DNA of 64,000 nt from Paragordius varius (lineage: Eukaryota > Animalia > Nematomorpha), in the NCBI GenBank assembly GCA_964247055.1, contig OZ176057.1, positions 186,001 to 250,000 on the forward strand, written 5' to 3'. The position numbers and the translations under genes were made by a program. This document shows positions 1-64,000 of the stretch, piece after piece; within the stretch, counting starts at the first letter, position 1; each line of letters opens with the position of its first letter. The notes under the pieces were generated by a model. That model saw only the letters and a program-made list of their open reading frames with translations. It had not been told where the DNA came from and did no database searches.

Positions 1-205
1 TATTAAATTTATTTGTATTTTGTCATAATTTTAACTGTTACTTGGACAATACTACCTTATAGTCCCTATACATAAGGATCATCTTAAAAAAAATACGACA
101 ATAATAGAACTTTATTTTGTTCGAAAAACTCATTTTTGCTTTAAAAACTAGGCTATTTTAATTTTTAGTTTTAGCATATGATTTACTATAAAAAATTCGT
201 TTCGA

Positions 206-3200
206 ATGTGTTTAAAATTATTTTACTGCATGTCTCAAAAATTTAACACGGGAGGTATGAAGAATGTCTGCACTTTTAACATAATCGATAAAAATTTAGG
301 TATATCTAAAATTATTGTAGGAATTTATGCAATTGAATTAAACAGACCAACTGTAAAAAATGCCTTAAACTTAGAAATGCTCGATTTAGTACTGCTAATT
401 TAATCCATTTCATCTCAAATAAAGCTAATATTAAATATGTAGTTTTATTAGTTTGAAGATATATTATATAATATAGCTGTCGAATCACGTTGAAACCGCT
501 TCAAAGGAAACTAATTGTCATGCAATCATCTTACGTAGCCTTGTTCCCGGTGTTTTTTGCTCAGGTCTTTTTCCCATTAATAAAATTTAATTTTTAAGAA
601 AAAAGAACTTATTTAATATTGGCTCTACTTTTTCTACCTAGTAGACTTCTTTTTAAGCTTTTGCAGATTTTATTTGGATCAGTAAACCACGAACAAGGAA
701 TAATTTTAGATGATGAATTTTGTGAAAATTTGTTTTGATTATTTAATGATAGCTGTGGACGAGTATTAACCTTATTTTTTATTTAAATTTGTTTTATTTG
801 AATATTACAATGACAATTATTTTTTGGATTAGTTGTAGATAGGGAATTGTTTTTTAAGTTCAAGGTGCTGGCTGGCCTTGTTGGAAACACATGTTGAAAA
901 TTTCTTACGAATTATTTTTAAATTTTTCCATTTTTATCTGGGAATTTTATTCTAAATATAAGTGTAACATAATCAGATACTGTGAATGATTTGCAATCTC
1001 CACATCTAATAAGATGTTCATTTACTTTTATTGTTAGAAAGCTGATTCTTAAACGATATTTTTGTCTTAATAGAAACCAGAATGAGGATATTCGTAGCCA
1101 TCATTAAAAATTCAAATTTACTGGTTATATAAATATTATGCTTTTGTTAATAAAATATTGATTTTTTTCAACTTGGTTATTTCTATATTGATTGTTATTT
1201 GTAGCAATATAATATTTTGATTACTTTTTAGGGGCAGATCTTAAAGAAAGAATATCTATGCCAATAGAACGGGTCGGAGATCATGTTCAAAAAATGCGCA
1301 ATCTTTTCCAACGTTTCTATCGACTTCCTCAATTAACCATTGCGGCTTTAGATGGTTCAGCTTTTGGTGGGGGTTTAGAATTGGCCCTATCAGCTGATAT
1401 GAGAATAACCAGTATTTAATATACTTTTTATTTATTGTAAAGAGAGAATGTTAAATAAATCGGTTAAAAAACGACCATTTTTATCCTTTACTTATAGTTT
1501 TTGCAAAAAAGAAAAACTCTATCGCATATTTTAACATAAATCATAAAGGTTATCTTTAATATCTTATTAGAATTTTTAATTTTTACAGTATAGAAACTTA
1601 AACGTTTTAATATATATCACTTTAGCTGACACTTCTAAGCTTGGTTTAGTTGAAACGAAATTAGGCATCATTCCTGGAGCTGGTATAGAACGAAGAATTT
1701 AATAATTAAATTTATATATAAATTTTAATATTATCATTTAGGTTCATTTAGTTCAAATGTTACTAAATTTTTGCGCTTAGTAAAGCCTTTAGCAGAGTGC
1801 TTTTCAACGCGAATAATTTGGAGAATTTAATTAAATAATAAAACTTAAAACAAATCGTAGAATTTCTGGTGCGAATTATCATAATTTGAATATGGAAAAA
1901 ATATTTTAAAAATGGAGAAAGGATCTCATTGATTGAAAGTATAATATAAAATATTTTACATTTCATCTTGGATTTTTTTGAGGGGCGCAACAATTTTAAT
2001 TTCAATTTGTCAAGGCCTGAACAAAAAAAGAGCACTGCTTTAGATTAATATTGTAAGCCGGAACGCATAAATTAAATAATGAAATTATTATTTTTATGTT
2101 TAAAGAGCTTTTACTTTTCCTAAAACTACCCATCTTTAAAAATTATTTTCCCTTTTTATCAATTGAGGTGGAACCCAAAGATTAGCAAGACTGATTGGTA
2201 CTCTTAAAGCAAAAGAACTCATTTTCTCCGCTTCTATTGTTGATGGACAATTAGCCGAACAGCTTGGTTTAGTTAATCAATCCATCAAAATTGACCACAC
2301 ATCTAAGACAGATTTTAATTCAAAAACTTAACTTAAACCCTTTTGGAACCACCAAATATTTTTAAACAAAATTATTATGCTTATTTTAGAGGCGGTTCCG
2401 ATTAACGATTAAGGAATATGTTTATTTTAAAAGTTACTTTCCAAGTTTTTACCTGAATCTCTATTAATCGAATTCCTTTGTTTTGGTATATGCAGTAAAA
2501 GTAGAATTTATACGGGCAAAACTTAAAAATTTAAAGGCAAACATTTTTTTTCAAAAGACAACAATACTTTCTTAATCTCGAATTTTTAATTATAACTCAT
2601 TGTAAAAATTTGGTAATTATGAAACAGAGATGTATATGCAAACATAATCAATTATATATATAACGATTTTGACTAAATAATTATAAAGGAAAATTTTAGA
2701 TTTAAAAAGTATGGTTGTCTTTTGAGGAAAAATATTTATCTTTTTTTACGTTTTGCTTGTTTATCCATAATTGGACTTTCCTGACATTTTTTGGAATATA
2801 TAAAACAAATGACCATATTTTTAGGTCATAAATATTACTTTGAACCGGTGAAAAATAGTAAATATGTCTATATCCGATTATATTACAAATTTTTAATCAT
2901 TTTTTTTATAATTATAGCTCATTTATTATAATAGAGAATTCAAACGAACATAGGAATGTCATTTTCCCAGCTTACGAAAGATCCCTGGAATTAGCAACTC
3001 AAATTTTGCAAAATTGTGTAAATTCAGCTAAATTTATATCCAAATATATTATTTACCTTAATGTAACATTCAAAACAGGTTTTTTGAATGAAATAATTAA
3101 TTAAGCTTGTGTTAATCGATTTTTTTCTATTGATTTAGGACAAATCATATAACCTTTGGTCTTCTAAATTATACTTGTAAAACTTTTTTGTGCTTTATTT

Positions 3201-3442
3201 TTGTAGAGTCCTCTGAGTATTCGTTGTGCTAAAAAAGCCATAGATGAAGGAATGGACACAACAATAGAAAATGGTTTAGAAATTGAAAGAACTTGTTATG
3301 AATCTGTACGTAAAATTCCAATAAATTTTAAACAATTTTTTATAATAAATTTCATAAAATTTAGGTCATTTATTCAAACGACAGATTGGAAGGCTTAAAG
3401 GCATTTACCGAAAAAAGTAAACCAATTTTTAAAGGGAATTAA
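206..3442 (+). CDS. AUH: Methylglutaconyl-CoA hydratase (crotonase fold). Exons about 206-299, 321-388, 477-564, 1232-1411, 1626-1682, 2168-~2290/2306, ~2946/2954-3017, 3207-3305, 3365-3442
   Basis: Spliced translation gives [84 protein letters not shown] and [24 protein letters not shown] sites keep the frame, and exon sizes 68, 88, 57 and 78 nt match my recollection of human AUH. One junction (between 2270 and 2954) is unresolved. Confidence 0.93.
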
Positions 3443-4444
3443 TTAATTGATATTGTTTTATTAATAAATTTATTTATATAAACATGAAGATATTTATCAG
3501 TTAGTTTTGTTAGATAAAAAGCGTGATGATGAATGTCCTTTTTAATTATTAGACACAAAGTATACGTTGTTAGCGAAATTTAAATAATTCCACTTGATGT
3601 GGGAATCTATTGTGTTAAATTTAAAAAATTACTTCTTGACCTTTTTTGATGTGTAAAAAAACTAATGAAACATTTATCGATCACAGACAGCCCTTATATT
3701 GTTGTGTGATTAACTTTTAGGCCTATAATAATTATTTATAAAGACGGGTATAATCAGTAAAAAAAATTTCATTTATTAATATTTTGAAAAATTCATACTT
3801 CTGCCTAATCTAATTTATTATTCTGAATATCATATGTTATATAGTATTATAGCCAATTTAAAGAAATAGAATATTTGATTGTCATGAAATATGAGAGCCC
3901 TAAAGTAGGTAGATATCAAGCAAAAAGTTTTAAAAATATTTCCTAAAAATTAAGCTATTATAAGTTATCATCTTGGATATAGGGTAATAATTTGAAATGA
4001 ATTTATAGCATTTTTTATTCAATATTGAGCGAAATTTAGAGTAATTTACACTGCAAAGACAACGTGTTAAAATTAAAATTTTTAAAAAAATTAACCATAT
4101 CTTCTCTTAATTCCCTGTAAATTTAAGTCATCTCTTTATGGGAAACGGGGATTTATCTCAATTATATAACTTTTGCAATTATATAATTTATGTAGGAAAT
4201 ATCTTGCAATATGGCGTAACTATACATACGAAATAGCTAAAACAACGATATCTAGGTTATGAAAAGTATGGTTGTTTTAATAAAAAATTTGTCTTTTATT
4301 TTAATGTTTTGACTGTCAAATGTTTGGTATAATAGGATTTTTAATCTAGTTAAATAATTGTTTTAAGCATGAGCTTCTTTAACTTGCGCAACAATCATTT
4401 TATTAAATTTAATGTTTTTTTAATTTTAACAATAATTCACCTTC

Positions 4445-7400
4445 ATCCATCCTAATACTGAAAAGGGGTGGTTTCGGTGGTGGATGTAAACTCAATATAC
4501 GATAATCCATTAAGACAGTTGCATCAATCAGGTCCAAGTCTTACAAAAAACCGTCCGGCAAAATCTGTTCAAATTGGTTCTCAGCCAAATCAACCACTAT
4601 TCTTAACTCCATCTATCCTAATACTGAAAAGGGGTGGTTTCGGTGGCGGATGGATGTAAACTAAATATACGAATATCCATTAAGACAGTTGCATCAATCA
4701 GGTCCAAGTCTTACAAAAAACCGTCCGGCAAAATCTGTTCAAATTGGTTCTCAGCCAAATCAACCAAACTTCTTAACTCCATCTATCCTAATACTGAAAA
4801 GGGGTGGTTTCGGTGGCGGATGGATGTAAATTCAATATACGAATATCCATTAAGACAGTTGCATCAATCAGGTCCAAGTCTTACAAAAAACCGTCCGGCA
4901 AAATCTGTTCAAATTGGTTCTCAGCCAAATCAACCAACCTTCTTAACTCCATCTATCCTAATACTGAAAAGGGGTGGTTTCGGTGGCGGATGGATGTAAA
5001 CTCAATATACGAATATCCATTAAGACAGTTGCATCAATCAGGTCCAAGTCTTACAAAAAACCGTCCGGCAAAATCTGTTCAAATTGGTTCTCAGCCAAAT
5101 CAACCACCATTCTTAACTCCATCTATCCTAATACTGAAAAGGGGTGGTTTCGGTGGCGGATGGATGTAAACTCAATATACGAATATCCATTAAGACAGTT
5201 GCATCAATCAGGTCCAAGTCTTACAAAAAACCGTCCGGCAAAATCTGTTCAAATTGGTTCTCAGCCAAATCAACCAACCTTCTTAACTCCATCTATCCTA
5301 ATACTGAAAAGGGGTGGTTTCGGTGGCGGATGGATTTAAACTCAATATACGAATATCCATTAAGACAGTTACATCAATCAGGTCCAAGTCTTACAAAAAA
5401 CCGTCCGGCAAAATCTGTTCAAATTGGTTCTCAGCCAAATCAACCACCATTCTTAACTCCATCTATCCTAAAACTGAAAAGGGGTGGTTTCGGTGGCGGA
5501 TGGATTTAAACTCAATATACGAATATCCATTAAGACAGTTGCATCAATCAGGTCCAAGTCTTACAAAAAACCGTCCGGCAAAATCTGTTCAAATTGGTTC
5601 TCAGCCAAATCAACCACCATTCTTAACTCCATCTATCCTAATACTGAAAAGGGGTGGTTTCGGTGGCGGATGGATGTAAACTCAATATACGAATATCCAT
5701 TAAGACAGTTGCATCAATCAGGTCCAAGTCTTACAAAAAACCGTCCGGCAAAATCTGTTCAAATTGGTTCTCAGCCAAATCAACCAACCTTCTTAACTCC
5801 ATCTATCCTAATACTGAAAAGGGGTGGTTTCGGTGGCGGATGGATGTAAACTCAATATACGAATATCCATTAAGACCGTTGCATCAATCAGGTCCAAATC
5901 TTACAAAAAACCGTCCGGCAAAATCTGTTCAAATTGGTTCTCAGCCAAATCAACCAACCTTCTTAACTCCATCTATCCTAATACTGAAAAGGGGTGGTTT
6001 CGGTGGCGGATGGATGTAAACTCAATATACGAATATCCATTAAGACCGTTGCATCAATCAGGTCCAAATCTTACAAAAAACCGTCCGGCAAAATCTGTTC
6101 AAATTGGTTCTCAGCCAAATCAACCACCATTCTTAACTCCATCTATCCTAATACTGAAAAGGGGTGGTTTCGGTGGCGGATGGATGTAAACTCAATATAC
6201 GAATATCCATTAAGACAGTTGCATCAATCAGGTCCAAGTCTTACAAAAAACCGTCCGGCAAAATCTGTTCAAATTGGTTCTCAGCCAAATCAACCAACCT
6301 TCTTAACTCCATCTATCCTAATACTGAAAAGGGGTGGTTTCGGTGGCGGATGGATGTAAACTCAATATACGAATATCCATTAAGACCGTTGCATCAATCA
6401 GGTCCAAATCTTACAAAAAACCGTCCGGCAAAATCTGTTCAAATTGGTTCTCAGCCAAATCAACCACCATTCTTAACTCCATCTATCCTAATACTGAAAA
6501 GGGGTGGTTTCGGTGGCGGATGGATGTAAACTCAATATACGAATATCCATTAAGACAGTTGCATCAATCAGGTTCTTACAAAAAACCGTCCGGCAAAATC
6601 TGTTCAAATTGGTTCTCAGCCAAATCAACCAACCTTCTTAACTCCATCTATCCTAATACTGAAAAGGGGTGGTTTCGGTGGCGGATGGATGTAAACTCAA
6701 TATACGAATATCCATTAAGACAGTTGCATCAATCAGGTCCAAGTCTTACAAAAAACCGTCCGGCAAAATCTGTTCAAATTGGTTCTCAGCCAAATCAACC
6801 ACCATTCTTAACTCCATCTATCCTAATACTGAAAAGGGGTGGTTTCGGTGGCGGATGGATGTATGCTCAATATACGAATATTCATTAAGACAGGGTCATC
6901 AATCAGGTCCAAGTCTTACAAAAAACCGTCCGGCAAAATCTGTTCAAATTGGTTCTCAGCCAAATCAACCAACCTTCTTAACTCCATCTATCCTAATACT
7001 GAAAAGGGGTGGTTTCGGTGGCGGATGGATGTAAACTCAATATACGAATATCCATTAAGACCGTTGCATCAATCAGGTCCAAGTCTTACAAAAAACCGTC
7101 CGGCAAAATCTGTTCAAATTGGTTCTCAGCCATATCAACCACCATTCTTAACTCCATCTATCCTAATACTGAAAAGGGGTGGTTTCGGTGGCGGATGGAT
7201 GTAAACTCAATATACGAATATCCATTAAGACAGTTGCATCAATCAGGTCCAAGTCTTACAAAAAACCGTCCGGCAAAATCTGTTCAAATTGGTTCTCAGC
7301 CAAATCAACCAACCTTCCTAACTCCATCTATCCTAATACTGAAAAGGGGTGGTTTCGGTGGCGGATGGATGTAAACTCAATATACGAATATCCATTAAGA

Positions 7401-7880
7401 CAGTTGCATCAATCAGGTCCAAGTCTTACAAAAAACCGTCCGGCAAAATCTGTTCAAATTGGTTCTCAGCCATATCAACCACCATTCTTAACTCCATCTA
7501 TCCTAATACTGAAAAGGGGTGGTTTCGGTGGCGGATGGATGTAAACTCAATATACGAATATCCATTAAGACAGTTGCATCAATCAGGTCCAAGTCTTACA
7601 AAAAACCGTCCGGCAAAATCTGTTCAAATTGGTTCTCAGCCAAATCAACCACCATTCTTAACTCCATCTATCCTAATACTGAAAAGGGGTGGTTTCGGTG
7701 GCGGATGGATGTAAACTCAATATACGAATATCCATTAAGACAGTTGCATCAATCAGGTCCAAGTCTTACAAAAAACCGTCCGGCAAAATCTGTTCAAATT
7801 GGTTCTCAGCCAAATCAACCAACCTTCCTAACTCCATCTATCCTAATACTGAAAAGCGGTGGTTTCGGTGGCGGATGGAT
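4445..7880. repeat. Homogeneous 170-bp tandem repeat array, about 20 copies
   Basis: The unit gtaaactcaatatacgaatatccattaagacagttgcatc...aaaaggggtggtttcggtggcggatggat recurs every 170 nt; one unit near 6572 has a 5-nt deletion. It is clearly GC-richer than its flanks. The staggered 121-aa ORFs in the track result from 170 not being a multiple of 3. Confidence 0.97.
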
Positions 7881-8484
7881 CCAAATCATAATAATAAGAT
7901 TATCTATGTAGACCAACATCAAAAACATCTAATGCTTTAAGACATTTTCCTTTTCATATAAATCCAATACTCACTGTAAATACTTATTTACAAAAAAATT
8001 TTGTTATAACTATTATTTAATTAATGTTTTATTATTCAAACCCCCAAAAATGGGGTCACTATATCATCAAAAAAATAAATAATATAATCATATATAATAT
8101 ATTGAGATATGGTATGGTTATTTTTTACAATCTATTTTTCGTATCTTGTCAGTGATGAATTAGAGCAGATAGCGATTCCGATACCCTTTATTTTTTAGAA
8201 CACTAATATTTTTTACAATTGATATCAAAGTTATTGGCAAGATTTATTTTATAAATTAAAACTAAAACAGTTGTTCTTAAAAAATAAAAATTATAGACAA
8301 AACGTAGCAGCTGCGAAGATATTTGTGTTGGATGCCCCTGTAATAGAGCTTTTTGACTTTATATGCTAATATGTGTATATATATATATATAGTATAAATT
8401 GACATTATACGAAAACGTTAAATATAAAAACAAATATTTTTTCCTAAAAAACAGAAAAACATTTTTATCTAAATTAAAAATATA

Positions 8485-8518
<34 letters not shown>

Positions 8519-8755
8519 TGGTAACACGCTCCTTTATATATTTTATAATTGTAAATAAATATATAGAGGAATTTAGATTTAAAAAAGTATGGTAGTCTTT
8601 TAGAAAAACTAATTGTCTTTATAATTTTATGTTTTGTCCATATAATTTCAGTTTTTACTATATATATGTACATATTTAATATGTGTGTAATTGTGAGCAT
8701 GCAAAATAGTTATAAATTCATTATATTATTTAAATTTAAAATATTTGGATGTAAA

Positions 8756-9248
8756 CCAATTGCATTGCAAGAATGTCCTTTAACACTTCAAATTGGTCCT
8801 TAAACCTTTTTGTTTTGTTTTTAACTTTTATCAATCAAATCTTGTATCATTCATCTATTTTATCATTTTTAATTTATTTTTTTTATTAACATGAACTTAA
8901 GATCACTATCGACTTTTGATTATTCACAAACCATATATCTTTAAAAGTATTTTAAATATTTGCAAGTTAGCACTTTAAAAATATATATGTTTTTTGTATT
9001 ATTATTTCCAAATTTTCATTAATTTATAAGTTAATAATTTTATTAAATTGGAAAAAATTAGTTATTTGAATTAAATTTTATTTTTAAATAAATAAATATA
9101 TAAATAAATGAAGGAAATTGGGTTAAAAAATATGATAAAAAAACCATGCAAAAATTATGGTCAAATCAATAAAAATTTTAAGTACCAACTTGAAGTATTC
9201 AAGGACCAACTTGAAGTGTTTAAGGACACTCCTTAAGTTTACATGGTA
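8756..9248. mobile_element. Degenerate copy of the foldback-like MITE with 21-bp subterminal repeats (subfamily A)
   Basis: Left arm ccaattgcattgcaagaatgtcc and right arm ggaccaacttgaag...ggacactccttaagtttacatggta; the AT-rich core matches the copies at 16398 and 61556. Confidence 0.7.
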
Positions 9249-10289
9249 TTTACGCAAAAACATACAACTTATATAAGCACCACAACGGGACATGAATTAT
9301 TATGATATTTAAGTTTAGTTGTTTTAAAAATTAACTCTATTGACTTTTTATATAGTTTTTTTAAACGACATTTCTCTAATTATTTGAAACATATTAGTTT
9401 AGTTACATTTGCATAATTGGGTATTATATATTTTTTAACACGTATAACAATAAATTACTATCATATTAATTCTACTAAGTACTAAATCTTATAATTAACA
9501 TATCACAATTTTTTGCTAGGTATTATTTGGGTAAATTTCATATTTGGTTCAAATTAAGTAAGGTGAGATGAACTCTAATGAGTTTTGATGTCTAAGCTTT
9601 GCATTTTTTCTTCGTGAAACCCAAATCTATATTACATAAAATACAGTAAAATAATGGATAAAGGTAAACTTAAAAAGCCTAATTTTTTGATTTTTACTTA
9701 TTTTACCAACATACATGATTACAATTTTAAAACATATATTGGATGTCTTACAAAATTAACATCTCGTTTTTTTTTGCAACAGAAAATAAAATGTAAGAGA
9801 AAGAATAATATTAAAGTAATATAGTTGTTAGTCTTTATGAAAACTTTAAATTTTTTATGTTTCTTTATAATTTCATTTTTATATATACAAATAAAGTAAA
9901 AATTGGGAATATACAGAAAAAACTCCTCTAAACAATATAAATATGAGCACGGGAAAGGGCTTCTCATGCTCTACAAAATACCACAATGCCTGCAGTTACA
10001 AAATCGATAAAGCGGGAACTGGCGCTATAACCAGAGCCCTCACTAACAACGACACAAAAATGATGGACTTACAACGTATGATATACTATCGATATCTAAA
10101 TGCGGGGAGGAAACTTAGTTGGCCCCGTAAGGCAATTTCCTAGGTTTGAAAGCCAAATAAATTTCCCTATTAAATCTAGGATCGCATTTACTCCTCGGAG
10201 TTAAGAGGTTTATTTTAAGGGCATAATATTGTAAAACTTTGCCTCATTTTTAAAATAATGATAACTACAACTAAAATGATTTTAAAACG

Positions 10290-10480
10290 ACAAACTTTTA
10301 AATATGCGAGGTGGAATGTAGGATCTCTATAAAACAAAACGATAGATGTTTTGAAAAGCTTAAATTATTACAAATTGATGTATGTTGCATACAAGAAACA
10401 AGGTACTCTGGAAGCGGCAACACCGCTGGTGAGTACAAATGTTTTTATCAGGGGGGAAATAAGGCGACAGGAGGTATTTT
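10290..10480 (+). pseudogene. RTE-like non-LTR retrotransposon, AP-endonuclease N-terminal remnant
   Basis: Broken frames read FKYARWNVGSL...LKLLQIDVCCIQETRYSGSG...YKCFYQGG, matching the WNV and D-x-x-C-x-QET motifs of APE domains. No RT follows; the GC-richer 9940-10250 may be its 5' UTR. Confidence 0.7.
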
Positions 10481-10489
10481 CCGTAAAAA

Positions 10490-11530
10490 CGCAAAAAAAT
10501 TTTTAAGCGCTTTTTTTGTATTATTTAGTTTTGAAGCCATTCCAAAAACTGTTAATAACATAAGGAATGCATGATGATTCGAGTTACTACCCTATAAAGA
10601 CAAAATTTTATACGAACGTCTTTTTTATATTGGCCTCTGGGTAGGAGGCTACCCGTCAACAACTGCGCCACCATATCGATACAGCGTGATTTGGAGGCAA
10701 ATTTTAGAAAACTTATCAGGCCATATGAGTTCAATAAGGGCTTGAAATATTATCCTAAAAAGGCAAAAATTTGAGTAGAGCGGTTTTATTAAATTACCCC
10801 TTAATTAGGCCCTTCACCTGAAAAAATGCGCTACCACAGAAAGACTTTTTGGTTTTGGGGCACCACGAGAGCATATCAATCATGATTCCTGGTATTACCC
10901 GAATTAAGGCAAAAAATTTAATCGAGCTTTTTGTTCGCCCCTGGTTAGAGGCTACCCGCGTAATGCGTCACCATCTCGATATAGCATGCCTTTGGGGCCG
11001 AATTTCAGAAAAGCCATAAATCTAATAGGAACAATGGATTCCATGATAATTCCACATAATCCCCATATGAGGGCAGAAATTTTAACCAGCGCTTTCTTAT
11101 ACCTGCTTTGAGTTAGCAGCTAGCCACCAACTGCGCCATTATATAGAAGTTGCGTTGTTTTGGAGCTAATTTACAGAAAATTATGAAGCCATATGAGCTT
11201 AAAAGCTTGAAATATTATCCGTAACTAGGTAAAAAAATCAGGCGTTTTTTTATTAGCCGTTAATTTGGGGCCTTTATGCCCTAAAAATACGCCACATAAT
11301 TTAACGATAATTTAGTGTTGAGGTATTTTTTCTAATAAACCATGAGACGATGGTATCAAAGATGATTACAAATATTTGCCCTATAAAGGCAAAGAATTTA
11401 ACTAGCGCTTTTCCAAATAGGTCTATGGGTAGGAGTCTAGCGGTTTAAAACTGAGACCCATGAGAAAATGGCATAGTTTTGGAGCTAATTTTAAAAAAAT
11501 TAAGAAGCCATACGAGTTCAGTTAAACACA
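10490..11530. repeat. Degenerate tandem repeat, monomer about 150-170 bp, roughly 6-7 units
   Basis: Variants of aaggcaaaaattt recur near 10597, 10760, 10907, 11075, 11228 and 11388; gaggctacccg...tgcgccaccatatcgat variants lie near 10645, 10948, 11117 and 11432. Confidence 0.6.
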
Positions 11531-11854
11531 TTTCTAAGGAATTTGTATTATATCATTCTTTCCTTTCAAAAGGGACCACAAATGGTTTATTTTTTAATCC
11601 CTTGATTCTAGCTTGCGAAAACAATTTAAAAAAAATTTTAACCATGATTTTGTAAAACGATAATCTCTTAAATCCAATGATAGTTAAACCTTAATAAGGG
11701 ACAGTATAAATATAGCAATGTAGGGTAAACAATATTTGAGCCTATGCAAAAACTCGTAAAAGATTAATTAAAGACATTCTCCCTTTTTAATATGTTTTTT
11801 ATTATTTTTTATCACCATTACCTCTATTTATTGCAAATTATTAGGAATAATATC

Positions 11855-11887
11855 GGTGAGACAGCGAAGCGTGACAGGGCCAGCTAG
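11855..11887 (+). mobile_element. Possible Helitron 3' end
   Basis: GC-rich hairpin (cagcgaagcgtg, GCGAAGC core) about 10 nt before CTAG, followed by T. The 5' TC end was not located. Confidence 0.4.
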
Positions 11888-14800
11888 TTTATTTATATAT
11901 TTGTATTATGATGAAAATAAGGTATCTGTTAGTTTACACCTAAATTTTGTATATATCATGTGAATACCGTCAGGATTATGTTAATTTATATTTGTATTGT
12001 TTGATATCATGAAAATTACCTTCAGAAAAAATTGATGTATTATTCTTACACTATCCCTATAATCCAACTGTAACAATCATGTAGATTATATATAATCGTT
12101 GCCAAGAATTAGTTTTTACAAGTTAAATATTTTGTAAAAGTCGGTTTTAAGACAAATTAATATTTTATGGGATTTGTACGGATTGATGGTTAATATTCCA
12201 CGCTTTTATATCCTATTTTGCTTAAATTACATAAATTTTCTCTCATGTAAGATATGAAAATAAAACTATATTAATTTTTTATACACTCACAAATAACAAA
12301 AAATGAAAAAATAAAAAACAATATTTTTTAGTTTTTTTTATATATAAGTTAATAAGTTTTTTTACTGAAAACATGAATTTTAAGAGTTTAATAGTGAGTT
12401 TAGCCGGTAATAACTAAAAAAATTATTTTAATATGTTTCCATAAAATTTTTACTCTATTTTAACTGTGTTAAAAGAAAAACGCCATCTTTTGAGCTGAGA
12501 ATTTATAGAAACCCTAACTATATGATTTTAGGCTATTCATATATTGAAAATATCTCCTTAAATGATAATAAACCATAATATCTCAAATTTTATCATTATT
12601 TTTTGAATTATCCTTAATTATCCTTAATTTTCACTTTTTGTCCGATTTCAATATACTCTCAATATTTCAAAAACTAGCTCTTCAACAAATAAAAATTTTT
12701 GCGGCAAATGAATGCACTGGTCATAAGTCATCTTATGAAAAAAAAATATTTTGTTAAATTTTTTGAACACAGTATATATGTCTGAAATTAAGAATGATAA
12801 ATTATTAATTTATTATAATAATAAACAAATTTATTCATAATTTGTTGTATCGGGATTCAGAGTGGTAGGTTTTGGATATTCTTTCTTTTTACCAAGATAG
12901 CTGGGTATTGGGGCTCTACTGGGTCCTCCAACGCTATTTGCAGAACCTTTTTATGAACAGAGGAAAAATTAGAAATGTAATAATAACTAAAACTTTAAAC
13001 AAAAAGCAAAATAAAATATTGTATTGAATCTTTGCACAAAAATTAAATTCCAACGTAGAAGTGTTAAATTTAATAGAGAGGTATTTAGTGAAACCCGATT
13101 TTGAATTTATTGTGTTGGTTTGCGAATCAAGGATTGGAGATTTAAATTTATTTCCATTGAATAAAATTATGCAATATAAACTCAGTATGAAACAGATATT
13201 TACACACTCATAGATATATATTTTTACATGTATAATTGAAATTTTACTGTCAAAATGAAGAAATAAAAAAATATTATTTTTCCCATCAACTATTGTATTT
13301 TCAGATATATACATGTGTGAGTGTATTGAATATTTGCATTTCTATTCCCTGTTTTTCAACCCGAAAATATAGATAAATGAAACGAAAAGTATTGTTGTCT
13401 TATAGAGTTTGTCCCCATATAGGTTGGAAAATAAATTCCATTTATACTATATATTTAGGAAATTTATAGTTTTAAGAGTTGTGTCTTTTGAAAATAAAAA
13501 AATAATTATCAGTTTTTACGTTCTATCTTTCATTACTGATTGTGGTTTTGTCTTTTGAAAATTCATTATTATTGTTATTTTAGTTGTTTTACTTAACGAA
13601 TATCCTAAATTAAATTGGGATAGAATTCAATAATTAGCCTTCAGAATTTTTATATATGCAGCTTTTTTGCTCAACATTAAAATAAAATTAATATGATAAG
13701 ATTTAGGTTAGTTAGTTAATATAGATGGCGAAAGCACACGTATATAATACGATATCCAAAAAATAAATAATTAATGTATCAAAAATATGCGTGATTTCTT
13801 ACATTTTTCTCGATTAATCCAAAAAAGAATTAAAATTTTGATATTTAATAATTGTAAAAAGGGTTCTAAAAAACTGTTAAACTTATTTATCAAAATGATT
13901 GGATAAAATTATAAAAAAACCTGTTAAAAAGGTACCCAAGAGATAGAAGAAAATCATTGAAAGCGCAATATACAACTTCATTGTTAGGTATTATTGATTT
14001 GGCTAAAATTTATAAACAGTAAAAACTGAAATTATACGTGACAACAAAACGTAAAAAGACAAATAAATATTTTTTTTCTAAAAGACAATAACCATACTTT
14101 TGAAATTTATTAAAATTCATTTTAAAAAAACACACAATCAATTATGTACTTTACGATTGTAATTCTTATTATAGGATTAAATAAATAATAAAAAAAGGGT
14201 GGTTGTATTTTAGGAAAAAAATATGGTTGTTTTTATATTTTACGTTTTTTCCATATAGTATAATTTCGATTTCTGTATATACATATATTTAAATAATCAT
14301 ATTTAAGTAAAGTTTGGTGGTATATAATAAAAATCTAATCATTTTCACTAATATAAAATAACTTATGTTAAAGGCAAATTCTTTTCATCTATAAACTAAT
14401 GCCAATTTCGGATGTCGATAAACTTTGAATAATTTAGAAATTTTATATATACAATATGAGTAAGTGTACATTGCTAGAAAGGTATTAATTATTGCCAAAT
14501 ATCATATACAACAAAAGGCAGTATTATTGGCTTATAGTTATTTTTTACACTTTTTACTATAATTAGCCAATAATAATTCTCTTTGTAGCATATCTATTTG
14601 ATAACTTTCTAGCAATATAAACTACTCATAAAAATATAGAATTAATATAATTACCTTGGATAAGAGAATTACAAAATTTCGTCAAGTAAAAAATATTTAG
14701 TATACGCTCCTATATAGATATGTATATATATATATACTTTGCTAAACTGATGAAATTTTTGTTATTATCAACATGGGGGGAAAAACAATATAATTTTGGC

Positions 14801-15439
14801 TGATTCATCACAATATTAAGTTGAAAATATTTAGAGTTCTGAAATTGGAATATTTACGTACATTGAAATTATTGCAAAATATCATCTTTATAAGGTAGAA
14901 TGAACAACAAACTTATTATTTATTTACTTAGTGATGAGTAATTGATAATTACTGACAGAGATTTGCCTTAAAAAATATATCATTTGCTTTGAATTTTGTA
15001 TACTAAACTGCGCATTATATGTACGTATATTGAATATTTATGCGAAATTTCTCAGAATAGAAAACAATTCTTTTTATCAACCATTTATCATCAAAAACAA
15101 CACTTTTTTCAATTTAACGAACAATTTTTTTATTTACGACTTTTATTATTCATTAAGTATTTTAAATTTGATAGAATAATTAATTTTATACTTCGAAATT
15201 AAATTAGTTAAGATATATTATATATATCAGTTGCACCTTTAATAATTTTTGCATGTAATTATATTTTCTACATTCAAACTTATATTTTAATAAATAATTG
15301 TCTTAAATTGGGAAATACTATTTCCTTAGCTTTCAAAAAATTACTTAATTTGGAGTTAATAAAAAACTCAGAAAACCCTAAAAAAATTAACATTAGTTTT
15401 TAAGAAAACGCTATCTTAAGTGAATAAAAAAATATATAT

Positions 15440-16095
15440 AAGGGAATCCTACATTTGTTTAGGAGGCTAAATCCTTAAATATTTAAAAATTATATTGCGA
15501 TCGATATAGAGAATCAAACAAGGCAGTCCAGAGCTAATACGGTTTTGAAAACGAGACTCAGGAATGAATTTTAAAAATTAATCCAAATCAGACTTTCAAT
15601 ACACATTTAGTTGTTTTTTTCGTATACTACTGTGTTGCCAATTGACCAATTAAAAAGGAATCAAAGCAATTAAAAAAGCGGTCGGATATGTACAATCAAT
15701 ACAATAGGGAGAATTTTAAGGAATTGGCCTATTATCCTTTCTGTCGTAAAATTTGGACATTCAAAAAAAGACCAAACTTTCAGATCTTTGAAATGTTTTG
15801 AGATAGTATCTAGGAGTAAATGTACAAAAACTTAACCCACACCAACATTTTTACATCATTAAATTCATAAACCCGACTAAAACTTATCCTTGATACTCGA
15901 AATAAACAAATAGAGAGATCAACAGGTCCGTCTAACATTTCGATATTTTATCATAAACCTGATTCCATTTTATTAAGAAATATACCATATTCAAAGGGTA
16001 GTCATCAATACGATAAACGCACCAACCAATTATACATCTTATTGGAAACGATTTCTTGAGATTCATAACCCGAATTAAAATTTATTAAGGTCATC
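15440..16095 (-). pseudogene. Possible heavily decayed Shaker/Kv1-type potassium channel (T1 domain to S1)
   Basis: Colinear fragments in shifting frames: LINFNSGYESQ, LKKSFP, PLNMVYFLIKWNQVYDKI, LDGPVDLSICLF, KVWSFFECPNFTTERIIG. These resemble VINISGLRFETQ, LAQFP, PLRNEYFFDRNRPSFDAI, LRRPVNVPLDIF, QVWLLFEYPESS-ARVIA. No GYG pore was found. Confidence 0.35.
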
Positions 16096-16164
16096 AAAAA
16101 ATGAATAATTAGAAACCATATTTTTGTGAAATAATAAATAAAGTAAATATTTATATTAGATATA

Positions 16165-16389
16165 CAGTAAAAATTGAAATTATACGGACAAAATGTGAAA
16201 ATATAAGAACAACCATACTTTTTAATCTTGATATAGAGATACATATTTTTAACACTATCAATAATATATTTATCGATTGTAATTAAATGTTTATTATAGG
16301 ATAAATTAAGGTTTAAAAAGCATGGTTGTCTTTTGAAAAAAAAATTTTGTCTTTATATTATTTTGTCCGTATAATTTCAATTTTTACTC
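16165..16389. mobile_element. CAGT-ended MITE (Tc1/mariner type, TA target), one copy of the dominant family
   Basis: Inverted arms cagtaaaaattgaaattatacggacaaaa...aaccatactttt and aaaagcatggttgtc...ttttgtccgtataatttcaatttttact. Confidence 0.8.
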
Positions 16390-16397
16390 TATATATA

Positions 16398-17042
16398 TAC
16401 CATTTACACTTCAAGAGTGTCCTTGAACAATTCAAGTTGGTCCTTGAACAATTCAAGTTGGTCCTTGAACAATTCAAGTTGGTCCTTGAACAATTCAAGT
16501 TGGTCCTTTAACTTTTTTGTTTTGTTTTTAACTTTTATCAATCAAATCGAAAATAATTCGTCTATTTTATTGATTTTAACCTATTTTCTATTATTTAACA
16601 TAAATTTTAAATCGATATCAACTTTTTATCTTTGAAAAACCGTATATCTTTATTAATTTCTTAAAATAAATTTGGATATTTATAAGATTTTAACACGAAA
16701 TGAAAAAATATATAAGTTTTCTGGGTTATTAATTAAAATTTTTCATTAAAAAAAATAGTTTTAAACAAAAAAAGTGGTTTTTCAATAAAAATTTATTTTT
16801 AAATGAATAAATATATAATAAATAAAGAAAATTAGGTTAATAAATAATAAATATAAAAATAAATGCAAAAATTATGGTTAAATCAAAATTTATAAATTTT
16901 AAGGACCAACTTGAACTGTTCAAGGACCAATTTGAATTGTTCAAGGACCAACTTGAATTGTTCAAGGATGTTCAAGGACCAACTTGAACTGTTCAAGGAC
17001 CAACTTGAATTGTTCAAGGACACTCTTGAAGTGTAAATGGTA
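16398..17042. mobile_element. Foldback-like MITE with TIR 5'-TACCATTTACACTTCAAGAGTGTCC and arrays of 21-bp repeats (subfamily A)
   Basis: Matching inverted ends; 4 copies of ttgaacaattcaagttggtcc on the left and about 5 inverted copies on the right; TA flanks. The LEQFKLV/SLNNSSW ORFs in the track are repeat artefacts. Confidence 0.9.
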
Positions 17043-18074
17043 TATATATATAAATATATATCCATTAGTTAGAAAATTATTGTTATACCATTTTTTCAAG
17101 CAAACGCAACATTTTCCAAGCAAAGACAACATTTTTTCAACAAAAACAGCAATATTTTTAAAATTAAAAGGATTTATTTTATGATATGACAATATAATTA
17201 ATAAGTATTTATTTAATTTTAAGTTAATATAATAAAGTTTTAGCGTTGATATATGATTTTTAGTGTTTTATCATCAATATTTGATGGTAAATGGATTGAT
17301 TTTCAAACATTTTAATTTTGCCAATAAGTTGCATTGATTATCTATACAATTTGCGCTTCAAGAGTGTCTTTGAAAGTTATTTGTCACTCACTTAAATTCC
17401 TTACATTTTTTTGCAAATTTAAACTTATATCTTTATTGATTAGTATTTTTTAAATCTAATATTTTTATAAAAACAACTTTAGTTTCGAACTATTTTATTT
17501 AATTTATCAATATTATATCCTTATAAATGTTTTGACTAAATGTTAGGATCTATAACCCACAAAACCTAGATTGTTAAGTTTATTATAGAAAATATTAAGG
17601 ATTCTTATGGATAAAATGGTAATCGCTTAAAATAGGTCAATAAAGAGATTAGGTTTAAAATGATAGAATAGATGAATATTTTATTGCTCCATTAATAAAA
17701 GTTAAAATCAAAATTAAAATATTGGAGGACCAACTTTAAATTTTTAAGGATCTTGAATCGCAAATTATATATATTGATTGACTGTTGTCTAAGAAAGAAA
17801 TAATATAAATAAATAATGTAATGGTCAAAATTAAAATTGTTTAATTTTCAATTAAATATTGATGATAAAACAATAAAAATAATAATTCTACACTAAAATT
17901 AAATTACAACCTTAATAGAAATAGAGTTATATAACAAAGAAAACATAATTTATGAACCAAAATCAAACATGTGTGTGTTATATTATAATACAAGAATTAT
18001 ATACTATTTTGCTTGAAGCTACAATCAACATTAACTACGTGTATAACAAAGAGTTATAAGTGTTTACAATTATA

Positions 18075-21000
18075 TAGGGTCGTTTGTGTCCACGAAAGTA
18101 AGATCTAACTTAGTTACATATGAGAGTAATCCGAGTCGTTTATTTACAATTCCTTCTCACCAACCATTCACTATTTCATTTTTTATATATATACTTTTTC
18201 GTTTTCATGGTATTCGTGATTTAATTGTACATCGACTAAGAAGGTTTGTTTCTATTTTAGCTAGGGTTGTGATTTTGACCCCCTTTTTTAAAAAAAGGGG
18301 TCAGACCTAGGTCGGACCATATGTTATTGCCAATAATAAATAACTACATGCCTATATACCTGATAAAACATAAAAAAGGTTTTTGTCATATAGTATATTT
18401 TTTTAAAAGTCTACTTTCACCAATTCTGAGATTTTTTCTAATTATATAAAGTTTTAAACCACAAAAGTAAAACTAACAAGATAATATGGAATTTATTGAA
18501 ACCTATTTTATGGTCTAATTATCCCATTAATTTAATGGATTCGACTATTAAAAATATTATTTTTATATATTCCATCAACTTCTATTTTTATATCTTCATA
18601 ACATGAATCTAGTAATTCCTTGGAAATCTTTTTTATATTTGGAATAGCATATTCGGTTTTTATTATGAATGAAACTCCGAAAATATTTATTTTCAACTAT
18701 GTTTAGAGTTGATGATGTAAAAATAAATTTTGCTATAGTTTCTGGCTTCTAGAAAACAGAAATTTTTAAGAATACTTAAGAAATTAAATACTTAGGTTGC
18801 TTTCGACCATCACCTTATGTCTCATAATTTATTTCATGAACTTCTTTCAGATATTTCTTCATTCGGTTTTTAATTATATATATAGTGTAATTGAATTTCT
18901 TGCATGTAACTTGATTTTTTTTGGATCGAAAAATTTCCACAAGGCTGATTTCATTATGATTTAGGAAGTGAAGAAAAATGTGTATCATATAATATTTAAA
19001 AAAAATAACACATATTTATATAATAAAAGTTTTGTTTTCCCAAAAATTGTAAAATAAAAAAAAAAAAATTTACCTAGGTCATTTTTTTCGTGGTGACCAT
19101 GGTCATTACCTAGGTCATGACCCTAGATCATTTAACTAATGGGCACAACCCTAATTTTAGCCATGTGAATGGATTAGGTGGAGTACGTTTTAGGAAATGT
19201 TGTGCGGGACAGTATTTGTAGCACTACGTATGTTAGTGCAGTCTCCCCAAAGCGTGTTATATATTTTTGATTGTGGGTTACCGTCTTCTGCTGACCAATA
19301 ATGTGTTTTGAGGATTTATATCACTCGTTCCACCATTCCACTTGTTTTTGGATGATAGGAAACTGATGTTATATGTTTAATGTTTTCCGTTCCCATGAAT
19401 TTTTTAAGCTCCTCAGATGTAAAGTAAGACGCGTTGTCGGTTACTATCATTCTTGGTGATCCATACCGACTGAAACATTCGTCAGGAAATTTAAAATATT
19501 AATCGTCGATATCATTTCGATAGTTTAACTTCGACCCGAGAATAACTTTGAATAAGAACTATCCAATAATAAATGTCTATCGGGCCGCTATATATAGATG
19601 TAATCTCTCCCATATTGCTGTATTAGTGTTTTAATTGTATGTGGGATTCATTTTTTTCATCGGACGGTTTTCTTGACATTTTTTACACGTATCTACCCAT
19701 TTATTTATGTCGCTTTCCATGTTGTGCCAAAAGACTATTTTTCTTGCTTGTTCGTACATTGTTTTGGACCTGTGGTGTCCGACGTGTAATAATTGTAAGA
19801 TATTTACTTTTCGAGATGCGGGAATTATTAATCTGTCATGCCAATATAATAACCCGTACGTATTTTCATATTCATTTCTAGGGAATAGATGTAATATTTT
19901 ATTGGACCAGTTGTTTGTTCTTTGTGCACTTATTCCCTGTTTAATACAGGGTCGGTTTCGGTCTGGCTTAATATGGACACGATTTATATAGAATAGATTA
20001 CTATTGACAAACCTTACATGTTCTGCTGTTTGAGGGCTTTCTGTATCTTGTTGTTGTGGTTCTGTCGGAATGCGGGACAATGGATATGCAATGTTTTCGT
20101 GGCTTTTAATGTACCGTAGATTGTAATTAAATTGGCTAGCTTTATATATATAACGTAGTAGCATGAAATCATTTATTTAGTCTAGTTTACGATTATTTCC
20201 AAACAGCTTTATTAGTGGTTTATCAGTACGCAGTTCAAACTTCTTTGCGGTAATAAACGTTTTAATTTTTTAAAAGCGAAAAGTATGGCTTGTGATTCTT
20301 TTCTATCACTGAATAATTTTCTTCGGGTTTGGACCACGTAGGTGCGTAGGCAATGGGTTTATTTATGCCCTCTTGCGTGGTCTATAGTAACACTGCTCTG
20401 TATCCTTTATTCGAGGCGTCTGTTTCGATTATTATAGGTAAACTCAGGGTTGAACGGATTTAGTTTAACGGTATGACATATTAAATTTTTGGTTAAAACA
20501 GTCCTCGTGGTTTCGATATCCAGGGGTTTTTATAACTGCTTAGGTCGTGAAGTATAGCCAAACTTCCACAATTTCGGGAGGAATCGTGTTTTATTAAGCC
20601 TAAGAAGGACTTGAGTGTTATTTTGTCATTGGGTCTTGGGAAGTCTTGAATGGCTTTAACTTTATTGGCGGCTGGTGATATGCCGTTTTTTGATATAATA
20701 TATAAATAGCTTACAGACGGTTGAAAAAGTTTTAGTATGCTTTTACTTAATTTTAAACCAGATTTGTCAGGACGCTTAAATACCCTTTCTAAGTTTCTTT
20801 TATGTTCGTTTCGGTTTTTTCCTGTTATTAAAATATCGTCTAAATATACAGCTGCTGGGCAGTCACCTAAAATCTTATCCATTAATCTTTGAAAAATGCA
20901 GGGGGCGCTTATTAGGCCAAAGGGAAGCCTTTTATATGTAAAATAACCTAGAGATGTGGTAATTGTTAGTAACTTTTGATTTTCTAGATTTACTGGGCAG

Positions 21001-21520
21001 ATATGCGTCTTTTAATCGATTACCGAAAATGATTCTAATCCTATTTTGGAAACTAATTTGTCAAATGTCAGTATATTATGAATGTCATCTACTAGATGTG
21101 GATTTATAAGACCATAATCGGCACATAACCTTAAGGCACCATTTGCTTTTGTTATACAAACAATAGGGGTGGCTCAGGTTAGTTTCTCAGTCATGGAGTC
21201 TAATGGTTTGATTATGTCCGCTTCTAAAAATCTCTTAATTTCCAAGTCGACTTTTTCTTTTAACGGTATCGGCATGCGGCAACACTTAAAAACTTTTGGT
21301 TTTGTATTGTTTTTTAAAAAAAGTTTGATAGGGGTTCCAGTTAAACACCCTAACTTTTCACGAAAAAGTGAATTAAATTTATTAACAAGTGAATTTTCCC
21401 CAAATATATTATTATTAAAACATTTACGACAATTTAACAACTGTTTTATGGCACTCGGGACAGATAAAAATAAAAAGTTATGTTAGCGAATTAAAAATGC
21501 TTTTAACTGATTATAAAGTA
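18075..21520 (-). mobile_element. Decayed Ty3/Gypsy LTR retrotransposon pol (RT-RNaseH-integrase)
   Basis: AVYLDDILITG (RT), integrase zinc finger LHVGH...FWHNMESDINKWVDTCKKCQ, core FSRYGSPRMIVTDNASYFTS...YHPKTSGMVER and C-terminal KRLGLLSYV. Many stops and frameshifts; no LTRs recognised. Confidence 0.9.
18262..19153. mobile_element. Non-autonomous hAT element nested in the Gypsy integrase
   Basis: TIRs TAGGGTTGTG...CACAACCCTA with a perfect 8-bp TSD ATTTTAGC (18254-18261 and 19154-19161). A lone left end of the same family lies near 48862. Confidence 0.9.
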
Positions 21521-21859
21521 ATAATTTTCTCAATATCTCAAGGATTGTCCATGGATGGATCGAAGCTTTGCTAGAATCGAGGTCGACTTTTTGGAATTTT
21601 GTGAATAAAATCTTCAAGTGAGGTTGAGTTCTCCCAAGGTTGCAAAGGTTTTTTGAAATTCCGATGGGTTAGTTTAAAAATTAAGAAACGCTTAAAGAGC
21701 AAAAAAAATGTGTTTGTGTTAATGGTTTTCACGAAAAGAATGTTATTTTTCTCCAATCTAATTTTGGTATTATCGTTGTGATTGAAGCCTTATTTCTTAC
21801 ATTAGATGAATACGATTTGATTGATAAAAGTTAAAAACAAAACAAATTCTTTTTTGGAT

Positions 21860-22610
21860 AGTTTAAGTTGACCATATAATCTTCGTCATTTAAATGTTTA
21901 AAATATTCGTTTGCTGGTAGAAATATATGGCGAACATGCTCTATCGATTAAAACATGCTACGAATGTTTTCGAAAATATAAATGTGATTTGACTGTGAAG
22001 TGGGCGCCTGATGAATCAAACATCTGCAAAGACGATCAAGTGCAAGAGTTATTGGATGATGTTTCAACACAAACTTAATAACAATTGTTAGAAGCATATA
22101 AGCATCAAAAAGAATAGATAAGAACAATGGGTAAAACAATAAACTCGGTAAATTGCAAAACGATATGGATGAACGTCAAATCGGAAGTTTCAAGTGACTA
22201 GTGAGGTCATTCTTCAAACTCAAGAAAAGAAATTATTTTAGCATATAGTGTGCTTTATAAATCTTATTAAAACAAATAGTTTATCTTTTTATGCCGGACT
22301 AAACCCTGGTCAATAAGACCATGTTATATATATCTGTTGAAGCCAAACTTTTGAAAGCCGCTAGAAGCCCTAAATACAAACGCAATGCCAAAAGCTGTTT
22401 GTTATTGATCATGGTATAATTAAAAAACAAATGGGGGCCAGAAGAGAGGGCAAAGCGATTTAGAATACCCTAAGCTCTAAACAGTAAAACCAGGGAAAGA
22501 TACACTAAATTGGATAAAAACGCCGTTAAACTCTCCGGACCATGTCAATCAATACATCTACTACGCATCAATGAAGCAGACCCTCGCAGAGCGGCACTTA
22601 AATCTTAATG
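21860..22610 (+). pseudogene. Mariner-type transposase remnant
   Basis: RLLVEIYGEHALSIKTCYECFRKY and VQELLDDVSTQT, with a later remnant of the C-terminal region; heavily broken. Confidence 0.7.
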
Positions 22611-22614
22611 GTGA

Positions 22615-23070
22615 AATGATAATAGAAACGGATGCGTCAGATACAGGATTTGGGTCCATTTCATGAGGTTAATTGTGAAAGGGTGCCTCGCTTATGCCTC
22701 GCAAAAATGCAGTAACGCCGAACGGAACTACTTAAGAAACTGAAAGCAATATTGTTTGAACTGAGAAAGTTTCATAAGTTTGTATATGGTAGAAAATTTA
22801 TTACTGATTATTTAGTATTAGAAAAATACTTAATCGCCTCTCAAAGGGCAAAAGGGTTTATATAAAAAGTAACGCACCGAATGTAATTCACAAGTTGGAA
22901 TTTTGCAAGTTTTAGTTTTGTAAGAGAGCTAGTTAGCGGTAACGCATCGTATTTTAATAGTGAGTATTTTGTGTCAACTTTAAGTTATGGGTAAATAATA
23001 CCCCCTACCATCCTAAAAACAATGGGATAGTAAAAAGGTTAGCAGGTACGATAAAAAATTAATACAAGAC
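22615..23070 (+). pseudogene. Second Gypsy remnant (RNase H and integrase fragments)
   Basis: IIETDASDTGFG, LAYASQKCSNAERNY, LRKFHKFVYGRKF and PYHPKNNGIVKR in broken frames. Confidence 0.7.
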
Positions 23071-23994
23071 AAAATAAAATAGTGCGATATCCACCCACGA
23101 AGCCTTTAAAGAGCCTATAAGCGTATCATTACGTTTGATTTAAAATTTCATATTCGTCTATTGTCGACATTAAAAAATTTAAATCTATTGACCCATTGGA
23201 AAGCCGATTTTATTATACAAATGGTATCTTTTAAATACAATTTTAAGGAACATATTATCGTTTTTATAAATCTCTTTAGTACAAAACAATTATAAACAAT
23301 GCCAGACTTTCGATCATTCAACTCACATCCGTTTCTAAATATTCCACACTCGCAAAATTCTAAAAAATTGATGAATATAAACTTCTAACGTGATATAAAT
23401 CATTCATAGAATATTAATATGTTAGTCAAAACATATTTACCTCCTTTCCCGAATCTTAAAATTTGAATCATTTTAGTGACACATTAAACAGTTTAGAATT
23501 GTGTGCTCTATATTTTTTACCATATTAATTAGGGTACATTAGATAACCATATTTGTAACTACCTGTATTTTTTGAGTATACATTTTGTACTAAAAAACGA
23601 AACGCTAAGTAAGCGCATAAGAAAATGCCTTTAACAACTGATAATCCGTTTCATTAATATTTTTCTCAATGTCTTAATGGCAAATAAGTTGTTGTCCAGG
23701 TCGACTTTTAGCAATATTTTAAATAATAGTTTTCCATAAATATCGGTTTTTTTGTTTTCTGCCAATGCATTGTTTTTTTCAAAATTCCTGTCACCTTTTT
23801 TTAAAAAATCAGAATGAGTTTTCAGTTAGCAAGCGAAAAATGGGTTTTTTCATATTGAATATTTCCAATTGATCTTTGGGCTAATCAACGAAAAGTATCC
23901 AGATGATTATTTTTTTACAGGTACTTCTGACACCTAAAACTAAACCACACATATTCCTGCCCGCGTCTATTTTTATCATTCTATATGTTAAATT

Positions 23995-24800
23995 AATGCC
24001 TGAAAAAGAAGAGCGACATGCATTACATATTACTTCACAAGAAAAAGGCTGTTAAAAATCATCATTTGCTGGTAGGATCATATAGCCAACAAGTATTGAT
24101 TAAAACAAAAGTTTTAAAATGGGAAGTTCGAACTTAGCTATATCAAACAGCTGCGAAGATCATGTACAAGAGTTATTGGATCATGTCCCAACTCAACTTT
24201 GATAGCGTTGGTAGAATGATTACAATTATCACAAACAATATATAATCTACGAGAATGTGAAAAACCAATAAACTCTCTGAATTCCAACACTTGGAAACTA
24301 CAAAATGACTAGTGAAATTTTTTTTCCACAACCTCACAAGAAGAAATTATTATAGCACAAAATTATGACGGGTGTAATAAATCTTATTAGAAAAAAAATA
24401 AGTTATCTATACATGCTGGTCTATCACATCTGGGCAATAGGACCATGTTGTATGTCTGATGATAACTTTAAAATCCCGCTGGAAGCCTAAATACAAATGC
24501 TTTTCCTAAACACTGATTGTTTTCGACCATCAATTCCATAATGGGCCAGAAGACAACGCAAAGCGATCTTGATACCTAAGCCAACGGTTAAACAAGTGAA
24601 AAATATCGTAACATTGGTTGAATGTGTAGCATTCTCCTGACCTAACGCCATCTGATTAATATATATACGCAACAATGAAACAAACCCTCGCAGAGAAGCG
24701 CTTAAATAATAAAGACGTTAAATAGAACATATGGTTTTCTGCAAAAGACAATCAATTTTTCTAGCATATTCAATTATATCTGAGAGATGAGAGAAAATAA
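23995..24800 (+). pseudogene. Second mariner-type transposase remnant
   Basis: N-terminal RHAL...KKAVKNHHLLVGSY and C-terminal HSPDLTPSD...MKQTLAEKRL, matching the YSPDLAPSD motif. Confidence 0.7.
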
Positions 24801-24819
24801 AATAATTTAATGAATTAGT

Positions 24820-25685
24820 TCAAATTCTATTTATTTTTCTACGTATATTATGTGTTGCGGATAATTTGGTGATTATATTTGGTTTTTTTCCATTGTTTTC
24901 ACGGGGTACCCAGAAAGTCGTGGCGGCGACTTCTGGACACCCCTGATATGAAGTATAAAGCGCAATCTTAATCCTCATTTGATGCTTTAATATAATTGCA
25001 TATGTAGAGTATTTGTGCAAATTATTCGCGGGGGCCCAAAAACTCGTGGCGGCGAGTTCTGAAGCCTCCGGAATTAAACCAATGTTTTGAGTTTTCTTTT
25101 CACATCATATACGGGATGTCATACGACTGGCTATAGATCTGTATCTATTGTACCAAACTAAAGGATTATGATTTCTTAATTTAAAAGCTAGCATTGGATT
25201 ATCTATATTTCTTTTGACATAAATTATTTTTCTTAGTAGAGAGAATATTTCTTCAATAGGGGTAACAATAGAGGTTATCGTTAAAGTTTCTTGCTGATTT
25301 TTTAATATTGAATGATTTATTTTATGCATTTTTTTCAAATTTAATTAAATAATCAACAATCAATTATAACACGTCATATCAACATCATTTAGTATAATAG
25401 CTGACAATATAAACATAAATTTGATACAATTTAAAATCGATATTTTGATAACTTTACTTTTTAAGCTTGTCTACAACGAGCAATTATAAAGTTAAATTTT
25501 AATTTAATTATAAATTCTTGATTAAAAATCGTTAAAACTGTCAAATAAAAATTACTATCATGAAATCAATAGTTAACTTTATTGCTTTGATTGTATTTTC
25601 ATAGCTAAATTGAATATTTAATTTTACACGATCTAAGTATTATTAATTTTTATACGCTACTCTGAATGGTAAAAACAATTATATT
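24820..25685 (-). repeat. Dispersed repeat module, inverted near-identical copy of 63150-64000
   Basis: Base-by-base comparison shows roughly 94-95% identity (by eye) over the upstream region, ORF and hairpin region. Confidence 0.93.
25105..25329 (-). CDS. Unknown 74-aa protein (copy 1)
   Basis: ATG to TGA intact in both copies; 7 of 8 nucleotide differences from copy 2 are synonymous. Confidence 0.6.
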   Translation of the reverse strand: MHKINHSILKNQQETLTITSIVTPIEEIFSLLRKIIYVKRNIDNPMLAFKLRNHNPLVWYNRYRSIASRMTSRI

Positions 25686-27539
25686 TATGGTATATTTTCC
25701 GTTTAAATTACGGTATTTACACTTTTGTTTCGGTTAAATAAATATTTACAAATTTCTCGTTAAAAATAAAACATTTACTTACGGTTTACTCCTTACGGTC
25801 ACCAACATGGGCGTTTTAAACACTTTTCTAGTTAAATATTATTATAGGTTGAATGTTTAAAATATGGCTGATTTCAAGAATCTTACCCGGTTAAAATCAA
25901 TACAACTCACAACCTCGTATGAAAAAATATAATTATCCTAAAACACTGGGTAATTAAACAAGTGTTCAGCTTCATTTATATATAGAGAGTATAAAGATGC
26001 TTTGTTTTTTAATAATGAAAAGTTTCTGATTCCAAAATGAAAATTCAATCATAGATTAATGCGCCGACAGGGACTAGACCCTATTTTCGAAATAGTCCCT
26101 CAGTTTTAGTCCACCCATCAAATAGTTTTGTAAAAAAATGTAAACTCATAAACTTTTTTTTAAATCATTCGTGTACGCTTTCTGAATGCGACTATGGCGA
26201 CTAAGCCCTCTAAATTAAACCCTTTATCTAAACTTAACTATATCAAAAAATGGTGCCTTTTGAACAATGATGGGCTATGAAACACGCTTCGTCAAAACAT
26301 GTGGAGTTAGGTAATTATATTTTAAAACTTAATTTTATCTTATTTTTTGTTAGATCCTACAGATTATCGTCCTAACAGGAATTCAAATAAAACATTAATA
26401 GTGTTTTATAGTAACTAAAGACAAAAATATTTTCTTTTATAAAACCGCCATCCCACAACAATACTTTACCATAGCTAAATAAAAATGACCACAATATTCT
26501 ATCCGACAAATAATGTTTTATAGTAAAAAAAACCGACGCAATTTCCTTAACAATATTAATTCTTTTATACAATCTAAATAAATACCGCCAAGAGTCTATA
26601 CTAAACTCATTGATAAAATAAATATTGGAAATAAATTAATTTTTCGGGAATATGTATAAAATAAAATTCCATACTTTACAGTACCATTTTTGTTTGCCGA
26701 GACTTTCCACACATTGGGATAGGAAATACTAACATATAAATAAAATAAAAAATATATTCAACTGATAAATTATATATCAAATCAATCTCAATGAATAATA
26801 ATGTATCTGTAATGTTGTGATTCATTGCAGTAGGAGTCACTAGAAAGCAATATGTTATTGTAGACCTGTTTTCGAATAATTCCTTTATTTTTCACGTTCA
26901 CCTATTAGATGGGCCTATTAAAAACTAAAAAAACTGTTAAACGTGAGTTTAAAACCAAATGGAGCGCTAGAATTAAAGTTGTTAATGCCATTGTTGTGGG
27001 ATGTTGATTTGATAGAGCTAATAGAAGATACAAATATAAATATTTACTTCGGAGTGTTTTATATTATTTATAAAATATTTGTTTTCAGCATCAAATTGTA
27101 AGAATCGATAGGGGTCAACATAATTTTATAGACCCCAAAACAAATTTCAATATAAAATCTTAGGACATTTAATTATTAACTTTATAATTATTAGATATTC
27201 GGATCAACTTTGCGAGGATATAAACGCTAATTTATGTGATAACTTGGATGTTTCTATATCAACCCCTAGCTAAACAAATAAAAATATTCTCAGAAGAATA
27301 AAGATTCTTGCAACATAAATTGGAAAGCCGATCTAGGCTCAGATATAATTCTAATAGATTCTGATATCAATTAACTGAGCTAACAACAGTTTAAAATATA
27401 GTTATATATTTATAAGTTTCAAATTAGATTTAAATAAAAGAGATCTTTTTTATACAATATATAATTGTGGGCTGTTACTCCTAAGTCGAAAAGATATCGA
27501 ACCTAACCGTTCGCACTTCTAACCTTTATAATCTCATAT

Positions 27540-27640
27540 GGTGAAGATTTTCCGAATTTAAGGGGTGCTCAGTGCTACTCGCTAGTTGTGAACGTTCCAG
27601 CAACTCGAAATTAATTTTGGCATATGAGCAGGCGATCGAC
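27540..27640 (+). pseudogene. hAT transposase C-terminal dimerisation-domain remnant
   Basis: Reads YGEDFPNL and LLASCERSSNSKLILAY, resembling VASCERSFSKLKLIKTY. Confidence 0.55.
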
Positions 27641-27859
27641 AATAGGTCAACAGGGTTTTTGACTTTGTTGAGGGTGTAAAAGAAAATTTAGCATCATAGC
27701 ATTTGATAAAATAAATAATTTTATTTAAAGCCAATATTTTTACATGTCAAAATTTATTTACTTTATTCTTTTTATACTAAAATAAATATCTTTTATTAAA
27801 AATGTTTTCTGGTTTTTGATAGTGGTAAATTATCAATCATATTTTCACACTCAACCATG

Positions 27860-28030
27860 TTAAGTGATTCAGATGAAATAACTCATCGTCGCCACATATG
27901 TTAAAATTAACTTCAATTCGCTAATGGCCTTTCACAACTGGCGACTGATGTTGAAATAGTTAAAAGTATTTGAACGGCACCCCCTAAATAGGGAAACACA
28001 TCTTCGCCCATTTATAAGAGTTAGAAAATT
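27860..28030 (-). pseudogene. hAT dimerisation-domain remnant facing the previous one
   Basis: Reads AVQILLTISTSVASCERPLAN*.LILTY. Confidence 0.6.
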
Positions 28031-30070
28031 CTAACGGAATTTTAGGTTCTTATTAGGATTAACATCCTAGAATCACTAATTTCTATAAAAAATGTGAAAA
28101 TCCGTATTGAAAATTTGCCTATAGTATATAAATTTTATAATCTTAAAATATATGATTAACACTTGGATTCATTTTAGTTCTTCGATTCAAATTGGGGTAG
28201 TTGGATACACCAGGCCTGTTTAAATTCAAATACTATAAAAAGTATGAAAGGAATCAAAACCATGGCAATATTTTGCATTTATATCCATTAATAAACCGAA
28301 ATGTATAAAAAATTTTTATTCAAAAATACTTGATACTTATTTTAAAATAAAACCGAAAGGTAACTTTCGCCAACGTGACATGTGTCAAATTGTAAAATTA
28401 AAAAATAATACAAATTAAACCGCTTTTTCCATTTCATTCGATGTTAGATGTAATTTATATAAAAAATTACCTTTAGTTTTACCCTTAAAATTAAATGAAG
28501 AAGATATTTTGCAAAATTTTCAAAAAAAATGGCGTCGAAGTAGTTTAAGATGAAACTTTTTTTTCAAAACAAAATTTTATCAGGATATTTTGGCATATTT
28601 ATATAATTTTTATCAGGATAGAATCATAAATTTAAATTAAGACCGTTTTCTTCAGTAGTTTTTTAAAATAAATTTAAATTTAGTCTGGGGTATTTAGATA
28701 CCCTTGAATCGAAGTGTTACCTTGCGCGATAAAAATTAAAAAATTCTAACTTTTGATATCTAATAAAAATATTTTAAAAAAAATGCATACTTTTTTCGTA
28801 AACTTAATACTTTTAGTTCAGGTATACTTCAAAATATTTTAAGGCATGATGGAAACGGTATAAATGCTTTAAGACAATATGAAAAGCACTATTTTTATAT
28901 GATTCGATGTTGATAAACATTTCTATTACCTCACACTTTTTTAAAAATATTCGTGCTTCTTCAAATTTATGTTATATAAAGATGTGTTTTTTTCAGAATA
29001 ATGCAACAAAATTTTTAGGCAAACGAATATTTAAATCGATATTTTAAAGCGATAAAAATTTCGCTTAAATTTAAAAAGAAGGGTTTTTTCATATCTTAAA
29101 GCATTTTAGCATCACGACTCAAAATAGTATAGTTAAAGTATGAATTTTTTTAAAATTTTAGTTGATATTAAAATTTAGCATATATTGAAATTATTATCGC
29201 GCCCCGACTGTTTATAAAAGGAGCATTTTAGGAGAGCAAAAATTACTACTTTCGAACCCCTTTTGTAAATTATGTTTTGCTTTTGATATTAAATATTTTA
29301 GTGATATTTTGAAGATGAAGTCTCTAGCGTTCACCAAAAAATTTTATTAAAAAAATGTGGGCATTGCTATTTGACATGGTGCACTTACCATAAAAGTGTA
29401 AATAATATTCTTAAAACACTTGTATGAGCCATATATCAAAAATATGTATATATATATATATAATTTATATATACATACAACGTATACATACAGTTCGCGA
29501 ATATTATTTTATACTGGGCGATTTTTAACGCTTTGTATATTTGTGTGATGTTTTTGTTAAAGAGCTAACACAAAAAATTTCATATAGCATGTAAGTAAAT
29601 TTTATCATTTTCATATGCACAAACCTAAATAATTCTAACTTTCTTTTATATTTCGTAAGCCCCTAAACCAAAATTATATGTCAAAAAATATTTTTATCCG
29701 ATGTGAAGGTTATGCTTAAAACAATATAAACGCTTAAAAAATATTTTAATATATTGCAATATATTTTCGAATATTCGTTTAAAATCGTTGTTTTTAATAG
29801 ATAAGCAGTAGTTTATTTACAAAAAAAACTATTTTAAATAACAAAATAATTGAAAGAAATGATAATCAGAATTTTACTGATTTTTTTAAATAGTTTTTTG
29901 ATACTTTTGTGGCAAATCTTTTAAAATTTATCATTATTGCTACATTTCTCAAATTATATTTTTCTGAAGCATTTTTCTCTGATTTTAATATTATAAATTA
30001 AATTGTAATTTAAATTTTTAATCGAAATAAAAGAAAAATCATATTGTAGATTTTTTGCAGTTTACACAAT

Positions 30071-30265
30071 ATGACTACATCTGCCATATCATTCGTAACG
30101 AACAAAATATTTAGACGGAGCTCATCGCTTGCTTTAATCATGGTGTGTGGAGGGATATGTTTGGAAATAGGAATTGATTCTTTATCTAATAAATTGTTCC
30201 GTGAACACAACAAAGGAAAGCTTTGGGCAGATATTAAACACAATTATGTTGCCAAACCAGAATAA
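30071..30265 (+). CDS. UQCR10: Cytochrome b-c1 complex subunit 9 (QCR9), 64 aa, CDS uninterrupted
   Basis: IFRRSS, one transmembrane segment and HNKGKLWADIK are diagnostic of the family. Confidence 0.9.
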   Translation: MTTSAISFVTNKIFRRSSSLALIMVCGGICLEIGIDSLSNKLFREHNKGKLWADIKHNYVAKPE

Positions 30266-30349
30266 ACAGTTAGTTATCTATTGCAAATATATATTTATTT
30301 GTGTCTGTATGAGCATTTCAATAAATGGAAATCACTATTACTTAATGAT

Positions 30350-33300
30350 TTAAGCAAGTATTTTTAACCGCTTTTTTAGGGTTTGTAAAGGCGTTTCCAA
30401 AATTTCTTTAAAAGTCTCTTTTGACTTTGTTTGAGATTTGTTACATTGTACGTCTTGAACACTTTTTTCAGTTTTTTCTTTTTTTGTTATGAAATTATAT
30501 GGACCATGTATCTTTTCTCCGAGCGCTTCTGTGTTTATAACATTCCTATCACCATACAAAGCAAATTTTTCTGGCATAGTTTCAAGAGACCACTCAAAAA
30601 TTCTAAAAAATAAATTTACGAAAAAAATTAAACGTTTTATCGCGACTTTCCGTTTCCCAAATGTTGGAATAAACATGTTGCTCTCCAAATTGTTCAATGA
30701 CATCCTAAATTATAATTGATAACATATGTTACGATATAAATTTAAATTATCAAGAACGAGAAATCATAAATTATCTACTAAACCAAGGGTATCGCCGCAT
30801 ATGAAATGTATTAGGGCATTCATAATATAATTGATCAGTTTTAAAACATAAAACTGAAAATTGAAAAAACGGAATGTAACAATTTTACCAGCAGATTTGG
30901 ATAGACTTATTTAAATAAAATTGTTAAGAATTATCATTTTTAATAAAATTTTATGAGCATGTTTTTTGCAAAGTATGAATTCAAATTTTCTGGCAAAACT
31001 CAAAATCTCGAGGGTTTGCATGCGGCCCGCGTGTTTAAACAAACTATCATTTTTCAACCGAAACGCTTAATTTTACTTTCCACTTATGAATTAACTCTAC
31101 CTTATTCAATATTTTGTTTCAAATAAAAAATTTTAAAATTTTGAAAGGTATGTATAGTTATTCCCTTATAAAAATTTTAAAAATTGGTTTTCTTGTATCA
31201 ACCAAAATATTTAATCTAATAAAGCCAAAACTTGCATTTCAATAATGATTAACTGCTTAGATAAGTGGCCTTAATTACTTAAATAATAACTGAAAATGTT
31301 TGGAATTATAAAATAAAATATAAGGAATTATTTGCAACAAAGGCTGTCATTCATACTTTTTATATTTTAATTAATAGAAAATTAAGATGGAATATTGTAA
31401 TAAATATATTACACCTGTAAATAAATAACCCACCTAAAAAAATTTATCTTTTAGGTTTTGACTTGATATAAATGTTTTTATTGCATAAATGTGCTTTTTT
31501 TATAAAAGTCTAACTTTTTTAAATAGAGTTAATATCGAAATTAATTCACGGACAAAACGTAAAAAAATACAAAGACAAATATTTTTGGCTAAAATTTAAT
31601 TTTACTTTTGTTTATAACTTAAAGTATAAAAGGTATGTTGGTAACACAATTTATTATATATTTACGATTATAAATAAATGATTTATTTTTATGGGTTGAA
31701 TCAAGGTTTAAAATTTATGTATGGTTAATATTTTTTGCAAAAAATTGTCTTTAAATGTCAAATATGTTTTTTTAAATTTAATCTATATAAGTGTTCAGAT
31801 TTTTCAAATAACCTACATGAATGCAATAATATACTTTTTTAATTAGTGTCAACTTTATGAAAATAATTTTTACTGATAAAACTCCAAACAAATTGAATGC
31901 AAATATATTAAATCAGTGGAATGCAGTAAAATGTAAATTTAAATTCAATATTGAAAAAAAGTTACTCTAAGCAAATATAATATTAAAAAAGACAACCATA
32001 CTTTCCAAACCTTATATAATATTAAGTTATAAATATTAACCAATTATATCAGGCAAAAAATTGTCTTTTGTAATTTTTTAAGACATTAATTGTAAAATAC
32101 TATAATCAAACACAAAAAAAGTTAATACCTCATATTGATCAAAATCTATGCTCTGTTTAGTTGGGTCCTTTTCAAATTTTCGATTGTAATGTGTATAATG
32201 AACCTATGCAAGAGTAAAAAAATATACGGACTTTCTTTTTAACATAAATACTATTCATTTGAAACATATATAATTGGGTGTGCTATTAATTTAAATTTCT
32301 ATCACCCTATCTGTGTGTAATTTAAAATGTTAGGTTATAAATAAGATAAAACAAAAGTAATATAATATATGATTTCTACAAAAAATTGTCTTTATAGAGT
32401 AAAAATTGAAATTTTACGGACACGTATAATTCTAAATTTTTTTCTAAAAGATACCCATAGTTTTCCAAACTAATCATATTCCCACCATTTAATAACAAGA
32501 ATAAATATATAATTAATTATTTACCAATTTACATCTTTATTTTAAACTTCTTTGGAAAAAAAGAGTTAACTTTAAATTAATCAAGATTTAAAAAGTATAG
32601 TTGTCTTTTAGACAAAAAATATTTGTCTTTATATTTTTACGTTTTGTCCGTATTCAGTTTTTACTGTATTATTAAAAATTAAAAACATACTGACAATGAT
32701 TATCTTATGATTAAAATTTGTCTTTATAACTGAGAATATTACTTGTTTAAGAATTAGACCCAGGCCCGGGCATTTGGGAATAAGGCTTGAGTGAGGAAGC
32801 CATGCATTGTGAATGTAATTCAAATCGACTAATCCTCGGATATAAGCCATCACTAAACCTAAAAACACATTTTACAGTAAATTTATAGAAATAAAATAAA
32901 AGCAAAAAAATTTAATATGAAGGAAACCGTATGTATACCATTTAGAATTCAAATTCAGCCTCGAACAATTCAAATTGGCCCTAAAAATAAATTATGTGTT
33001 TTCGAACTAATAAAACTCATCATTAATACAAAATATATTCTTATTGATTAGTTTATAAGTATTTAAATATTATATTAATTTTGAAGAATATTTCATTTTT
33101 TAAAAATAAGTAATTTTTAATGTTAAAAAACACATAATTTATTTTAGGGTGATTTTGAATTGTTTGAGGGTGAACTTGAACTGTAAATGGTATATTTATT
33201 AAACATTTAAATTTACAGTAAAACTTAACTATAAAGTTATATATATATATATATATATATTTCAAAAAGACAACCTTACTCTTTCAAATGGTTTGGGATT

Positions 33301-36300
33301 CAATAAGAAATAGGAATGTACAGTAAAAAATTATAATTATACGTACAAAACGTAATAAGCAATTATTTTTTTCAAAAAATCTCTCTTATATTAATTAAAC
33401 CTAAATTTTTTAAAATATAACTTATGCCTTGCGAATGTGAATGTATTAATAATGTATTTTGGTAATACATTCAATATATTAAAATATAAAATACTCTTGT
33501 CTTTGCTTTTAAAATTTTACAAATGATAATTATGTGAATTTAGTAAATTTATATATATACATATCATTTACAGTTTAAGTCACATTTGAGCAATTAAAAT
33601 TCACTCTAATAAAAATAAATTAAGTGTTTTCGAACTAATATAACTAACTTAATAATAATATAAAATATATCTTTATGGTTATTATTTTTCGGTATTATTT
33701 AATTTAAAACATAATTTTATTTTTTAAAAATATATAAAAGGGTAATTTTAAATCCTAAAAATATAATTTATTAATGGTAAATTTGAATTGTTCGATGTTT
33801 AATTTGTAAATATTTTACTTCAAAACTCTTAAAAGCTTTAAAAAACCTCGAACTAGAAAATTCGTTCTTGAACATTACGAATTTACCATGAAAATATGAA
33901 TAGAATAGAATAGACGTCTTAAAAAGTCAAAAATTACCTCTTGTCTTTTCAGCAATTAAATTAAAAATGAATGAAATGCCATAAAGAAATAATCAACACA
34001 ATAATATATAAGTTAAATAAACTTAAAAGCAATTGTTTAATTTTTTAAATACAGATTTGAAATATGTAAGGGTTAAAGAATGTAAAATATTATATTTTAG
34101 TAAAAATAAATATTATCCGAACAAAACGTATCTTTATTTAAGACAATGCAAAGAAACAATCAATTATTCTTCAAAAAAAATCAAGTTAAATTAAATATTT
34201 GAAATTTACAGTAGTTGAAATTATATGGACAAATATTTTTATCTAAAATCCATACTTTTAAAAAATGTTTCCCATATAAGCTAGTTAGTTACAATTGTAA
34301 AATATAAAATTGTCTGTTATAACTTTATTTCCCATTAAAACAATGAGTTATATTGATATAAATCAAGATTTAAAAAGTATGGTTGTCTCTTAAAAAATAT
34401 TTGTCTATATATTTTTACGTTTTGTATTTATATATGTGCATTTTATCTATATTTTCAATTTTATTGTGATGCCAAAATACCAATTAGTGTTTTTAAAGAA
34501 TAATTTATACAAACAAGCTTAAGTAAAATTAATTATTATATATTTAGAGATGAGATATGTCTAAAATTAAAATACTTATTAAACCCCCCACGAGAAATTT
34601 AAAAATAAAATTGAATATTTTAAACTACAGTAAAAACTGAAATTATACGGTAAAAACGTATAAATAAAAAGACATATATTTTTTTCTAAAAGACAACCAT
34701 ACTTTTAAAATCTTGATTTATTTCAATATAACTCATTATCTAAATGAATGAATTGGAAATAAATATTATTAACACAATCAATTTCATATTTTATATATAG
34801 GAAATATTAAGGTTATTAAAAGTATGGGTTGACTTTAAAAATATACTTATCTTTATATTTTTACCTTTTTTCAATATATTTTCAGTTTTTACTGTAAAAA
34901 CATTAAAAATTGATAATATTTATAAAAAAACCAATCATTTTCCGGATTTGATGTAACATAAAACTTTGTCCCTGTATTGTAATGGTAACCCATTCGATTT
35001 GTGATTTAACGGAAGGACTTGAAACATCAGTTTTCATTATATAACGAATGCAGGAATTATCGCAATGTTCACTAAAATCAAAATTTTTATTATAAAAAAG
35101 CAGTCATATATAATTATATGTAATTTACAACCTGAACAATTCGAATTAACCCTTAAGGAATTCCAATTCACCCTCGAATAATTTGAATTCACCCTTAAAC
35201 AATTCAAATTCACCCTCAAACAATTTGAATTCACCCTTAAACAATTCAAATTCACCCTTAAACAATTCAAATTCACTCTTGAAGAATTCCAATTCACCCT
35301 CGAACAATATAAATTCACCCTTAAACAATTCAAATTTACTCTTGAGAATTCCAATTCACCCTCGAACAATTCAAATTAACCCTTAAACATTTCGAATTAA
35401 CCCTTGAACAATTCGAATTCACCCTCGAACAATTTCAATTCACCCTAAAATAAATTATGTGTAGTTTAAGATAAAAAATTACTTATATTTTTTTAATATT
35501 TAGAAATGAAAATTTTTGTTATAATCTCAAATTCACCCCAAGAAATTATATTTTTATTACCTATTTTTATATTTAGAAATAAATTTTTTTTTGAAATTAA
35601 TCTAATACTGTACAGTAAAAATTAAAAATATACGGACAACATGTAAAAATATAAAATAAATTTTTTTTTAAAAAGACAATGATACTTTTTATAACCTTAA
35701 TGTATTCTATTAAAATAGTTTAAATACTATCGTATAATAAGTAAATTGCTACATCTTTATTTCCTACTTTATAGATCCTTATGAAAATTAAGATTTAAAA
35801 AGTATGGTTGTGTTTTGAAAAAAAAAATATTTGTCTTTATCTTTTTTACGTTCTGTCCGTATATAATTTCAACTACTGTAATAGACTATATCATAAAAAT
35901 ATATTTCATTTTAGAGCTGAGTTATATTAGCTAGCCTGAAAACACATCATTATTTTTTAAGAGTGAAATTGAATCGTAAATATATATAAATTAAACAATC
36001 CTAAATTTACCCTTAAACCTTTTCTCAAATTAGCCCTTAAAATAGTTTTTGTGGGCTAATTTAACTCATTATTTACGGACAAAACTTAAAAATATATAGA
36101 CAATAATGATTTTCTAAAAGACAATCAACCATACATTTTAAATCCTAAATTTTTCCCATATAAGCTACTTGTTACAATTGTAATATATAGAATTAATTAC
36201 GTTAGTAATATATATCTCTATTTCAGACTTTGCCATTTAAATAAATGAGGTATATTGTAATAAATCAAGATTTAAAAGGTATGGTTTTCTTTTTGAAAAA

Positions 36301-39300
36301 AAAATGTCTTTATACTTTTACGTTTTGTCCGTATAATATCAGTTTTTACTAAAGCGGAAATCAAAAAAAAATCTCACCCATTTTCCAATAAAAAGGTAAA
36401 ATAAAGGTGACAGTCTTGGCATTTTAAGTGATAAAAATAACAGTAAAAATTTAAAAATACGAACAAAAGGTAAAAATCAAAAGTGATAAAAATTACAGTA
36501 AAAAATTTAAAATAAATACGGACAAACGTAAAAATCAAAAGTTATTTTTATGTCTAAAAGACAAAACCTTAATTATTTTTGCAATTTGGATTATTTATTA
36601 ATACCTAAAATAAAGATGGTCGGTGACAATTATATATTAAATAATTATAAATACAACAGAAACAATAGGGTTTAATGTCTTTTATAAAGGAACATTTGTC
36701 TTTTAGTATTTCCATTTCGTCCGTATATGTTAAATTTCTCCTTTAAAAAAATTTTCATTCTTAATATTGTAAAGTAGTGTGTTAAAAATGGCGTAATGAG
36801 ATAAAAATTATCAGCAATATGTACTTTGTTGTAGAGTAAAAATAATACGGACACAATGCAAATAAAAGACAACCATTCTTTTTTAAACTTTATCACTATA
36901 TATATTTACAATTTTAAAAAGGTATAATTGAATGTAATACCAATCTACATCTCCTGTATTAACAACTTTTCATAAATAAAACAATAAATCATGCATGGCT
37001 TAAAAAACTCTACTAAAAAATAAAACATTGAATTATGTTTTAAACTATTACGGTGTAAAAAAGTACTCATAAAATTATTGTCAATTTTAAATTAACATTT
37101 CGTCGGTGTATATCTAATTTTTATTGGCTTTTTTCATACGATAAAAAATATCAACAATTAGAGAATACTTGTTTGTAATTGTTAATATCAGAGCGAAAAA
37201 AACGAATAGAAAGTCATAAAAACGAAAACGAGATTTTTTTAGTTATATTTTATGACAAGTATGTATACCGTCCTGTAGTGAAATTGTGGAAATTGTGAGC
37301 TCCTTCGTAAATGTTAAATGCTTCTCTCACGCGTTTTAATGTTTCTTCTAAAATATAAAGTATATAGAAAAGGTAAAATTACAAATATTTTTATGGAAAA
37401 AACCCATATATATACCATTTACAATTCAAATTCACCCTTAAACAATTCATATTCACCCTCGAACAATTTAAATTAACCCTTGAACAATTCAAATTCCCCT
37501 AAAAAATTAAGTGTTTTTAAGCTAATATACCTCATCATTAATAAAATTTATTTATTTTTTTATAACATAGTTTATTATTTTTCAGTGAATTCTTAACTAT
37601 AAATAAAATATTTATATATTTTAATAAAAAATATATAGGTAATATTTAATATTATTTAAAAAAACACAAAATTTGAATTGTTTAAGGATGATTTTGAGCT
37701 GTTAAATGGTATATAATTAAAATCTAACAACTACTATACCTGATATCCTATATGTGTTTTGTTCCAATTTTTCAAGCTATATGTATAAAATACAGTAAAA
37801 ATAGAAGTTATACGAAAACGCAAAAATATAAAGGCAATATTTTTTTGTAAATATAAACTCAAAATTAAAATATAGAAATAATTGATAACACAATCAATTA
37901 TATATTATACAAATGTAAATTAATTTATTAATTTTTATAAGAATCAACGTTAAAAAAGAAATGGTTGTTTTTTGAAAAAAAAATTTTTTTATATTTTGTC
38001 CTATGATATACCATTAATTAACAATTCAAATTCACCCTTAAACAATTGAATTTAGCCCTTGAATTCAATTTTACCATCTAAAAAAACATGTTTTTTAATT
38101 ACAAATTCTTATATATATATTTAAAAATATAAAATATTAAAAGAATAATGAAAAATAATAAACTATGCCATAATTTCATATCTATAGCTTCCTGAAAACA
38201 TAAATTGTTCAAGGGTGAATTTGAACAAAGGTATATTAACATAAATCATAATTTGAAGAATTTATCTTATAAATCCAAAGAGTATACTTGTGAAAAAGGA
38301 ACGAAACCATAAGTAGGCATGAGGTATATATAAGTCCGATGTGAGCAACTCAGCTTTGAATTGAAGCCTTGAGTTACCCGAAAAATATCTAAAATGAACA
38401 TACAGTAAAGAAATTATATAAATGTCACCTAAAAACTAAAAAAGTAATTCTTATCAAAGAAAAAAAAGAAATTGTTATACTTTTTTATTTTTTACCATAT
38501 GAAAAACAACTATTTAAATGCTTAAAAAGATAGAATGTATTTAAAATTCTACATTTTTTGCAAACCTAAAAGATGTGTTGTCTTAATTAAAAATAATTTT
38601 TTGTAGTTTAAATTTTACATTTTGAATAATTTTATTAATAAATACGTGATTTTTAAGCCGTATTCCTTAATTAAATAATTTATAGTAAAATATTATATAT
38701 TATGAATAAATATATTTTATATAACATCGATACCTTGATTTCTTAAAAATATAAACTATATTTTTAATTTCATTTTGAAAAATTCTGGTTTTCGCACGCC
38801 TTCTACTTAATAAAGTAATATTTTCAGAATATAATTATAATTTTTGTGAAATAAAATTAAGTTTCAAAGTATAATTGTTTGTGTTTATTGAAAAAAATAC
38901 AATAAAAAAGAAAATATACAGAGGACAAAATGTAAACATATAAAGACAAATTATATTTAAAACACAACCCCATACTTCTTTTAAAACCTTAATTTATCAT
39001 AAATACAATCGTATAAAATAGAGCTCTAATTTTTGCAGTTTAAAATTATGACTTAAATTTTAATAAACTACAGTGTACATTTAAATTCAAACTATAGTAG
39101 ATGAATTCGCAACACAGTAGTGTATGGAAAAAAGTACAAAATAGGGAATAAACAATTATATCCTTTCTTTTTTCCATACACTCCTGTGTTAGAAAATCAC
39201 CCAACTATAGTGTTGTGAATTAAGCAACCATTAAAACATATACTGTAAGGTTTCAAAAAATATGGTTGTCTTTATAAAAAAAAATGTCTTTTTATATTTT

Positions 39301-40450
39301 GTATAGGTTTTTAGTGATAAAATCAGGACAAAATATTTAATAAACGCTATATATTAAAATTTAAATAAAACAAATTGTAAAAATTAAAAGAGAGTATTTT
39401 TTTATAGAAAGGGCCTTTTTTTATACTTCAAACTTCTTTAAATAAAAATCATTGTTTTATTGTGGAAAGTATGAAATAAAGATAAAAATACAATTTCATA
39501 CAAATTTAATATTAAAAAGTATATATAGGAAAAACAAGGGTTAAAAAAATAGTGTTGTCTTTTGAGAAAATATATAATGTAAAAATTCTATTGTTTTTTA
39601 GGCACCGTTTTTGGAATTTGTTTACCGTTAGAAGTAAAGAAAAAATGGTTGCTCTTATTCTTGCTGTATTTTAGCATCAAAGTTTTAAGTTAATTAAACT
39701 TAGCTTTTTTGAATATTAAGTAAATGGTTTTCATTAATATTTTCAAAAAATTTAAAAAAAAAAAACATGTTTACCAATTGCACGAATGTGGGGAGGCAAG
39801 TTTTCGTTCAATAGTTGAGTGCTATTTGCTATTTCGGACATGTGCATTCATAAAAATACAGATAAAATTTATATACATAAAAAGTAAAAATATAAAGACA
39901 CAATATTTTTTTACTTGAAAAGACATCCAACCATACTTTTGAAATCTTGATTTATAATTACTTATTGTTTCCTACAAAAAGTTTATATTTTAAGATTGTA
40001 TTTAATTTTCATTGGATAAATCATAAACTAAATAGTGTCAGTCTTTAAAAAAATATATGTCTTTATGCGTTTTGTCCGTATAATTCGTTCAATTTTTATG
40101 CTAAAGATGAACTTATATTATCATAAATTGAATATTTTTAATATTAAACTCATGGTTTAGAGTTTCAAAATAGGGAGACGGAAATGTAAATTGGTAATAT
40201 ATTAATATATTTACAGTTAATATCGGGGTAATTATAAAAAGTATGCTTGTCTTACCTAAGTCTGTAAATTTCAATAATATTTAGATTTTTCTTTATATGG
40301 TTAGGAAAATTCCAAATTAAAAAAATATTCTTAAATAGGAATTGGGAGCCTGCCATATACTTAATGTATGCAATCAATGATTTTTAAAAGATTTTTTACT
40401 CAATATCGCACTCTAGATGTTTTATTTTAATTCATAACTGGCAAAAATGG

Positions 40451-40490
<40 letters not shown>

Positions 40491-41836
40491 CATTCATATA
40501 TTATTTACAATTCAATTTCACTCTGAACATATCAAATTGGTCCAAAAAATAAATTTTATGGCTAATATATCATTCATATGAAATATATTTTTTTATGGTA
40601 AAGTTGTATTATATTTTAGGGTGAATATGAATTGTTTGAGGATAAATTTTAATTGTTCGAGGGTGAATATGATTTGTTTAAGGGGGATTTGAAATTGCTC
40701 GAGGGTGAACTCAAATTGTAAATGGTATATTTTGCATAATTTTTAAGCGTGTAAAAAACATTTTTTTGTCATTTATTGCATAAATATATTTGTGTTCTTT
40801 AAAGGTCATCTTTGAATGAGTTTATACTTTAGAATGATAAAAAACTTATCTTAAGAGAACAGACTTGACCCAAGGCTGAAACGCCTTTATCGGTTCGAGC
40901 AGCTCGTTGAAATTTCATGAGAATCGGACAATTACATTCCTCGTAAGAAATCAAATTTGCTTTATAGAGTGCTGAAAATAGTTCTTTTTCTATCGTGGGC
41001 ACATTGTGATTACTACAGTAGTATAAAATATAATATATTTAAATCAATAACTAGAAATATATAAATCAAAAGGAGTAGGAATAATTAGTTTATCTAGTTA
41101 ACTATTTCAACTTTTGATTTATGACTTTAAGGAGATGGCGCCTTCCGCCAAAAAATTTTCTTATTTAATAGAAATATGATTGTAGAAATATAGAGTAAAA
41201 ATTGAAAATAAACATAAATATAAATAATAAAAATCTTTGCTTTTAAACATATTAAAAAATTATTTTTGAAATCAACTACCAAATACATGGGAAAATTTTC
41301 AAAAATTAAACAATGCTAAAATTGATGAAAGAAAATTATAAGTTTTTTCATTTTTACAGCAAATGATTATGAATGCTCATATATTTGTCAAATGAGGCCC
41401 ATGAGGCTTTGTATAGGACAACCCTGGTTTAAATAAAAAAGTATGAACTATAGGTATAAATTGGATATACGATGACATTTTATTAGTTTATGGAAATTAA
41501 GGGTCAAAATATATGATAATCTTTCAAAAAATATCTTTATGTTATTGAATTTTCTTTTTATAGTTTTAAATCTTATGTACATAAAGCGATTATAAAGAAA
41601 ACCATATTTTATTATCCATAAAATAATTATTATAAACTATATATAAATTGGATTATAGATAAAATGTGTTAGAAATTCGAGGAATTCTCCAATAAAACAT
41701 TTGTTAGAGCTTGTTTGACACTTATCAAAAAATATTTTACTATATTTTACATTTGCATTCCATAATAATCAACACCGGAATATGCTAGAAGCAATGCGTG
41801 TTTCTTCTTTTTATATTTATCAGTTTGTGGTTTCAT
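30350..41836 (-). CDS. PUS1: tRNA pseudouridine synthase 1 (TruA family), about 395 aa. Exons 41836-41751, 41012-40850, 39841-39775, 38388-38288, 37776-37740, 37347-37269, 35071-34932, 32858-32743, 32203-32129, 30704-30634, 30602-30350
   Basis: LLAYSGVDYYGMQ, FQRAARTDKGVSALGQVCSLK (catalytic Asp), NLPPHIR, FNSK.SC.HRTY.YLMPT, YEGAHNFHNFT, QGQSFMLHQIRKM, PKCPGLGL and EQHVYSNI. All phases are compatible; the exon 2/3 junction has two possible solutions. Confidence 0.93.
32936..33192. mobile_element. Foldback-like MITE subfamily B (21-bp unit ttcaaattcacccttaaacaa); further copies at 37413-37711, 38009-38233 and about 40500-40727
   Basis: Same TACCATT...AATGGTA termini and TA flanks as subfamily A, but a different 8-bp spacer. 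All of these copies lie in PUS1 introns. Confidence 0.75.
34628..34894. mobile_element. CAGT-ended MITE, cleanest copy. About 25 full or half copies occur in the window (e.g. 14018-14279, 32397-32669, 35612-35880, 44160-44445, 44507-44783, 50912-51140)
   Basis: ta|cagtaaaaactg...cagtttttactg|ta, with ~80-bp TIRs and a shared ~120-bp core. Confidence 0.88.
35135..35450. repeat. 21-bp minisatellite (about 15 units) expanded from a subfamily B arm
   Basis: aacaattcaaattcacccty repeated; explains the spurious RVNLNCL/FKGEFEL ORFs. Confidence 0.9.
39071..39245. mobile_element. Short palindromic TA-flanked MITE; second copy at about 43520-43734
   Basis: cagtgtacat...gtgtatggaaaaaa / ttttttccatacac...atatactg, nearly fully self-complementary. 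Confidence 0.65.
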
Positions 41837-41972
41837 CTTGACATAATTTTAAAATATAACGGAACTTGAGATGGTTGAAATAAATTTTTGAATTTATTGA
41901 TTTCAAATTTTTGAAGCAAATGTTTTAAAGCATTTAACATGAAAAAGTGTTAACAAATGATGCGTTTACAAC
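41837..41972. promoter_or_regulatory. Probable bidirectional promoter shared by PUS1 and WBP4
   Basis: Only 136 nt separate two divergent start codons; no specific motif was identified. Confidence 0.55.
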
Positions 41973-43407
41973 ATGACTGAATTTTGGAAATCAAATCCCA
42001 AAAAATTTTGCGAACTTTGCAAATGCTGGTTTTCAGATAACCCAAATGTATAGACTAATTTTTGATTATTTTAGAGTCTAGCAATTCATGAAAGGGGCCT
42101 CCAACATCAAGATAATCTCAAACGAAAGTTAATTGAATTGAATGAATCCAAAAAAACAAAAGAATCCGAACAGAAGAAATATGCATTGGCCATGAAACAA
42201 ATTGAAGCGGTATTTTTATTTGAATATACTGTAAATAAAGATGTTATACGTTAAGTCTGAAAAACAAATTTTTAAAAGAGAATATTTTGGGTTAATAATT
42301 AAAAAATTTGATAATTGGTAATTTAGATGCATAGAAAAAAACTAGTTCAAAAAGTATTGTTGTCATATCAAAAAATTTGTCTGTTTTTACGTTTTGTCCG
42401 TATAATTTGATTTTTGACTTTCTTATATATGAATAGGCCGCATTAAAAGCTTACAAAAAAGATGTCGAAAAAGAATTGACAGGACAAGACGAAACCCCTG
42501 TGATTGGATGTCAAAATAAAACTGGTAAAAATTTATTCAATAAATTGCTAAGAATATATATTTTATACTCATTATATTATGTGTTTAATTTAAATTTTAC
42601 TGTTTCAAAATGTAATTATAAAAGTTTTAAGCATATTACACTACTAAAAATTGCGATATATAATTAAAAGACCACCTTACTTTATTAAACTTGGAACCAC
42701 ATCGAAAATATTTCTATTAGTTTTTACGTTTGTCTGTCATATTTTAATTTGCATAAATACCATTAACTCCTTTCATCATTTCACATCGTATATTTCATTT
42801 ATGGTTCCATATTTATTTTTAGATAAATAAAAAAACTTTATTTTTTAGTCAACAAAAATATTTTTTATTTACAGTCAAAATTATTTACGCTCAAAAACGT
42901 AAAAATGCACATAAAAATAAAAAGTTTTTCTTAAAAAACAACCAGTTTTTTGAAACCTTATTTTTTAAAGTGAAATGATTTTAACTACTTCTCTGATTTA
43001 TACTTTGCGTTAAACAAGGAGTTATATTCTAAAAAATCAAGTTTTAAATATAGGGTGTCTTTTATAAAAAATATTTGTTTTTTATTTTTTGTTTTTTGAG
43101 GTCCACAAATCATTTTAATTAGATGAGTATTATTGTACTTTGAGAGTTTATATAACCTGATAATAACTTATAATTTTTTTAATTTTTTGATTAATTACCA
43201 TATTTTAGAAAACAGCCAAGATAATAATATAAGGGTTGAAACAATCCCTAAAGAACAGGTTGAAGGCGAAACTAAAAAATCTAAAAAGGCTAAAAAGAAC
43301 ACAAAATTCCTGGCTTCACAACTTCCAAATGAATTGGTATCTCATTCCTCGTGGATCGGTCAGTGGACTTGTGTTAAAAAGTTTTTTATATTTTTTTAAA
43401 AAGTCGA

Positions 43408-43447
<40 letters not shown>

Positions 43448-45180
43448 TAAAATTATTGTAAATTTCAAGTGTGCAAGGGTGAATTTGAATTGGTTAAAAA
43501 TATATTTGAACTGTAAATGGTGTATTTAAAATTTTAATGGTTGCTTATTTCACACTCTAGTTGAGCAATTCGTAACGCAGTGGTGTATGGAAAAAAACAG
43601 CAAAGAAAATATTTCCTTTTTTACATTACTTTGCTTATTTTTCAATATTTTGTTGTTTTTTTCCATACACTACTGTTTACGAATCGTTGTTCAACTATAA
43701 TTTGAAATAAGCAACCATTAAAATATGCATACTGTATATATATCTGAACTTTTAATAAAACAGTTTATAAAGAAAAAATTAAGGTTATATTGCCTTATGT
43801 TTTTACGTTAAGATTTATTGTATTACATATATACAGTGGAAACATTTATGTTGACCAATTGGCAATACATTAGCGTATTGATAGAAACAAAAAATGGTTG
43901 AAATTAAATATTCCTCCCTTCGTATAATTAAATTTGTTTATTAAATTGACAAAATTTGTTTTATTATATATGCTACTGTATTAACAACTTGCCAATATTA
44001 ATGTGTGTAATTTATTAAAAGTTCAATAACTATTTAGGTTATTATATAAAGGAATTGATCATAAATTAGTAGCATTTCGATTATAAATTTTAGAATTGTA
44101 ACATTTTGGTTATATGGAAAAAATTTAGGCTTAAAACAGTATTGCTGTTTTTATTTTTACCATACAATAAAAAATATAATTATACGAATAAACGTAAAAA
44201 TATAAAGACTAATATCATTTTCAAAAGACAACATGCTTTAAAATTTATTTTTTCATATATAAACTAAATTAAATTTTTTGATAATTGATTGTGTTATTAA
44301 TATTTTTCTCTTTTACATTTACAATTTCAAACATAATAAGTATTAAATAAATCACATGATTTAAAAAGTGTGGTTGTCTTTTAGGGAAAAAATATTTGTC
44401 TTTATATTTTTACGTTTTGTCCGTATATTTTTAAATATTACTGTATTATTCGGAGAACCAAATCATTATATTGGTTTTTAAAACATATAGATTGCGAATT
44501 TTTATGCAGTAAAAATTGAAATTATACGGACAAAACGTAACAAAGACAAATATTTTTTTCTTAAAGACAACCCCATACTTTTTTAAACCTTAATGTTTCC
44601 CATATAAGTTACTTAGTTACATTTGTGAAATATAGAATTAATTGTTATATATCTCTCACACTTGGCCGTTTAAAACAATGAGTTATATTGAAACAAATTA
44701 AGATTTTAAAAGTATGGTGTTGTCTTTTAGAAAAAAATATTTGTCTTTATATTTTTACGTTTTGTCCGTATAATCTCAGTATTTATTTAAATTTATTAAC
44801 ACAAAATGCCTCAAAAAAATTATTTGCATTTTAAAAAAAGAACCGAAAAAGTCATGCCAGTAGTCCCCAGATCAGCTGAGGAAGCGATTTTAGATTTGGG
44901 ATTGCCGCCCAAATATGTTGACAAAAAACGACAAATTTTCCAAGCTGTCATAAATGCTCATCATCGCACAGAAAATTCTACAACATCAGAACAACAAGAA
45001 ATTACAACAGATGATAATGGATTTTTCGCAACAAAAACCATTTCGCCCCAAAATATAAATATAAATTCATCCAATAATAAAAGGTATCTCGAAGACACAC
45101 AAGAAAGCTCAACAGATAAAATATTTTTTAAGAAAAAAACAACGACAAAATGTTCACGTTCGACACGGATAGGCAATTGA
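41973..45180 (+). CDS. WBP4: WW domain-binding protein 4 / FBP21-like spliceosomal protein, 269 aa. Exons 41973-42047, 42075-42209, 42437-42524, 43209-43380, 44841-45180
   Basis: MTEFWKSNPKKFCELCKCWFSDNPNSLAIHERGLQHQ (matrin-type zinc finger), EAAALKAY, GQW, LDLGLP and C-terminal FKKK...SRSTR are colinear with WBP4. No WW domain is present in this model. Confidence 0.85.
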
Positions 45181-45231
45181 ATATATCGCTATATAAATGT
45201 ATATACAAATAAATAAATATTTATTATTACA

Positions 45232-45518
45232 TTAATCTTTTTTAACGGCTTTTTCAGATTCTTGAGTTCTTATAATAGTTTGAATACTTTCTGCCCCGTC
45301 ATCCTTAAACGCCTGATAAATATAAACGGCCAAAACAATATGAACGGCTAAGACAGCAGCAAAAGCTGATATAATATTTGTGTTGTAATGAGTATAATCT
45401 ATAAATTACAACCATAGAAATTACTTGTGCATATGTATTGTGTGACGAAAAAAACATATAAAGGCATCAAAATTAAAATCAAACTGTAAATAAGGAGTGT
45501 TTTAATTGCTTTGTTCAT
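45232..45518 (-). CDS. VMA21: V-ATPase assembly factor VMA21, about 86 aa. Exons 45518-45425 and 45398-45232 (absent from the ORF track)
   Basis: KTLLIYSLILILMPLYVFF, SAFAAVLAVHIVLAVYIYQAF and a C-terminal KKD* ER-retrieval-like end; 26-nt GT-AG intron. The start could lie further upstream (ATG at 45573). Confidence 0.85.
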
Positions 45519-45624
45519 CAAGGAGTATCCAGAAAAAATATTTGTTTTTTATTTCAATACGTTCATATGACATGTGTTAGTATTAATAATTTTATCTTTG
45601 GTTTATGATTTAGATATATCTAAA

Positions 45625-48600
45625 TTAATTATATGCATTGATAAACTTGAACAGTAAAACAGAAATTAAAGATGCAATGATTTGAGAAACATAATACACA
45701 TATTGTCCTTGAAAAACTTTCCAATCTTGTTGAACGATGGCATAAACGACGGATGGCCCAAGGACTCTAAATGGGTTTATTCCGGGCCCACTTACTGAAC
45801 CTCTACATTTAAATATATTTTGTAACAAAAAAATACCCAACTAAGATTGCTAACAACAGCGTTAATCCAATAATAACGGGTTTGAGATGGGATGGAATTA
45901 CACATTTTGGTTCCTCAATCTCGTTTAAGTCATCAACTTTATCTAATGTTAAAACATAAAAATTGGAAATATTATGATTTAAATTCGAATGGCTACCCTA
46001 AGCCTATAAATTAAATATATTAAATTTTTAACCTATAAATTTATGTTTTTCTCGTCAAAAATCTAGGGTTGATAAAAACAAGAAAAAAAAATATTTTACA
46101 AATCTTACTTAAATTAATGTAATAAAAACAAGTAAAATTTCTTTGTATAGGATAGAACTTAGATATAACAAACCTCGAACCATTTCCTACCTTAAGCTTT
46201 CCTGTTTTTATGGTTATTTTATAAAAAAACTTAAGCGTTTTGTTATTTTATCCTCTGAGTAATAAAGTTCTTTTATGTCCTAAAAAAGTATTTCTTCTGT
46301 TTTATTTAGAAACCTTTTAGAACATTATCGTGTTTTTATTTCACGGCTAAATGAGTATAAATATATATTAAAAATTATATGGTATTTTAAAAAATGGATC
46401 AAGAGTATGGTGCCTGTGATTTTGCGCCTTAAATGTTAACTTCAAATTATAAATGTTCTATTAGCACCTCTATATAAATTGAGGTATATAAATACCCCAG
46501 GTGATATTCATTTGATATTTTTAAAATACTGAAAGAAACGTACTTAATTTAAATTTATGCTTCTATCCTCAAAAAAACTATATAAATAAGTCAAACCATC
46601 TTAATAACATTTAGTTTAAAAGAAAAATTCCATAGCGAAAGACTTGGCCTATTTTATTTTACAACATTTTTGCAAAATATCGTGTTTATATAATTAGCTA
46701 ATTTTTCTTTTAAATCATATCGAACATTGGTGGAAAAAAAATGGTTTATTTTGTATTTTTCCTATATAGCTAATGCACACATGTCAGGTAATTTTTCCAT
46801 TGGGTTGTGCCTTTAAATGAGTAATATCAAGTATTTTTTAATGGATTTTTTAATATTTCGAACAATGTTATATAGTGCAAAATTTTGTCATGGTTTCAAT
46901 TCCTTACATATCTTTTAAATTATTTCAATTAAAAAAGGCCTGGGGTATCCAACTACCCCAGAATCGAAGGACTAAACTAAATGTGTTGTCTAAGTATTAA
47001 AATAAAATATCTGAGGTGATAGAAAAAGTATTTGTTAATTATCTGGAAATGTTTTTATACCATTTCACCATGTAATAAGTACCATAAAATTCGTTTAACC
47101 AAAATTTTGCTAGAATTCATTATTTTTTCATTTCGAAAAAAAATTAATGTCGAAATTTAGTTTGAAAATTATCGACCAACATTTTCGTTTTTATAAAACT
47201 ACCATTGAAGGGGCAAAAATTTCAGACTTTTGGAAACATGTAAAAACTACCATATATTTTCCTTTTAATTATAGATTATAATGTATTTTAATAATTTTGT
47301 AACTTTCACCAAAAACTGCCCAAATTTCGCTATGGATCATTTAGATAATTGCCCTAACTATATATCAATTGTGCCCAAACAAAACCATCATAAGAATTCT
47401 GCTGATTTTATTTAACGGAATATCACATATTTTAGCAAAATTTATTATACCCCTTCTAATTAAGTCTTGTCTTATTTGGAAACCTTTTGTATTTGTAAAA
47501 AATATTTATAGTTTTGTAACTTGTCTAAAATTCAATAGCATATTAGCCCGATTAAACAACTGGTAAAAAAAATAATCTTAGGTTTGTTCTTAAAATATAA
47601 AATCATTATATAATTATTAAAATTAAATTTTTGCTTAATCCTAGTAAAAAATAAATAATAATTTTGGTGGCATATAGATGTGGATATTTCCAATTATTCA
47701 AATAATTATAAATACGGTGTCTAATACAATACATATAATTAAGTTGCGATTTTTCTAATGAGACCCTATTAGGTAAACAAATGTTATTTAAATAAATTAT
47801 GTATATATTATTAATTTGGATTTGTTCTTTTTAGAATTTTACAATCCAAATAAATATCGATTACATTAAAATATCAAATTATACAGACAAACAGTAAAAA
47901 CTAAAACAAAAATATTTATTAAAATAGTTACTCCTTACACAAAATATATAACTAAATTTTTCAAATTGAGTTTAAAAAATTTCTATCTTATTTTTATGCC
48001 CAAACGATAAGAAAATAAAATCGTTTTGTACAAAAAATATTTGTCTCTTAGGTTTTACAATTTGTCTGTTAATTTCAATTTCTACTCAATATCAATTTTT
48101 GTTTGAACCAGTTAATAAGATAAATTAATTGTAGTTTTACCTTGTGAGTTTTGAACTTCAAGGTTATTTGTTGACGGAGCGTTGGGAATTTCTGTGATAG
48201 CATTAGGTTTAGGAGTATACTTGGATATTTGACAAAATTTAGATGACTGTCCATTCGTACTTTTGGGATTTTTGTTCGCCACAGCAAATAAAATAACAAA
48301 AAGGAAAAAGGTTGTCACAAATGTTTCACAAATCAGGACTTGATAGGGTTTATTCTTGGTTTGGATCATTGAGCCATGGATACTTTTATAATTTTCGTAA
48401 CTAACAGTTAACTATATCACGTATATTTATGTATATACAATATATGTATATATATATAGATATATGCACAAAACATATGCAGAAAAATCGTAGTTATACA
48501 GAAAACCTAAAGTTTTGTTAAAAAATTTTTGTCTTCATATTTCATTTTGTCGTTATAATTATAATAAAACTAGATGATTATATATATTTTTATATAAGTA

Positions 48601-51600
48601 CCATATTTTTTAAAACCTTGGATAATATTCCTGTTACTAAGCGTTTAGTTTCCAATATAACCATTTTAATTATATAAATTAAAAAGATTGGGTACTATAA
48701 AATTACAATATATATATATATATATATATATACAGTAAAAACTATATGGACAAAACCTAAAAAAATAAAGACAAATATTTTTTTGCAAAACCATACTGTT
48801 AAAGTCCATATATATCATTGTTTTAAATAATAAAGTGTGAAATAGAGATATATAATACGAACTAGGGTTGTGTTGACTGACCGGGTCATAACCAGGTCAG
48901 TGACTATTTTTTTGACCATGGTCATTTTAAAAAACGCCTGTTTTTTAAAAAATTGCTGGTAATTTTTTTGGAAGAGGAATAGTAAAATATTATTGTTTTT
49001 TCATAATTTCTTTTAAAAAATATAAATTATATGCTTATTTATTGTTTTAAGCATATGCATCGTTATAACATTAGCATGTAAGCATATCCAGTTATTTCGA
49101 ATAATCTAACAATCAAGCACTTTGCAAAATATGGAATTATTTATATATGTCAACCAATAAAATGAAAACATTTTATAATTGGATATTATAATAATTTTAG
49201 AAAGTTAATAACAAACTAGGTAAAATTTTATTTGAAATATCAAGCATTAAAAGCTAAGTATTTGAAATTATAGAAGGCCACAACATGTGGCAAAATTTAT
49301 TTAAAAACAAAATTCCTGATTAAATTTGATTGAAAATATAAAAAAATATATAATATAAACTTTAAGAAAAAACATGACACAATTAGTGAAATGCAAATGT
49401 AATTCCAACATTATTTTCACGATCCAATATCGCATGATACTTAAATAAAAAGTGAATATGAATACGGTGACATGGGAAATATTTATGTTTTAAAAAGTAT
49501 GGTTGTCTTTTAAATAAAAATATTTGTCTTTATATTTTCACTTTTTGTCCTTATAATTATTTTTACTGTATAAAAAATTTTATTGTAATATGCATGAATG
49601 CAATTTTTTAAAATATTGTTTATATTTTTGTTAAAAAATTTTAATAAATAAATGGCTTATGGATAATAAATACTTTCCCGATTTCCGTATCAAAATACAG
49701 TAAAAATTGAAATTATACGAACAAAACATAATATGAAGACACATAAATTTTTCAAATAAAACCCTTTTTTTTCTACCCTAATTTTTCTTATAAAAAGGTA
49801 TGGTTGATTTTAAAAAAATATTTGTCTTTATAATTTTGCGCTTTGTCCGTATAATTTTTAAATCAGAAACGGAATTGCGCTAATAACTGATAATCAAAAT
49901 ATGAAAAAACATTTTAAGACATAATATAATCTTGAAAACTTGGTATTAGAAAACACAGTATTATTGCGAAAAAACCTCAAAATATCTAAAGTAAAAATTC
50001 AAGTTTTTAGGGAATATTTATTAAAAACCCATTTAACCATACCGGGTCGATAATTTATTATAGCCTTAATGGTGAGATTAATTAAGATAATGTTTAAGAT
50101 ATATGCCTCTGAATTAAATGTATGGTTCTATGAAAAAAATATATGGTTTACTCTCTAAGCAGCAGTATTCAAAATAGACTTTTTATATAATTTAAACTTA
50201 TTTTTACATATTGTGTGTTGCCTGATAAAATATAATGTTCAATACACACAAAATATAAAAATAATTTTTTCACAGACAACCATACTTTTTAGACTCGATT
50301 TAATCTAAAGTTAACATGATCATATATTTATGATTGTAATTAAATAATCTGTATATGATTGTTTTAAAATATTGTGGTTTAAAAAAAAAATATTTGTCTT
50401 ATAATTTTACGCTTTGTCTGTATTATTAATTCTTTTTATGCCTTCCATACTCAAACCGCGGCTATAAAAGGGCTTTTTTATGCCGCTAAATTATTTATTA
50501 AATTATTTCATGTACTTATTTAAAGTTATAAATATAAGTATGTTAAACAGCTATTACAGTAGTCGGCACTTGAGATAAGATAAATATTTTTACAGCACTT
50601 GTTTAAAATTTTTTTTGGAGAAAACCCCTGATAAAGACTAAAAATATATCATAAACCTTTTTTTAAAAAATATATATATACATAAAATAGGCCTGAGCCA
50701 GCAATAGATCCCAAGCATTGGACAATGATATATAAGATGGCTTTTGAGATTGAAATGGATCCACACATCAAGAGAGTTACAGTTACAGCTGGGTTCACAT
50801 GACAACCGCTAAAGACAATACATTGACATAAATAATAGCAGATTAGAGTTAAAAGTTAAATAACTTTGCCAAAATATTTATAAAAAGTAAATTTTAAAGC
50901 AAGACATAATCACAGTAAAAATTAAAATTATACGGACAAAACGTATAAATATAAAAACAAATATTTTTTTCTAAAAGTCAACCATACTTTATAAATTTTA
51001 AATATAACTCATTGTTTAAAGGCAGAGTATGAGATAGTGATGTATAGCCAATTAATTATGTACTTTACTCATACTAAATAGTTTTTAAGGAAAATGTCTT
51101 TTAAAGCTATTTTTCTTTATATTTTTACCTTTTGTCCATATGAGTTTAATTTTTATTGTAATTTATATAACATTTTTATATATAAATTATATCGAAACTA
51201 GAGGAAGGTGTCTCTATAAGAAACATAGCTATTTTATGCTTAATAATTCGGGCTATGTAATAACATACAAAAATTTACTTAAAGAATCTCACGTATTGGT
51301 ATTTATAAGTTTAATATTTACTGTTGATATAATATCATATTTTTAGAATTAGCTATTTTATGATTAATTTTTGAATTCGTGCTATAGTAACAACATCAAA
51401 TAATAATTAACTCAAAGAAATCATATTTTTATTCTTTTTGTATTTGATAAACTGATTTTATTTTGTCCACGATATTCATTTTGGAGTATACCTTAAATAG
51501 ACATGTTAATAAACACTGTTTTAGATTTGTTTTGAGAAAAATTAATTATTCAACATAGTTTTTTAAAATAAATATTATAGCGATTTTTAATAGTTCAATA

Positions 51601-52796
51601 ATCCAAAATTGTGATAAGCCCAAAATTGAATTCAAACAAACAGTTGATTTTAAAATAAAAATAATTGAAATCTGTTATTAAAATGTGATTTTGATGCTTT
51701 CATATATATTAATTTTTGCCTGTTGTATATAAGCGTTTTTTAAGAAATCCAAAGTATATGGCGCTTTAATGGATTGAGTTTTTTTTCATTTTACAAATCA
51801 TATACCAAATCTAAATGCATTTATATTTGTTTAATACCTGTTTATTTTGTATAACATTTAAATATCTGGGGTAAAAACTACCCCAAAATCTTGTGGTTTA
51901 TGCAAATATAGATTATAATTAAAAGAATCCGTAGGCGATAGGATAAAATTTCTATATATTAAAATATTAAATTTGTAATTTTGTTGGTAAAATTATTTTT
52001 TCGAAAACTAGGTGTGGCTAAAAAAGTTTAAGTTGTAAATCGATGGAACTTTAAACGTTTTTCCAATCAAATACACATGTTGTAAATAACGGGAGTATAT
52101 AGGAAACAAAAACATATTTTATTATTTGACAGTGATTCTTTTGAGGCTGACACTTTTTGAAATATAATTTTAAAAAAATATGCAACTGATCGCCGCATTA
52201 GTATCGGGGGCTATATTCATAAGGATAACTTTTTTAAACAACTATTTTTTTATATTATTTCTTTCTTAAATCAATTATTATAAAATTTCTAATAATTTCA
52301 GAGATCACGAGCTGAATATATACAGTAAAAAGCGAAATTATGCACTAACTTAAAACTAAAGTAAAACTATTATAAAAATCAAATATTTAAATTTCCTTTA
52401 GTTTTGGAAAATACGTATTTCTGTTTTCTAACCTAAGATAATTAATAATAATTTAACCAATTAAAAAAGTTTAACAGTCATTTATTTGTTCTACCTGATT
52501 TAAAATTAGCATGAAATAATAGCTAACCTGGTATGTCCAAATACAAAAATGAGGATTGTGAGTGTAATGCTCGGTGTTAAAGCTGCCCGCAAAACATTTA
52601 ACCCATTTTGCGATTCCAGAGTAGCGAAGTAAATGAGTATTAAGGTTCCAAGGAATTCCACAAACAGAGCTTTAAACGAAGTTGCCAAAACATTCACGAT
52701 GACGGTCGGTCGTCTTCGGAACGAAAACGATCGGAATTCAATCGTAGTAGTAGGGCGATTGATAAATTTTGGATTTTCTATTTCAACAACACTCAT
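45625..52796 (-). CDS. Aquaporin (MIP family), about 316 aa. Exons 52796-52528, 50808-50682, 48411-48141, 45942-45837, 45802-45625
   Basis: ALFVEFLGT (TM1), GHTSGCHVNPAVT (NPA1), ETFVTTFFLFVI (TM4), PVIIGLTL (TM5) and GPGINPFRVLGP (loop E). GT-AG phases are consistent. Confidence 0.9.
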
Positions 52797-54660
52797 TACA
52801 AAGATATAGACGAGTGAGATAAAAAATTTGTTTTAACTATACTTTTAAATATCTTGTGACAATTGCGGCGCGCTCAATTAATTATTGCTTTAATTAATAT
52901 TCATTCATGAAGCAAAGGTATATAATAAATTTCGCCAAGAATAATTTATGTGTTTTTTTGAATTGAATATATTAATAACAAGAAGTACATTTATCATTTT
53001 ATAATCTATATATAAATCTATTGCCTTTACTATTCTCTCATAAATTTTGTAAAGTCCAAAATCAAAGTTCATTTATATTGAAATTTTGGCTTAAACTCTG
53101 CTCTCTCGCCTCACCTCATCTCTGCCTATTTCTTCGTTCGAAAAACACAATCAATCAATTCGCAAATACCAACATTTTTATCACCTAAATCATTTTAAGT
53201 TTTAATTTAATAGGAAATGTGTAAACAAATAATTTTAATTAAATTTAATTAGACATAATTTTTGGAAAAAATATAAAGCAAAGTAAATTAAATTATATTG
53301 TTAGTTTTGTCCCGTAAATTGTTTTGAAGCTCAAAAATTGGCAAGTTTGTGAGAAATACAGGAAAAACATTTTTAATATCCACACTTTTTTTCAAAATTT
53401 TGTAAAATATTGAAACATGTTGTGATACTTTCATACATTAAAGCCTTGAGGCTACTTGTTTAAAACTGTGTGAGATACCTTATGTAACGGATATGTTCAT
53501 TAGCTGACATTTAAAATTACAAGTTTTAAAACACAGGGAAACACACAAAAATGATAATAGGGTTTTTTTGTTTGGAAGGAATTTTATGCCTTAATAATTA
53601 TAAAATCTGGTTTTTTATTTTCAAAATATTAATGATATCTGGAGAATGTATGACATTACAATAATTGGATAATAATTTCTTAAACATGAAATGTATTTAA
53701 ATTAAATTTTTATTCATAGTAAACATTTTATCGGGGAATGATTTTATAACTTTTAAATATTGGCAATAATTCGGGAAAATTTATTTTTTTTAAAATAGGA
53801 TGCACCCGTTCATTAATTGAAAATTAGGAAGGCTAAAATCGAATTTAACTATTTTAAAATATAATTAAAAATTAATATTACACGGACAAAAAAATTTAAA
53901 GACAAATTTTTTTAAGACAACCATTTTTTAAACATCAATTTTTGCTTAAATTATATTAACATTTTTATATATAATTGGTGTTATGATACATCTCTTTTAT
54001 ATACTTTGTTAAACAATTTATATTTATTAAATTATATAAACTATAGGTATTTTTTAAAAAACATTTAATTTTACGTTAAATCCAATTACAATATTTATAT
54101 AGATAATAATTAGAGTATTACACTAAAATTTAAAACTACTAAAATATTTTTAAAAACCCATTTTTCAAAAATATCTAGATTTTTAGCTATATTTGTGACG
54201 GTTGTAAAATATATAGAAATCTTGGTAACACCCTAAGTTATTTTAAAAAAATTGTAAAAAATAATTCATAAAAATTAGGGCTCAAAAAACCAGGGCAGGA
54301 GTGTCCAAGATAAAAAAAAATTGACAGACCGCCAAGCAAAATATATGGAAATCAACAAATATTTAAGTAGAATCTAAACACAAGATGTAAAATCTACTAT
54401 TTATTTTTACAAAATAAAAACTTATTCAGAATGATAAGAATATATTTTTTCATAGTTTTATGTAAAATTTGGTTGAAGGCCTCACACCTCTGTTTTAAGG
54501 TACTTCATTTATTATGTCTATGTCAAATAATTAAAGCCAAACAGTTTTGGAAACTTTTCTTATTCAAAAGTAGATAATAGCTATCTATATTTCATATGCT
54601 TTGATCATAGATATCGTTTGGTTTCCCAAAATTTCTTTGAGGTTTTGAAAAATCCAATTA

Positions 54661-54936
54661 CAGTATAAACTTATATTATACGGACACGAGGTTAAAATAT
54701 AAAGACAAATATATTTTTCTAAAAATCCATACTTTTTAAATTTTAATTTTTTCAAATAAGTCATTGTTTAAAATGGCAAAGTGTGAAATAGAAATATATA
54801 TCAACAATCTATTCTATAATTTACGATAACTAAATAGCTTATATAGAAAAATACAAGGTTTAAAAAGTATGTTTTTTAGATAAAAGTATTTGTATTTATA
54901 TTTTTACGTTTTGTCCTTATAATTTTATATTTACTG
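54661..54936. mobile_element. CAGT-ended MITE with TA flanks
   Basis: ta|cagtataaac...tttactg|ta; same TIR and core as 34628-34894. Confidence 0.82.
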
Positions 54937-55611
54937 TATTTTTAAAATTAACAATAAATATATATATATATATTTAAAATATATTGGAGAAATAAGATAT
55001 CACAACAAATATCTTACTTAAAAAAGTCTTTGATAATTTTAGGAAAGGCTATTATTAATTAATTTCAAAGAATTTTAAAACTCAACACAAGCCTGAAAAC
55101 CATAACAATCCATTCATTTATTTTTAATTTAAACAATTTTTTTATCTAAAGGTTTCAAAAAAAAATTCAATAAATTTCACAAATGGTTAATAAAGAAGCG
55201 CGTTACAGGATATTATACATCTGTTGAACACACTTTACACCTAAAAGTTAATTTTAATGAGCTGTTTTTATAAAAACTGTTAATTTGTTGATAAAACTTA
55301 TAAACGCATTCAAATATACAATAAAATTTTAAATTATAAAGACAAAACACAAAAATTAGTTAGGTATCCAAAATTTATTAATCTTAAATTTTTAATAGAG
55401 ATTTTTAAAGTCAACCACATAATTTGATAATAAGCTATTATGGGATGTTAAACAAGAAATATAAATATGAATAGCTAAGACGCAGCTATGTATTCCGACA
55501 TTTGGTTTATGTAAAAAAAATTTTTTTTATAATTTTTTGAGAAATATATTTTGATAATTTTGACTTTCAAATAATTTTGTAATATTATTCATTGACTCTA
55601 TTTTAAATTAT

Positions 55612-55642
55612 AAATATATATATATATATATATATACATATA

Positions 55643-55682
<40 letters not shown>
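55612..55682. repeat. (TA)n microsatellite; smaller ones near 8485, 40455, 43410 and 48710
   Basis: Read directly from the sequence. Confidence 0.95.
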
Positions 55683-55685
<3 letters not shown>

Positions 55686-56081
55686 TGATGGTATAAATTG
55701 ATAAAATGAAAATTACTTTTAAATATATTTTTTATTTTATCGATATAAATACCCTTCTAACCGTTATATTTTGTTAAATTTATATATTTTGAAAACATAA
55801 TCAATATGAATTTATGGAAATTATTTTATTATTTCTGCTTTAAGAACTCAAATTTATCAGAATTAAAGATATTATAACTTTTAATTGATAGTGCATTAAA
55901 ATATAGGGTGGGATAAAAAATTTTTTGACTTGGCTTACAAGTTTTTCAAGTCATGGCTTGCTTTCATGTATAAAAAAAATTAACATTAGGGCACTTAAGT
56001 CAAGCAAGGAAATTTGAAAAGAAGGTGATAAAAAATCATATGATTAAGAAAAACTTGAAGAAATTGCAAGTGTGGTATAGG

Positions 56082-59000
56082 TAAGGTGACCAGATTTTAT
56101 GAAGGAAAAAGCGGGACAAATCTGATAAAGGGGTTCATTGGGGGGTACACCCAAAAATTTTTTGTAATATTTATTTATTTTAACACAATACATTATAAAT
56201 ATAAAAAAATTTGTACCTTACAGGTTGTTTGTACCTTATTCAATAAATTTACATGTGCACGAACAAAGGGTGAAGTGATTGTAATATTCTAGAAAAAAAT
56301 AATAAAGACGAAATCATCACAAAGTGCGCTGGGTGATGCAAGAAGCGGCACAAATATTTTTAACAATTTAGCGAATAATCCTAATAAAAAATTATTGGCA
56401 GATACACAACGCTATTCAAACAGCTACTGATTTGTTACCCCTGAATGTAAAAAATATTGATGTTAAAATGTTTGGGTATTGTAGAACTGTTGGTTAGCTC
56501 TTTTGCCAGCGATTGAAATATTTATAAAAATGTGATCTAAATCCTATTTTTATCACAGGACAAAGGTCAAAATTCCAAGTCAAAAAAGGTTAGAAAATAA
56601 TTTTATACCATTACCTAATCGCAATATTATAAAGCATCCAGAAAAACAAGACTTAATGAATAGCCAGATAAAAATGTTTTATACAAACAGAAACGATTAT
56701 TTGGAAAACAAGACGGTGCACAATGACACTTATGAAGTCTCATTATTAAATATATTGATTGAAAACGTATATTATGGACAACAGAAAAAAATACGTAGGA
56801 TAGAAATGGTTAAAATAATCATTTTTAAACAAATTATGTTCCATACAATAATATTTTAATTGTAGTTGCATTATCTTTACCTGAACCACTGCTATTGAAT
56901 GCGTTTTTTCACAGTAAATTAAGTTAGACACGGAATCAATGTTGAATAAAAGCCATTTTATGTGTTCAAATATAATTTGACAAATAAAGACTTATACAAT
57001 ATTTTAAGTAATTTTGTTTATTTTTTAACATAAAAACTTTATTAATATAAGAAAATATTTTTCTTTGGTATATTTTGTGTTTGAGTGAATGCGTTTTAGC
57101 AGATTGTCATCATTTTTTAGAATGTTGTAGAATCTTCACAAGAATTTGTCAAATTATATTTGACAATAAAAATGGCCTTTAAAGTTTCAACATTTAAATT
57201 TGATTTTTCCGATGTCCACATCTGAATTACTGTGGAAAACGCGCTCAGTAGCAGCGTTGGTTCCAGGTAAAGATAGTGCGAATCCCACAATTTTTAAAAT
57301 ATTATTGTATAGAACATTTGTTTCAAAATGATGGAATATTTCCAACCATTTCCTTTCTACTATATATTTACCTTTTGTCCATAATTTAGGTTTTTCATTA
57401 TTAATATATCTTTTAACTAATGATACTTTAGTCTGAAAGATTAATTTTTAAAAATTTTTGGGAGAAGATATAATCAAATCTTGAACATCGCATCAATTAT
57501 ATTCTGATTTTAATATTATCCAATAAAATAGATCAATTTCATTGAATTGCTTCGTCCAGTCTTCCAAATAATCTTTACAGTTTGTATAAATTATTTTTAT
57601 ATGGTACAGGATATCTTGGCGATTTACTAAGCCTTATTTTTCTAAATTATTTATTATATTGCGGATGATTAATGGTATAAAAATATTTTTTAACCGTTCT
57701 TGACATTGGAATTTTAGGTTACTTCATTGGCTACTTCGATTGCCAAAATTTTGTCACCTTCTATTAACAACATTTTGAAAGAGAGAAGCTTGGTTATATT
57801 AGAATTCTAACCATATTTTTGAAAAATCACTTTCAAAAAACTTTTTTAATGTTGTAGGACATTTGTCATGTGATTAAAAAAAGATTTCAAAGGATCATAC
57901 ATTTTTAAAATTCTTTAGATAGCTGGCATAAAAGCTAACCAACGGGTTTTACAATATCCAAGCATTTTTTGATATTAAACTTCTATATTTTCACAGAATT
58001 CTTTAAACGTTTCAACACGTACCGTGTTTATATAAAAAGAATATATTTTAACAACTATATTTTCCACATCTAGGGGTAACAAATCAGCAGCTGTTTGAAT
58101 AGCGTTGTACATTATATGCGCTGGACACCCAACCCCAATAATGTTTTGATTAAGATTATCTGTTAATTTATGATGAAAAATGTTCCCCTTCTTGCTTTTC
58201 CACCAAAGTTCGTATTGGTGTTGTCAGCGCAATATGCGATTGTCTTTAAGATTATTTTTTTCTAGAATATGCATTATTGAAGTAAATATTATTTCGGAAT
58301 TTTCACCGGGTAGATAAATTAAATCTTAAATTTTAATTTTTACTCCGGTTTGTGAATCAAATATCTTATTAAAGTGAGAAATAATTTTTCATGGTGATTT
58401 GATGCATCAGAGTATAGGGATAAGAACTTAATTTTCATCAGCCTTTGTATGGGCACATAAATAATTTTTATGGAATAACGTGCGGATAACCTGTGAGGTA
58501 CAGTCCATAGATCTAAAGGAATGATTGTGATTAACGGCGTGAAAAGATAAAACGCCCTCAGCTAGTGCCAAATTCTTTTCTTCCTCTCCAAGAGCGATTT
58601 TTCGAAAAAACTTGCTCATTTTGTAAGTTGATGGCGTTACTAAACATTTTTTATGTTTCTGTGTTTTTATATGCTTTGTAATATCATGCTTGCCGCCATG
58701 TGCTAGGTGAATTCCTCGCATATAAGACATTTAACAGATGATTCATTCTTCGTTTTTTTGATAAAAGGAAAATCTTTCATTAATTCATAGTTGAATTTAC
58801 AACCTCTTTTTGTGCTCATATTTATAGAATACTATTAGTATAATAAATATTATACCTTAATTTTCTGAAAAAAAACGTGTAAGCTACCGATTTGTGGTAT
58901 CAATTTGTCTTTTAAGCTACCGAGTGGTATTAAATTGGCTTTTTGATAATGATGACAGTAGTAATAGGAAGGAAAGTGTATAATCAATAAATATTTTTTA

Positions 59001-59208
59001 ATTAAAAATAAAAAATTTTAATTTAAAATTTATATAGAGATATTTAATGATAAAAAATTTAAACGGATAAAAAAAATTATTTGTATTAAAAAAATTTTTT
59101 TTTTATATAATCGTGAAAAAGCGGGACATTTCAAAACGTAGCGGGAAGCGGGACAAAGTGTGAAAAAGCGGGACTGTCCCGCCAAAAGCGGGACGTCTGG
59201 TCACCTTA
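56082..59208 (-). mobile_element. Full-length (3127 bp) hAT element with a pseudogenised transposase
   Basis: TIRs TAAGGTGACCAGA...TCTGGTCACCTTA, perfect 8-bp TSD GGTATAGG and subterminal aagcgggac repeats. N-terminus MSTKRGCKFN...VKCLIC / HGGKHDITKHIKTQKH...HNHSFRSMDC is frameshifted. An inverted-repeat insertion sits at about 56860-57290. Confidence 0.93.
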
Positions 59209-60269
59209 GGTATAGGGCACATTGACATATAAAAAAATATGAGAAAAAAATATTTTAGTAACTTTTTATGTATATAATTTAGGTTTAATATGTAATTGGA
59301 ACTTGCGATCTGCTTATTTGCTAATTTTGGCTAATTTTACCTATTCAAAGTGGAGAGAATGAAAGTTTGGAAAAACTGTACAAAATGTGTATAAATATTA
59401 AACTAAAGAATCTTATTATAGTTTCCATTAACTCTCAAAATAAACATATGCAAAATCACAAGTTAATATTTAATATTTATTTTATAGAAAATAATCGCAC
59501 TCCGAGTAAAGTTTTGTGGTTTCATCAAAAAAAAGACAAGAAAAGGATTACATTATTATCAATTTTTACTTCTAGCAATAAAATGTAACAAATAAAGTAA
59601 ATGAATATTTACTCAAGCAATTTTTTAAGGTATTTGATTTATATTGATATAACATACACATACAAAATAATAATTTGCTTTTATCATAACACATCTCACT
59701 ATAAATATACTTAATTTTATTACTAATCGATAACACAACTTATGTTAAAATAAATCAATTACTAACCGCTAATCGTAAAAGTTAATTTTATAATATTATA
59801 TAATTTTTTATATATTTATCAGTTGGGTATAATTTATTATAACACAATAATGGGAAAACACAGTAATGCAATGGACTTAAAGAAGTTGTTGTTTATATAG
59901 GTTATATTTAATTCCGAGAAATGTATACGGATATTATTATATATTTTTATCGTGCATTAACATATACAAATTGAGAATGATGAGTGTGTATAAAACAGTC
60001 ACGTCTAAAACTTGTCACGTAGTATATAACATGTCACGTAAAATTTTAATAACAGAAAAGTATTTTAAGTATGCATTGAATGGCAAAGTAATATATAAAA
60101 TATAGTTATGCTTTGTTGCATATTATAACATCATATCAATATTTCAACTCGTTTTATATTTATTTAGCTAAAATTCTCTATACTTTTCATGAATAGAGAG
60201 AAGTTAGTAGAAATTATTTAAAATATTTTAAATTTATTATTTTTTTTATTCCTAACCTCTGTTTAATAG

Positions 60270-60450
60270 ATATCTCATTGTATTTGCAAAAGGGCTCCTC
60301 CCAAAATCAGTAGCAAAACGTGAAGCAGTATGGAGAGACATACACTAGGAATTCGTGATAACACTGGGGAAGATATTGATATTTCTCAATTGAAAAAAAT
60401 GTCGCAAAATATCAAAACAAATCTTAACAAGAAGATGGATATTCGTCTAA
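60270..60450 (+). pseudogene. Myb/SANT-like gene remnant, probably the second gene of the Harbinger element
   Basis: KREAVWRDI...ISQLKKMSQNIK in broken frames, convergent with the Harbinger transposase. Confidence 0.55.
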
Positions 60451-61169
60451 GAGGTATTATTTATAACGGGCTTACCCTTTTTTATTATGATCAAGGCAAT
60501 TTCAATATGCCCATTATTTATTATAACTTAGGAAATATGCAAAGGGGTATTTTAAATACAAAGTTAATAATAATTAGCAAGAATGTTCGAAATTTTTAAC
60601 ATCACAAAAAATGATTTCATTCACAAAAAATATAAAAACACCTAAGGTTAATATTATTTTTAGTTAAAATCCTTATCTACCATTTACATAGGTAATAAAA
60701 AATTGTGTTATTACCCCATGAGAAGGTTATGTTGGATATTATGGATTGCGAACATAATCCAGTGCATATTAATGTTCCTGGTGGTAAAGAATGTGGTATC
60801 GTAACGATTTCCGATGATATACCTTGTAAGTCATAATCCATAATGTAACTCTGATTTTTTAATCGCAATATTAAAGGTATAGACGTAATAAAAAATGTCA
60901 ATTTTAATTTATATTATAGGTATATCCGTGCCGCAACCAACTACAAATAAAAAAATATATAAATAATCAGAAAAGGTGTCCCAAAACACTATAGCCGATA
61001 TGCAATTTAAAGTGTTGGAGGTTCATGAAGTATTAATGCTTCAGAAATAAGTTTTACTGCTGGAGAAAGATAAACTCATTAAAATAAAGTTATTATATCT
61101 TTTCAAACTGTCCAATATAAAATGTCATTGACATATATATAATCCATGCGAATCATTATTTGTAGCTAA

Positions 61170-62600
61170 TATATTTATAATAAATTAATGCTTTCAATAC
61201 ATTTACAATGCTATCTCTTTTTTGTTGACCTGAGATTCTTTCGTCTGTCAAAGCACTATCCATATTGTCTTCATCTTAACTATCATCATCGTTATTAAAA
61301 TTATCTAAATCAATTGATATCACATCATCTATATCAAAATCATCCTTTAAAAATTTAGCCATGTTATGTAGAACGGCGTAGCTTACAATAATATTTACTG
61401 CGGTATCCAAATGGACTCGCATTTTATTATGCAAAATCGGAAACCTGCGTTTGAATTGACCAAATAGCTTTTAAATGACTATTCTTTCTCCAGCATGGAA
61501 TGTATTAAACTTAGTTTGTAAAAGGCTGTTAGGGTTTTAAAATGGTGTTAATATATACCAATTGCACTTCAAGAGTGTCCTTGAACACTTTAAGTTGGTC
61601 CTTGAACAATATAAGTTGGTCCTTGAACAGTTCAAGTTGGTCCTTGAACATTTCAAGTTGGTGCTTGAACACTTAAAGTTGGTCCTTTGACTTTTTTGTT
61701 TTGTTTTTAACTTTTATCAATCAAATGGTAAATAATTCATCTATTTTATTGATTTTAACCTATTTTCTATTATTTAACAAAAATTTTAAATCGATACCAA
61801 CTTTTAATCTTTGAGATTTTTCATTAAAAATTTTATTTTTAAATGAATAAATTTAAAATAAAGAAAATTAGGTTAATAATTAATAAAATTAAAAAATAAA
61901 TGCAAAAATTATGGTTAAATCAAAATTTATAAATTTTAAGGACCAACTTGAACTGTTCAAGGACCAACTTGAAATGTTCAAGGACACTCTTGAAGTGCAA
62001 ATGGTATATATGGAGTAATTCCATACCCACTGTCACCCAATAGTGCCGCATTGGTATTGGCTAAAAAGGAACGTTTATACTTTTGCGGAAAATCCGGCTA
62101 TCATGAACGCTTCCCGGCATTTTAACGTTTAAACTCGTTATAAATTCATCACCGTCACAGTTAAATTGACAATTAAGGCTATAACGGCCTTTTCGGTTGA
62201 TATATTCGTCACCAAATTCCTTAGGCCTCATGATGTCAATGTGAGTACAGTCTATGACACCGATAACTGTTGGCATCTTATGATTCTTCTGTCAACGTTG
62301 TTTAGCGTCTTCTAGTTGGAACTGGTCAGATGGAAATCTGATCCATTTACTAGCACTGTCACAAAATTTTTCCGCTACTTTAGATACTTTTTTAGTAACG
62401 GTTGATCGTTCTACACCAAAGAAAAAATCCCCACACAACATCTAGGTGAAAGTGCGCCACCTCTTTTTTCAATAATATCATTAGGGAAATTTGTGAAGAA
62501 ATCAATGCTTTCATCATTAAATCTTAACAAACGTTCCATATGTTGCAATATTTTTTGCGCTCCGATTTGTTTTTGAAATGGTTCATGTACATTTCTGTAA
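61170..62600 (-). pseudogene. PIF/Harbinger (HARBI1-like) transposase pseudogene
   Basis: WIRFP, VIGVIDCTHI, NRKGRYSLNCQ, PGSVHDSRIF, LLGDSGY, FNTFHAGER and FGQFKRRF...VLHN with an acidic tail. Contains stops and a MITE insertion; element ends not found. Confidence 0.9.
61556..62006. mobile_element. Foldback-like MITE (subfamily A) inserted into the Harbinger transposase
   Basis: TACCAATTGCACTTCAAGAGTGTCC...GGACACTCTTGAAGTGCAAATGGTA. Removing it with one TA restores GDSGYGITPYILTP. Confidence 0.9.
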
Positions 62601-63493
62601 TCAGAAAAAAATAGAAGGATATTTTAAAAGGTTATATATGTATTTTTAAAATAAATTAACCTTAATTTATAGATATACAGGATTAATGACAAAAGTTGTT
62701 CGGGGTGCGTTCTATTAAAGTAGATACGTTTATTAACGTTTAACAATCTATATAAATATACAAATTTACTTGAATTTAAATTGTATTTTTACAGATATCA
62801 CCTGCCCTCAAATATACCTTTGTTAAATTTTTTAAGCGAAATTGTTATTTAGTGAGACTAATGTTGCTTAAAATAAATAATTAAGATATAATCTAAAATT
62901 ATATATGTATTATACCTGTATTATGTTAAACTTGTAGTAAAAAAATATAAGAGTGTTTGAAGGGCGAATGGTTTCTTAAAAGCTATAGGTATACGGTGGA
63001 ATATTTAAAAATTTTAATATTTATTATATTTTAACATACCTAATTTTGAGTTTAAATAAATGCATATTGTATTGGGTGGTTATTCTTTGTTGCCTTAATC
63101 AATAAATTTTCGTTGTAAAATTTTAAAATATTCCCAGCATAATTTGAATTATAATAGTTTTTAACATTCAGAGTAGCGTATAAAAATTAATAAAACTTAG
63201 ATCGTGTAAAATTAAATATTCAATTTAGCTATGAAAATACAACATAGCAATAAAGTTAACTATTAATTTCATCATAGTAGTTTTATTTGAGTTTTAACGA
63301 TTTTTAATCAAGAATTTATAATTAAATTAAAATTTAACTTCATAATTGCTCGTTGTAGACAAGCTTAAAAAGTAAAGTTATCAAAATATTGATTTTAAAT
63401 TGTATCAAATTTATGTTTATATTGTCATATACTAAATGATGTATATATGACGTGTTATAATTGATTGTTGATTATTTAGTTAAATTTGAAAAA

Positions 63494-63718
63494 ATGCATA
63501 AAATAAATCATTCAATATTAAAAAATCAGCAAGAAACTTTAACGATCACCTCTATTGTTACCCCAATTGAAGAAATATTCTCTCTTTTGAGAAAAATGAT
63601 ATACGTCAAAAGAAATATAGATAATCCAATGCTAGCTTTTAAATTAAGAAATCATAATCCTTTAGTTTGGTACAATAGATACAGATCTATAGCCAGTCGT
63701 ATGACATCCCGTATATGA
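63494..63718 (+). CDS. Unknown 74-aa protein (copy 2), MHKINHSILKNQQ...RSIASRMTSRI
   Basis: Intact ORF with synonymous-biased divergence from copy 1. Confidence 0.6.
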   Translation: MHKINHSILKNQQETLTITSIVTPIEEIFSLLRKMIYVKRNIDNPMLAFKLRNHNPLVWYNRYRSIASRMTSRI

Positions 63719-63748
63719 TGTGAAAAGAAAACTCAAAACATTGGTTTA

Positions 63749-63920
63749 ATTCCGGGGGCTTCGGAACTCGCCGCCACGAGTTTTTGGGCCCCCGCGAATA
63801 ATTTGAAAAAATACTCTACATATGCAATTCAATTAAAGCATCGAATGAGGATCGAGATTGCGCTTTATACTTCATATCAGGGGTGTCCACAAGTCGCCGC
63901 CACGACTTTCTGGGCACTCC
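63749..63920 (+). other. Twin long hairpins with an identical CCGCCA loop (63749-63799 and 63880-63920); mirrored at 25074-25024 and 24943-24903
   Basis: Stems of about 22 and 17 bp that pair well only if G-U is allowed on this strand. Confidence 0.6.
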
Positions 63921-64000
63921 GTGAAAACAATGGAAAAATAAACCAAATATAATAACCATATTATCCGCAATAAATAATATACGTAGAAAAATAAATAGAA

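Follow-up and report, generated by a model that had tools for sequence, protein, structure and literature searches.

Twin hairpins probably derived from the end of a hAT-like MITE: candidate RNA stem-loops downstream of a locally duplicated orphan gene

Two GC-rich hairpins with the same CCGCCA loop lie just downstream of a small orphan gene (hereafter ORF74) in a eukaryotic genome of 110 Mb and ~25% GC, and it is very likely, as judged from homology, that both originate from the 5'-terminal 60-90 bp of a dispersed hAT-like MITE. The reading that we favor, to which as a whole we give slightly less than an even chance, is that these are MITE-end-derived, template-switched and locally duplicated hairpins, which probably form strand-specific RNA stem-loops 3' of ORF74. 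Transposon-derived hairpins are already known as a kind, and those described here are not a new class of element.

The stretch of DNA analyzed here, called the window throughout, is 64,000 nt long (G000:C8:186001-250000) and contains, in addition to the ORF74 unit, satellites and fragments of LTR-retrotransposon and Harbinger. A tandem satellite with a 170-bp period (~19 units, window 4634-7911) forms the GC peak of the window (36-40%) and mimics a ladder of overlapping 121-aa ORFs. Pieces of LTR-retrotransposon pol (integrase- and reverse-transcriptase-like ORFs), together with a piece of what we take, from a DDE_Tnp_4-like motif recognized by eye only, to be a Harbinger/PIF-type transposase, lie at 19631-20882 (-) and 62061-62441 (-), immediately upstream of the ORF74 unit. 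Short tandem repeats at 61529-62051 can be read as LEQFKLV heptads in several frames and on both strands, and this repeat recurs in the 640-kb array. The features of the unit and its copies are collected in Table 1.

Table 1. Positions of the ORF74 unit, its hairpins and its copies (window coordinates unless a locus or contig C8 is named).
Feature	Position	Strand	Description
Promoter-like conserved box	63427..63454	+	TATA-like run, then TGACGTG; ~40 nt upstream of the ORF start
ORF74 (orphan gene, small basic helical protein)	63494..63718	+	74 aa in subfamily A; 78-85 aa in subfamily B
Candidate enclosing helix	63740-63747 with ~63847-63858 (span 63740..63858)	+	RNAalifold consensus; encloses hairpin 1 and a small middle hairpin at 63819-63847
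Hairpin 1	63749..63799	+	21 bp, four G-U pairs; inner stem AACTCG/CGAGTT; loop CCGCCA at 63771-63776
Hairpin 2	63877..63924	+	19 bp; inner stem AAGTCG/CGACTT; loop CCGCCA at 63897-63902
AATAAA-containing motif	63988..63998	+	~65 nt past hairpin 2; kept in subfamilies A and B
Second unit copy	24899..25329	-	ORF 25108-25329; hairpin 1 25024-25074; hairpin 2 24899-24946
Subfamily A	L001-L003		ORF intact
Subfamily B	L004-L007		ORF intact, 78 aa; 150-nt insert between ORF and hairpin 1
Subfamily C	L008-L010		ORF broken
Other copies	L030; L011, L012, L031		L030, decayed D copy; L011, L012 and L031, single-hairpin copies
Inverted duplication of ORF74 5' part	L008:1719-2396 (C8 ~644.9-645.6 kb)		C-type unit
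Inverted duplication of ORF74 5' part	L009:1756-2418 (C8 ~626.7-627.5 kb)		C-type unit
Inverted duplication of ORF74 5' part	L010:733-1454 (C8 ~706.8-707.5 kb)		C-type unit

The hairpins are part of a unit of ~1.3 kb (window ~63340-64690), in which a promoter-like box, the ORF, the twin hairpins and a distal segment follow one another in this order, and the second copy in the window matches the first with a module that is 94% identical and an ORF that is 99% identical at the protein level. The 12-mer TCGCCGCCACGA, which spans the loop, occurs four times in the window, where 0.01 occurrences are expected, and exactly 20 times in the entire genome, in every case within kb 210-708 of contig C8. 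A DNA search recovered 12 loci in the C8 region, to which a covariance model adds decayed copies at 488 kb and 715-716 kb. Because all copies lie on one contig and are arranged in tandem and inverted segmental duplications, the unit is not a mobile element but a gene family that was duplicated locally, within 0.5 Mb of that contig. The original prediction had suggested a compact mobile module, and this suggestion, like the treatment of the whole unit as a transposon, has to be given up: the copies are confined to C8 210-716 kb, bounding repeats and target duplications are absent, and the ORF is a short, all-helical orphan.

The surroundings of the units are themselves rearranged. In each C-type unit the 5' part of ORF74 is duplicated in inverted, head-to-head orientation, with arms of 73-99 nt that are 86-96% complementary and about 510-520 nt apart, and a read-through transcript of this arrangement would give a long hairpin RNA against the ORF74 family. 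Two identical 85-aa variants of ORF74 with a different C-terminus form a 523-bp tandem duplication (L006:2352-3129, C8:630.4-631.2 kb), in which the ORFs are intact and hairpins are absent. The distal part of the unit (C8 ~250160-250790, L001:1920-2550, past the window) has an older paralog on contig C5 (L064:4210-4998, C5:11590.2-11591.0 kb) that is 67-78% identical across ~800 nt and contains neither ORF74 nor hairpins, so the ORF74 unit is a composite. A 40-nt island at a CAGCTG motif of this distal part (window-equivalent 64580-64620) has an A-B identity of 0.87 and open frames on both strands. Interleaved with the units at L013 and L016 (C8 ~621.5-622.4 and 702.6-703.6 kb) are a repeated 103-aa ORF and pieces that we presume to be of a P-type ATPase, from a motif resembling PEGLP of transmembrane segment 4; this arrangement suggests arrays of pseudogene fragments.

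By its pattern of substitution, ORF74 is a real gene under purifying selection, with dN/dS of about 0.03-0.4. Copies within subfamily A differ by 5-7 synonymous and 1-3 non-synonymous changes (dN/dS 0.03-0.12), and between subfamilies A and B the ratio is 0.2-0.4, at a saturated dS of 1.05-2.0 and a dN of about 0.4-0.5. The family has 18 matches in the genome, all on C8. Relatives were found neither in Pfam (even at E 10) nor in the ESM Atlas, a word search of 5.8 billion proteins matched nothing, and a profile search of 1.84 billion proteins returned one spurious match, a translated tandem repeat. The AlphaFold2 model of the protein consists of three helices (pLDDT 71, pTM 0.37) and has neither the confidence nor the complexity that a meaningful fold search requires. 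Upstream of the gene, the conserved box has an A-B identity of 0.75-0.80, compared with 0.55-0.67 in the adjacent upstream DNA, and is a putative promoter; downstream, the AATAAA-containing motif is a possible polyadenylation signal, of a kind that is common in AT-rich genomes. With transcription, strand and transcript ends as we infer them, the most probable place of the hairpins in the ORF74 transcript would be its 3' UTR.

In position, in their CCGCCA loops and in the 30-nt gap that separates the end of the ORF74 stop codon (63718) from the start of hairpin 1, the hairpins agree with the original prediction, and hairpin 2 opens with the MITE terminal repeat CAGGGGTGTCCA. Both fold far better than shuffled sequence, and better on the strand of the ORF than on its reverse: RNAfold gives -31.3 kcal/mol (z -4.5) for hairpin 1 and -25.7 kcal/mol (z -4.8) for hairpin 2 on the + strand, with 0 of 200 shuffles as good in each case, and -27.4 and -21.0 kcal/mol, respectively, on the other strand. 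The whole 257-nt module folds with a z of -7.4. For the candidate helix that would enclose hairpin 1, a change of TT to CC in subfamily B keeps the predicted pairing with GG (U-G to C-G), which, as the changes are one-sided only, points weakly to such a helix.

Comparison with Rfam, proposed as a check along with the original prediction, placed the hairpins in no known family: Rfam 15, searched on both strands at E up to 10, gave no credible match on either of them, and the single overlapping listing, a partial lncRNA model on the opposite strand over hairpin 2, scores 6.6 bits (E 5) where the threshold is 70, and is noise. Similarly, a metagenome scan with the hairpin core yielded three chance matches only, in unrelated GC-rich (57-67%) contigs. 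We also considered and rejected a resemblance to Sm-site snRNAs or SL RNAs, as the AAUUUGA that follows hairpin 1 is not conserved in the other subfamilies.

The origin of the hairpins is indicated by homology in both directions. A covariance model of the 23 hairpin copies only, run genome-wide, gave weak matches on other contigs outside the C8 cluster, and all five of those examined are the 5' ends of one MITE family. This family is old and dispersed, with at least 305 candidate copies of 275-310 bp and 70-75% identity, CAGGGGTGTCCAAC terminal repeats (CAGGGGTGTCC ends) and GCGGCCCGCG subterminal motifs; target duplications of 8 bp in three copies match at 7/8, 8/8 and 7/8 positions (GTTTACAT/GTTTATAT; GTTTAACA on both sides; ATTTTAAT/ATTTCAAT). 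Terminal repeats that begin with CAG and 8-bp target duplications are typical of MITEs of the hAT superfamily. In the reverse search, a profile from 13 MITE copies matched the hairpins in 10 of 10 aligned units (a 16-kb database), in the same orientation and at MITE positions 1-61 (up to 93), with E-values of 2.5e-7 to 0.4 for a search of this 16-kb size and with 14 of the 20 hairpin matches passing the nhmmer inclusion threshold. Hairpin 1 aligns to profile positions 3-75 and hairpin 2 to positions 1-61, or to 93 in some copies. The similarity extends past the stem (CCCGCGAAWAATTTGAA and CATATGCAA), and since it covers this following stretch the relation between hairpin and MITE is collinear. 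A near-full copy of the MITE is also present in the window, at 30793-31031 (-) (nhmmer E 7e-26).

Like hAT MITEs, the hairpins have the terminal CAGGGGTGTCCA and a subterminal CCCGCGAAAAATTTGAA-like stretch, in the order and orientation of the dispersed family. Unlike hAT MITEs, the module is a fragment that is not dispersed and has neither a 3' terminal repeat nor a target duplication, and its interpretation as an intact hAT-type MITE was rejected: it corresponds to the 5' 60-90 bp only, an inverted CAGGGGTGTCCA-like 3' terminal repeat is absent from any consistent place in the units, and no 8-bp duplication surrounds the hairpins or the module, as neither hairpin 1 nor hairpin 2 is flanked by repeated sequence. 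A "micro-MITE" of two abutting terminal repeats was likewise rejected, the 3' arm and its flank being collinear with MITE positions 30-75. Remnants of hAT transposases are present in the genome (at least 113 matches to the dimerisation domain), and an autonomous partner with the terminal repeats of the MITE was found in 0 of the 12 loci examined, each only 3.2 kb long. A literature search on the terminal-repeat sequence returned primer lists only.

A match to the palindromes of a known transposon had been named as an outcome that would count against the original prediction, and the result is divided: the hairpins share homology with a hAT-like MITE at its 5' terminus, but this terminus is itself a poor palindrome. 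The MITE 5' ends satisfy 9-13 of the 22 stem pairs (z +0.5 to -3.7, beyond -2.3 in one of 13) and the fold of their consensus, at -15 kcal/mol, has another shape; the hairpins of the module satisfy 18-22 of the 22 pairs, with z of -5.4 to -6.3. As the MITE terminus is not a good palindrome, the hairpin shape arose inside the C8 cluster. Five changes in 14 nt turned the outer 3' arm into a near-exact reverse complement of the terminal repeat, and on the inner side it is the 5' arm that changed, to complement the MITE-like 3' arm. These clustered changes of one arm onto the other, read without a formal test, suggest that the stems were made by template switching during replication, which we consider somewhat more probable than any other origin of the stems taken together. 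Template switching can create and maintain RNA hairpins, and it can both create and "compensate" stems without selection, according to a published study (PMC8794818). The hairpins described in that study resemble ours in that clustered changes make the arms reverse complements, with apparent compensation in one step; they differ in being known functional RNAs, whereas the substrate here is a transposon end and the switch is read from a pattern and not from a dated tree (PMC8794818).

Pair 27-40 of the stem is CG in 10 copies and GC in nine, with C-G in hairpin 1 and G-C in hairpin 2. In the aligned MITE ends these positions never pair, a C mostly facing G or C, and in the single-hairpin copy L011_b C faces C, so that the swap represents two independent repairs of one inherited mismatch. 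The double change that the original prediction called a compensatory swap is present in every twin copy. In the scenario that we propose, the end of an old hAT-like MITE would have inserted just downstream of a small orphan gene, the twin hairpins would be tandem copies, with a 126-bp period, of the first 60-90 bp of this MITE, template switching would have converted a weakly palindromic transposon end into a near-perfect stem-loop, and tandem and segmental duplications, confined to 0.5 Mb of a single chromosome, would then have multiplied gene and hairpins.

Whether the hairpins also work as RNA is a separate question, on which we lean tentatively, at some distance below even confidence, toward function: they may be stem-loops that operate in the RNA of one strand and display an invariant CCGCCA loop, serving, for instance, in protein binding, in stability or at the 3' end. 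The main rival is that they are a neutral relic homogenized by gene conversion, i.e., a truncated MITE end that was made palindromic by template-switch correction, was duplicated with its neighborhood, looks conserved through youth or gene conversion and has no function; this we regard as plausible though doubtful. There is modest evidence in the sequences for constraint at the RNA level. Across the 23 hairpin copies, 90.7% of cells pair, and a shift of the partner by one column lowers this to 52-54%. Folding favors the + strand over the - strand by a mean of 3.2 kcal/mol, and G-U cells outnumber A-C cells by 62 to 7, which upholds the strand asymmetry and the excess of wobble pairs noted in the original prediction. 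Where a non-Watson-Crick pair is fixed it is always G-U and never A-C, which speaks against a neutral relic; changes found in single copies include about as many A-C as G-U events, which speaks for one. In the seven copies with an intact ORF, the variable columns number 14 of 76 in stems, 0 of 12 in loops and 42 of 130 elsewhere (p 0.035), and the mean hairpin energy is -28.9 kcal/mol beside intact ORFs and -21.7 kcal/mol beside broken ones (p 0.015), both p-values being optimistic, as the copies are few and closely related and represent few independent events. The three broken-ORF copies show no such difference in variability between stem and other columns, and unpaired cells number 10 of 114 in these copies and 7 of 266 in the intact-ORF copies. 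The quietness of stems and loops solely beside intact ORFs, the decay of hairpins together with that of the ORF, and the persistence of GC-rich stems at the low GC content of this genome all speak against a neutral relic.

Other observations favor it. Between subfamilies A and B, a block of ~360 nt (63740-64100) has an identity of ~0.9 between flanks of 0.5-0.7, with sharp edges; it spans the AT-rich spacer and the downstream DNA, both unstructured, as evenly as the stems, and its left edge coincides with the 150-nt insertion of subfamily B. In comparisons of subfamily A with subfamily C, the same block is no better conserved than its flanks. This pattern fits gene conversion better than selection on the hairpins. 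Moreover, hairpins are missing after some intact ORFs, hairpin 2 is damaged in L002, whose ORF is intact, and template switching gives apparent compensation without selection (PMC8794818). The structured-RNA reading of the original prediction is accordingly strengthened by the strand asymmetry, the pair-preserving changes, the quieter stems beside intact ORFs and the decay beside broken ones, but only to a modest degree. A more elaborate version, in which the MITE end was reshaped into a hairpin pair bound by the small basic helical protein of ORF74, the two making up a self-sufficient module of protein and RNA, autoregulatory or packaging-like, that originated in this lineage and decays together with the broken ORF, is in our view unlikely.

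Three further readings are less likely than the neutral relic. Precursor hairpins of animal miRNAs are ~55-70 nt long and yield a 22-nt duplex, and the stem in the primary transcript is ~33 bp. The ORF74 hairpins could be small-RNA precursors, cut by Dicer into ~21-22-nt RNAs that are miRNA-like or serve as guides against the ends of hAT-type MITEs or transposons, and their 19-22-bp stems, the G-U wobbles on one strand and the 12 nt in the arms that are still identical to the MITE terminal repeat would suit this role. We nevertheless consider it improbable, because at only 46-51 nt with a 6-nt loop they are shorter than usual animal precursors, lack the ~33-bp primary stem, match none of the Rfam miRNA families, and are invariant in the loop and inner stem, not in one arm. 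MITE-derived miRNA genes are known, including hsa-mir-548 from Made1 (PMC1784062) and examples from plants (PMC9641971). As in those genes, the source of a stem-loop (here a putatively transcribed one) in or close to a gene is a short transposon of the cut-and-paste type, and copies spread by duplication; unlike those genes, in which the stem comes from both terminal repeats of a whole MITE, the hairpins here derive from the 5' end only (60-90 bp), have a secondarily formed stem, are shorter than usual precursors, and are candidate sources of small RNA at most.

Action at the level of DNA would make the palindromes sites that are bound or cut by a hAT-type (or domesticated) transposase or another dimeric DNA-binding protein, or fragile cruciforms that drive local rearrangement. 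Each arm does resemble a transposon terminal repeat, hAT transposase remnants are abundant and the surroundings are rich in duplications and inversions, but a symmetric double-stranded site does not favor the frequent, strand-biased G-T pairs, a transposase with these terminal repeats is absent from the 12 loci examined for one, and the unit has neither a 3' terminal repeat nor a target duplication; this reading is very unlikely. Least probable of all, to the point of being nearly negligible, is that the hairpins are rolling-circle ends, either the 3' end of a Helitron or the subterminal hairpins of a prokaryote-style HUH element. In their GC-richness within AT-rich DNA, the hairpins do look like Helitron tails. 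The 3' terminus of a Helitron, however, has its hairpin 10-12 nt before CTRR, where the repeat stops, whereas here the conserved CTRR end follows neither hairpin, each hairpin is flanked on either side by hundreds of bases of further homology, and the family is not dispersed. An IS200/IS605-like element of the HUH type, which would have a HUH/Y1 transposase next to it and subterminal hairpins at the two ends of a mobile unit, was rejected as well, together with the single-strand DNA recognition hairpins that the original prediction had proposed: the ORF product (74-79 aa, all helical) has no HUH domain, the 74-aa, three-helix protein has no Pfam match at E 10, the unit is not mobile, and the homology of the hairpins is to the end of a cut-and-paste MITE.

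With regard to the favored reading, as RNA stem-loops 3' of ORF74, the hairpins invite comparison with two protein-binding stem-loops known from mRNA 3' ends. The histone stem-loop has a 6-bp stem and a 4-nt loop, and the iron-responsive element (IRE) has a CAGUGN loop and a C bulge. Like these elements, the hairpins stand just after a short ORF and present a fixed loop on a conserved upper stem, in a tandem pair as in some IRE-bearing UTRs; unlike them, they match in neither sequence nor size, and binding is putative only.

If the hairpins are neutral, they are an ordinary transposon relic within a duplicated orphan-gene cluster. If they work as RNA, they would be a clean natural case of one transposon end, not a whole MITE, turned into a structured RNA. 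The intermediates coexist in one genome, from MITE ends that do not fold, through single hairpins unpaired at 27-40, to twins that pair there in two ways, and this bears on how much "compensatory" change reflects selection and how much reflects template-switch mutation.
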